Shown in pieces: positions 1 to 48,094 of a stretch of DNA of 48,094 nt. The DNA comes from Candidatus Desulfobia pelagia. GTDB lineage: Bacteria > Desulfobacterota > Desulfobulbia > Desulfobulbales > SURF-16. A program made the position numbers and the translations under genes. Position 1 is the first letter of the stretch. The number at the start of each line of letters is the position of its first letter. The DNA lies in the NCBI GenBank assembly GCA_014382295.1, contig JACNJZ010000091.1, forward strand, positions 5,529-53,622, in the 5' to 3' direction. The notes beneath the pieces were generated by a model. It was not told where the DNA came from. It ran no database searches and saw only the letters and a list, made by a program, of their open reading frames with translations.

Positions 1-17
1 ATGATCTGCGCAGAAAT

Positions 18-653
18 TTGATCAGGCAGATCATCGATGACGTCCGCAGCACCAGCATGTACCTGGACAAAACCGCCCTGGACGAACGAGTCATGATCGC
101 CATGTCCAGCGTGCCACGCCACTCCTTTGTTCCAAAATCATATGTCCAACTTGCCTATGAGAACAGACCGCTGCCTATTGGTGAAGGGCAGACTATTTCC
201 CAGCCGTATATCGTCGCGATCATGACGGACCTGCTTCACATAAAACCTTCAGACAGAGTTCTGGAGGTAGGTACCGGTTCAGGATACCAGGCTGCCGTCC
301 TGGCGGAACTGGCCAGCAAGGTGTACACCATAGAAATCATCCAAACCCTGCAGAAATCTGCAGAAAAACGCCTTAAAAACCTGGGCTATAACAATATTGA
401 AACAAAGCTCGGTGACGGCTATTACGGCTGGGAGAAGCATGCGCCTTTTGATGCAATTATGGTCACCGCTGCGGCAGGGCAGATCCCTCCCCCCCTCATA
501 AAACAGCTGAAACCCGGGGGAAGAATGATAATCCCGGTAGGCGGGGCTTTTATGACGCAATATCTGATACTGGTAGAAAAACGTGTTAACGGCACTATAT
601 CTACCCGCCAGATTCTGCCGGTTCGCTTTGTGCCTCTTACCGGGAAGCACTGA
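18..653 (+). CDS. pcm: protein-L-isoaspartate O-methyltransferase
   Basis: 211-aa ORF with the Pcm hallmarks 'GEGQTISQPYIVAIM' and the SAM-binding 'VLEVGTGSGYQAAVLAEL'. The frame stays open to window position 3, so the true start could lie upstream of the window. Confidence 0.9.
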   Translation: MIRQIIDDVRSTSMYLDKTALDERVMIAMSSVPRHSFVPKSYVQLAYENRPLPIGEGQTISQPYIVAIMTDLLHIKPSDRVLEVGTGSGYQAAVLAELASKVYTIEIIQTLQKSAEKRLKNLGYNNIETKLGDGYYGWEKHAPFDAIMVTAAAGQIPPPLIKQLKPGGRMIIPVGGAFMTQYLILVEKRVNGTISTRQILPVRFVPLTGKH

Positions 654-3118
654 TGCAGCCTCCTTTTTTTTCAATTGCCCTGCTTTCTGCCACAGCACTT
701 TCCTATCAAATCCTGTTAATCCGCCTCTTTTCGATAATCCAGTGGCATCACTTCGCATACATGGTTATCAGTCTTTCCCTGTTGGGCTATGGGGCCAGCG
801 GTATGTTTCTCTGCCTGGCCCGGGACTGGCTGCGTTCCCGCTTTCCAACTTTCTTCATTGCCAATGGCCTGCTTTTTTCCTTCTCCAGCATCCTCTGCTT
901 CCTGATTGGCCAGAAGATCCCCTTTAATCCCCTGGAAATTGCCTGGGGAGGCCACCAGATTATCTATCTCCTTATCCTCTATCTGTTGCTTACTCTTCCA
1001 TTTTTTGCAGTGGCTAACTGCATAGGACTCGCCCTGTCGCATTTCACAAAGGATATCCCGCGCATATACGGCTTCGACCTGCTGGGTGCCGGAGCCGGAG
1101 CCCTCGGCATTATTGTCCTGCTTTTCCTGCTTAATCCAATGACTGCCCTGTACGTTATCGGTTCGCTTGGATTAGTCGCCACCGCCATCGCTTTTCTTGA
1201 ATCCCGCCTCCGCCCCCGTTGGATATCCGCCCTCCTTCTTGTGATTGCCATGGTCCTTCCACCCATACTTCACCAGCAAGATATCCCCTTACAGATCTCA
1301 CCGTATAAAAGCCTCAGCCAGACCCTTACTGTGATGGGAACGGAGGTGGCAGCTGAACGCAGCAGTCCATTGGGCTTACTCACTGTTGTGAAGAGTCCTG
1401 TTATCCCCTTCCGCCATGCTCCCGGCTTGAGCCTCAACACCTCGCTTGAACCGCCGACTCAACTGGGGGTCTTTACCGACGGCGAAGGTATGAGCGTTAT
1501 CACCAGCGATGATGGTCAACCCGACTCCTTTGCCTACACTGATTTTTTCACCTCAGCCCTGCCCTATCATCTTCTCAGCCTGCCACAGGTCCTGATCCTC
1601 GGCGCTGGAGGAGGTACAGATGTCCAGCAGGCCAGATACTTTGGCGCTGAAAGCATTGATGCTGTCGAACTGAACCCGCAAATGGCTGACCTTATCAATA
1701 ACACCTATGCCGACTTTGCCGGGAATCTGTATGCAAAAAAAAATATTCGTGTACATATTGACGAGGCACGAGGGTATGTTGCGGCAAGTAACAAACAATA
1801 CAATTTAATCCAGCTAGCCCTCCTCGATGCATTCAGCGCCTCATCCGCCGGCCTGTACGCACTCTCTGAAAGCTACACTTACACAACCGAAGCACTCATC
1901 GACTACATGACACATCTACGTCCTGGCGGAATGCTGGCTGTCAGCCGCTGGATCAAAGTGCCGCCGCGAGACAGCCTCAAACTCTTTGCTACTGCTGCAG
2001 CGGCCCTGGATGGCATGGGGATAAAGGAACCAGGTCGCCGTCTCATTCTCATTCGAAGTTGGAAGACAAGCACTTTGCTGGTCAAAAACGGTGAATTTGC
2101 AGAACAGGATATTGCGGTAGTTCGTCAATTCTGCGAGGACCGCTCATTCGACCTTGGATACTATCCAGGCATGATTACAGCTGAGGCAAATCGCCATAAC
2201 ATCCTCGACAGGCCCTATTTTCACGAAGGAGCCACTGCATTACTGAACAAGGCAGAAAGAGAATCCTTTTTAAAACGCTATAAATTCAATATTGAGCCTG
2301 CCACCGATGACCGTCCATATTTTTTCCATTTTTTCAAATGGAGTGCCCTTCCCGAACTGGTTTCGCTGCGGGCCAGCGGTGGCTTACCCTTGCTTGAGCA
2401 GGGCTATCTGGTCCTTATCGTCACGGGTGTTCAGGCGGTACTGGCCAGCGTGCTTTTGATCCTGGTTCCCCTCTGGTTCGGATATCTGAGGAAAATGAAG
2501 ATGTCGTCATCTTCCATTCGTCACAATTGTTTATGGGTGGTGGTTTATTTCTTTTCTCTTGGGATTGCTTTTCTGTTTATAGAAATGGCATTTATCCAGA
2601 AATTTATTCTCTTTCTCAGACATCCGCTTTATGCTGTGGGAGTTGTTGTCTCAGGATTTCTTTTATTTGCTGGATTAGGGAGCAGCTACAGCTCCTGCCT
2701 GAAAGAAAATACGGTTTCTCAAAAAAATGCTCTTATTATTGCAGTTGCAGTCATAGCAGGAAGTGCCCTCCTCTATCTTTTTCTGTTACCTGTTCTTTTT
2801 CAGAAGCTGCTCTGGATACCGGGCCCTCTGAAGGTAATTGTCTCCTTCTGCCTCATTGCACCAGTGGCATTCTGTATGGGAATACCCTTCCCCCTGGGAC
2901 TTTCCGGTCTTTCTTCCAGGGCGCCGGAACTGATTCCATGGGCGTGGGGAATCAACGGCTGCGCTTCTGTAATGAGTGCGGTGATGGCGACACTGCTTGC
3001 CACCCATATTGGATTCAGAGGAGTAATTGTTACCGCAGTCTGCCTCTATGTTCTCGCAGCACTCGCGTACCCGCATCCACAAAAATCATGTCATGCACCA
3101 GGAGTTCATTATGAATAA
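653..3118 (+). CDS. polytopic membrane protein with a central spermidine-synthase-like (class I SAM-MTase fold) domain
   Basis: 821-aa ORF with many hydrophobic helices at both ends. The central soluble part carries 'VLILGAGGGTDVQQARYFGAESIDAVELNPQM' and 'LIQLALLDAFS', typical of the PABS/SpeE-like fold. The start overlaps the pcm stop (TGATG). Confidence 0.7.
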   Translation: MQPPFFSIALLSATALSYQILLIRLFSIIQWHHFAYMVISLSLLGYGASGMFLCLARDWLRSRFPTFFIANGLLFSFSSILCFLIGQKIPFNPLEIAWGGHQIIYLLILYLLLTLPFFAVANCIGLALSHFTKDIPRIYGFDLLGAGAGALGIIVLLFLLNPMTALYVIGSLGLVATAIAFLESRLRPRWISALLLVIAMVLPPILHQQDIPLQISPYKSLSQTLTVMGTEVAAERSSPLGLLTVVKSPVIPFRHAPGLSLNTSLEPPTQLGVFTDGEGMSVITSDDGQPDSFAYTDFFTSALPYHLLSLPQVLILGAGGGTDVQQARYFGAESIDAVELNPQMADLINNTYADFAGNLYAKKNIRVHIDEARGYVAASNKQYNLIQLALLDAFSASSAGLYALSESYTYTTEALIDYMTHLRPGGMLAVSRWIKVPPRDSLKLFATAAAALDGMGIKEPGRRLILIRSWKTSTLLVKNGEFAEQDIAVVRQFCEDRSFDLGYYPGMITAEANRHNILDRPYFHEGATALLNKAERESFLKRYKFNIEPATDDRPYFFHFFKWSALPELVSLRASGGLPLLEQGYLVLIVTGVQAVLASVLLILVPLWFGYLRKMKMSSSSIRHNCLWVVVYFFSLGIAFLFIEMAFIQKFILFLRHPLYAVGVVVSGFLLFAGLGSSYSSCLKENTVSQKNALIIAVAVIAGSALLYLFLLPVLFQKLLWIPGPLKVIVSFCLIAPVAFCMGIPFPLGLSGLSSRAPELIPWAWGINGCASVMSAVMATLLATHIGFRGVIVTAVCLYVLAALAYPHPQKSCHAPGVHYE

Positions 3119-4640
3119 GAATGTGACACAGTTACCGGTTATCAAAAACTGTGCGTATTGTCTCAGTCATGTTCCGGACCTCGTGCAATATGGCTCCAAA
3201 CCATACCGTGAGATAGCTCATAATGCAGCCATGGAACCAGAGCTCAAGATGTTTCTTCGATCCTTTGAAAAAGCGGTCTGCTATCCGCCGAACCAAACCT
3301 TTATTGGCAACGTTTCTCCTGATGATCTTGCCACAACACCCAGGCCGTGGTTTGAAAAATCAGGACATCCAGAACAGGCTCAAGTTATAAAAAATGGAAA
3401 ATTCGGCGAAATTCTGGACCAGAAAACCTTTTTGGCCATACTGAAATGTGCTGACGCACTAAGCCCACCGCTCTTTGCAACATATGAGACTGCTCTGGAT
3501 AATCTGCATAAGCGTCTTGTCGCCCACCCCCTCTTACATGATCTTGCCGACAAACTGACAGAACTTCCTGCTGGTTTGACGGGACCGCCAGCAGGAAAAT
3601 TTTCTCCTCAGAGCCTGCCGCTGCGGGTCGGCGAAGATGTTTATGGTACTTTTTCAGGCGATCTTCGCTCTGAAGGTCGGAATGATGAGAATCTGACAGC
3701 CCGCAATCTGCTGGAAAACTTATGCACCAAAGCCTCAGGGGCCTTGGCTCTCAAATGGCTTTTGCATCGAGAAGGTATCGGCGCTGACCACATTGATTTT
3801 ATAATAAGTTGCGGTGAAGAGGCTTGCGGAGACCGCTATCAGCGGGGAGGTGGCGGTATGGCAAAGGCCATAGGTGAGATGTGCGGTTGTATCAACGCCT
3901 CAGGCATGGATATAAAGAATTTCTGCGCAGCACCTGCGTCGGCCCTGGTTACAGCCTCTGCTCTTGTTCACAGCGGAGTATTCAATCAAGTCATCGTTGT
4001 CGGCGGAGGCTCTCTTGCCAAGCTCGGCATGAAATTCCAGGCTTTCTTGCAGCATGGTATCCCGATACTGGACGATTGTCTGGCATCCATTGCTTTTTTG
4101 GTAACAAAAAACGATGGAATAAGCCCAATCATGCACTTGAAGAACGGTGCCATTGGCAAGGTCCCGATAGGTGCCAATACATCCGACGAGTCGGTGTTCC
4201 GCCATTATCTCCTCAAACCCCTTGAGAGTCTCGGTCTGCAATGCACTGATGTCGACAGATATGCCCTTGAACTCCAAAACCCAGAAATTATGGAATTTGC
4301 CGGCTCCGGAGATGTTGCCAAAAAAAATTACCGCAAGATAGCCGCCATGGCTGTCATGGCAAAACAACTCGACAAAAAGGATATGAACAGCTGGATTGAC
4401 CAGGTGGGTATGCCCGGCTTTGCACCAACCCAGGGCCATATCCCCTCTGCCGTCCCATATATTGGCCATGCCATGGAGGATATGCTGCAGGGAAAGATAA
4501 AACGGGCCATGTTTCTTTCCAGGGCAAGTCTTTTTTTGAATCGTTGTACCAACCTGCTGGATGGGGTCTCCTTTATTCTGGAGCGAAACCCCAACCTCAA
4601 AGATGGTATAAGAACAGATAAGGAGAAATTACCATGCTAA
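3111..4640 (+). CDS. grdC: glycine/sarcosine/betaine reductase complex component C, beta subunit (thiolase-like)
   Basis: The ORF track gives 3027..4640. I prefer the ATG at 3111, which is preceded by CAGGAG 6 nt upstream and gives 'MNKNVTQLPVIKN...'. GrdC-like motifs include 'RSFEKAVCYPPNQTFIGN', 'CGEEACGDRYQRGGGGMAKAIGE', 'NFCAAPASALVTASALV' and 'APTQGHIPSAVPYIGHA'. The stop overlaps the grdA start (ATGCTAA). Confidence 0.8.
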   Translation: MNKNVTQLPVIKNCAYCLSHVPDLVQYGSKPYREIAHNAAMEPELKMFLRSFEKAVCYPPNQTFIGNVSPDDLATTPRPWFEKSGHPEQAQVIKNGKFGEILDQKTFLAILKCADALSPPLFATYETALDNLHKRLVAHPLLHDLADKLTELPAGLTGPPAGKFSPQSLPLRVGEDVYGTFSGDLRSEGRNDENLTARNLLENLCTKASGALALKWLLHREGIGADHIDFIISCGEEACGDRYQRGGGGMAKAIGEMCGCINASGMDIKNFCAAPASALVTASALVHSGVFNQVIVVGGGSLAKLGMKFQAFLQHGIPILDDCLASIAFLVTKNDGISPIMHLKNGAIGKVPIGANTSDESVFRHYLLKPLESLGLQCTDVDRYALELQNPEIMEFAGSGDVAKKNYRKIAAMAVMAKQLDKKDMNSWIDQVGMPGFAPTQGHIPSAVPYIGHAMEDMLQGKIKRAMFLSRASLFLNRCTNLLDGVSFILERNPNLKDGIRTDKEKLPC

Positions 4641-5089
4641 AAGCAAAAAAGGTTATCGTGTTTGGGGAACGGGATGATATTTCCGGAAAAACAATTGGAA
4701 CATGCCTGCAGGCTGCCGGCGCGGAGATAATCTACGAATCAACAGCCTGTTTTGTCTGAACCGCAGCAGGAGCCGTAGGTCTTGCGGTCCAGGAAGAGGT
4801 GAAAAAGCTTGCTGAAAAACATGGGACAGAAAACCTTATAGTTGTCCTTGGAATTAATCAGCTGTCGACTATACAGATTATGACCCGAACCTTCAAAAGC
4901 GGCGATCCAAGTTACGCCGGACCTCTCGCTGGCGTTTCCCTTGGATTGGACAGCTATCATATTTTAGAGCTCAAGGATCATATCCCGGCAGATGTATGGG
5001 AACAGGAAATGGGAATGTATGAACTCGAGATAGAAGAAGAGGCGCAGGAAAACATTCTGAAAATCATGAAAGAAGCACGCCAGTATTAA
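4634..5089 (+). CDS. grdA: glycine reductase selenoprotein A, with the in-frame UGA at 4757..4759 read as selenocysteine
   Basis: The ATG at 4634 follows AAGGAG at 4620-4625. Translation gives MLKAKKVIVFGERDDISGKTIGTCLQAAGAEIIYESTACFV-[TGA]-TAAGAVGLAVQEEVKKLAEKHGTENLIVVLG...GDPSYAGPLAGVSLGL. This matches the GrdA signature 'CFVUTAAGA' and 'GDPxxAGPLAGVxLGL'. The track ORF 4799..5089 is the same frame (offset 165 nt) and is only the C-terminal two thirds. Total length is 151 aa. Confidence 0.9.
4760..4788 (+). promoter_or_regulatory. SECIS-like stem-loop immediately 3' of the grdA UGA
   Basis: In ACCGCAGCAGGAGCCGTAGGTCTTGCGGT, the outer 6 bp ACCGCA/TGCGGT are perfectly complementary. Inner A-U, G-C and G-U pairs are possible around a purine-rich apical loop. 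The structure starts at the nucleotide after the TGA. Confidence 0.55.
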
Positions 5090-5118
5090 ATTTTTCTATA
5101 CATAAAACTCGTTACTGT

Positions 5119-6447
5119 TCAGAAAATGGTCTGTTGATTAACAGGGGTAGCAAGAGCCTTCAAGGCTTTTTTGACAAGCTCTTTTCGTACTGTTTTTTCT
5201 TCCTCCAGCCTCAAAGCAGGGTCGCCAAAGGGATGAGGAATGGCAATAGTCGGGACGATACGATTGGCGCCAACCGTCTTGGAGATGGGGATAATCGAGC
5301 AGCAGTGAACAACGGGTATCCCGGCCCGTTCAATTTCTTTAACCATCGTTGCTCCGCAACGAGTACAGGTCCCTCAGGTCGAGGTAAGGATGACGGCCTG
5401 CACCCCGTCTGCGACCAGTATTTTGGCGATGCTTTCACCAAATTTCCTGGCATTGGCCACAGAGGTGGCATTTCCTACCGTGGCATAATAATATTCATGG
5501 AGTGTGCCGATGAATCCCTCCGCTGCCAATTCACACACTGCATCAAGAGGAAGAACCCGATTGGGATTTTCGTTGGCAAATGTCGGATCATAGCCGCCAT
5601 GGGCCGTCTGGTAAGACTCCGGAGTAAATGCAGATATCCCTTCAATGGAATACGTCCCGAAACACTGAGCATTGGCGGCAGATATTCTGTCCGGATTTCC
5701 TTTTGGAACAATTCCCCCTGATGTCACCAGAGCGAGCCTTGCCGTACTCATATCTTTTATTGCCGGAGCCGGTTTTACTCTATCAAAGGTCGGCATGGGA
5801 TATTCTGTGGTAAACGATTCCCCTTTCAGTTTCTTCAAAAGCATATCAATTGCCCGTGTCGCCCCTGACTGGGTATGAAAATAGTTCTGTCGAAATCCTC
5901 GGGGTATATACTCATCTTTTTCCGGCCAAATGGCCTCTCCCTCAAGTAATTTTAAACCAAGGACTCCAAGCTTCCGCACCGACTCTTCCATTGCCATGAC
6001 ATCTTCGCCGGCCTTGGCAATATAGATGTCTTTCCTGTATTCATTAACAGCAGGATTTTGAGGAAACATGGACGCAACTGCAGGGATTTCATAACGGGCT
6101 GCGACAGCCTTACAGAGAGCGCCGCACGCCAGCCCATAACGACCGGCGTTAAAAGCCGGACCAGCTAACAACATCACTGGCTTTTCAGCTTTTGCCGATT
6201 CAAAAAACGGCCTGAGCATATCAAGAACTTCCCGTACAGCCCTGTCAGTGTTTTCAGCCACATAATTGTCGCCAAAAGCAATGGTTGCAGTCACCTCTAT
6301 ATCAGGGAAAAATTTCTGCAGGATATTGCCGGGGCCTCTGGGGCCTTCAAGCAGGCAGGGTTTCAGAGAAGCCTTGTCCTCTCCACCTATCCCTCCAAAA
6401 AACTGATTCAGACAATGAATGATTCTGTATGGAAGTGCCATATTCAT
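5119..6447 (-). CDS. grdB: glycine/sarcosine/betaine reductase selenoprotein B, with the in-frame UGA at 5374..5376 read as selenocysteine
   Basis: Track ORFs 5374..6447 (357 aa, ending '...GVQAVILTST') and 5119..5346 ('MVKEIERAGIPVV...') are in the same frame. They are joined by TGA plus 9 codons 'GTCTRCGAT'. This gives 'ILTST-U-GTCTRCGATMVKEIERAGIPVV', the conserved Sec motif of GrdB. Total length is 442 aa. The start overlaps the grdE stop (ATGA). Confidence 0.9.
5346..5362 (-). promoter_or_regulatory. SECIS-like hairpin 11 nt 3' of the grdB UGA
   Basis: The minus strand reads TGA-gggacctgtac-TCGTTGC-GGA-GCAACGA. This is a 7-bp perfect stem beginning 11 nt after the UGA. Confidence 0.45.
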
Positions 6448-7688
6448 ATCTCCCGACAGCTGAGTCTCTGCGAACCAAGTTCGTTGGTAGATCCTATTAT
6501 CCCCTGGAGTTCAATCTCTAGGCTTCTGTCATCATGCACACTTTGCGGGTAGGCACCCGCAAGATGGCTCAGATCTTTTATGGGGCCGAGCAAACGGTCC
6601 ATCGGCGGCAGAATTATCAGGCCATTGGCGTTTCCTACAGAGATTATGGCATCGGCCTCAGAGGTTACATCTGCCAGTGACTGAGAGCCCCCATCAACTC
6701 CGGCATATTCATCGGTAATGGAGGTGGTTTTAACCCCGGCCTCTTCCAGGCCGCGTATCAACATCATCTGATCGGCGTCCGGATTACCAAACCCCTCTTT
6801 GGAAATGACGGCTCCCTCCGCGCCCATGCTTTTAACCAGTTCTATTGTCTTGGCGGAGGAGTCCTGTTTGGCTGCCAGCCTGACTGGCTCATTGGTAAGG
6901 ACGACGCCGACAAAATTCAGTTCTTTACCGTGTCTCTGATACATTTCCCGCAGCAGCGGATTATTCTGGTGGTGCCAGGTCGTATTTTTATCACAGGCGG
7001 AGACGCAGTTGCCTGAGGTGATTGATACATCCATCAGGACATGAGGAGAAATGATGCGGGGCATACCTGCCTTGGCATCCTGACCAAACACATACGTATC
7101 ATGTAAAAGGCCCTGACTCAGAAGCATATATACGTAGGCAACTTTTGGCAAATCCGGAGAGACTGGCAAAACATCTGGAGAGTCAAAGGTTTCAAGCAGG
7201 TCAGGTTCACTCGTTCGAATAGCCTCTCCAAGGAAATTTGCGGCAGCAAGTCCAGCAAGTCGAACAACCTCCTCATGCTGATGGGGCTCAAGACCAGGAA
7301 CCACCTCAATATCCAAAACCACATTAAAAGTCTGTGAAAAAGGCGAATAGGCCGCCCCCGGTCCGCTCATGTCGATGATACCTTCCTGGTATCCAACAAT
7401 TTTGCCGCAGGTTACGACCGCTACATTTTTCACAACATGATTTACACCTTCACCAGGAGCATCCCCCTTCACCTTGCACCAGGGTGCTATTACATCTTTA
7501 ACGCAGATTATCCGGGTTGACTCTTCCGGCTTGGCCAGGGCGATATCCAGAGCACGTATCCTGTTATCCTTTCCCAAGAGGAAATTACGCAAATCCTCTT
7601 TATTCACAACAAGGATTTTATCCCGCAGTAAGGATTTATGCCCGAATTCTATATCCTCAATCCAAATACTTCCTATTGTCAGGGCCAT
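6444..7688 (-). CDS. grdE: glycine reductase component B proprotein (alpha/beta subunits, pyruvoyl-forming)
   Basis: 414-aa ORF directly upstream of, and overlapping, grdB. GrdE-like segments are recognised: 'VVTCGKIVGYQEGIIDMSGPGA', 'LPKVAYVYMLLSQGLLHDTY', 'ITSGNCVSACDKNTTWHH' (the region of the self-cleaving Cys) and 'GVVLTNEP'. Confidence 0.8.
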   Translation of the reverse strand: MALTIGSIWIEDIEFGHKSLLRDKILVVNKEDLRNFLLGKDNRIRALDIALAKPEESTRIICVKDVIAPWCKVKGDAPGEGVNHVVKNVAVVTCGKIVGYQEGIIDMSGPGAAYSPFSQTFNVVLDIEVVPGLEPHQHEEVVRLAGLAAANFLGEAIRTSEPDLLETFDSPDVLPVSPDLPKVAYVYMLLSQGLLHDTYVFGQDAKAGMPRIISPHVLMDVSITSGNCVSACDKNTTWHHQNNPLLREMYQRHGKELNFVGVVLTNEPVRLAAKQDSSAKTIELVKSMGAEGAVISKEGFGNPDADQMMLIRGLEEAGVKTTSITDEYAGVDGGSQSLADVTSEADAIISVGNANGLIILPPMDRLLGPIKDLSHLAGAYPQSVHDDRSLEIELQGIIGSTNELGSQRLSCREI

Positions 7689-7940
7689 ATTCCACTCCGT
7701 TGCCTTTAGATCAATACAGCAGTGATACTTACTAGATATTCAAAGAGACTACGATATGGCTAATTGCAGCAGATCGGTAATTGAAACAAGTCCAATGCAT
7801 GTGCTATCCTCATCTGACACGATAATTTTCATTTCATCATTAAGTCCCATATTGTTACCCCCCTGTCATAATGAATTGTGATAAGTACCCTGGTTCACTT
7901 CACCTCTTCTTTAACTCAGTAATAGCTACGGCAGAAAGAC

Positions 7941-7978
7941 AAATACCAACAGAAGACAGTGTTCTTCTGCTGGTATTT
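7941..7978 (-). terminator. long hairpin, possible intrinsic terminator downstream of the VOC gene
   Basis: The minus strand reads AAATACCAGCAGAAGA-ACACTG-TCTTCTGTTGGTATTT. This is a 16-bp stem with one G-U on the minus-strand RNA (an A-C mismatch on the plus strand), followed by GTCTTTCT. Confidence 0.35.
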
Positions 7979-8241
7979 AGTGACAGCTTCGTGACAACCT
8001 TATTTTTCATTGTTTTTCCTAAATGAAGGTTGGAAACAGTATGTTGCGGAATGTATTTAAAATGTAATGTTGATTGACTGAAGTGTCAAAAAAACTTCCT
8101 CAATTCCCCACCTTTTTTTAAGGGGTTCCGTGAGAAAAGGTGCACTTTGGGTTTGAGACAAATACAGTCGGAAGGTTAGGCTTGGGAATAAACGAGATAT
8201 TCGCACATTTGACATGGCAATCATAACGTCAAGCGAGGAGC

Positions 8242-8649
8242 TCATAGAAATGGATTGTGCGCTATCTCCCAATAGAAGCCATCGGGATCCCTGAAGTAGC
8301 CTGAATATCCTCCCCAGAATACTTTTTGCCCTGGTTTGACGAGTTCGGCACCGGCAGCAACCGCTTCTTCCAATGTCTGATCTACCTCTGAGAGAGAAGC
8401 AACATTATGAGCCAGAGTAAACCCTTGAAACCCAGCACCTTCAGCTGAGATTGAGATGTCCTCTGCCAGCTTGTCTCTGGGGTAGAGTGAGAGCATTGTT
8501 CCGGTCATTTTAAAAAAAGCTATGCCTTCAGGGCCTTCCTTGCGAGGCAGGTTTAACCCATTTTCGTAAAAATTGATTGAGCGCTGAAGATCTTTAACAC
8601 CAAGTGTAATAATAGTGATATGTGGTTTCATTTCGAATGACTCACTCAT
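8242..8649 (-). CDS. VOC-family (glyoxalase/bleomycin-resistance fold) protein
   Basis: 135-aa ORF with 'ITIITLGVKDLQRSINFYENGLNL' and a C-terminal 'GGYSGYFRDPDGFYWEIAHNP', typical of VOC beta-alpha-beta-beta-beta modules. Confidence 0.85.
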   Translation of the reverse strand: MSESFEMKPHITIITLGVKDLQRSINFYENGLNLPRKEGPEGIAFFKMTGTMLSLYPRDKLAEDISISAEGAGFQGFTLAHNVASLSEVDQTLEEAVAAGAELVKPGQKVFWGGYSGYFRDPDGFYWEIAHNPFL

Positions 8650-8881
8650 TCCATTTGTTGAGTTAGATGGATATTAAAAATAACAACTATTGAAGACTTG
8701 TCGATGCCACACCGTAGCCCTTGATTGCAGATTATTCATGCTTAATTTTTGATTTAGAAATTCCAAAAGGTAAAAAAATTGACTTTTGCATGTATAAATA
8801 AAAAATTAGTGGGTTGTTAATGATAGCTGCTTAGCCGTAGACGATTTGTACACTTAATAAACTTTATCTGAAGAGGTGGTT

Positions 8882-9325
8882 ATGATGCGCGAAATTAGTC
8901 AAATTCTTGTCCCGATCGATTTTGCTAAGCACACAGATAAATTGGTTGAATTTGCCATTTATTTGGCTGGCAAGCTTTCCGCCAATATCATTTTTTTGAA
9001 TGTATCGGAGACATTTGGACCTTACGCCGGTCTCGCACACTCATCTCTTGATCTGGCTGCGGAGGAAATTTACGCTTATTCCGATAAAAAAATGGTCATT
9101 CTAGTTGAAGACAATAAAGAAAAATGTCCAGGATGTGTTGGAAAGGTTGTCAAGGGTGATGTTGTAGATGAAATTATCACCTTCGCCAAAAAAGAAAATA
9201 CAGATCTTATTATTATTGGCACTCACGGCGCCAAGGGGATTGAAAAAATTATATTAGGCAGTGTGGCAGAAAGAGTTGTCAAAAATGCCCCGTGTCCTAC
9301 TCTTACATTTAATCCTTTCAATTAA
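8882..9325 (+). CDS. universal stress protein (UspA family)
   Basis: 'ILVPIDFAKHTDKLVEFAIYLA' and a C-terminal ATP-binding-type 'IIIGTHGAKGIEKIILGSVAERVVKNAPCPTL'. The ATG at 8882 with GAGG 6 nt upstream is preferred over the GTG at 8876. Confidence 0.85.
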   Translation: MMREISQILVPIDFAKHTDKLVEFAIYLAGKLSANIIFLNVSETFGPYAGLAHSSLDLAAEEIYAYSDKKMVILVEDNKEKCPGCVGKVVKGDVVDEIITFAKKENTDLIIIGTHGAKGIEKIILGSVAERVVKNAPCPTLTFNPFN

Positions 9326-9348
9326 GAGTTTCCTTTGTGTTGGAAGGA

Positions 9349-9373
9349 AAATTGCTGTGAGCAATTTATTTTC
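9349..9373 (+). terminator. weak AT-rich hairpin plus T-tract after the usp gene
   Basis: AAATTGCT-GTG-AGCAATT T is followed by ATTTTCT. The 8-bp stem is AT-rich. Confidence 0.3.
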
Positions 9374-9605
9374 TGGTAGTCAGTTAAAGTAAAAAAGAAC
9401 AGAAAAACTCTTTGTTCCCAAATAATACGGTCAAACTCAGGCCACATCCTCTTTACAGTTACTTGCGAAGGACCCAAGTGGCCTGCGGCCTTATTTCCAT
9501 TGGTCCTTTTGGCTGTATGCCAAGCCGGGTGGCCGAATTCATCCTTAATGAAAAAAGATGAACCACCACTCGGCATTATGCCGGTTGAAAAAACACCTTG
9601 ATCAT

Positions 9606-10133
9606 ATGAAAGCAACGGAGATGAAAGCGCTTATTGTTAGTGCCGACATGTTTGAGGACTCGGAACTTCTTTTTCCCTATTACCGACTTCTTGAAGAGAA
9701 AATAGAGACCGATATCGCCTCCATAAAAACTGGAACCATCATCGGCAAACACGGCTACAAGGTTATTGCCGCATTATCCCTGAAGCAGATAAATCCCTCT
9801 TCGTATGACCTTGTGATCCTGCCTGGAGGAAAAGCGCCATCGGTGCTCAGAAGAAATGAAAAACTGCTTGCCCTTATCCGGGATTTCTTCGAGAAAGGCA
9901 AAGCTGTTGCAGCCATCTGTCACGGCCCTCAGATCCTTGTCTCAGCTGGAGTACTCTCAGGAAGGAAGGCCACATGTTACAGAAATGTGGCGAAAGAATT
10001 GAAGGACGCGGGATGTCATTATAGTGATCAAAAAGTGGTGGTTGATGGAAACCTGATCACATCCCGTATACCGGCAGATCTTCCCGAATTCATGAGGGAA
10101 ATCATGAAAAAAGTGAAAAAGGAACCTGACTGA
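9606..10133 (+). CDS. DJ-1/PfpI family protein (type 1 glutamine amidotransferase-like)
   Basis: 'MKALIVSADMFEDSELLFPYYRL', the nucleophile elbow 'AAICHGPQILVSAGVL' and 'VVVDGNLITSR'. The start is ambiguous between 9558, 9606 and 9621. Confidence 0.85.
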   Translation: MKATEMKALIVSADMFEDSELLFPYYRLLEEKIETDIASIKTGTIIGKHGYKVIAALSLKQINPSSYDLVILPGGKAPSVLRRNEKLLALIRDFFEKGKAVAAICHGPQILVSAGVLSGRKATCYRNVAKELKDAGCHYSDQKVVVDGNLITSRIPADLPEFMREIMKKVKKEPD

Positions 10134-10191
10134 CCTCCATTAACCAGAATTTTATCGAGCCCAAAACCTGTATCCCGAGAAAGGTGGCATC

Positions 10192-10467
10192 TTGGCTAAA
10201 ATCATCCAGCTTGACCTTACGAGAAAAAAGCCTAAAAAGCTACACCCTGAACAGTCGATCGGCTGTGAGCACAATCATGTGATAGCCTATACTGTTCACC
10301 GTACGGTGTGCTGTGCTGCCTGCGAGACTCTGCTCGATCCCTTTGATGTACTGGTCGATATGCTGAAGAGCTATGTGCCGCCATGTGGTGACGATCTGAA
10401 CGAAAAACGGTTGGACAAAGAGGTGGAAAGACGGAGGAGAGAAAGGCGAAAGGACCCTCAGGGGTAA
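10192..10467 (+). CDS. small hypothetical protein with four Cys (zinc-ribbon-like) and a basic tail
   Basis: 91-aa ORF with a TTG start preceded by AAGGTGG 5 nt upstream. It contains 'CEHNH...CCAAC' and a C-terminal 'RRRRERRK'. I recognise no family. Confidence 0.4.
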   Translation: MAKIIQLDLTRKKPKKLHPEQSIGCEHNHVIAYTVHRTVCCAACETLLDPFDVLVDMLKSYVPPCGDDLNEKRLDKEVERRRRERRKDPQG

Positions 10468-10557
10468 ATCTTCCTGAAGGATGGATACTCATGTCTCTGC
10501 CGAAACAAAAAGGAAGTGGCAATTTCAATATTGAAAAAATAAATCCTCTGGTAATGC

Positions 10558-13068
10558 TCAGTGTGAATCGACGTCGATGTTGTTTGCCTCGGGGCCCAAC
10601 GGTTTCAGCGTAATTAATAATTTCGGCAACAGAGTAAGGTCACCCAGCAGGGCCACCAGCATGGCAAATCCTGTGAATAAACCAAAATAAATTGTGGGTA
10701 TGAAATGAGATAGAACCAGGATGGAAAATCCGATGGTGATTGTTATCGTGGTATAATACAAAGCCCTGCCAATGCTGCAATGACAACGGTAAAGCGTGGC
10801 CATATAGTTACGGTCCTTAACGAACTCCTTCTGAAAACGGTGGATATAATGAATGGTATCATCTACGGAAATACCTATCGTGATCGAGGCTATTGTAATC
10901 GTCATCATATCAAGGGGGATATTAAACCACCCCATTGTACCCAGCACGACGGCCACGGGCAACACATTGGGGATGATAGCAATTGCAGCCAGATACAATG
11001 ATCGGAAAAGGACCATAAACATCACCATAATCCCCAGAAAAACCATGCCGATGGTGAGGATCTGTGAATGGAATAAGCTTTGCAGCATATTATTGTAGAG
11101 CACAAACATATTTGTGAAGTGAATCTGCTCACCGGTAAAATCGGTTTCTGTTTCCAAGAAATGGCGAATCTTATCAATGAGGGCCTGTCTTTCCAGCATC
11201 TTTCCAGATTCAACAATACGCATGGAGAACCGGGCCTGGGGAATATCCTCAGACACGTAAGGATGTATCAATAAGTCCTGGATGTCGGAAGGGACTTTTT
11301 TATACAGTAAAGCAAGCTCATAATTTTCAAGGGGAATATTGCTGTTAAGCCTGGTGGTTACTTTCCCCAGTGCCGCAAGGGACAGAATCTCGCCGGTTTC
11401 CGGCAGGCCGTCTAAATAATCATGAATTTTTTCGATCTGCTCCATTACAGAGACATCAGCCGCCCAGTGAGATTCTTCCTCAATGTCGCCAAAATCTTCA
11501 TCTGCAAAGAGCGTATCATCAGCATCAAAGTCGTCCAGCGTCTCCTCTGCCAATGTAAAATCAATAACGAGATCCAGAGGAGTGGTGCCGCCAAGTTTCT
11601 GATCAATCAGACTCATTCCCTGAAAAATCTCGGTCTTTTCCCGAAAATAGTCAATAAACCTGTTTTCCACTTTAAGCCTGGATATCCCTACCCCGCTGAT
11701 TACTACCAAGAGAAGAGATCCTATCAATATTTTACTGCCATGGGCCTCGGTCAGGCGGGCAAAAACAAGGGTAAACGGATGGGAGAAATCTTCGCCAGCT
11801 TTGGAGCTATCTTTCTTGAACAGAACAACAATTGATGGAAACAACAGAAACGCCAGGGAAAAAGAAACAAGAAGACCGATAGTCATCATCTTGCCGAAAT
11901 CCATTACCGGACGAATATCGCTGACCAGAAGGGAGGTGAAAGCAACACTGGTTGTAAGGGCGGTATACAGACAGGGCAGGTGCATTGTTCGCACAGTTTC
12001 AAGAACTAGAGTCCGCTGGGGGGCATCTGGCGACTGGGCATGAACTTCCAGGTAGCGCTCAATCAGATGGATCGTAAGAGCCATTGTCAGGATAAGCATC
12101 AGGGAAATAAAATTTGACGATATAACGGTAACCCGCCAGTCCATCATGCCGAGTAAACCCATCATCGTCAGCACGGCTGCCGAACAGATGAACATGGACA
12201 GTATCACCCAGCGCAATCTTCGAAAAATAACCGCCAAGGTAATGATGAGGAAGAGAAGCACTCCAACCCCGAAAATGACAAGATCACTTTTGATAAATGA
12301 GATCATGTCTGCCGCAATCATCGGGACCCCTCCCAGGTAGAGCTGCGCCTGGCCCCGGTGCCGGTCCATAATTGCCCTCACATCCCCGACAAGTCGATCC
12401 TCCTCATGCTGGAGAAAAGTGAGATGCTGCCGGTACCTTTCTGAAACATCATCCAGTTCACGTTCTTCTTGCGGGGAAAGAGTATTGTTGTATCTTTTGT
12501 CCCGAAGATCATAGCGCCGCTTCAACAGGGACCTGTAGGTCGTATCGACAGGAAGAGTCAATAGGATAGCAGTTGTCTTCCCGTCATCACTGATTAATCT
12601 CCCCTTGTAAAGAGGGTTTTCATGGAGTTCGCGGAGAACCGTCTCTTTGTCGACATTGGATGCCTCCAGTGTCTTGATGTTTTCCTTATCTGCCACCTCG
12701 CTGAGAGAGATGTTTGTGCTGAAGACCAATGGAACATCAAGAATGGTGGTTACTGACTCTACATCCTTCAATTGCCTCAACTCATCACGCAGCGCTTTTA
12801 ATTCATCAAGCGAAGAAGGGGAAAAAAGATCCCCTTCCACCGAATAGGTCACGACAAGAACACCACTTGTCCCATAGCGTTCAGTGATATTCCGATGAAA
12901 ATGAAGATCAGCATCATTTTCCAATACAAGGGAGTCCCCTGAGGCATCCAGCTTAAATTCTGGGATGTGACAAATAAAAAAACCGACTACGGCCAGGGTA
13001 ACCAGGAGTGTAACCACAGGCCGCTCAAGGATGAATTTGTCGTATATTCGTAATAAGGTCGACCCCAT
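10558..13068 (-). CDS. MMPL/RND-superfamily exporter (HpnN-like topology)
   Basis: 836-aa ORF with two 6-TM bundles, each preceded by a large soluble loop. Sterol-sensing-type/MMPL segments are seen, for example 'GVPMIAADMISFIKSDLV' and 'ISVDDTIHYIHRF'. Confidence 0.85.
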   Translation of the reverse strand: MGSTLLRIYDKFILERPVVTLLVTLAVVGFFICHIPEFKLDASGDSLVLENDADLHFHRNITERYGTSGVLVVTYSVEGDLFSPSSLDELKALRDELRQLKDVESVTTILDVPLVFSTNISLSEVADKENIKTLEASNVDKETVLRELHENPLYKGRLISDDGKTTAILLTLPVDTTYRSLLKRRYDLRDKRYNNTLSPQEERELDDVSERYRQHLTFLQHEEDRLVGDVRAIMDRHRGQAQLYLGGVPMIAADMISFIKSDLVIFGVGVLLFLIITLAVIFRRLRWVILSMFICSAAVLTMMGLLGMMDWRVTVISSNFISLMLILTMALTIHLIERYLEVHAQSPDAPQRTLVLETVRTMHLPCLYTALTTSVAFTSLLVSDIRPVMDFGKMMTIGLLVSFSLAFLLFPSIVVLFKKDSSKAGEDFSHPFTLVFARLTEAHGSKILIGSLLLVVISGVGISRLKVENRFIDYFREKTEIFQGMSLIDQKLGGTTPLDLVIDFTLAEETLDDFDADDTLFADEDFGDIEEESHWAADVSVMEQIEKIHDYLDGLPETGEILSLAALGKVTTRLNSNIPLENYELALLYKKVPSDIQDLLIHPYVSEDIPQARFSMRIVESGKMLERQALIDKIRHFLETETDFTGEQIHFTNMFVLYNNMLQSLFHSQILTIGMVFLGIMVMFMVLFRSLYLAAIAIIPNVLPVAVVLGTMGWFNIPLDMMTITIASITIGISVDDTIHYIHRFQKEFVKDRNYMATLYRCHCSIGRALYYTTITITIGFSILVLSHFIPTIYFGLFTGFAMLVALLGDLTLLPKLLITLKPLGPEANNIDVDSH

Positions 13069-13168
13069 ACGCTGTTACTATCCTCTGGTGTATTGTTCTC
13101 TGCTGTTGCTGATACCCGATATATTATGGTAGGCTTTCAATCTACTACAGTCGATTGATAAAAGGAAG

Positions 13169-13867
13169 ATGACAGCAAAACTCAACGAGGAGAAAAAGTA
13201 CCTCATGCACGACAACTATATCCGCCGAGTAAAAAAATCCTCAGCGACAAGGCTTCGTTGGCCTCTATTTACTCTTATTTCTTCACTTCTGTTTCTGTTC
13301 TTCCTGCAGGAAACGGTAATGGCTTCAGATGAAGATGCCATGCAGCCAATTGAAGCGTCCGTTGAGGAAATTCTCTTTGTTCTGAATTCCAACAAGGAAA
13401 CTGAGTGGAACAAGACGAGACAGAAAATCTCTATAATCATTCAGAAACGTTTTGATTTTCAGGAACAATCCAGGCTCGTATTGGCCAGTCACTGGGAAGA
13501 AATAACCACGGAGGAAAAGACACAATTTATCTCTCTTTTCAGCACATTGCAGGAACACGTATACCTTAACAGGCTCAGGGATTATTCAGACGAAAAAGTT
13601 CATTTCACCAAACAAATCATTAAAGAAGACAAGGCGGTGGTCTTCAGCGCCATTGTCAAAGATACCGAAGAAATACCTATCGTGTATCGAATGAAAAAAA
13701 AACAGAACCAATGGTTTGTTTACGATGTGATTATTGACGGTGTAAGCCTTGTCAAAAACTATCGAAAACAGTTTTCCTCAATCCTTGAAAAAGAAAAATT
13801 CCCAGGACTCATCGAAAAGATGGAAGAAAAAATTGAGCAGATTACAGCGGCGGAAGAAAAAACATAA
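13169..13867 (+). CDS. MlaC/Ttg2D-family lipid-binding periplasmic protein
   Basis: 232 aa with an N-terminal hydrophobic signal/anchor. 'IIQKRFDFQEQSRLVLASHWEEITTEEKTQFISLFSTLQEHVY...WFVYDVIIDGVSLVKNYRKQF' matches the toluene-tolerance Ttg2D/MlaC pattern. It is divergent from the RND gene. Confidence 0.7.
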   Translation: MTAKLNEEKKYLMHDNYIRRVKKSSATRLRWPLFTLISSLLFLFFLQETVMASDEDAMQPIEASVEEILFVLNSNKETEWNKTRQKISIIIQKRFDFQEQSRLVLASHWEEITTEEKTQFISLFSTLQEHVYLNRLRDYSDEKVHFTKQIIKEDKAVVFSAIVKDTEEIPIVYRMKKKQNQWFVYDVIIDGVSLVKNYRKQFSSILEKEKFPGLIEKMEEKIEQITAAEEKT

Positions 13868-14111
13868 CGACGGGAAGAATATCCTGCTGTAATAATAAAA
13901 TAGCGACTGACCCTCGTTAATATTTCAAGAAGAAGCTCAATACTTAGTTTGTCTAAAGTGGTTGACCTCACCAATGGATTCAGATTGGAGCTATTCATCA
14001 TTTTTATGATATAAATGTCAATCCGCTTTGAAAATTAACCCTTGTCACGTTTTTTTGACCATTTTCCCTCTTATCTAGAGGATATCGTTATAGAATTGTA
14101 TAGTTCATATT

Positions 14112-14474
14112 ATGAGAAAAGAGCGTAGAAAACATCTTCGTCTTTCCCTGAATTTCAAGGTGAAATTAGAGATACCTCGTCGTAAATTTGTACTGGGAGG
14201 TCATACCCTGAATTTAAGTTTTGCCGGAGCTTTTATTGAGCTTGACCATATACCGCTAGTACTACCTAATGAATATTTTCGTCTTACCCTGTTGGGACAG
14301 GTTGAATTTACCTGCCGGGTCATTCATTCTAATGCTGACGGAATTGGCTGCCAATTTGATTTTATTCAAATCAGGTACTACGAATTATTCAAAAAAATGC
14401 TGTTGCGCAACGCTCCTGATCCTGAGCGAATAGTAAAGGAGATTGGACGCTGGGCGGAAACAAAGGGGCCGTGA
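14112..14474 (+). CDS. PilZ domain protein
   Basis: 120 aa with the c-di-GMP-binding-type motifs 'RRKHLR' (RxxxR) and 'LNLSFAGAFI' (D/NxSxxG). Confidence 0.7.
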   Translation: MRKERRKHLRLSLNFKVKLEIPRRKFVLGGHTLNLSFAGAFIELDHIPLVLPNEYFRLTLLGQVEFTCRVIHSNADGIGCQFDFIQIRYYELFKKMLLRNAPDPERIVKEIGRWAETKGP

Positions 14475-14875
14475 TTAAGTGATAGAGAAAGGGGTAAAGG
14501 CATGACAAATGGCTTTTGTCCGCCCATCTCACTTCAACGTTAATATTGTCACATCCAAAATCTGATTAAATCAAACCTACTTCAGGTTTATCCTACTTAT
14601 TCTCCTCCGATTTTTGCTTCACAATTTAGGGGTAGCTCGATCGGTGAAATATCAGGAAGTATGGTTAAGCCTAACGGAATTATCGACTCATAACCCTGCC
14701 AGGCCACATCTATAGTCCATCGCAGAAAACATTCGACGAATGAATATAAATCACCTTCTCATTTCGAGAAGGAATAGGGAAATATGAAAAAGTGGCTTAA
14801 CAACCGGTCGATTATTTCGGGGCAAGATCAAGTTGGTAATGTTTGTTTAAATGGTGAGTGGGTTGGTAGTTGTCG

Positions 14876-15175
14876 TTATGCTTGTAACCTTGAGGAGAGA
14901 TTTTGGCGTAAAAACGGGGGGTATTTTTTTTGTTCTCTACAAAACTGATGAAGATAGTAATGGACGGGACACAGGCAAACATAATTACCCTCAAAGTTCA
15001 AGTAATTGGGACAGAGTGCTGCTCCCGAAGAATGACTTTCCAAAATCAGAATGTCCTTACCGTGGACATGGTCAACCTCACATGCACAAAAACATTTACC
15101 TGTTTCCAGACACGAAAAGTTATGGGGACACTTGTTAGCCCTTTCGATTACTTCATCAGGAACAATATGTTTCAT
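14876..15175 (-). CDS. small Cys-rich hypothetical protein
   Basis: The ATG at 15175 has GAGG 8 nt upstream. It encodes 99 aa with 9 Cys ('CPHNFSCLETGKCFCACEV...LCPNYL...YVCLCPV'). No family is recognised. Confidence 0.45.
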   Translation of the reverse strand: MKHIVPDEVIERANKCPHNFSCLETGKCFCACEVDHVHGKDILILESHSSGAALCPNYLNFEGNYVCLCPVHYYLHQFCREQKKYPPFLRQNLSSRLQA

Positions 15176-15579
15176 AGAGTAACCTCTATTTACGAATATT
15201 CTCATCCTGTTATCTCAACAATATCGACTTTTAATAAAATAAGCATACATTTACCCCTCATCAAGTACCACAGTTAGATATTCGCAGTAACCTAATAAGA
15301 ATCAGGAAGTATAAAGCTAGCAGTGCATACCTTATTTTAGTCTTGCCAGTTCATCTCTTAATGAAGTAGCAAAAAGGAAGTATTAACAGCGTGGAACAGG
15401 TGAGACACTTCTGTCTTGCAATATGTAGCGGCATACGCACATGCCACACTACTGCCTGATACACTAAACCAATTACTCACGCTATTAGCAAATTAAAACA
15501 CACCAGTAACTGGCTGATAATAAAAGGTAAAACAAAAAATATGTAGTTTGTGTAGTTAATGGATGTTGATACCGTTCAT

Positions 15580-15595
15580 TGGCATTATTCGTGCT
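15580..15595 (+). promoter_or_regulatory. sigma54-type -24/-12 promoter-like element
   Basis: TGGCATTATTCGTGCT has GG and GC separated by exactly 10 nt, as in the consensus TGGCAC-N5-TTGC. It lies in a non-coding AT-rich stretch about 65 nt upstream of the 15657 terminator. Confidence 0.35.
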
Positions 15596-15656
15596 GTTTA
15601 ATTTTGCTAAGCGTTACTCAAATAATAAATGCCAAAAACGAGTATGCTTCTTCCAG

Positions 15657-15691
15657 AAAACCCAAGGCCGTGGCCTTGGGTTTTCACTTTT
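15657..15691. terminator. bidirectional rho-independent terminator
   Basis: AAAA-CCCAAGGCC-GT-GGCCTTGGG-TTTTCACTTTT has a GC-rich 9-bp perfect stem. An A-tract lies 5' and a T-tract 3'. Confidence 0.7.
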
Positions 15692-15968
15692 CTACTCAAT
15701 ACTTCAACTACGCAAACTCCGGGGAGTGCCAAAAGGATAGATATATCCACTACGGTCTGAACCATGGATCGAAACTCAAGGGTGCCCTCAAGTTTGATAT
15801 GAGGAAAGCCGATTTTTTTCTTTACCCCAGTTCAGTGGGAACAGGTAATTGAGAGTCCCCCCAAATTATATTGATAACGATAAAATAGGTGCTAGCGCAT
15901 CGTCTGGTAGGAAATAGAAAAATTAAGCATTTAGCTTGAAAAAATGTAAATAAAAACAGAGAAATGTC

Positions 15969-16562
15969 ATGGATGGTGCCCGAAAATTTTTTATAAGAAT
16001 ATGTGCGGTGCTTTTTTATCTTGCTGCCTTTATCGGTATTCAAGTCGGCCTACATCATTACTTTGCAACGCCCTCGTCCCCCCAAAACCATATTTTTTAT
16101 AATGACGAAATAATTCCTGTCTATTTCCCGGTTCTTCTCAAAACAAATGACAACAGCGGCAGCAACGATGGGTTGTTGGTGCGAAGTTTATCCATGACTG
16201 ATTATGGTGCCTCGGGATCAAATCAATTACAGGAAGAATGGAATATATACCAGGACAATGGAGAGGGCAGACTGGCCAATTCCAGCCTTGTTACGTTTGC
16301 CGTGGAATCACTGTCCTCGGCCCGCAGGAAAATCACCCTCTCCCTGGGTGAAGAAAACAAAAGAAGATTCTCGATTTACATCTATGAAGTCGAAAACAAT
16401 CGTATATACCCTCGCGAATACATCTTGCAAAGCTATATGGGCGACAATTTCAGCCCAATACCTTTTACCATGGGCCTGACCTTTCTCATTGTGTTGCTTG
16501 GGGAAAAATTTGTGGTGAAAAGATTGAAAACTGCCCGCTCAACCTCAACAGGGTTGGAATAA
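15969..16562 (+). CDS. hypothetical membrane-anchored protein (TM helices at the N- and C-termini)
   Basis: 197-aa ORF with hydrophobic segments 'ICAVLFYLAAFIGIQVGL' and 'FTMGLTFLIVLLG'. No family is recognised. It sits in an AT-rich context. Confidence 0.5.
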   Translation: MDGARKFFIRICAVLFYLAAFIGIQVGLHHYFATPSSPQNHIFYNDEIIPVYFPVLLKTNDNSGSNDGLLVRSLSMTDYGASGSNQLQEEWNIYQDNGEGRLANSSLVTFAVESLSSARRKITLSLGEENKRRFSIYIYEVENNRIYPREYILQSYMGDNFSPIPFTMGLTFLIVLLGEKFVVKRLKTARSTSTGLE

Positions 16563-16619
16563 TACAACTAGTTGATTTTATGTGTAAAATAAAAGACTAC
16601 AACAAGTAGACCACTTTAC

Positions 16620-16643
16620 GCCTTAAAATCTCCATTTTAAGGC
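16620..16643. other. perfect 10-bp hairpin after the 197-aa ORF
   Basis: GCCTTAAAAT-CTCC-ATTTTAAGGC. No clear U-tract follows, so a terminator role is uncertain. Confidence 0.3.
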
Positions 16644-16843
16644 TCAAAAAGAACTTTTAAGAAAAATTGGACAAATAATACAACTTAGATTCAAGTAATA
16701 AGTGCAACTGATTATAAAGAACTGTCCTAAAAAATGATCGCCCTTTCTGATCTCCAAGATGGCAAATCTCTCTTCTTTTTTATTTCCCTGTATACGCACT
16801 TCATAGCATTATAGAAATTGAGTGTTATAAAGAATAACAACAA

Positions 16844-17065
16844 TCAGGGCTTAGGCTTAAACGAGGATGTGTGGGTTCTATACGGTGAAGGCGTTTTTTC
16901 TCCGTTGAGTATATTCCGTAATATTTTCAATTCGGACTGAGCTTCGCGCAATTCACTCCTGATGGCCTCTTTGTCATTAATCGAAGCCTCTTCGATTTGA
17001 ACCTCAAGACGATCTACGTTCTGCTGAGCCTTATACAATTCAAGGGCTAACGCCTTAATTGACAT
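16844..17065 (-). CDS. small coiled-coil hypothetical protein
   Basis: 73 aa with a heptad-like charged sequence 'LELYKAQQNVDRLEVQIEEASINDKEAIRSELREAQSELKILRNIL'. It lies 22 nt downstream of ychJ on the same strand. Confidence 0.5.
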   Translation of the reverse strand: MSIKALALELYKAQQNVDRLEVQIEEASINDKEAIRSELREAQSELKILRNILNGEKTPSPYRTHTSSFKPKP

Positions 17066-17087
17066 ATACTATTGTTCCTCTGCGTAA

Positions 17088-17573
17088 TTATTGCCCGAGA
17101 CAGCATTTCTTATATTTCTTTCCGCTTCCACAGGGACATGGATCGTTGCGCCCTTTCTTCTCGGAACGAACAGGCTGACTTGAAAGTGTTTTTCCATCTA
17201 CATAGTACCACTGGCCATCTTCTCGGACAAAGCTGCTCTTTTCGTGCAGCCTGTTGGTTATTGATGATGTTTGGTAATGGGCAACAAACTCGACAGTGCC
17301 ACTCTGTTCTTCTGTGCCACCTGCCTCAGTATCCAGTATTTCAAGGCCTGTCCAACTGAAATTATCAGGCATATCAAGACTCTCTTCAGTAGGCCGGCTG
17401 GATGTATGCCAGGTGCGGAGAAGATAGTTATGATCTTTCTTTACATACGCCGAATAACGCGAACGCATCAAAGTTTCAGCAGTAGGAGAAACAGCCTTAC
17501 CGTTAAGATAGAGACCACAGCATTCTTCAAATGTCTTTTGCGGGTCACAGGGACATGGATCTATAGATTTCAT
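17088..17573 (-). CDS. ychJ: YchJ-family (UPF0225) protein with SEC-C motifs at both termini
   Basis: An N-terminal '[16 protein letters not shown]' and a C-terminal '[16 protein letters not shown]' flank an NTF2-like core. The track ORF extends to 17750, but the family architecture begins at the Met at 17573 ('MKSIDPCPC'). Confidence 0.8.
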
Positions 17574-17752
17574 ATTGTGAAAAATTAAGGTTAAAAGGTT
17601 GCCTAAATTCAAAATCGAACTCACACACTGTAATCTTTCCCGGATGGTCTGAAAAGAGATTTTCGTGTTCTCCACATACACCCTCCTCCCAGAATGCCAA
17701 AGGTTACCTGACAAAGATTTTCGAACCTGCCAGATGGCACATTCTTTCATTA

Positions 17753-19189
17753 ATGGTTAAATTTAAAGAACAACCGATAAACTCATCCTGGAGGTGTATT
17801 ATAAAAACTGCAACTTCAGCACGTATCACATGGCTCTCAGGCCCACTTGTATTCCTCATCCTTTCATTGGCGGTTGTTCTCCTTACAGGCAAAGGCCCTA
17901 TACTGTCACATGCCAACAGCGCCCAAAAAGCTATCCTGCTGAATATCAAGGGGCCCATCGGGCCAGCAGTCAGCGATTATGTCAGTCGTGGAATTAAAAA
18001 GGCCGAAGAGGACCGTGCAGGCGTAGTTATTCTACAGATGGATACCCCGGGCGGATTTGACCACTCCATGCGGGATATCATCAAAAATATCCTTTCATCT
18101 TCTATTCCTGTTGTGTCATACGTCGCCCCGGGAGGATCGCGGGCGGCCAGCGCCGGAACCTATATACTCTATGCAAGCCATGTATCCGCCATGGCCCCAA
18201 CCACTAATTTGGGCGCAGCGACTCCCATACGGGTCGGAGGACTGCCCGGTATGCCTGAAGAGCCATCCCCACCTCCGGAAAATGAAAAACCTCTTACATC
18301 TGATGCCCTGGAACGGAAAATGGTCAATGACGCCGTGGCCTATATCAAGGCTCTTGCCGGCAGGCATGGCCGCAATAAAGAATGGGCAGAACAGGCTGTG
18401 CGTGAGGCCGTGAGTTTGACCGCAGAAGAAGCCTTGAATCTTGGCGTAATAGATCTCATAGCTGACACCCATGCAGACCTGCTGCACCAGCTTGAAGGCA
18501 TGGAAGTGGTTATGGAGACCGGTAAGGTTACCCTCACCACCAGAGAACTGATAATTGAGTTGTTTGACCCTGACTGGCGGACGAAGATTCTGACCGTAAT
18601 CACCGATCCCAATATAGCCTATATTTTGATGCTTCTGGGAATATACGGCCTTATATACGAACTTGCCAATCCGGGGTTTTTCCTTCCGGGAATTGTTGGA
18701 GCCATCTGCCTTCTTCTCGCACTCTACACCTTCCAGATTCTGCCCATTAATTATGCCGGCCTGGCGTTGATACTTCTAGGCATTACCTTCATGATTGCCG
18801 AAGCCTTTGCCCCCAGCTTCGGAGCATTGGGAATTGGAGGGGTTATTGCTTTTACAGTTGGCTCTATCATCCTGATGGACGAAGAAGGCATGCGGATATC
18901 GCTGCCCTTAATTGGCGGCACAGCCCTTGTTTCGGCTGGCTTTTCCCTTTGGGTAATGAGCAGGGTATACACCATGAGCCGGAGAAAAGTCATCACCGGA
19001 GCCGAAGAAATGATTGGCATTACAGGCGAAGCCATGGAAGACTTTGCGAACGAGGGCCGGGTCTGGGTTCACGGTGAATCCTGGCTGGCGGAGACCTCAA
19101 CTCCAGTAATAAAAGGTCAGAAAATCCAGGTAACAGAAAAAGACGGGTTGCATCTAAAAATAAAAATCCTACAGGAGGATACGGCATGA
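17753..19189 (+). CDS. NfeD-family membrane-bound ClpP-class serine protease
   Basis: 478 aa. The protease part reads '[19 protein letters not shown]...[26 protein letters not shown]'. A multi-TM block and a C-terminal OB-like '[12 protein letters not shown]' follow. The stop overlaps the start of the SPFH gene. Confidence 0.85.
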
Positions 19190-19944
19190 TTCTACCAATC
19201 AACTTGGCACCTTTCGTTGTCCCTATAGCCCTGATCCTCGGCCTACTCTTTCTCTCTCTTAAAATCGTTCCGGAATATCAGCGACTTGTTGTCTTCTTCC
19301 TCGGACGTTTTCAGGCTGTCAAAAAACCGGGTCTGCGCCTTGTTATTCCCGGCATCCAGCAGGCTGTTCGCGTTGATCTGCGCGTCATCACCATGGATGT
19401 CCCCAGTCAGGATGTTATCTCGCGGGACAATGTAACAGTGCGCGTTAATGCTGTTCTCTATTTTCGGGTAGTTGATCCGGAAAAAGCCATCATCCAGGTC
19501 GAAGACTATTATAACGCAACCAGCCAGCTGGCTCAGACAACCCTGCGTTCCGTATTGGGGCAGCATGAGCTTGATGAGATGCTTGCTGAACGTGAGAAGA
19601 TGAATGCTGATCTTCAGGAAATTATCGATAAACAAACCGATTCCTGGGGTATCAAGGTGTCCAATGTTGAAATCAAGCATGTTGACTTGAATGAAAACAT
19701 GGTTCGGGCCATTGCCAAACAGGCAGAAGCCGAACGTGAACGGCGGGCTAAAGTCATCCATGCCGAAGGTGAATTTCAGGCCTCAGAAAAACTGCTGGCA
19801 GCAGCCCATGTCATTTCCCAGAATCCCCAGGCACTGCAGCTTCGCTACCTGCAGACCCTGAATGATATATCAAACGAAAACGCAACCACAGTTGTTTTCC
19901 CCCTGCCGATAGACCTGATACAGGCCCTGATGAAAAAGGACTGA
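19186..19944 (+). CDS. SPFH/band-7 (stomatin-like) protein
   Basis: 252 aa with '[15 protein letters not shown]...[37 protein letters not shown]...[17 protein letters not shown]'. This is the classic partner of NfeD. Confidence 0.9.
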
Positions 19945-19970
19945 TTTCATCAAAAACCTGCAAACTGGTG

Positions 19971-20038
19971 AAAACCGGGGACACAATACCTATTTTTACT
20001 TTAGCAACTATAAAAACAGGTATTGTGTCCACGGTTTT
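19971..20038. terminator. 21-bp imperfect inverted repeat with a 26-nt loop, flanked by A4/T5 tracts
   Basis: AAAACCGGGGACACAATACCT ... AGGTATTGTGTCCACGGTTTT has 20 of 21 positions complementary. It lies between the SPFH gene stop and xseA. Confidence 0.45.
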
Positions 20039-20172
20039 TGAAATATCATCTGGCTTTTTACCAGCAACACCATTATGTTCAATAGTCAAAATCTGTTCTG
20101 AATATTTATTATTGGGTTCCTCCTGATTTCACTCATATCTATACAAAAAACTGGCTACAGCTCTTTACTCTC

Positions 20173-21534
20173 ATGTCTATCTCTCCATACGCATCACAAG
20201 TCCAGACAGTCACAGAGTTAACGCGTTCCATCAGGGGCCTTTTGGAAACCGAGTTTCCATTTGTTACCGTCAGCGGAGAAATTTCCAACCTGCGCCAGCC
20301 CTACTCGGGACACACCTATTTCACCCTTAAAGATTCAGGCGCCCAAATCCGTGGTGTTCTCTTCAAATCCCAGCTGCGCTACCTCTCTTCTCCACCTGAA
20401 AATGGACAACAGGTTATCTGCCGGGGAAGACTCTCCGTGTATGAACCGCGGGGCGAGTACCAGATTATCATCGATTTCATGGAAGACAGCGGAATCGGCA
20501 CACTGCAGCTTGCCTTTGAGGAATTGAAAAATCAGCTGGCCGGTGAAGGTCTTTTTCAAGAAAGCCGAAAAAAACCATTACCGTTTCTGCCGGAAAAAGT
20601 GTTCATGATCACTTCTCCCAACGGTGCCGCCCTCTTTGACTTTTTAAGAATTGCTGCCTCACGGTTTCCATCCATCCCGATCAGTATTTTTCCAGTACGA
20701 GTCCAGGGTGACGGTTCTGCTGAGGAAATCGTTTCTGCTCTCGAGCAGATTAACAGACACATAGAAGCCAACGAAGAAACATCGGCGAGGGACCAGGTCA
20801 TTGTCGTCTGCCGGGGGGGAGGTTCCATAGAAGACCTCTGGAGTTTCAACGAAGAAAAAGTCGCCAGGGCTATTGCTGGATCCCGCATCCCTGTGGTTTC
20901 AGCCGTTGGTCATGAGATTGATTTCACCATCGCAGACTTTGTAGCCGATCATCGCTCACCAACACCCACTGCCGCAGCAAAAGATGTTTTGCCTGACCAT
21001 ACACTTCTCAAAAAACATCTTCTCAATTTCAGGACCCGACTGATCTCAACACTCAACAAAATGATAATCAGCCTGCGCCAGGATATCCGCATTCATCAGC
21101 AGCAATTAGGTGACCCCTTAAGCATCATCAACCACGCACGGCTGCAGCTAGACAACAATCAGCTTGCCCTTTCAAGGGCCATGGCACACATTTTCCACGG
21201 CCATAGTCACAATCTGCAGAAAATCACAGCCAGACTCTCTGAACAAAGACCCTCCCAGAGAATCCAGAGACAAAAACAAGTACTCAGAGAACTATCAGGG
21301 AAATTAACCTTTTTTATCACCAGGCATATTGAGCGAAGAAGAAGTGAGGTTGTAAAAAGTGCGGCTCTCCTGAGTGCAGTGAGCCCCCTGAATGTCCTGA
21401 GCAGGGGATATGCTATCGTGAAAAAACCAACAGAAGAGGTAATCAAATCCAGCATTCAGGTGAAAAAAGGTGAGGAATTGATCATTACCCTTCATCAGGG
21501 TAGGCTGCACAGTACGGTTACCGACGTTAAATAA
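20173..21534 (+). CDS. xseA: exodeoxyribonuclease VII large subunit
   Basis: 453 aa with the N-terminal OB-fold 'VSGEISNLRQPYSGHTYFTLKD', the catalytic core 'VVCRGGGSIEDLWSFNEEKVARAI...PVVSAVGHEIDFTIADFVAD' and a long coiled-coil tail. Confidence 0.9.
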   Translation: MSISPYASQVQTVTELTRSIRGLLETEFPFVTVSGEISNLRQPYSGHTYFTLKDSGAQIRGVLFKSQLRYLSSPPENGQQVICRGRLSVYEPRGEYQIIIDFMEDSGIGTLQLAFEELKNQLAGEGLFQESRKKPLPFLPEKVFMITSPNGAALFDFLRIAASRFPSIPISIFPVRVQGDGSAEEIVSALEQINRHIEANEETSARDQVIVVCRGGGSIEDLWSFNEEKVARAIAGSRIPVVSAVGHEIDFTIADFVADHRSPTPTAAAKDVLPDHTLLKKHLLNFRTRLISTLNKMIISLRQDIRIHQQQLGDPLSIINHARLQLDNNQLALSRAMAHIFHGHSHNLQKITARLSEQRPSQRIQRQKQVLRELSGKLTFFITRHIERRRSEVVKSAALLSAVSPLNVLSRGYAIVKKPTEEVIKSSIQVKKGEELIITLHQGRLHSTVTDVK

Positions 21535-21557
21535 AAACCAACACTAACTGATTAACA

Positions 21558-22316
21558 ATGAGCATACTGCAAAGCCCTGAAGAAACTCTCGCCTCTGAAA
21601 TAAAACGTGATATAGCTGAGCGTTATTTCGGATTCCGCAAACTGATAGAAGACGACGAACTTGTTCTCAAGGACAAGATAAAACATCATTCCTTTATTCT
21701 TGAAAAACGAATCAGCTTCGATCTGGTTCGAATTTATGTCCTCCTTAGAAATGAGGCTCTTATAAAAGAGTTCCTGCAATTAATCGGCCTGCACGAAACC
21801 CTCTTTTATGATCCTTATCTATTAGAATCACCTACCATCACGCAGCGAGTTCTTTCCGGCATGAGTTTTAACGGTTTTTTTCGCTATAGCCGTTTCAAAA
21901 ATTTCATTCTGGATTGCTACGAAAATCTGACATTTCATGCCAAAGTCTATGGGAGCAAAATAAGTGAACTGGAAGATGAACAGGGAGTTATTGCTGCGGA
22001 AATCAAACAATTTTACAAGGACAATGACCTCAGCGCCATACTGCATTTCCTCCAGGCTCTGGGAGACCCCCAGCTGAGCAGTTCCATGCAGGGTGGGATA
22101 GAAGTAGGCCTGGCTGACGGCCTTGACCAGAAACTCTATATCCCTCCCCCGCTACCCATCGAACAGGTCCTTACTATTCTTCCACCGCTCAAGCCGTTAT
22201 CAATGATTAAAGGGCCCCTGAAAAAACTAATCAAAAAAGCATACTCCCTTCAGCCACCTGAAATGATGGTGTATTTTGACAAGAAAAATATTTCTGCTGA
22301 CCGGCAGAAAGAATAA
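21558..22316 (+). CDS. hypothetical protein
   Basis: 252-aa ORF beginning 23 nt after xseA on the same strand. No motif is recognised. Confidence 0.55.
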   Translation: MSILQSPEETLASEIKRDIAERYFGFRKLIEDDELVLKDKIKHHSFILEKRISFDLVRIYVLLRNEALIKEFLQLIGLHETLFYDPYLLESPTITQRVLSGMSFNGFFRYSRFKNFILDCYENLTFHAKVYGSKISELEDEQGVIAAEIKQFYKDNDLSAILHFLQALGDPQLSSSMQGGIEVGLADGLDQKLYIPPPLPIEQVLTILPPLKPLSMIKGPLKKLIKKAYSLQPPEMMVYFDKKNISADRQKE

Positions 22317-22347
22317 CCCCTATTTTCTGCCAGGGATATTCCTAAAA

Positions 22348-22830
22348 TCAACGCATAGCTTCCCTCAATGCATTCCTTGAAGATCTATCAACAAGTGTGA
22401 AAAGTGTATCGATCTCATCTTTTTGATTGGACACTTTATGTCCACACACTTTTACAAATTCACAGTCCAGCGTATCGGTTATTCTATAAAACTCCTGGTA
22501 CAGTTTATAATTGTTGATGCGCCTGTTTTTCTTTGACCGATACTCATTCTGCTCTAACCGGTCGCGTCTTCCCTGTAACCCGGTGATGTTTTGAGAATCT
22601 GTATAGACAATCACCCGGCATCCTGCGGCCTGAATATCGCTTAACGCCCATAATAAAGTCTGCAGTTCCAATTTGGTTGAAGAGGTATGCTCAAATCCCC
22701 TCACTTTGACGCTCGTCTTTAACGAATCCGGCGAAGAAAGTCCATCTTCTGGTACGACAAGGTAAGCGCCATATCCAATCTTTGAATGAGGATTTACACT
22801 TCCATCAGTAAACAGTAGCAGGTCAGCCAT
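22348..22830 (-). CDS. RNase H (type 1) family protein
   Basis: From the Met at 22830 it reads 'MADLLLFTDGS...STKLELQTLLWAL...VIVYTDSQNI...FTLVDRSSR'. This supplies the D-E-D-D catalytic pattern. The 64-codon N-terminal extension in the track overlaps the upstream gene and is rejected. Confidence 0.8.
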   Translation of the reverse strand: MADLLLFTDGSVNPHSKIGYGAYLVVPEDGLSSPDSLKTSVKVRGFEHTSSTKLELQTLLWALSDIQAAGCRVIVYTDSQNITGLQGRRDRLEQNEYRSKKNRRINNYKLYQEFYRITDTLDCEFVKVCGHKVSNQKDEIDTLFTLVDRSSRNALREAMR

Positions 22831-22855
22831 AAAAAAATACGAGGTGAAATTTAGA

Positions 22856-23689
22856 TTAACGTCTCTTTCGGGGCTGTCTTCGACTTTCCTTCGACGGATT
22901 CTTATGCGGCAAATGCGGATCGCCACCTGCAGGCAGAACATTCTTATTCTCTGAAGCGACCCATACAAAATGTGTCTGGGATTTACTCCCCTTGTGGGCA
23001 GGAACCTGAAAACAGCTGACATGAAAGCCGCAACTCATCAAGAGTTCCTCGAAGTTCTTACTCGGCTTGGCCGACCATACCGCCAGACACCCCTGGTCAC
23101 GCAGCGCGCGTTGACAGGCGAGAATTCCTTCATAACCGTATAGTTGGTGGTTCCCTGAATCAGTCATGGCGTCAGGCCCATTATCGATATCCAGCAGAAT
23201 CGCATCGAATCTGTTCCTGGAATGTGCAATAAGCGTGACGACATCACCCGTCTTGAGATCAACTCGTTGGTCCCCCAGCGGGTGGCCGTTGAGTTCCCCG
23301 AGAAACTCACGATTCCAATCGACAACAGCTCTCATCAGTTCACCAACAACCACCTCGGCATTTGGACTGAGAATATCGAGAGCCTGACGCAGGGTATAGC
23401 CCATACCCAACCCACCGATGAGTATACTTGGAGCCTGGCGTCCAGCCAGATGCGCACACCCAAGCCGCGCCAGTTCCAGTTCAGATTCATTTCGTCGGCT
23501 GTGCATTAAGTCATCATCATTGACCATGATCGAAAAATCACAATCATGCTGATAAAGCACCATCTCACTTCCGTCAGGGGTTCGGGCTGAAGCTATTCTT
23601 ACTCTCGGTTTCATAAAGGCATGTAAAGTCTGAGCAGGTGGGGAAATGACAGGGAAATCGAAACCGTTCTCCAATAAATTCTTGGGCAT
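22856..23689 (-). CDS. spermidine-synthase-like SAM-dependent methyl/aminopropyl-transferase-fold protein
   Basis: 'ILIGGLGMGYTLRQALD...EVVVGELMRAVVDWNREF...FDAILLDIDNGPD'. The start is chosen at the Met at 23689 ('MPKNLLENG') to avoid a 52-nt overlap with the upstream gene. The C-terminus has a basic tail. Confidence 0.7.
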   Translation of the reverse strand: MPKNLLENGFDFPVISPPAQTLHAFMKPRVRIASARTPDGSEMVLYQHDCDFSIMVNDDDLMHSRRNESELELARLGCAHLAGRQAPSILIGGLGMGYTLRQALDILSPNAEVVVGELMRAVVDWNREFLGELNGHPLGDQRVDLKTGDVVTLIAHSRNRFDAILLDIDNGPDAMTDSGNHQLYGYEGILACQRALRDQGCLAVWSAKPSKNFEELLMSCGFHVSCFQVPAHKGSKSQTHFVWVASENKNVLPAGGDPHLPHKNPSKESRRQPRKRR

Positions 23690-23703
23690 CGATACGGCAT
23701 CGT

Positions 23704-23925
23704 TCAGCGAAACCGGGTTCGCAGATACAGGGTCTCGACTTTCTTTCTGGCCCAAGGCGTTCTGCGCAGGAACTTAAGGCTTGAATTAATGCTGGGAGAC
23801 TTGCTGAAGCAGTTAAGGGAAATCTTACTACTGAGCTTCTCCCAGCCGTAGTGATCCACCAACCGTGTGAGGATCATCTCAAGAGTAATGCCATGCAGCC
23901 GATCCTTGGGCTGGGGTATACTCAT
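23704..23925 (-). CDS. VF530/DUF2132-like small protein
   Basis: 73 aa with '[57 protein letters not shown]', recognised as the DUF2132 pattern. It has a 4-nt overlap with the upstream exonuclease gene. Confidence 0.6.
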
Positions 23926-24542
23926 ACCGTCGTCTCCTTGTCTATCGTCTTCTCAAGGGCCTGGTAGATCCGGCGCCCCACCCAGGCATCAGTGGCTGCA
24001 TACTGGATCTGCTGCAGAGTGAGCTCATCCCTGGCCCAGTTGGAGGTCTGCGCCCCCTTGGAAATGCGAATGCCAAGAAATACTGCGGCTAAGCCCCGGA
24101 GGCCATGATTCTTGATACCTGCCTTCCTGGCAAGATTTCCAAGGTCCGTAAAGCCGCCCGCCTTGAAACCGGAGAGCTCTTTGAGCTCACGAATATCATA
24201 GTCCAGACTCACCCCGGCCTTGATGATAGCAGAATCAGACAGAATATCTTTCAATGGCTTGGCCAGGCCAAGGTGTTTGAGCTGGAAAATAAAAACATGG
24301 TCATTACTGGCGAGCTGCAGAAGCGCCGGCGGATAGCTCTCTCCCTTTTTATAGGCAGGCCGGGTTTCCGTATCAAAGCCAAGCAGGGTATGACCGTCAA
24401 GCATACCCATTGCCACAGTCAGCTCAGCCCTGGTCCGGACCACACTCACTTCCCCGTTCCAACGCTCCATGGGGCAGGCATTTATCTCGTCCTTACTCAT
24501 TCTCCGATCGAAGCCGGGCCGGTGTGTATCGCTGCCAATCAT
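23922..24542 (-). CDS. 3'-5' exonuclease (DEDDy, RNase D/WRN-exo-like domain)
   Basis: 206 aa with ExoI 'LGFDTETRP', ExoII '[13 protein letters not shown]' and ExoIII '[16 protein letters not shown]'. Confidence 0.8.
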
Positions 24543-24572
24543 ATGTTTTTGTTTAACCGATTTCTCAAATGC

Positions 24573-25970
24573 TCACAGGGCATTTTTCTCGACAAACGTC
24601 CTCACTTCATTAACGTCAGCATCGAGCATCTGACAGCGTGATTCTTTTTCAGACAACCCCTTAAGAGACTGGGGAATTTTTGGTGATTTCCCGATAGCTT
24701 TTTCAACAGCTGCTCCAAATTTGGCGGGATGGGCAGTAGCGAGACAAACCATGGGAACATCATCGCTTCCCAGTGCAAGTGCGGCATTAACACCCACTGC
24801 AGTATGGGGATCCAGCACATATCCGGTTTCCCCATGAAAATCACGAATGGTTGCCAGCGTCTCGTCTTCATTTACGGTTTTTGACTGAAAACTTGCCCTG
24901 ATCTCCTGCTGCTGCTCCTCAGAAAAAACAAGTTTTCCTGTCTTCGAAAAGGCATCCATATCACTTTTGGTTTTGTAAGCATCCTGACCGTTCAGATAAT
25001 AAAGAAACCTCTCGAAATTACTGGCCACCTGGATATCCATTGAGGGGCTGCAGGTCTGCGTTACACTGCCAAGAGAGTAATCCCCGGAAAGAACAAATCG
25101 GGTAAGCAGATCATTTTCATTGGTGGCGAGTATCAGATTCCTGATGTGTCCGGGAAGCAGCCGACGGGCAATATAGCCGGCAAAAATATCGCCAAAGTTC
25201 CCGGTAGGAACGGAAAAGTCCACCTTGCCGCCTTCGGGAGTCAATTTCAGCGCTGCATAGACATAATAAACAATCTGGGCCACAATGCGGGCCCAGTTAA
25301 TGGAATTGATGGCGCCAAGATAATGGCTTTCCTTGAAACCGACATCATTGAAAATAGTCTTCACAATGGCCTGACCATCATCAAAGGTGCCGCGGATGGC
25401 AATATTGAAAACATTGGCGTCGGTAACGGTTGTCATCTGCAGTTCCTGCACCTCACTCACCCGCTTATGGGGATGCAGGATAAAGATATTGATCCTGTCT
25501 TTTCCCCTGACCCCATAGATCGCCGCACTGCCGGTGTCTCCCGAAGTGGCGCCGAGGATATTCATTTTACCGCCGGACTCTTTGAGGAGATACTCAAAAA
25601 CATTGCCGAGAAACTGGAGGGCAACATCCTTAAAGGCCAGGGTCGGGCCATGGAACAGCTCCAGGATATGGACCTTCCCCTGTTTCACTACAGGAGTTGT
25701 TTCAGGATGGTTAAACGTCGCATAGGACCTGTTTATGAGCTCTTTCAGGTCTTCCGCCGGAATATCAGTTATAAAAAGGGAGAGAACCTTGAATGCAAGA
25801 TCCGGGTAGGAAAGATTCCTCCAGGAAGCTATCTCGTCAGCAGATACAACAGGTATGCTTTCCGGAAGAAGCAGGCCGCCATCGGTTGACAGACCCATAA
25901 GCACTGCTTCTTTGAATGAAATGGCAGAAATACCGCCACGGGTACTTATATATTTCATACTATCAGACAT
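24573..25970 (-). CDS. thrC: threonine synthase
   Basis: 465 aa with 'MKYISTRGG', the PLP-lysine region '[12 protein letters not shown]' and '[10 protein letters not shown]'. An alternative start at 25958 would form an ATGA overlap with the gpmI stop. Confidence 0.9.
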
Positions 25971-27496
25971 TCTCCTTCCATCTCTTTTGGAATGGCAATA
26001 CCCAGAAGATGAAGAACAGTCGGAGCTATATCTTTCAACGCTCCCCCTGATCTCATTTCTTTTCCCTTAAACGCATCATCAACAACGATAAAAGGCACCT
26101 GATTGAGCGAGTGGGCGGTAATCACCTCATCGGAATTTTCATCCACCATTTCGTCGGCATTGCCATGATCAGCAGTAATAAGTGTTGTACCGCCCATCTC
26201 CTGTACCTTTGCGACAATCCGACCTATACAGTCATCAACCACCTCGCAGGCTTTAATCGCTGCCTCAAAAATGCCGGTATGCCCTACCATGTCAGCATTG
26301 GCAAAATTAAGAATAATGACATCATAGCCCTCATCCAGTTTTGCCAGCAAGGCATCAGTGACGGCATAGGCACTCATCTCGGGCTTCTCGTCATAAGTGG
26401 CAACTTCCTTGGGAGAAGGAATCAGCACCCTGTCTTCCAGGGCAAAAGGCTTTTCAACACCGCCATTAAAGAAAAAGGTGACATGGGCATATTTTTCTGT
26501 TTCAGCTATCCGCAGCTGCTTCAAGCCGCTTGTGCTGATCTCCTCCCCAAGAATTCGTGTCAGCTTCTGTGGTGGAAAAGCCACAGGAAGATCAAAAGTC
26601 TTATCATACATAGTCATCATTATGTATTGCTGGAGCTGCGGCCGATTTTGCGGCTGAAATCCATCAAAACCGGGTACGGTAAAGGCCCTTGTCAGCTCCC
26701 TGGCGCGGTCTGCCCTGAAATTAAAAAAGAAGACTGTATCGCCATCAGCAATTAATGAAACAGGACGGCCATCCCTGGTGATAACAACAGGCTTTATAAA
26801 CTCATCTGTTTCATCCCGACCATACGATTCATTGAGAACTGCAACAGGATCAGCGGCCTGCACTCCCTGGCCGTCAACAATCGCCTTCCAGGCTTTCTCA
26901 ACCCTGTCCCAGCGGTTGTCGCGATCCATGGCATAATAGCGGCCGCTGACAGTAGCGACTTCGCCGACGCCGATACGTTTCATGGCCTCAAGCAGGTCCT
27001 GCATATAACCGGCCCCGCTTGTGGGCGAGGTATCCCTTCCATCCATAAAGGCATGAACAAAAACCTTATCAAGTCCCTTATCAGCAGCCATCTGGATCAA
27101 TGCAACAAGATGATCTATATGACTGTGCACACCGCCGTCGGAGACAAGACCGAGCAGGTGGAGACATGTATCCTTTTCCAGGCAGACATCCATGGCATCG
27201 ACAAGAACTTTGTTTGTCAGAAGATCGCCTGTTTCTATAGCCCTGTTTATCCGGGTAAAGTCCTGATAGACAACCCGCCCTGCACCGATATTAAGATGCC
27301 CGACCTCGGAATTACCCATCTGTCCTTCAGGAAGACCCACAGCCCCATTGTGGGCGAGGAGTGTTGTCGACGGATACTCGGCCTTGAACCTATCCATATT
27401 CGGAGTATATGCTGCACGAATGGCATTGCTTTTATTACTATCACCTTCTCCCCATCCATCGAGAATGGCGAGTAAAAGCGGCCCTTCTTTCTTCAC
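25955..27496 (-). CDS. gpmI: 2,3-bisphosphoglycerate-independent phosphoglycerate mutase
   Basis: 513 aa with 'LLAILDGWG', '[14 protein letters not shown]', '[10 protein letters not shown]' and 'ITADHGNA'. Confidence 0.95.
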
Positions 27497-27876
27497 TTGC
27501 CTTCCTCTATCACTTCAATTCGAGGCGCATCATGCCAGAGTCCTTCCAGGTCATAGAAATCCCGGACGTCCTTATAAAAAATATGAACAACGACATCATC
27601 ATAATCAAGAAGCACCCAGAGACCCTCCTGAAGCCCTTCGGTATTCCCGTCCTTTATCCGCTTTTGGGACAATGCCGAATCAACTGCTTCAGCAAGACCT
27701 TGGACATGGCGGGTGGAACGTCCGCTCATAATGACAAAATAATCTGTAAATGAAGAGATATCCTTCACATCCAGAATCACTAAATTTTCCGCTTTCTTAT
27801 CAAGCGCAGCCTGGCTCAGGAGCTGTGCGAGCTCCAAGCTGGGCATGTCTGCAAATTCTTTACTCACTTTTTTCAT
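27493..27876 (-). CDS. rsfS: ribosome silencing factor
   Basis: '[40 protein letters not shown]...[14 protein letters not shown]...FYDLEGLW'. The Met at 27876 forms an ATGA overlap with the upstream hydrolase stop. Confidence 0.85.
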
Positions 27877-28466
27877 ACAGTCTCCAGGAAATGGGTCAGT
27901 TCCCAATGCCATATTTCTGGCTGGTCAAGATAACAGGGATGAGGTGCGTCATTAATCTGCACAAAGGATGATCCTTCAATTTTCTCATTCAGAGTATGGC
28001 CATTGGCAATGGGGGATATAACATCTTTTTCACCCCAGACAATCAGGGCAGGAACTTTTATCTCAGACAATCTTTCTTTATTTTCTTCAACCCCGACAGC
28101 GCCGACAAGCACAAGGCCTCCGACAAGATTGGGATGCTCAAGGCAGAACTCAATGCTTATCCGGCCTCCCATGGAAGGACCTATCAGGATAGGCCGGTTA
28201 CATTCTTTCTGCCTGAGAAAATTCTCCAGAACGGTATTCGAGGCCATATCACACGGAGGAGAATCACCAAAACCGGGCATATCAAGTGCTATTGCCTTAA
28301 AGTCACTTTTTGCAAGCAGATCCAGTGTCCCCAGCTCTTTCCAGGTATTGGCATTAAATTTCATACCGTGCAAAAGCAGAATTTCTTTCCTGCCTTCCTG
28401 GCCTGTTTCCAGGTAATGAATCTCACCTGTTCCACACTTCTCTGAATTTTTTACTATCTGTGTCAT
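27873..28466 (-). CDS. alpha/beta-fold hydrolase
   Basis: 197 aa with the oxyanion 'LLLHGM', the nucleophile elbow 'LIGPSMGG' and a C-terminal 'DAPHPCY' (catalytic His region). Confidence 0.8.
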   Translation of the reverse strand: MTQIVKNSEKCGTGEIHYLETGQEGRKEILLLHGMKFNANTWKELGTLDLLAKSDFKAIALDMPGFGDSPPCDMASNTVLENFLRQKECNRPILIGPSMGGRISIEFCLEHPNLVGGLVLVGAVGVEENKERLSEIKVPALIVWGEKDVISPIANGHTLNEKIEGSSFVQINDAPHPCYLDQPEIWHWELTHFLETV

Positions 28467-28563
28467 AACATTACCTGCTAGTATCTAAATTGTGGGATTA
28501 ACCTTACACTATACTTTCTTTATGGGACTCTGTTAATAATTAAGTGGTATTATTTCAACTTAA

Positions 28564-28591
28564 TTGACTTCTTTTTATTAAAGAGTATACT
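28564..28591 (+). promoter_or_regulatory. sigma70-like promoter upstream of secDF
   Basis: TTGACT-N16-TATACT lies 59 nt upstream of the secDF ATG. This is prediction by eye only. Confidence 0.35.
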
Positions 28592-28649
28592 TCCCGCGTA
28601 TTTTTTCTCTATTTAGATCTATAATTACCGACTTCAAGGAGTTTTATCC

Positions 28650-31220
28650 ATGACCCGAGCTTTGAAATGGAAAATAGCTTTACTAGCTTTTTTTATTGCT
28701 TTTTCAGGCATAACCATGCTGCCTTCAGTTTACAAGAACATGCCGACATGGTGGCAGAAATACATGTCTCCGGAAGGACTGCGTCTTGGCCTTGACCTTC
28801 AGGGCGGAATGCACCTGGTGCTCAAGGTTGACCTTGAAAAAGCCATAGAGAATTCTCTGGAATTTGCTGCCCAGGATTTAAAGAACCAACTCCGCGACAA
28901 AAAAATCTCTGTAGTCCAGACTCCATCCCGTGACCCGCAGAAAATTGTTTTCACCCTGCCAAATACAGAATCTGTCAACACTGTCGAAACGATAATCAAA
29001 GACGATTTCCCCAATCTTGAAGTAGTAATACAGGCTGAGCAGGGAACATTTCCCAGGATCACCCTCAACCTCAGCGAAGACCAGGTCGAGTTCATAAATA
29101 AAAATGCGGTCAACCAGTCTCTGGAGATTATCCGGAATCGTATTGACCAGTTTGGTGTAGCTGAGCCAGTTATTGTCCGCCAGGGAAAGGATGAAATTAT
29201 CGTCCAGCTTCCGGGAGTCAAGGATCCCAAAAGAGCCTTAAGCCTCATTGGACAGACAGCCCAGCTCGAATTTAAAATAGTAGTCAGCGACTCCGGCATC
29301 AACCTTCCTGACCTCATAGGCAAAGCCGCCTCAGACGGTCAGTGGAGTGAGGGCGACAGCAGGGAAAAACTCAACCAGGCACTGCAGCGGTTCCTCCCTG
29401 ATGAAACCGAAGTCTACTTTGAAAAAGAAATACAGGCCGAGACCGGCAGAGAAATCAAAACCCCTCTGCTGATCAAAGAGCAGATACTGATGACTGGCGA
29501 CATGGTAAAGGATGCCCAGGTCCGGGTAGGAGGCACCTTTAACGAACCCTATGTCAGCCTTGACCTCACCGGCCGCGGCGCTAAAGTTTTCGGAAAAATC
29601 ACAGAAGATAATACCGATAAAAGACTGGCCATAGTGCTTGATAATGTTGTCCGCTCCGCTCCTGTTATCAGAGAAAAAATTCTTGGCGGCAGCGCCCAGA
29701 TAACCGGCAGCTTCACTTACGAAGAGGCCAATGACCTGGCAATCATATTGCGGGTCGGTGCCCTGCCTGCTCCTGTTTCCATAGTCCAGAACCTGACTGT
29801 CGGGGCTTCACTTGGACAGGATTCCATCAACAAGGGACTTGCCGCCGGTCTTCTCGGTACGGCCCTCGTTCTTTTATTTATGGTTTTCTACTACAGACTA
29901 TCGGGCGTTATTGCCACCGCTGCCCTGCTCCTGAATATTCTTTTTGTTTTTGCAGGTCTTGCTGCCATGCAGGCCACTCTTACGCTGCCCGGCATTGCAG
30001 GTATCATCCTATCCATTGGTATGGCCGTTGATTCAAATGTCCTTATTTTTGAACGAATGCGGGAGGAATTTGCCCTTGGCAAGTCAGTACGGTCCGGCAT
30101 CGAAAGCGGCTATGAAAAAGCGTTTTCAACCATTGTCGACTCCCAGGTGACAACACTCATTACCGCTCTCGCGCTCTTTCTGTTCGGCACTGGCCCCATT
30201 AAAGGCTTTGCCGTCACCCTGTCCCTTGGCGTCACCTTCAACCTTTTCACCACCCTGTTTGCGACACGTCTCGCGTATGACATCCTTTACAGCACCCGCA
30301 GACTGAAACCGATCTCATTCCTCACAATTCTCAAGAAGCCCAACCTTGACTACATGCAAATGAAGAAGTTCACGTTTGCTCTTTCCGGCATCCTTGTGGT
30401 CTGCGGCCTTATAGCTTTCACCCAGATACTGAGAGGCCAGGGCAACCTGGGAGTTGATTTCACCGGCGGTTCACTTCTTCAATATAAAGCAGACAAATCC
30501 TTTGACTTAAATACTGTTCGCAATGTATTTGCCACTAATTCGAGTGAAGGTGTGGAACTGCAGCCCGTTACCAGTGAAAACAGGCTGATAGTCAAAATCA
30601 AGAAATCTGAACAGATTGTCGGAGACGATTCTGTTATCATTACAAATCTTCTCACAGAAAACATGCCTGAACATAATTTTGTTCTTGAAAGCCAGTCAGA
30701 AATAGGCTCATCCATCAGTGAAATGCTCAGGAACAAGGCCTTGCAGGCTATCGCCATTTCCCTGTTTGGCGTTATCTGCTACCTGGCACTGCGCTTTGAC
30801 ATCAGGTTCGGTGTGGCTGCAGCCATTGCCACCTTCCACGATGTTATTGTTGTCCTGGGAATCTGCTGGGCTATGAATATTGAAATTACCCTTCTGATAG
30901 TTACTGCCCTGCTGACCCTTGCCGGCTATTCCCTCAACGACTCAGTTGTCGTTTTCGACCGGATTCGGGAAAACATGCGCAAACAGGATCTTGACCTCAA
31001 TTTTACAGGCATCATCAACGTCAGTATCAATGAGGTTCTCAGCAGAACAATTGTTACATCACTGACATCAGCTCTAGTTCTGGCGGCAATCTTTTTTCTC
31101 GGCGGAACAGTCATTCATGACTTCTCCTTTGCCCTGCTGGCCGGCCTTCTTGTTGGCACCTATTCTTCGATCTTTGTTGCAAGTCCTATTCTCCATCTGT
31201 GGCCTGCAGAAAAAAGCTGA
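28650..31220 (+). CDS. secDF: protein translocase subunit SecDF (fused)
   Basis: 856 aa with the SecD part 'LGLDLQGGMHLVL', 'NRIDQFGVAEPVIVRQG', 'LEFK' and 'GPSLGQDSI'-like 'GASLGQDSINKG'. A second 6-TM SecF part follows: 'GVDFTGGS...LSLNDSVVVFDRIREN'. Confidence 0.9.
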   Translation: MTRALKWKIALLAFFIAFSGITMLPSVYKNMPTWWQKYMSPEGLRLGLDLQGGMHLVLKVDLEKAIENSLEFAAQDLKNQLRDKKISVVQTPSRDPQKIVFTLPNTESVNTVETIIKDDFPNLEVVIQAEQGTFPRITLNLSEDQVEFINKNAVNQSLEIIRNRIDQFGVAEPVIVRQGKDEIIVQLPGVKDPKRALSLIGQTAQLEFKIVVSDSGINLPDLIGKAASDGQWSEGDSREKLNQALQRFLPDETEVYFEKEIQAETGREIKTPLLIKEQILMTGDMVKDAQVRVGGTFNEPYVSLDLTGRGAKVFGKITEDNTDKRLAIVLDNVVRSAPVIREKILGGSAQITGSFTYEEANDLAIILRVGALPAPVSIVQNLTVGASLGQDSINKGLAAGLLGTALVLLFMVFYYRLSGVIATAALLLNILFVFAGLAAMQATLTLPGIAGIILSIGMAVDSNVLIFERMREEFALGKSVRSGIESGYEKAFSTIVDSQVTTLITALALFLFGTGPIKGFAVTLSLGVTFNLFTTLFATRLAYDILYSTRRLKPISFLTILKKPNLDYMQMKKFTFALSGILVVCGLIAFTQILRGQGNLGVDFTGGSLLQYKADKSFDLNTVRNVFATNSSEGVELQPVTSENRLIVKIKKSEQIVGDDSVIITNLLTENMPEHNFVLESQSEIGSSISEMLRNKALQAIAISLFGVICYLALRFDIRFGVAAAIATFHDVIVVLGICWAMNIEITLLIVTALLTLAGYSLNDSVVVFDRIRENMRKQDLDLNFTGIINVSINEVLSRTIVTSLTSALVLAAIFFLGGTVIHDFSFALLAGLLVGTYSSIFVASPILHLWPAEKS

Positions 31221-31237
31221 AAGAAAAGATCTGCCCA

Positions 31238-31948
31238 ATGAAACCTGGTATCCATCTGCCCAACAATGTGAAACAGCTAAAGGAGGATGAAACATTCTGC
31301 TTTAGCTGTCACCCTGGTGTCCCATGCTTTTGTGACTGCTGCCAACAGCTTGAACTTGCACTTACCCCGTACGATGTCCTTCGCCTGAAAGAAGTCCTCG
31401 GCCTCACAGGTACGCAGTTCCTTGACCAATATGCCGTGATAGAATACGGAGAAGGAGATATCTTTCCCAGAGTGTATCTCGCCATGAAAAATGACAGCAG
31501 GGAAAGCTGCCCCTTTGTTTCATCAAACGGCTGCACTGTCTATGAAGGAAGACCAAGCGCCTGCCGTACGTATCCGCTTGGTAGAGGTGCATGGCTGGAT
31601 CAGAAGGGTAAAAGCCACGCCTCTCACGTGGTCATTTATGAAAATCACTGCCTTGGCTTTGCTGAAGCACCCAAACAAAACATAGCGGGCTGGGTGCACG
31701 ATCAAGGACTTGCCCCCTACAATGAAGCTAACGACCAGCTCATGAGACTCCTTCAGCATAAAAATATTGCGGCCGGCTTCCGTCCGTCTGCATCTCAATG
31801 TGATCTTTATATCCAAACCCTGTATCACCTTGAACCTTTCAAAAAAACCACTGCCGACGCCATAGGACTTGTCATGAGCGATACTGCCCTGCTGCCATAC
31901 GCAATCAACTGGCTTATCGATGAACTTTTTCCAGAGGAGAAAAATTAA
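31238..31948 (+). CDS. YkgJ-family cysteine-cluster protein (UPF0153)
   Basis: 'CFSCHPGVPCFCDCCQQ' and 'CPFVSSNGCTVYEGRPSACRTYP'. The Met at 31238 is chosen so the gene starts after the secDF stop. Confidence 0.75.
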   Translation: MKPGIHLPNNVKQLKEDETFCFSCHPGVPCFCDCCQQLELALTPYDVLRLKEVLGLTGTQFLDQYAVIEYGEGDIFPRVYLAMKNDSRESCPFVSSNGCTVYEGRPSACRTYPLGRGAWLDQKGKSHASHVVIYENHCLGFAEAPKQNIAGWVHDQGLAPYNEANDQLMRLLQHKNIAAGFRPSASQCDLYIQTLYHLEPFKKTTADAIGLVMSDTALLPYAINWLIDELFPEEKN

Positions 31949-31987
31949 TCCTGAGCCATGCCTTTTCTTTGAGGCGCTTCTCTTTCC

Positions 31988-32734
31988 ATGACAACTCCTG
32001 CCATTGATACAGTGACAACATCAGACATTCCTCCGATGAAGAGACTTGCTCTTTTTATCCTTGAGATACGCAAGACCATCCTCGTTCTCGGCCTGGCAAT
32101 TGCCGCCGGCACCATAGGTTTCTACTTCCTGTCACCGCAGCTGTTTCACATAATACAAGGGCACCTGGATCAAAAACTTGCTTTTTTCACCGTAGCTGAG
32201 CCCTTTCTGGCCCATGTAAAACTTGCGCTCTGCATAACACTATTCGTTCTTATGCCCTGGATCATATTCATATTCTGGAGGGCATTATCAAAACCCTTTT
32301 CCCTTTCCCAAAAAGCAGTTATCAATTTTGTTTTTTTTACCTGCTGTCTCTTTTACACAGGCTCCCTTTTCTGCTATTTCGTCACCCTGCCTTTTGGCGT
32401 TAAATTCCTGCTTGGCTTTGAATCACAGGAACTGCAGTCAGTGATTTCTGTGGGAAAATTTGTCTCATTTGTCACTATTTTTGTTCTTGCTTTCGGGCTT
32501 ATTTTCGAATTGCCTATTTTTATGGTATTCAGCTCAAAGGTGGGAATTATCAACCGTCAGAGTTTCGCTCAGAACAGGCGATATGCCCTGCTTTTCATAA
32601 GCATTGTCGCCGCACTGCTTACTCCTACACCGGACATCATCAACATGCTTCTTATGGGAGGCCCGCTTTATCTCTTATACGAAGCAGGGATCTTCATCCT
32701 TTCCTTTATTGAAAAAAAACCTGGAAAGTGCTGA
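31988..32734 (+). CDS. tatC: twin-arginine translocase subunit TatC
   Basis: 248 aa with 6 TM segments, including 'AEPFLAHVKLAL', 'FVTLPFGVKFLLGF', 'FELPIFMVF' and 'LLTPTPDIINMLLMGGPLYLLYE'. Confidence 0.9.
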   Translation: MTTPAIDTVTTSDIPPMKRLALFILEIRKTILVLGLAIAAGTIGFYFLSPQLFHIIQGHLDQKLAFFTVAEPFLAHVKLALCITLFVLMPWIIFIFWRALSKPFSLSQKAVINFVFFTCCLFYTGSLFCYFVTLPFGVKFLLGFESQELQSVISVGKFVSFVTIFVLAFGLIFELPIFMVFSSKVGIINRQSFAQNRRYALLFISIVAALLTPTPDIINMLLMGGPLYLLYEAGIFILSFIEKKPGKC

Positions 32735-32754
32735 GATTTTATGCAGGACGGGGT

Positions 32755-33213
32755 TTAACCAATCTCCTGAACCTCAATATTATTGAGGCGAAGAAGTGCT
32801 GCTGTAACGCCAGTTTGCGGTGCAAGTCCACATGAAGGACTTTTTGACTTGAATAATACCGACCTGACCTGCAGCTTTCTGGCAATCTCCAGAACCTGAT
32901 GCGCCCCTGTCAGAAATTTCTCTGTCACATCCCGACCATCCCTGTCAACCACTCTGGCTTTGCCGCTGATCACATCATAGCCATCACCTCCGACAAGATC
33001 TGCCGGCGTTCTAGGTGTGGGTAATCCTCCCAACTGCTCCGGACAGACAGGAACCCACAGGGCCTCCTGCAGCATATCAAAGCACTTAGGGTAGGATTTC
33101 ACCTGGGCATCGTAGCGGGTACACAGACCAACCAGACAGGCAGAGACCAGATAGACAGGCTTTTGTGAATTTTTCGAAAATGATGTTGCTTTTCCAGGCT
33201 CGTCAGTTACCAT
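32755..33213 (-). CDS. DUF523 domain protein
   Basis: 152 aa with 'VSACLVGLCTRYDAQ', 'VCPEQLGGLPTPR' and 'FKSKSPSCG'. Confidence 0.75.
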   Translation of the reverse strand: MVTDEPGKATSFSKNSQKPVYLVSACLVGLCTRYDAQVKSYPKCFDMLQEALWVPVCPEQLGGLPTPRTPADLVGGDGYDVISGKARVVDRDGRDVTEKFLTGAHQVLEIARKLQVRSVLFKSKSPSCGLAPQTGVTAALLRLNNIEVQEIG

Positions 33214-33321
33214 TGTGCTTCTCTTTTTCTTGAAAGTTTCTCACAGAGATCCCTAAGAGAGGTCCTGAAAGGAATGCACCCATCAAAGGCTGCTATAACC
33301 CTTGAAGTTCTCATCACAAAA

Positions 33322-33360
33322 CTCTGTGCCTCTGTGCCTCTGTGCCTCTGTGCCTCTGTG
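33322..33360. repeat. octanucleotide tandem repeat (CTCTGTGC), about 4.9 copies
   Basis: Read directly: ctctgtgc x4 plus ctctgtg, perfect. It lies in the divergent intergenic region between the DUF523 gene and ftsB. Confidence 0.95.
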
Positions 33361-33427
33361 AGATATTATCATTATTAGCTATGGCTTTATACTCTTACCG
33401 TCTAATTTATTTAATCTTGAAAAACAA

Positions 33428-33736
33428 ATGCGCATAACAGAATTTTTTTTCAAATTACCACCAGGAGAAAAAAGATTTTTCCTGATTGTCTGCATCCTGT
33501 CTCTCCTTCTGGCGACTAGCTGGATTCTTTTTTCCTCCAATGGAGTGATGAATTATTATGCTATACAAAAAGAATTGCACATCATCCAGGAAGAAAATTT
33601 AAAACTGGCCGCTGAAAATGATCAACTCAGAAATGAGATGGGAAAACTGAAAGCCGACCCGGCCTATCTTGAGGAAGTGGCCCGCAAAGATTATGGCCTG
33701 GTAAAGAAAAACGAAATGGTTTTCAAGTTCGACTGA
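33428..33736 (+). CDS. ftsB: septum formation initiator (FtsB/DivIC family)
   Basis: 102 aa with an N-terminal TM helix, then the coiled coil 'LHIIQEENLKLAAENDQLRNEMGKLKADPAYLEEVARKDYGLVKKNEMVF'. Confidence 0.75.
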   Translation: MRITEFFFKLPPGEKRFFLIVCILSLLLATSWILFSSNGVMNYYAIQKELHIIQEENLKLAAENDQLRNEMGKLKADPAYLEEVARKDYGLVKKNEMVFKFD

Positions 33737-33950
33737 TCACCTGGCCAGCCAATAGAATTGATACAAAACCTTTCACCATAGACATTCAAAAACTCTCTGC
33801 CCTGCATCATCTAATTTTTTATTTTTTTCTTACTATCTGTAAAAATCTATTGGCTTTTAAGAACCCCTCCTACTATACTACAATGTAGAGCATTTTCTTC
33901 TCGTATAAGTTAGGCAGTATAAATTTGCAATTCCACCAAGGAGGAATAAC

Positions 33951-34994
33951 ATGAAGAAGCTGTTGTTATCAGGTGTATGCTTATCTATGGTTTTGATTGG
34001 ATCGACAGCAGGGGCGTCATATTATGTCGGCTCTGATCAGTGTTTCACGTGCCACCAGGACCAGTTCAACGAATGGCAGGCTTCAGGCCATCCCTGGAAA
34101 CTCAGGAAAGTTGACAAGGCCCGTTATTCCAAACTGCCATTGCCTCCAGGATACTCATGGGACGATATCTCCTATGTCATTGGCGGCGCCAACAAGAAAG
34201 CCAGATTCATCGACCTGGAAGGCTATATTATCACCACCGCCAAAGATGGCTCCGAGGCAAAGACCCAGTATAACATCAATGACGGCAGCTGGTCTTTTTA
34301 CCACCAGGGCGAAAAAAAACCATACAAATGCGGCCCCTGCCATATGACAGGCTACACTCCTGACGGCAACCAGGACGGACGACCAGGAATGATCGGCACC
34401 TGGGTCGAAGATGGTATCGGCTGTGAGGAATGTCACGGTGCAGGTTCAGACCATGCCCAGAAACCATCCAAAGAAAATATTAAAATTGACAGGGCAGTTG
34501 AGTCCTGCGGAAAATGCCATCAGCGTGGAGGCATAAATCCAGCACCTCCTGCTTCTAAAGGTTTCATTAAACACCACGAACAAATCAATGAACTCTTTGC
34601 CGGACCGCACAGTGACATGAATTGTGTGCAATGCCACAACCCTCACCAGAGAGCCATTCTTGTAAAAGACGCCTGCACCTCCTGCCATGAAGCAAAAATA
34701 GATACTTTTCCTCAATCTCTTCATGGAAAAGCCGGCCTCAAATGCTTTTCATGCCATATGCCTAAGGCGACCAAGTCCGCTATTAAAGAAAACAAGTATA
34801 CCGGAGACGTACGGACTCACATTTTTACAATAAATTCCGATCCTGCAGCCAATATGTATGAAACAGTCGAAAAATCAGGCAAGAAATCCACCACAGCAAA
34901 AGGATTTGTCACCCTGGATTATGTATGTCTGGGTTGCCACCAGAGCAAAGATATTAACTGGGCTGCAAAAAACATTAAAAATATCCATGAGTAA
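33951..34994 (+). CDS. secreted octaheme c-type cytochrome
   Basis: 347 aa with a signal peptide 'MKKLLLSGVCLSMVLIGSTAGA'. It has eight CxxCH motifs (CFTCH, CGPCH, CEECH, CGKCH, CVQCH, CTSCH, CFSCH, CLGCH). AAGGAGG lies upstream. Confidence 0.9.
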   Translation: MKKLLLSGVCLSMVLIGSTAGASYYVGSDQCFTCHQDQFNEWQASGHPWKLRKVDKARYSKLPLPPGYSWDDISYVIGGANKKARFIDLEGYIITTAKDGSEAKTQYNINDGSWSFYHQGEKKPYKCGPCHMTGYTPDGNQDGRPGMIGTWVEDGIGCEECHGAGSDHAQKPSKENIKIDRAVESCGKCHQRGGINPAPPASKGFIKHHEQINELFAGPHSDMNCVQCHNPHQRAILVKDACTSCHEAKIDTFPQSLHGKAGLKCFSCHMPKATKSAIKENKYTGDVRTHIFTINSDPAANMYETVEKSGKKSTTAKGFVTLDYVCLGCHQSKDINWAAKNIKNIHE

Positions 34995-35030
34995 AACCTA
35001 TATTTGAGATAATTCCACGATCATAAAACA

Positions 35031-35061
35031 AAAAAAGGGGGCTTTTAAGCCCCCTTTTTTT
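35031..35061. terminator. bidirectional rho-independent terminator
   Basis: AAAAAA-GGGGGC-TTTTAA-GCCCCC-TTTTTTT lies between the convergent cytochrome and gmhB genes. Confidence 0.85.
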
Positions 35062-35081
35062 GTTTTTACTATTTTCTATTA

Positions 35082-35666
35082 TTATCCAGGCATTCCCAGA
35101 TCAGTGAGAATCCACGAAACCGCACCCTGGAGATCCTCGGCAACATACTGCGGCTGCACGTTCTGAGTCGGGCCGATAAACTGGTAATCCCCCCGGCCAT
35201 AGCCGCTGAGGACAAGAATTCCCTTTGCCTTACAGCTCGCTGCGGCCTTCAGGTCAGACCAGCGATCACCCACCACATATGATCGGGCCAGATCAATCTG
35301 GAGATCCTCTACGGCCTGAAGGAAAAGACCATTTTTGGGTTTGCGACAATCACAGTTTACCCTGAATCTTTCTTCTTTTGCCTCTGGATGATGGGGGCAG
35401 ATATATATCCCATCGACATGGGCTCCTTTCTGAGCCAGTTCCTTTTCCATTTTCAGATGTACCTCAGCCAAAAGTTCCTCTGGGAAATAGCCCCTGGCAA
35501 GCCCCGACTGATTCGTTACAACAACAACAGGAATATTGGCAGCGTTCAACCTGCTTATAGCCGCCGCAGCACCGGGAAGCATATGGAAACGACTCAAATG
35601 ATTAATATATCCCATCTGCTCATTAATAGTGCCGTCTCTATCTAAAAAAACTGCTGGTTTCATCAT
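35082..35666 (-). CDS. gmhB: D-glycero-beta-D-manno-heptose-1,7-bisphosphate 7-phosphatase (HAD-IIIA)
   Basis: 194 aa with 'AVFLDRDGTIN', 'VVVTNQSGLARGYF', the zinc-site-type 'CPHHPE...CDCRKP' and 'VVGDRWSDLKAA'. Confidence 0.8.
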   Translation of the reverse strand: MMKPAVFLDRDGTINEQMGYINHLSRFHMLPGAAAAISRLNAANIPVVVVTNQSGLARGYFPEELLAEVHLKMEKELAQKGAHVDGIYICPHHPEAKEERFRVNCDCRKPKNGLFLQAVEDLQIDLARSYVVGDRWSDLKAAASCKAKGILVLSGYGRGDYQFIGPTQNVQPQYVAEDLQGAVSWILTDLGMPG

Positions 35667-35744
35667 ATAAAATTACTGGTAAAAAGATTGATGAACTCGG
35701 AAAAAGTTAAAACACTCCGAATGACTGAGTTTTTCGACTTTCAA

Positions 35745-35828
35745 CTTAAAACTTAAAACTTAAAACTTAAAACTTAAAACTTAAAACTTAAAACTTAAAA
35801 CTTAAAACTTAAAACTTAAAACTTAAAA
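35745..35828. repeat. heptanucleotide tandem repeat (CTTAAAA) x12, perfect
   Basis: Read directly: the C of the unit recurs every 7 nt from 35745 to 35822. It lies in the divergent gmhB / rpsB intergenic region, 79 nt from the gmhB start. Confidence 0.97.
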
Positions 35829-36024
35829 AAACCCACTCTGCTTTTTTCTCCTATGACTGTCAAGGATTTTATCTTTATCGATACCCTATCACCTTGCAAA
35901 AAAAACAGGAGAGTGGTAAGAAGATAAGATTTTCTCAAACACACGTCCCTGGAAAACCCCTTTGGTGCCCTCAAGGGTTGGGGAAATGGGACGGACGAAC
36001 AACCAAAATTAAGGAGACACTGTA

Positions 36025-36807
36025 ATGAGTCACGTATCAATGAAAGAAATGCTGGTTGCCGGTATGCACTTTGGCCATCAAACCCGTCGATGGAATCCCA
36101 AAATGAAACCTTATATTTTTGGGGCCAGAAGTAAAATACATATCATCAATCTGGACAAAACCCTTCCTCTTTTCAATACTGCGTTTGAATACGTTGCCGA
36201 TACCGTAGCCAATGGAGGCTCTGTCCTCTTTGTCGGCACCAAGCGTCAGGCCCAGGAAATCATCAAGGAAGAAGCTGAACGCTCAGGTATGTTTTTCATC
36301 AATCATCGCTGGCTCGGTGGCCTGTTGACAAACTTCCAGACCATTAAAAATTCTGTTGACCGTATGAAATCAATCGAAGCCATGGTTGAAGACGGTACAA
36401 TCAATAAATATAAAAAGAAAGAAGCTCTTGGAATGGAAAAAGAGCTTACCAAACTCACACGCACCCTCGGCGGCATCAAAGACATGAAAGGCCTGCCAAG
36501 TGCAATCTTCATCATAGACCCCAAAAGAGAATCAATCGCCGTCGATGAGGCCACACGACTTGGCATTCCAGTCATAGCTATTACAGATACCAACTGTAAT
36601 CCTGACGGAATCAACTTTATCATTCCTGCCAATGACGATTCAATCCGCTCAATTCGGTTAGTTGCCTCCAAAATGGCCGACGCTGCCCTTGCCGGCAAAT
36701 CACGTCGCGGTGAAGACGTTGAAGCTGATAAAGATATTGCAGCAGCCATGGCTGCTGCAAATGAAACCACTGCTTCAGCACCTGCAGAAACACCTGCCGC
36801 TGAATAA
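36025..36807 (+). CDS. rpsB: 30S ribosomal protein S2
   Basis: '[22 protein letters not shown]' and '[26 protein letters not shown]'. AAGGAG lies 8 nt upstream. Confidence 0.97.
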
Positions 36808-36862
36808 ACTCCAGCATTAACGAAAAACACTTTTTATAAATTTACATATTAGGACATTTTTA

Positions 36863-37459
36863 ATGAAGATAACGAGTCAGATGGTTAAAGAACTCCGAGA
36901 CAGGACAAATTCGGGGATGATGGATTGTAAAAAAGCCCTTACTGAAACTGAAGGCGATATGGAGAAAGCCGTTGATCTTCTCCGCCAGAAAGGTCTTGCC
37001 GTAGCAGCAAAACGTGCTGACCGAGCGACCAGTGAAGGCATCATTCAGACATATATCCACGGTGCTGGCAAGCTTGGTGTCATGGTTGAAGTTGGCTGCG
37101 AAACAGATTTCGTTGCAAAAACAGACTCCTTTATTGAGTTTGCCAAAGACATTGCCATGCACATCGCTGCTGCCAACCCTGTTGCAATCGGCAGAGAGGC
37201 TGTCCCAGAAGAACTTCTTGCACGGGAAAAAGAAATATACATCAAGCAGGCGCAGGATTCCGGTAAACCTGAGAATATTATCGAAAAAATCGTTTCCGGA
37301 AAAATTGACAAATTTTACTCTGACATTTGCCTGATGGAACAGAAATTTGTCAAAAATCCTGACATCTCTGTACAGGATATGCTCAATGAGCTTATTGCTT
37401 CCCTGGGCGAGAACATATCTATCAAGCGCTACGCCCGCTTCCAGCTGGGTGCAGAATAA
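36863..37459 (+). CDS. tsf: translation elongation factor Ts (short form)
   Basis: 'MVKELRDRTNSGMMDCKKALTETEGDMEKAVDLLRQKGLAVAAKRADR', 'VEVGCETDFVAK' and 'AMHIAAANP'. Confidence 0.95.
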   Translation: MKITSQMVKELRDRTNSGMMDCKKALTETEGDMEKAVDLLRQKGLAVAAKRADRATSEGIIQTYIHGAGKLGVMVEVGCETDFVAKTDSFIEFAKDIAMHIAAANPVAIGREAVPEELLAREKEIYIKQAQDSGKPENIIEKIVSGKIDKFYSDICLMEQKFVKNPDISVQDMLNELIASLGENISIKRYARFQLGAE

Positions 37460-37464
37460 GCCAG

Positions 37465-38184
37465 ATGACGTCTGAAGCGAAATATAAACGCGTTTTATTA
37501 AAATTCAGCGGCGAAGCCCTTATGGGTGACGCCCAGTTCGGTATCAGTAACGATATTTTATTCTACCTGGCGGAAGAAGTAAGAGAACTTCGCGCCATGG
37601 GAGTTGAAATTGGTATCGTTATTGGTGCCGGCAATATATTCAGGGGCGTTTCAGGCGCTTCTGCCGGAATGGATCGAGCTGCCGCTGACAATATGGGCAT
37701 GCTTGCCACTGTCATGAATTGCCTGGCGTTAAAAGATGCCCTTGACCAGAGTAATGCACCTGCGGCTGTATTATCGGCTATATCGATGACTACAGTCTGC
37801 GAATCTTTTTCCAGACGCCTGGCCCTGGAACATTTCAGCAAAGGCAAAACCGTAATATTTGCTGCAGGAACAGGGAACCCCTACTTCACCACAGACACCG
37901 CCGCAGTACTCCGCGGGTTGGAAATAAACGCCGACATCATATGTAAAGCAACCAGGGTTGACGGTGTCTATGACAAGGACCCACTGACCTCTGACGATGC
38001 CGTTAAATTTGACACATTGAATTACTCTGAGGTGTTACAGCGTCGGCTGAAGGTAATGGACTCAGCGGCCATTTCCCTTGCCATGGATAATAATAAAAAG
38101 ATTCTTGTTTTTAATATGAACATTCCCGGCAATATCAAAAAAGCTATCTGCGGCGAAAAAGTTGGCACATTAATTTCAGACTGA
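37465..38184 (+). CDS. pyrH: UMP kinase
   Basis: 'YKRVLLKFSGEAL', 'IVIGAGNIFRG', 'DNMGMLATVMN' and 'GTGNPYFTTDTAAVLRGLEI'. Confidence 0.95.
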   Translation: MTSEAKYKRVLLKFSGEALMGDAQFGISNDILFYLAEEVRELRAMGVEIGIVIGAGNIFRGVSGASAGMDRAAADNMGMLATVMNCLALKDALDQSNAPAAVLSAISMTTVCESFSRRLALEHFSKGKTVIFAAGTGNPYFTTDTAAVLRGLEINADIICKATRVDGVYDKDPLTSDDAVKFDTLNYSEVLQRRLKVMDSAAISLAMDNNKKILVFNMNIPGNIKKAICGEKVGTLISD

Positions 38185-38205
38185 TCTATATGAACGGAGA
38201 AGAAA

Positions 38206-38760
38206 ATGAGCGACGTTTTACTGACAATGATTGATAAAATGGGGAAAAGTATCGAGGCATACCGCCGCGATTTATCAAAAATAAGAACAGGCAGAGCCTC
38301 CCTTTCGATTCTTGATGGAATAAAAGTTGACTCCTATGGTTCCATGATGCCTCTTAACCAGGTAGCATCGCTGACCATACCCGAGAGCAGGTTAATAGTC
38401 ATTCAACCTTGGGACCCCCAGATTCTTCCTATTATTGAAAAAGCAATTCTCGCCTCCAATCTTGGCTTGACACCTGCCAGTGACGGCAAGATTATCCGGA
38501 TGTCCATACCGCAGCTCACCGAAGAAAGACGTAAGAACCTGGTCAAACAGGTCAAACAGATCAGCGAAGATTCTCGAGTTGCCATTCGAAACTGTCGCCG
38601 CGAGGCTATAGACACTTTTAAACAGCAGAAAAAAGACAAAGAAATCTCTGAAGATGATCTCTTCAAATATCAGGATGATGCACAGAAAGAAACCGATGCA
38701 TGCATCAAAAAAATAGACGACATCCTGCAAGAGAAAGAAAAAGAGGTCATGGAGGTTTGA
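38206..38760 (+). CDS. frr: ribosome recycling factor
   Basis: 'LSKIRTGRASLSILDGIKVDSYGS', 'IQPWD' and 'IPQLTEERRKNLVKQVK'. Confidence 0.95.
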   Translation: MSDVLLTMIDKMGKSIEAYRRDLSKIRTGRASLSILDGIKVDSYGSMMPLNQVASLTIPESRLIVIQPWDPQILPIIEKAILASNLGLTPASDGKIIRMSIPQLTEERRKNLVKQVKQISEDSRVAIRNCRREAIDTFKQQKKDKEISEDDLFKYQDDAQKETDACIKKIDDILQEKEKEVMEV

Positions 38761-38767
38761 CCGTCCT

Positions 38768-39526
38768 GTGTCATCACCTTCTTCCAAGCTAGACAGAAAC
38801 TCCCTGCCTGCCCATGTCGCCATCATCATGGACGGCAATGGCCGATGGGCCCAGAATCGCGGTTTAATGCGGCTCATGGGCCACCGCTCAGGTGTTAAAA
38901 CTGTCAAAAAGATTGTCACTGCAGCCAGGGAACTTGGCCTTCAGGTCCTGACACTCTATGCGTTCTCCAGTGAAAACTGGAAGCGGCCTGAGCAGGAAGT
39001 ATCCGGCCTGATGACGCTCCTCAAATCCTATCTGGAAAACGAACTCTCCACCATGCTTGATAATAATATCAAGCTTCGCTGCATGGGCAGAAAAGAACAG
39101 CTGCCGACAAAAGTCCGGGAGGTTCTCGACACTTCTATCCGAAAAACAGCCGGCAATACCGGACTGATACTTAATCTGGCTCTCAGTTATGGCGGCCGCA
39201 GTGAAATTGTACGTGCGGCCCGTATACTTGCCTCAAAATGCGCTGAGGGCACTTTGCACCCAGATGAAATTACGGAAGATCTACTCTCAGCTCATTTATA
39301 TTCAACCGGGCTTCCTGACCCGGACCTGGTGATTCGAACAGGGGGAGAATACCGGCTCAGCAATTTTCTTCTGTGGCAAGCATCGTATGCTGAAATATAT
39401 ATAACGGACACAAACTGGCCTGATTTCAGCAAAAATGATTTCCACCTTGCCCTGGAAAATTATCAGGAACGGCAGCGCCGTTTTGGCAGGACTGGAGACC
39501 AGGTACAAAAACAAGAACCTCTATGA
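38768..39526 (+). CDS. uppS: di-trans,poly-cis-undecaprenyl-diphosphate synthase
   Basis: 'HVAIIMDGNGRWA', 'LTLYAFSSENWKRP', 'IRTGGEYRLSNFLLWQASYAE' and a GTG start. Confidence 0.92.
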   Translation: MSSPSSKLDRNSLPAHVAIIMDGNGRWAQNRGLMRLMGHRSGVKTVKKIVTAARELGLQVLTLYAFSSENWKRPEQEVSGLMTLLKSYLENELSTMLDNNIKLRCMGRKEQLPTKVREVLDTSIRKTAGNTGLILNLALSYGGRSEIVRAARILASKCAEGTLHPDEITEDLLSAHLYSTGLPDPDLVIRTGGEYRLSNFLLWQASYAEIYITDTNWPDFSKNDFHLALENYQERQRRFGRTGDQVQKQEPL

Positions 39527-40320
39527 AACGAATAATCACAGGACTGCTTGTCGTCGCCTGCTGGCTTTTCCTGCTATACATAAACTCTTTTTTTCTTTTC
39601 TGGCTCGTTATCCTGATTGTCGGCGGGATAGGACTCGTAGAGTTCTTTTCCATTGCCGGCTCCAACAGTGAAAAATCCATACGGCCATTATTGATCGGCA
39701 TTTCCCTCCTGCCCCTTCTCTTTTCGTTCAGCCAGCAGCCTCTCCCAACTTATTGCGGTTTTTTCGTCGCATTTGCACTGACCGCTCTTTTAATTATATT
39801 TTCCTTTGCAAAACTCGAAAAACCTTTTGAAACCTTCATCAAAACCATCTTCGCCATTGCTTATGTCAGCTTTGCCAGTGCCCATCTCAATCTTATTATG
39901 GCCCTTGAAAACGGCGCGTACTGGATTCTGATTCTCACAACGATAACTGCAGCATCTGATTCCGGTGCCTATTTCGTCGGAAAAAATATCGGCAAACATA
40001 AATTATGCCCCAAACTCAGCCCGGGAAAAACCATTGAAGGTTTTCTGGGCGGACTATTTTTCGGAACACTTGGCGCCTGTGCTGCCGCATTGATTGTCTT
40101 TGATGAAATAAATATGATGCTCCTGGCTCTTGCCGCCATTGCCATATCTGCCCTGGGTGTTCTTGGAGACCTTACAGAATCAATGCTCAAACGAAGTATG
40201 CATGTCAAGGATTCAGGATCAATACTACCAGGTCATGGCGGCATACTGGACCGAGCGGATTCCCTATTAATGACAGCGCCGCTCTTTTACTACCTTCTCT
40301 ATTTTAATATTTTGCACTAA
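39523..40320 (+). CDS. cdsA: phosphatidate cytidylyltransferase
   Basis: 265-aa multi-TM protein with 'SDSGAYFVGKNIGKHKL.P..SPGKTIEGFLGG' and 'GDLTESMLKRSMHVKDSGSILPGHGGILDR.DS'. It has a 4-nt overlap with uppS. Confidence 0.9.
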   Translation: MKRIITGLLVVACWLFLLYINSFFLFWLVILIVGGIGLVEFFSIAGSNSEKSIRPLLIGISLLPLLFSFSQQPLPTYCGFFVAFALTALLIIFSFAKLEKPFETFIKTIFAIAYVSFASAHLNLIMALENGAYWILILTTITAASDSGAYFVGKNIGKHKLCPKLSPGKTIEGFLGGLFFGTLGACAAALIVFDEINMMLLALAAIAISALGVLGDLTESMLKRSMHVKDSGSILPGHGGILDRADSLLMTAPLFYYLLYFNILH

Positions 40321-40332
40321 AACACCACCGTT

Positions 40333-41529
40333 ATGCAGAAAAATATATCCCTGCTCGGCTCAACCGGCTCAATCGGACGAAATGTTCTTGAAGTTGTCCA
40401 TCAGTTTCCCGGCCGTTTTCGAATAGTAGGCCTAGCTGCCGGCACAAACATCTCTATCCTCCGTGACCAGATCGAAGCTTTCCAGCCGCAACTCGTTTCC
40501 GTTGCCACTGAAACCCTCGCCCATGAACTTGCACAGACTCTTCCGGCAAAATGGCAAGATAAGATTCTAACAGGACAGGAAGGCAACCAGCGTGTTGCCA
40601 CCCTGGAAGAGGCAGACACTGTCGTATCATCCATTGTCGGTGCTGCCGGCCTCCTGCCAACCCTTGCAGCTATCAAAGCCGGCAAAAACATTGCCCTGGC
40701 CAACAAGGAAACCCTTGTTATGGCAGGTGAACTGGTGATGCAGACGGTCAAAGACCATAATGTAAATCTGCTTCCCATCGACAGTGAACATAACGCTATT
40801 TTTCAGGCCCTTGCAGCCGGTCGCCAGGAGGATGTCCACAAGATTATTCTCACAGCCTCCGGTGGACCCTTTCGCGAAAAAAGTGAACGCGAATTATGGG
40901 ATGTTTCTCCTGAAGAGGCCTTGAACCATCCCAACTGGGATATGGGCAAAAAAATATCCATAGATTCTGCCACCCTTATGAACAAAGGCCTCGAAGTAAT
41001 AGAAGCCCGCTGGCTCTTTGACATTGATGTGGAACATATTGAAGTACTCGTGCATCCCCAAAGTATCGTTCATTCTCTTGTGGAATACATTGACGGCTCG
41101 GTTATTGCCCAGATGGGCATCCCGGACATGCGCATTCCCATTGCCTATGCACTGTCCTGGCCTGAGCGCCTGAAAACAGGTCTTTCCAGACTGAATCTTG
41201 CCAAGTGTATGGATTTAAATTTTCTGCCGCCTGATTTTAATCGTTTCCCGGCCCTGAAACTTGCGTACCAGGTCTGCAAACGCGGCGGCACATTACCAGC
41301 TGTGCTGAATGCCGCAAATGAAGTGGCAGTGGATTCTTTCCTTAACAAAAGAATACGGTTCCCTGAGATTTCACTGGTGGTGGCGGAAACCTTAAACCGT
41401 CTTCCATGTGAAGAAATACATAATGTGGAGTCAGTACTGGATGCAGATCTTTCAGCACGAATGCAGGCTGAATCTATTGTCGAGGCCTTTCAAATGCATT
41501 ACCAGCAGCGTATCGGAAAAGAAATGTAA
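40333..41529 (+). CDS. dxr: 1-deoxy-D-xylulose-5-phosphate reductoisomerase
   Basis: 'ISLLGSTGSIG', 'LANKETLVMAG', 'PIDSEHNAIFQ', 'LTASGGPFR', 'NHPNWDMGKKISIDSATLMNKGLEVIEA'. Confidence 0.95.
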   Translation: MQKNISLLGSTGSIGRNVLEVVHQFPGRFRIVGLAAGTNISILRDQIEAFQPQLVSVATETLAHELAQTLPAKWQDKILTGQEGNQRVATLEEADTVVSSIVGAAGLLPTLAAIKAGKNIALANKETLVMAGELVMQTVKDHNVNLLPIDSEHNAIFQALAAGRQEDVHKIILTASGGPFREKSERELWDVSPEEALNHPNWDMGKKISIDSATLMNKGLEVIEARWLFDIDVEHIEVLVHPQSIVHSLVEYIDGSVIAQMGIPDMRIPIAYALSWPERLKTGLSRLNLAKCMDLNFLPPDFNRFPALKLAYQVCKRGGTLPAVLNAANEVAVDSFLNKRIRFPEISLVVAETLNRLPCEEIHNVESVLDADLSARMQAESIVEAFQMHYQQRIGKEM

Positions 41530-41609
41530 CTTTTACAAAAAAGGCTCTAAGATCAATTAATTACAAAGCCTTCCACTTGTAAACACACCATAACCCCTTG
41601 TATCTTCTC

Positions 41610-42686
41610 ATGAATACTATTCTTTCTTTTATCATTGTTCTCGGCATACTTATTTTCGTCCACGAACTTGGACATTTCCTTGTGGCCAAACTCTGTAATG
41701 TCAAAGTTCTAAAATTTTCTCTGGGCTTTGGTCCTAAAGTATTTGGACGGCATTACGGCGATACAGAATATCTGATCAGCGCGTTTCCCCTGGGTGGTTA
41801 TGTTAAAATGTGCGGCGAAAACACTGAAGAGGAAGTAACCTCTGAAGATCTTCCCCATTCCTTTTCCCATAAAACCGTCTGGCAAAGGTTTCTTATTGTT
41901 CTGGCCGGACCTGTATTTAATATCCTCTTTGCTGTATTTCTCTTTTTCCTGATTTTCTCCATTGCCGGCCTGCCTGTTCCAAAGTCCGGTACAGAAATCG
42001 GCAGCATTACAGTTGACTCCCCTGCACAAACCGCTGGTCTGAAGGCCGGTGACATCATCCTGGCCATTAATGGCCAGGAGACCACGGAATGGTCTGATGT
42101 TTCCCGTCTCATCAAAGAAAGTGAAGGAAACCCCACTGTAATGGCGATATTCAGGGATGGTGCCGAACTCGTTGTTACCGGTCAGGCCGAAATCCAGGAG
42201 GTCAAAAATATTTTCGGGGAAGTCGTGGACGAGCGATTCATGCTGGGAATCTCTCGCAGTACAGAGGTCATATACGAAAAGGCGTCACTTGTTGATGCCT
42301 TTCTCGCTGGAATTTCTCAGACGTGGATGTATATCTATCTCACCATGATGGGTATTATTAAAATTGTGCAGCAGGTTGTTCCGGCCAGTGAACTTGGCGG
42401 CCCTATTCTTATTGCCCAAATGGCCGGTCAGCAAATGGAAGCAGGTTGGGTGAACCTCTTTTTCTTTATGGGTCTCGTCAGCGTTAACCTCGGCATTCTC
42501 AACTTGTTCCCAATCCCCATTCTGGACGGAGGTCATCTTGTTTTCTTCTCCCTGGAAGCGATCCGACGTAAACCTCTTGAAAAGAAGACCATGGAGAAAT
42601 TTCAGCAGTTCGGACTTCTCCTTCTTGGCAGTCTGATGATCTTTGTCTTCTACAACGACATCGTCCGAATATTTACCAGAGGGTAA
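41610..42686 (+). CDS. rseP: RIP (site-2) zinc metalloprotease
   Basis: 'FVHELGHFLVAK' (HExxH), a PDZ segment 'PAQTAGLKAGDIILAING' and 'NLFPIPILDGGHL'. The ATG at 41610 is preferred over the TTG at 41598. Confidence 0.9.
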   Translation: MNTILSFIIVLGILIFVHELGHFLVAKLCNVKVLKFSLGFGPKVFGRHYGDTEYLISAFPLGGYVKMCGENTEEEVTSEDLPHSFSHKTVWQRFLIVLAGPVFNILFAVFLFFLIFSIAGLPVPKSGTEIGSITVDSPAQTAGLKAGDIILAINGQETTEWSDVSRLIKESEGNPTVMAIFRDGAELVVTGQAEIQEVKNIFGEVVDERFMLGISRSTEVIYEKASLVDAFLAGISQTWMYIYLTMMGIIKIVQQVVPASELGGPILIAQMAGQQMEAGWVNLFFFMGLVSVNLGILNLFPIPILDGGHLVFFSLEAIRRKPLEKKTMEKFQQFGLLLLGSLMIFVFYNDIVRIFTRG

Positions 42687-42692
42687 AGGGAA

Positions 42693-43418
42693 ATGGCCCC
42701 TATCATCAAGGCTCCTGTCTACACCTCCCCTGTTATTCTTGCTATTGAAAATACAGGAATATGCGGTAGTGTTGCCCTGGTCTCTTCCTCTCAATGTATC
42801 GGTGAACACAGCCTGCAGACCCGACTCACCCATTCAAAACGGCTGCTCTCTTCGATATCATATCTAATGGAAGAGGCACAGCTCGACTGGAAACAGCTTG
42901 ATGCCATTGCCATCAGTCTTGGACCTGGAAGCTTTACAGGCCTTCGTATTGGGCTGAGTACCGTAAAAGGATTATCCTTAGCCGGCTCCATTCCACTCAT
43001 TGGCGTTCCTACTCTGGAAGCCATGGCATATCCGTTCAGCTATGCCACACACCAGATCTGTTCGATTATCGATGCCCGAAAAAAAGAGGTGTATACTGCA
43101 TTATTTCGTCCTGATGCACATGGCTCACTTCACCGTCTTTCAGAAGATATGGTTATTTCTCCGGAAGAACTCGCCCGGAAAATCACTACCCCTACTCTCC
43201 TGATCGGTGACGGTGCTGCGCTTTACAGCGACCTGTTCAACAATCTTCTCGGACCCAATGCCATTTTCCCATCACCACACCTTTCTTTTCCTCGAGCCGT
43301 TCATATAGGTTTTCACGCCATTCCCCTCTGGGAACGGAAAGAATTCCTCGATCCATCCAGTGCCGCCCCAATTTATATCCGTCCCTCTGACGCGGAGACA
43401 CATGCAAACAAAAGCTGA
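42693..43418 (+). CDS. tsaB: tRNA t6A37 biosynthesis protein TsaB
   Basis: 'ILAIENTGICGSVAL', 'LDAIAISLGPGSFTGLRIGLSTVKGLSLA' and 'PIYIRPSDAE'. Confidence 0.85.
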   Translation: MAPIIKAPVYTSPVILAIENTGICGSVALVSSSQCIGEHSLQTRLTHSKRLLSSISYLMEEAQLDWKQLDAIAISLGPGSFTGLRIGLSTVKGLSLAGSIPLIGVPTLEAMAYPFSYATHQICSIIDARKKEVYTALFRPDAHGSLHRLSEDMVISPEELARKITTPTLLIGDGAALYSDLFNNLLGPNAIFPSPHLSFPRAVHIGFHAIPLWERKEFLDPSSAAPIYIRPSDAETHANKS

Positions 43419-43548
43419 TATTTACTATTAGGCACCTTGAATAATTGCTTTTAAGGTTACCTTTGATTGACAGCTCAAAGTCAGTGCTTATTTTTTTTAA
43501 AAGATGAGTGTAAGCAGAACAAAAAAATTCACCGGGAGGAGGCGTATC

Positions 43549-43962
43549 ATGGCGTATACAATTCAGAAGGTCGATTACTATTACACAACTGTCAGAGATC
43601 AACCCGGAGAAGCTTTTAAGCTGCTGACCATTCTCGAAGAACTCGGATTGAATCTCCTTGCTTTTACTGCTGTTCCAGTTGGCCCCAACTCCACTCAACT
43701 GGCAATCTTCCCTGAAGATGTGGACAAATTCAAACACGAAGCACAGAATGCACAAATGCTGCTCGATGGCCCCCACAAGGCTTTTCTCGTTCAGGGAGAT
43801 GACCAGCTTGGAGCCCTTGCTCCCATCCACAAGAAGCTGTTTGCCGCCAATGTAAACATTTATTCCTCAAGCGGTGTTGCAGACAGTAAAGGAAGTTACG
43901 GTTATATCGTCTACGTCAAGCCTGATGATTTCGGCAGAGCCGTTGCCGCTCTTGATCTTTAA
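43549..43962 (+). CDS. small ACT-domain-like protein
   Basis: 137 aa from the ATG at 43549, with GGAGGAGG upstream. It has two beta-alpha-beta-beta-alpha-beta-like halves ('TVRDQPGEAFKLLTILEELGLNLLAF...' and 'VQGDDQLGALAPIHKKLFAANVNIYS'). The assignment is tentative. Confidence 0.5.
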   Translation: MAYTIQKVDYYYTTVRDQPGEAFKLLTILEELGLNLLAFTAVPVGPNSTQLAIFPEDVDKFKHEAQNAQMLLDGPHKAFLVQGDDQLGALAPIHKKLFAANVNIYSSSGVADSKGSYGYIVYVKPDDFGRAVAALDL

Positions 43963-44004
43963 GGAGCCTTTAACAAAAAGTGACACACTCATAAAAAGGC
44001 AGGG

Positions 44005-44463
44005 ATGATGGAAGATCTGACATTATTGCTTCCCCTGAAGACGAAAGTGAAAAGTGGGGAAAAAGCCATCATTTCCTGCCCGTATTGCGACAGAAAACAC
44101 TCCGTCGTTCCTGCTGTCATCAAACGCTATTACCTGAAAGAATTTAAGGTTCAGTGCGACTGCAAAGAATCATTCAATGTAAAGTTCGAAGTAGCAAAAA
44201 CAAGTATTCACGACTATGACGTGACTGTCACCAGTCCCCAGAGCGATCACATTCTCAGGAATATCAACATTCAGCTTCTGAATGAAAACAACCTTCATTT
44301 CACCTGCAAAGAACAACTCAACATCAGGAAAGGCCAGAAACTCCGGATTGCTATCGCCTCCCCTACTCACCGTACCCGGCCTATTCAAGCAAATGCTATC
44401 GTCAGGCTGGTCCGCGGCCATTTTGTCAGTTGCTTTTTCACCAAGACAATAGATCTTCCCTGA
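44005..44463 (+). CDS. hypothetical protein with an N-terminal zinc-ribbon-like CxxC...CxC and a C-terminal PilZ-like barrel (tentative)
   Basis: 152-aa ORF with 'ISCPYCDRKH...VQCDCKESF'. No secure family is recognised. Confidence 0.45.
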   Translation: MMEDLTLLLPLKTKVKSGEKAIISCPYCDRKHSVVPAVIKRYYLKEFKVQCDCKESFNVKFEVAKTSIHDYDVTVTSPQSDHILRNINIQLLNENNLHFTCKEQLNIRKGQKLRIAIASPTHRTRPIQANAIVRLVRGHFVSCFFTKTIDLP

Positions 44464-44487
44464 AAAAACCTATACTTTTGTAAATCC

Positions 44488-44515
44488 TTGACAGCAAATG
44501 TAAACATGTTATGTT
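44488..44515 (+). promoter_or_regulatory. sigma70-like lexA promoter
   Basis: TTGACA (44488-44493), N16, TATGTT (44510-44515), 57 nt upstream of the lexA ATG. The spacer and -10 lie inside the palindrome below. Confidence 0.45.
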
Positions 44516-44523
44516 TACATTTG
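44495..44523. promoter_or_regulatory. candidate LexA operator (SOS box): 13-bp perfect inverted repeat with a 3-nt spacer
   Basis: CAAATGTAAACAT-gtt-ATGTTTACATTTG was read directly. It overlaps the putative promoter of lexA, the usual position for autoregulation. Confidence 0.6.
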
Positions 44524-44571
44524 TCACATTTACTCATCCAAAACAAGTAAAATCAGACTTACCATACTCGC

Positions 44572-45216
44572 ATGATACCCAAAGACCTTACCCAGAAACA
44601 ACACCAGACGCTTATTTACCTGGAAAAACAGATGAGGGAGCAGGGAGCGATCCCAAGCCTCCGCCAGGCGGCAAATGATCTTGGAGTCAGCCATACCGCA
44701 GTCTCCCAGATGATCAAAGCCCTCGAAAAAAAAGGGTATGTCCAGCGGGCTGGGCATTACAGCAGAGAAATACGCCTGCTTGAAAAAGGAAAAACCAGGA
44801 CGCAGACAGCCCATCGCGGCCGCGAAGTGGCAGTAATTGGCAGAATTACCGCCGGACTGCCCATGTATGCCCAACAGGAGTATGACGAGGCTGTGCTGGT
44901 CGATGGAGATCTCTTTCGTGGGCCCAATCTTTTTGCCCTGCGGATCAAAGGAGACTCCATGAAAGACGCCGGCATATTCCATGGAGACTTGGTGATCTGT
45001 GAACCCCGGCAGTATGCCGCCAACGGTGAAATTGTTGTTGCCCTGATCAACAATGAAGAAGCCACGGTCAAACGTTTCTTCCTCAGGGATGACATCATAG
45101 AACTGCATCCGGAAAATGAGGCCTACTCGATAATACGCTGTAATTTAGGGGAAGTCCTTATTCAGGGCAAGGTCGTCGGCCTGGTCCGCGGACCTGAACA
45201 GGCTGACAGGTTATGA
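44572..45216 (+). CDS. lexA: LexA repressor
   Basis: 214 aa with the wHTH 'IPSLRQAANDLGVSHTAVSQMIKALEKKGYV', the cleavage-site region 'VIGRITAGLP', the catalytic Ser 'IKGDSMKDAGI' and the Lys 'EATVKRFF'. Confidence 0.92.
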   Translation: MIPKDLTQKQHQTLIYLEKQMREQGAIPSLRQAANDLGVSHTAVSQMIKALEKKGYVQRAGHYSREIRLLEKGKTRTQTAHRGREVAVIGRITAGLPMYAQQEYDEAVLVDGDLFRGPNLFALRIKGDSMKDAGIFHGDLVICEPRQYAANGEIVVALINNEEATVKRFFLRDDIIELHPENEAYSIIRCNLGEVLIQGKVVGLVRGPEQADRL

Positions 45217-45219
45217 AAT

Positions 45220-46392
45220 ATGGAGCGATCGATTATCCACCTGAATGTCGCAGACTTTGCTGTCGCCATAGAGAAACTCCTTGATCGATCTCTCTGTAAT
45301 CAGCCGGTTATCGTCACAACAGCCCGATCCTCACGGCCTGTTGTCCATGACATGAGTGAAGAAGCCTTCCATGAGGGAGTCCGAAAAGGCATGTTGCTGA
45401 AAGAGGCCCGTCGTCTCTGCAGGAAAGCAGTTCTCAAGGAGACACAGCCGAAAATCTATCAAAAAGCAATGCGGGGAATGCTGCGGCAGGCGCTTCCTTA
45501 TACTCCTCTTGTTGAAGCAGGAAACCATGACGGCCACCTCTTTATGGATGTCTCCGGCACCGGCAGGCTTTTCGGACAGCCATCCGACATTGCATGCCGC
45601 ATAAGGAAGAGCACACAAAATTATCTTGGTCTGAATCCTATCTGGACGGTGGCAACCAATAAACTGGTGGCCAAAGCGGCGAGCCGCCTGGTCAAGCCGT
45701 CTGGGGAATATATTGTTGCCGCGGGAACAGAAGATACCTTTCTTGCACCGCTGCCGCTCTCCCTTCTGCCCGGTCTCTTTCGGCGGGAACTGATCCGGAT
45801 GCAGGAATTCAACCTACGCATCACAGGCCAGGCCGCAGCTCTTTCACTTTCCCAGTTAATGATTCCTTTCGGAAAAAGAGCTGAGAAAATCTATTGCGCT
45901 GTTCGCGGCATTGATTCCACGCCGGTATTTTCCATGGCCCGGACGCCGCCGAAAATATGCGTGGAACACTTTTTCGCTCATGAAAGCAATGACTGGAACC
46001 TGGCACTGACAGTGCTCTTCAAACTTGCCGAGAAAGCAGGAAGAAGGCTGCGATACCGGAATCTTACGGCAAGACAGATCAGCATCTTCCTGGAATACGC
46101 AGACAGACAACAGGCAGTACGACAAACCACGGTCAAAAAAGGCCTCTGTCATGACGACACTCTTTTCTGTCTGGCCCGGACTATTCTGCAGCGGGCATGG
46201 ACACGCAGGGTCCAGCTGCGCTGTCTCCGCCTTACCTGTGACAAACTGACAATACCGTCACCCCAGGCGTGTCTTTTTCCGGAAGAGAAAAAACATACTG
46301 TGCGCCAGCAGAATTTAACCTCCGCACTTGACCGCATACGGGGACGACACGGCGAAGCCAGCATCAGGCATGCTCGCTGCTTTGCCTATTAA
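45220..46392 (+). CDS. imuB: Y-family DNA-polymerase-like protein lacking catalytic carboxylates (ImuB-like)
   Basis: 390 aa starting 3 nt after lexA. Its 'IIHLNVADFAVAIE' compares with E. coli DinB 'IIHVDMDCFFAAVE', and 'NHDGHLFMDVSGT' compares with 'LSLDEAYLDVTDS'. The first Asp and the Glu of the D/D/E triad are replaced by N and G. The rest of the Y-family palm/fingers pattern is present ('VATNKLVAKAASRLVKPSG'). Confidence 0.7.
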   Translation: MERSIIHLNVADFAVAIEKLLDRSLCNQPVIVTTARSSRPVVHDMSEEAFHEGVRKGMLLKEARRLCRKAVLKETQPKIYQKAMRGMLRQALPYTPLVEAGNHDGHLFMDVSGTGRLFGQPSDIACRIRKSTQNYLGLNPIWTVATNKLVAKAASRLVKPSGEYIVAAGTEDTFLAPLPLSLLPGLFRRELIRMQEFNLRITGQAAALSLSQLMIPFGKRAEKIYCAVRGIDSTPVFSMARTPPKICVEHFFAHESNDWNLALTVLFKLAEKAGRRLRYRNLTARQISIFLEYADRQQAVRQTTVKKGLCHDDTLFCLARTILQRAWTRRVQLRCLRLTCDKLTIPSPQACLFPEEKKHTVRQQNLTSALDRIRGRHGEASIRHARCFAY

Positions 46393-46407
46393 AAAAAGGG
46401 AAATCTC

Positions 46408-47511
46408 ATGCTTAATACGCACTTTCATTTTCATTCACCGGTCAAGGCCCATTTCGGCTCAGGAAGCAGGTCTCTCCTTCCTGAACTCATGAAAAGCTAT
46501 GCCCGAATCGGCATAATCTCGGGAAAAAGCTCTCTTGACACGACCGGTATGCGTTCGTTTCTTAAAAAAGAGCTGCACGACAAAGAACTCTCTTTTTTTT
46601 GCGCAATAGAGCCAAATCCCTCCATTGCCACGGTGGTGCAGGGCGGCAATTTCATCAATGACCAAAGCTGCCAGGCCATTGTCGCTGTCGGCGGCGGCAG
46701 CGCCCTTGATGCAGCAAAAGCCATTGCAGCGCTTTGCACAAACAGGGATGACTTCCACCAGCTTATCAAGCAGAATGTCTTTCCGGAACAGCCGCTGCCT
46801 GTGGTGGCAATACCGACTACCTGCGGAACAGGCAGTGAAATGAACCACTATGCCATCATCACGGACACTGCCCACAGGGACAAGCTAAACTTTTCCGCAG
46901 AAAACACTTTCCCCAGCCACGCACTGCTTGATCCGGAGCTGCTTCGTTCCCTCAGCAAAAATCTCATCCTTGCAACAGCATGTGACGCACTGACCCATGC
47001 CCTGGAAGGATTCATCTCAAAAAGGGCCAATCCATTTTCCGACACCCTGGCTCTCCATGCCATGGAGCGCCTTATTGCGACGCTTACCTCACGCCAGGCA
47101 CCTGAGGCAGATGACTCTCTTGCCTCATTTCTCTATGCTTCATCCCTGGCAGGTGCGGTAATCCTCCATACCGGCACAACCCTTCTCCACTCTCTGGGGT
47201 ACTACCTGACAAACCATAAAAACATCCACCATGGCACAGCCAACGTTATCCTGCTTCCATATTTTCTCAAAATGCTGTCTGCCCATAATGTTGCCAAACA
47301 TGAACATATTGCATCCCTTTTTGATCGATATGATCTGCGGCTGGATTCTATTATCACCGCATTAGGCTGCCCTTCCTGCCTCCAAGACATAGTCCCTGAT
47401 GACGAACTGGAGACAATGGTCGCATATGCCATAGCCAATAAAAATGCTCTTTCTACTCCTTTCCCGGTGGAAAAAAGAGATGTTCTGGATATTTTGTCAC
47501 ATCCCGTCTAA
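46408..47511 (+). CDS. iron-containing (class III) alcohol dehydrogenase family protein
   Basis: 367 aa with 'IVAVGGGSALDAAKAIA', 'PVVAIPTTCGTGSE', 'ACDALTHALEGF' and 'HSLGYYL...HHGTANVILLP'. It lies 15 nt after imuB and 18 nt before dnaE2. Confidence 0.85.
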   Translation: MLNTHFHFHSPVKAHFGSGSRSLLPELMKSYARIGIISGKSSLDTTGMRSFLKKELHDKELSFFCAIEPNPSIATVVQGGNFINDQSCQAIVAVGGGSALDAAKAIAALCTNRDDFHQLIKQNVFPEQPLPVVAIPTTCGTGSEMNHYAIITDTAHRDKLNFSAENTFPSHALLDPELLRSLSKNLILATACDALTHALEGFISKRANPFSDTLALHAMERLIATLTSRQAPEADDSLASFLYASSLAGAVILHTGTTLLHSLGYYLTNHKNIHHGTANVILLPYFLKMLSAHNVAKHEHIASLFDRYDLRLDSIITALGCPSCLQDIVPDDELETMVAYAIANKNALSTPFPVEKRDVLDILSHPV

Positions 47512-47529
47512 GGACCACCTTTCAATGAA

Positions 47530-48094
47530 ATGGAAACGATCTTTACCCCCCTCATTGTCCGCTCGTACTATTCTCTCCTGCAGGGAACCAGTTCACCGGA
47601 GGCACTCTGCCGCCGTGCCGCCAGGCTCGGCTACACACATCTTGCCCTGACTGACCGCGACAACCTCTATGGTCTCTGGAGATTCCTCCACGCCTGCCGG
47701 CAGGAAAAAATTATTCCCCTGATCGGGGCGGAAATAACCGAACCGGGATCGAAAAAAACAGCTGTCTGCCTGGCGAAAGACCAAACCGGCTACACCAACC
47801 TCTGTCAAATCATTACCGACCGGCACTGTGACACAGGATTTCAGCTGCTTGAAAATATACGAAACCACGGCAAAGGCCTTATTGTCCTGTGCAGCGATAT
47901 TGACATGCTTCTCTCCTGGAAAAATTCCGGCCTCGAAGTTGCCGCCAACCTGGGAAGAAAACCTGCAGCAGAGTCACGGATACTTTACCGGCAAGCCGTA
48001 AAACACGACATCCCGGCTATTGCCGCCCCAGACAGCATGCTGGCTGAAGCTGCAGAGTATTCCCTTCACCTTCTATTAAGGGTCATTGCCGGCA
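47530..48094 (+). CDS. dnaE2: error-prone DNA polymerase III alpha-like (DnaE2), N-terminal PHP domain; 3' partial, runs off the window
   Basis: This is not in the ORF track because there is no stop before the edge. The frame from the ATG at 47530 is open for 188 codons: 'METIFTPLIVRSYYSLLQGTSSPEALCRRAARLGYTHLALTDRDNLYGLWRF...IPLIGAEI'. This is the PHP-domain pattern of DnaE-type polymerases. The context (lexA, imuB) supports DnaE2. Confidence 0.8.
   Translation, partial: METIFTPLIVRSYYSLLQGTSSPEALCRRAARLGYTHLALTDRDNLYGLWRFLHACRQEKIIPLIGAEITEPGSKKTAVCLAKDQTGYTNLCQIITDRHCDTGFQLLENIRNHGKGLIVLCSDIDMLLSWKNSGLEVAANLGRKPAAESRILYRQAVKHDIPAIAAPDSMLAEAAEYSLHLLLRVIAG

Follow-up and report, generated by a model that had tools for sequence, protein, structure and literature searches.

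A selenoprotein B family gene with an in-frame UGA, probably a selenocysteine codon, and a SECIS hairpin in a marine Desulfobulbales bacterium

In the window analysed here (the whole stretch of 48,094 nucleotides, 48 kb, from Candidatus Desulfobia pelagia), two minus-strand ORFs, 6447..5374 and 5346..5119, are parted by a TGA in the same frame. This arrangement raises the question of whether the TGA ends a gene or whether the two ORFs form one gene whose internal UGA is read as selenocysteine (Sec). If the latter holds, it also raises the question of which reductase the gene belongs to. On profile, alignment and RNA-family evidence, we conclude with a probability of roughly 0.93 that the two ORFs together make up one gene, which encodes the Sec-containing subunit of a protein B complex from the family of glycine, sarcosine and betaine reductases.

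Results

A single reading frame and a single family profile span the UGA

On the minus strand, 6447..5119 forms a single frame of 443 codons with a terminal TGA at 5121..5119 and a sole internal stop, TGA at 5376..5374 (codon 358). The claim of the sequence-only reading that the two ORFs share one frame is thus confirmed directly. In translation, the residues flanking the internal UGA are ...AVILTST-*-GTCTRCGATMVKEIERAGIPVV..., and the S-T-U-G context opens a U-x2-C-x2-C motif whose two cysteines, Cys359 (5367..5365) and Cys362 (5358..5356), are both invariant in alignment A3. This redox motif, predicted earlier for the joined product, is indeed found there, and the same motif has been described for GrdB (PMC13188914). 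The two halves do not belong to different proteins: the joined product matches TIGR01918 with 568 bits (cut-off 65) in one stretch across the UGA, residues 8-442 corresponding to profile positions 1-430 of 431. It also matches PF07355 (GRDB) with 462 bits (cut-off 22).

The product had been given as 442 aa, which is what the single frame yields from ATG 6447, and the conserved start points to a slightly shorter protein. A Shine-Dalgarno sequence, GGGAG, lies at 6450..6454 (minus strand), within the 3' end of the upstream grdE-like gene. It is only 2 nt from ATG 6447, in place of which relatives have CTG, GTA, TTG or GTG. ATG 6441 is kept in relatives with a Shine-Dalgarno spacing of 8 nt, as here, and AGGGAGGT followed by ATG is conserved in nine of them. 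Because ATG 6447 is too near GGGAG and is replaced in relatives while ATG 6441 is conserved, the gene more likely spans 5119..6441 (minus strand; 440 codons plus stop), which would give a 440-aa product with Sec356.

An AF2 model of this protein (pLDDT 83.9) places Sec356 in a strand-to-helix loop, and the alternation of strands and helices goes on past the UGA. A sequence search of the PDB returned no matches, and a Foldseek comparison of the model with the PDB retrieved generic alpha/beta domains only (TM ≤0.22). Metatranscriptome fragments were found on either side of the UGA, a hint that the gene is expressed.

The UGA column is conserved across phyla

We then consider the Sec column in 82 related loci covering four or more phyla (Desulfobulbales, Bacillota, Synergistota, Fusobacteriota and Spirochaetia). 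All 82 carry TGA at this column and an open frame after it. Among the best 120 protein homologues in the database, 73 end at ...LTST, 46 have W and one has G at this position, and none has Cys. The W and G are attributable to gene callers using genetic codes 4 or 25, that is, to mistranslation. The column therefore behaves as a Sec column, as had been proposed, and few or no Cys homologues have been reported for GrdB (PMC1794560). From this conservation, the internal UGA (5374..5376, minus strand) is most probably read as selenocysteine.

As for the decoding machinery, none of selA, selB and selD was detected among the family-scanned ORFs of the window, and a tRNA scan of the same 48 kb found no tRNA, hence no selC (tRNA-Sec). 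Selenoproteins including SelD have been reported in Desulfotalea psychrophila, another member of the Desulfobulbales (PMC1794560), which, like the second Sec-UGA gene described below (grdA), speaks indirectly for Sec decoding in this genome.

A SECIS_4 element begins at the base after the UGA

The Rfam family SECIS_4 (RF01990) matches 5373..5336 on the minus strand, inside the coding sequence, over its full length (63 bits with a gathering threshold of 38, E 9e-13; model positions 1-38 of 38). The match shares with the family the 6-bp stem, the GGN loop, two outer pairs and the start at the base after the UGA. It differs, in ways that are not material, by A as the loop base and by an extra U-A pair that extends the stem to 7 bp. 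The 7-bp hairpin TCGTTGC-GGA-GCAACGA described earlier is present at 5362..5346 with exactly the spacing given, 11 nt (5373..5363) after the UGA. Its conserved part is shorter, since the seventh pair (U5362-A5346) varies by lineage and is formed by just 66% of homologues. The conserved core occupies 5347..5361 and consists of a 6-bp stem, CGUUGC/GCAACG, closed by the apical loop GGA. In addition, the hairpin shows all four features of the bSECIS consensus model of Zhang & Gladyshev, in the form summarised in PMC13188914, including a 3-nt loop, GGA, starting with GG, a stem of 6-7 bp and 18 nt from UGA to loop.

Folding energies are −10.3 kcal/mol for the UGA plus 38 nt and −7.5 kcal/mol for the 17-nt hairpin. 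A single-sequence fold of 52 nt gives −10.5 kcal/mol (z = −0.88), which is not significant, as 35 of 200 shuffled sequences fold as well. The proposed folding check is thus answered by the full-length SECIS_4 match and the consensus features, and not by folding energy, which alone is no better than that of shuffles. For this reason, we judge the hairpin on comparative evidence.

Across homologues, pairing in the 6-bp stem holds in 98% of cells, and the stem codons are frozen (CGT 81/82, TGC 80/82, GCA 82/82, ACG 68/81), while the third base of the loop is free (T in 55, C in 20, A in 6 and G in 1). Synonymous entropy falls to 0-0.17 bits at stem codons +5, +6 and +8 and to 0.64 bits at +9, compared with 1.2-2.2 bits at flanking invariant residues. 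The hairpin is under RNA-level selection beyond the protein code. Because the stem is nearly invariant, covariation is thin: it consists of two wobble changes and of two compensatory double changes in a Peptoclostridium locus (L060), which keeps the stem as AGAUGC/GCAUCU. By comparison with homologous sequences, namely the SECIS_4 match, the TGA in every locus and the collapse of synonymous variation confined to stem codons, the hairpin is more than a chance structure.

The spacing had been likened to that of the minimal E. coli fdhF SECIS, and the likeness holds: in both, a 17-nt stem-loop lies 11 nt from the UGA (for fdhF, the upper stem-loop of Liu et al. 1998, as cited in PMC8659212). Both apical loops begin with G. 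Unlike fdhF, the hairpin here has no bulged U in its 5' arm, its loop is the 3-nt GGA rather than a loop with G23 and U24, and its sequence is unrelated. SelB-SECIS pairs are frequently species-specific.

The TGA as stop, reassigned codon or error

If the UGA were a true stop, the locus would encode a truncated protein of 355-357 aa and a separate or dead remnant of 75-84 codons, as in a pseudogene or a split gene. Gene callers split the gene in this way, and the Sec machinery is absent from the 48-kb window. Against this, the 84 codons past the UGA keep the frame, with 72-86% identity within the Desulfobulbales clade, the TGA followed by an open frame recurs throughout the 82 loci, the family profile runs through the UGA, a curated SECIS model matches directly 3' of it, and the predicted strand-helix pattern appears unbroken. 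We consider a true stop very improbable. A genome in which UGA is read throughout as Trp or as Gly, under genetic code 4 or 25, would agree with the W and G residues seen among the best 120 homologues, were these not accounted for by gene callers applying just those codes. TGA is the terminator of 23 of the 46 long ORFs in the window, and both the grdB-like and the grdE-like gene are among these 23. Moreover, the scanned homologous loci belong to lineages that use the ordinary code 11, Clostridia and Synergistota for example, and we saw no conserved genes in which an in-frame TGA fills a Trp or Gly column. Genome-wide reassignment is even less credible than a true stop.

Finally, the TGA might be a sequencing or assembly error for TGC or TGT (Cys) or for TGG. 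Contigs from four runs of four studies span 5100..5525 and show no difference at the TGA; their only variants nearby are at 5353, a loop base, and at 5365. An independent ENA assembly of a 98.8%-identical strain (L001) has the same TGA break. Nothing was found in favour of such an error, and its chance is negligible. Based on the four-run contigs, the TGA in all homologous loci and the use of TGA as a stop in the window, we reject sequencing error, pseudogene and codes 4/25, and retain the reading of one gene with a selenocysteine codon.

Partner genes and a convergent layout in Desulfobulbales

The grdB-like gene directly follows a gene for a GrdE/GrdG-like proprotein of 414 aa (6444..7688, minus strand; PF09338, Gly_reductase, 515 bits), whose stop TGA at 6446..6444 lies 2 nt before ATG 6441. 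This partner contains the motif S-G-N-C-V-S-A-C with Cys228 (7007..7005) and Cys232 (6995..6993), and its Cys228 aligns with Cys242 of GrdE from Bacillota (Firmicutes). In C. difficile GrdE, the pyruvoyl precursor Cys is reported at the position matching Cys242 (PMC9908766).

On the opposite strand and convergent with the grdB-like gene lies grdA, encoding selenoprotein A (4634..5089, plus strand; NF040748, 154 bits, cut-off 130; PF04723). An in-frame TGA interrupts it too, at 4757..4759 in the context C-F-V-U, which makes it a second gene with a Sec UGA, 285 nt away; a search of 4500..5600 against Rfam at E up to 1 returned no family for a grdA SECIS. Immediately upstream of grdA is grdC, for the beta subunit of component C (3111..4640, plus strand; NF040746, 537 bits, cut-off 450). 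The convergent grdE-grdB / grdA-grdC layout is common to six Desulfobulbales genomes, including that of the cultured Desulfogranum marinum DSM 2058.

Using a sequence verified by NF040747 (L056) as query, we found no GrdD homologue in the window, in the L001 assembly or in 10 Desulfobulbales loci, and the 48-kb window has no ORF for a WCGPC thioredoxin. ORFs of the Peptoclostridium locus that had been taken as GrdD candidates were rejected as hydrogenase-like and SpoIIE-like. In that Peptoclostridium, grdC and grdD likewise sit apart from grdB, and by analogy grdD and thioredoxin genes may be found elsewhere in the present genome. Rfam detected no glycine riboswitch, and permissive E-values over the grdE-like leader (7600..8300) gave chance-level matches only. 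Adjacent to the grdB-like locus there is no gene for a betaine or other transporter. The flanks of two related loci (L006 and L011), with an aminotransferase, an epimerase, an AMP-binding enzyme and cytochromes, are variable and give no clue to substrate.

The substrate of the protein B complex

The gene had been named grdB. Membership of the selenoprotein B family is well founded, and the glycine-specific part of the name is not established: the protein scores 533.3 bits with the GrdB equivalog TIGR01917, below its cut-off of 602.2. It is likewise below the cut-offs for GrdF (sarcosine; NF040794, 565.8 bits against 800) and GrdH (betaine; NF040795, 498.5 bits against 775). Since all three scores fall short, we only infer the substrate, a glycine-like amine.

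The family resemblance is nevertheless close. GrdB of Eubacterium/Peptoclostridium acidaminophilum, Clostridium sticklandii and Clostridioides difficile also has about 435-440 aa, carries Sec in S-T-U-G-T-C-T-R-C, has a SECIS hairpin of nearly the same nucleotides, directly follows a GrdE-type proprotein with a pyruvoyl Cys, and has GrdA and GrdC nearby. On the other hand, identity to these proteins is only 46-53%, and their operons run grdE-grdA-grdB-grdC-grdD on one strand, whereas here grdE-grdB and grdC-grdA converge, with no grdD or trx genes in the window. GrdF, the sarcosine reductase B beta subunit, and GrdH, the betaine reductase selenoprotein B, share the family, the Sec position and, in the loci seen, the SECIS class; the present protein is far below the cut-offs of both. 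More distant members of the superfamily are PrdB of D-proline reductase, also a selenoprotein, whose model (TIGR04483) matches here with 93 bits over residues 207-433 only, far below its cut-off of 300, and FarB of fluoroacetate reductase, which is without the C-x2-C present here.

Less probably, the protein works by the same Sec/SECIS mechanism but does not act on glycine, its substrate being sarcosine, a different N-substituted glycine or some other amine; 'grdB' would then be a misnomer. Besides its own scores, those of three other clade members with TIGR01917 (L003, L006 and L011; 515-555) also fall below the cut-off, while five of six tested homologues from other phyla pass with 639-862 (a Halanaerobiaceae sequence, L049, fails with 593). 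The Desulfobulbales proteins form a monophyletic clade set apart by the midpoint root, in which positions conserved elsewhere carry fixed changes (Y10C, G131A, S256A, T382S and L405F), and their grdE-like partner has lost 12 and 3 residues through deletions specific to the clade. The family has also diversified onto further substrates such as fluoroacetate (PMC10838667). The cut-offs, however, were trained mostly on Firmicutes, and a low score may therefore mean phylogenetic distance only. In addition, the partner retains both Cys of the self-processing site, as glycine and sarcosine enzymes do and unlike GrdI (the GrdH partner), which is without the processing Cys residues, or FarE/FarB. Both S-T-U-G and C-x2-C are intact in the B subunit, again as in glycine and sarcosine enzymes, and the locus has no betaine or other transporter beside it. 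Three observations count against glycine as such: the score below the GrdB cut-off, the lack of a grdD or thioredoxin gene nearby and the lack of a glycine riboswitch.

Discussion

The preferred reading, one selenoprotein B gene with an internal Sec codon, suggests a mechanism along the lines of the established bacterial Sec pathway. UGA 5376..5374 would be decoded as selenocysteine during translation: the mRNA 3' of it would fold into a stem of 6-7 bp with a GGA loop starting 18 nt after the UGA, and this hairpin would recruit SelB, GTP and Sec-tRNA(Sec) to the ribosome. The outcome would be a 440-aa protein with Sec356 in S-T-U-G-T-C-T-R-C. Its gene is probably translationally coupled to that of the upstream GrdE-type proprotein, which keeps the Cys predicted to turn into a pyruvoyl group. 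The resulting protein B complex would bind a Schiff-base-forming amine, most probably glycine, and pass the carboxymethyl group on to the Sec of GrdA, encoded convergently with GrdC.

A UGA with a downstream SECIS in selenoprotein B is a well-known arrangement, and the gene described here is an ordinary new member, in this case from marine Desulfobulbales; Sec decoding and the biology of the reductase family are already well understood. The value of the finding is mainly for annotation. Callers split this grdB-like gene into ORFs of 357 aa and 75 aa, and its homologues are mis-annotated, with the UGA translated as W or G and one relative named 'beta-aspartate methyltransferase'.

In the literature library that we searched, no paper tied glycine reductase to the Desulfobulbales. 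More speculatively, the Desulfobulbales clade could be a functionally distinct branch, either with a substrate that is none of glycine, sarcosine and betaine or as a glycine reductase that is wired differently. This idea, which we hold to be improbable, draws on the convergent layout, on the lack of nearby grdD, thioredoxin and transporter genes and on scores below every substrate-specific cut-off.

As judged from the sequence, a Sec-containing protein B subunit beside a Sec-containing GrdA points to a need for selenium in this Desulfobulbales bacterium of marine or estuarine origin, and to a reductase of the Stickland type or the reductive-glycine type. If the system is wired differently, it might, for example, terminate a reductive glycine pathway in Desulfobulbales that reduce sulfate or disproportionate sulfur; something else would then stand in for the GrdD step, or its gene would lie at another place in the genome.

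Reading frame and authenticity of the TGA

On the minus strand, a grdB-like frame runs from 6447 to a terminal TGA at 5121..5119. Its single internal stop is the TGA at 5376..5374, around which the translation reads ...AVILTST-*-GTCTRCGATMVKEIERAGIPVV..., and re-reading the sequence confirmed both the coordinates and the description of a split grdB frame in the sequence-only reading. The single joined frame proposed there stands, and its length of 442 aa is revised: ATG 6447, 2 nt from a GGGAG Shine-Dalgarno, is CTG, GTA, TTG or GTG in nine relatives, whereas ATG 6441 is conserved, as is its position 8 nt from a conserved AGGGAGGT. This conservation makes a start at ATG 6441 and a 440-aa product with selenocysteine (Sec) at residue 356 most likely. 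The TGA of the upstream grdE-like gene (6446..6444) finishes 2 nt ahead of ATG 6441, a gap that implies translational coupling.

The in-frame TGA is real. The gene is split identically in a separate ENA assembly of 98.8% identity (L001), and Logan contigs spanning 5100..5525, from four runs of four different marine or estuary studies, carry the TGA unchanged, the only nearby variants being at 5353 (third loop base) and 5365. Genome-wide UGA reassignment is excluded because TGA is the ordinary stop of 23 of the 46 long ORFs in the window, including the grdB-like gene and the grdE-like gene upstream. The other 23 end with TAA and none with TAG, a trinucleotide that is not rare in the window (580 on both strands; TAA, 1276; TGA, 1967); its absence as a stop may reflect plain avoidance or point to some special role of TAG.

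Family identity and the UGA column

With X placed at the UGA, the joined product was aligned to TIGR01918 (glycine/betaine/sarcosine/D-proline family reductase selenoprotein B; cut-off 65 bits) in one stretch at 568 bits, residues 8-442 covering profile positions 1-430 of 431, and to Pfam GRDB at 462 bits. The two halves thus fall in the same family, as had been proposed, and the unbroken match across the UGA indicates that they are one protein. Modelled with AlphaFold2 (pLDDT 83.9), the 440-aa product has Sec356 in a loop that joins strand 349-354 to helix 363-372, with strand-helix alternation carrying on past it, which fits a single domain that would be truncated by termination at the UGA. 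No solved structure resembled the product, either by sequence or by fold of the model.

Homologues were searched in a collection of 5.8 billion proteins and the UGA column was scored in the best 120 matches: 73 stop exactly at ...LTST, 46 have W, one has G and none has Cys. The W and G come from gene callers that applied code 4 or 25 to the UGA. Public sets (P0024-P0120) hold the family cut at the UGA or misread at the Sec position, and one entry, a Desulfobacterales bacterium SG8_35 relative (P0100), is labelled 'beta-aspartate methyltransferase'. A survey of one genome per species gave 80 loci, to which two metagenome loci were added. All 82, from Desulfobulbales, Bacillota, Synergistota, Fusobacteriota and Spirochaetia, have TGA in the column followed by an open frame. 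The sequence-only reading had required Sec or Cys here; an all-TGA, Cys-free column agrees with the few or no Cys homologues reported for GrdB (PMC1794560). Halanaerobiaceae homologues (L049:7036-7060, L070:7039-7063, L075 after 4325) read U-G-T-D-T-R-C, with Asp for the first Cys of U-x2-C-x2-C. The grdB of a 'delta proteobacterium' MAG (L078, 6001-7033) has a frameshift around residue 305, probably an assembly error.

The SECIS hairpin

A 7-bp perfect inverted repeat, TCGTTGC-GGA-GCAACGA, lies where it had been reported (5362..5346, minus strand), 11 nt after the UGA. Its likening in spacing to the minimal E. coli fdhF SECIS was accurate, the latter being described (PMC8659212) as a stem-loop of 17 nt that is separated from the UGA by 11 nt; sequence and loop differ, and the bulged U of fdhF is absent. 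From the first base after the UGA, 5373..5336(-) gives a full-length match to Rfam SECIS_4 (RF01990) of 63 bits (gathering score, 38 bits; E 9e-13). All four published features of the bacterial SECIS consensus are present, namely a 3-nt loop starting GG, a stem of 6-7 bp, a UGA-to-loop distance of 18 nt and an MFE of -10.3 kcal/mol. Of the suggested folding evidence, these two results support a SECIS and fold energy against shuffles does not, the hairpin alone being thermodynamically unremarkable (z = -0.88). The weight of the case for this predicted element is in comparison, not in single-sequence fold energy.

More specifically, of the four stem codons, three have a synonymous-codon entropy of 0-0.17 bits (Arg CGT, 81/82; Cys TGC, 80/82; Ala GCA, 82/82) and the fourth (Thr ACG, 68/81) has 0.64 bits, compared with 1.2-2.2 bits at equally invariant flanking residues across 82 sequences. 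The loop codon GGN is free in its third base (T55, C20, A6, G1). The 6-bp stem CGUUGC/GCAACG pairs in 98% of cells; the seventh pair, part of the original claim, is lineage-variable, forming in only 66% of sequences, yet shows four double changes. In Peptoclostridium (L060, 7057-7107) the stem is kept via two double changes, AGAUGC-GGU-GCAUCU, with Arg AGA and Ser UCU in place of Arg CGU and Thr ACG. No other variant in the 82 loci is fully compensated; a C-to-U wobble occurs in two loci of Cetobacterium.

Four metagenome runs each contained otherwise non-matching contigs that aligned to all or part of 5315..5406 (~92 nt round the SECIS). These contigs probably represent grdB from other organisms, and their confinement to this segment indicates nucleotide conservation well beyond that of the rest of the gene.

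Gene neighbourhood and expression

The grdE-like partner (7688..6444, minus strand; 414 aa; PF09338, 515 bits) retains S-G-N-C228-V-S-A-C232, aligned with Cys242 of Bacillota GrdE sequences, the position at which C. difficile GrdE has the residue that is converted to the pyruvoyl group (PMC9908766). GrdI (betaine reductase) and FarE (fluoroacetate reductase) are without these Cys residues (PMC10838667), whereas the partner has both, which points to a Schiff-base-forming substrate such as glycine or sarcosine.

Convergent with this pair, the plus strand carries grdC (3111..4640; 537 bits, cut-off 450) and grdA (4634..5089; 154 bits, cut-off 130), the latter with an in-frame TGA at 4757..4759 in the context C-F-V-U-T-A-A-G. 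No Rfam match to a grdA SECIS was found, even at E up to 1. A candidate 5-bp hairpin, CCGUA-GGUCU-UGCGG, whose loop begins 18 nt past the UGA, covaries in relatives (CUGCA/UGCAG in L010 and L011, CCGUC/GACGG in L006).

Six Desulfobulbales genomes, that of cultured Desulfogranum marinum DSM 2058 among them, conserve convergent grdE-grdB and grdC-grdA pairs; most loci of other phyla carry grdE-grdA-grdB-grdC on a single strand. Among the loci compared, the convergent layout is specific to the Desulfobulbales clade. Halanaerobiaceae loci (L049, L070, L075) have grdC and grdA upstream of grdE and grdB, and L078 has grdE-grdB-grdC-grdA on one strand. With an NF040747-verified query, no GrdD homologue was found in the window, L001 or ten Desulfobulbales loci (L002-L011), grdC being present. 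The 48-kb window yielded no thioredoxin-type (WCGPC) ORF and no tRNA-Sec or sel genes.

Upstream of the grdE-like gene, a promoter-like TTGACA-17-TACATT (8089..8061, minus strand) precedes a 17-bp hairpin that carries a T-rich tail (7979..7940, minus strand), ~250 nt ahead of the start codon. Together (8089..7940) they may form a leader or attenuator; the hairpin matches no Rfam family, and the region is only partly common to L003, a clade locus.

In a marine metatranscriptome (run X15), fragments fall on grdC, the grdE-like gene, grdA across its UGA and both sides of the grdB-like UGA, with contig fragments on the cluster (3000..8300) at 99-100% identity. This hints at expression in situ, such libraries being able to contain DNA.

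Placement and proposed mechanism

The closest relatives of the product are from Desulfobulbales MAGs (80-83% identity), followed by Desulfocapsa, Desulfurivibrionaceae, Desulfobulbus and Desulfogranum (64-66%) and other phyla (46-53%). Neighbour-joining placed the Desulfobulbales sequences together in one clade, separated by the midpoint root. This clade has a few fixed differences at positions conserved elsewhere, and two deletions in its partner subunit, of 12 and 3 residues, are specific to the clade. The window and three further members score 515-555 bits, under the NCBI GrdB equivalog cut-off of 602, and far under those of GrdF and GrdH; of the six homologues from other phyla that were scored, five exceed the GrdB threshold and one, Halanaerobiaceae L049 (593), does not. 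Profile matches establish the gene as a selenoprotein B family member; because of these scores, its glycine specificity is only putative.

Given what is established about Sec decoding in bacteria and about glycine reductase, the observed sequence features suggest the following steps, in which the insertion of Sec, the binding of SelB and the nature of the substrate are inferred. With the ribosome at the S-T codons, the hairpin, which lies 12-29 nt past the UGA, would bind SelB, GTP and Sec-tRNA(Sec), and Sec would be placed at the UGA in competition with RF2. The substrate amine would be bound via a carbonyl group of the protein B complex, and Sec356 would attack the alpha-carbon, releasing ammonia or amine. 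The carboxymethyl group would then pass to the Sec of GrdA and, via GrdC and GrdD, yield acetyl phosphate.

The reading of the split ORFs as one grdB-like gene with a predicted Sec codon is correct and ordinary: this Desulfobulbales-clade gene is a further member of a catalogued selenoprotein family, and its hairpin belongs to a SECIS class that has likewise been catalogued before.
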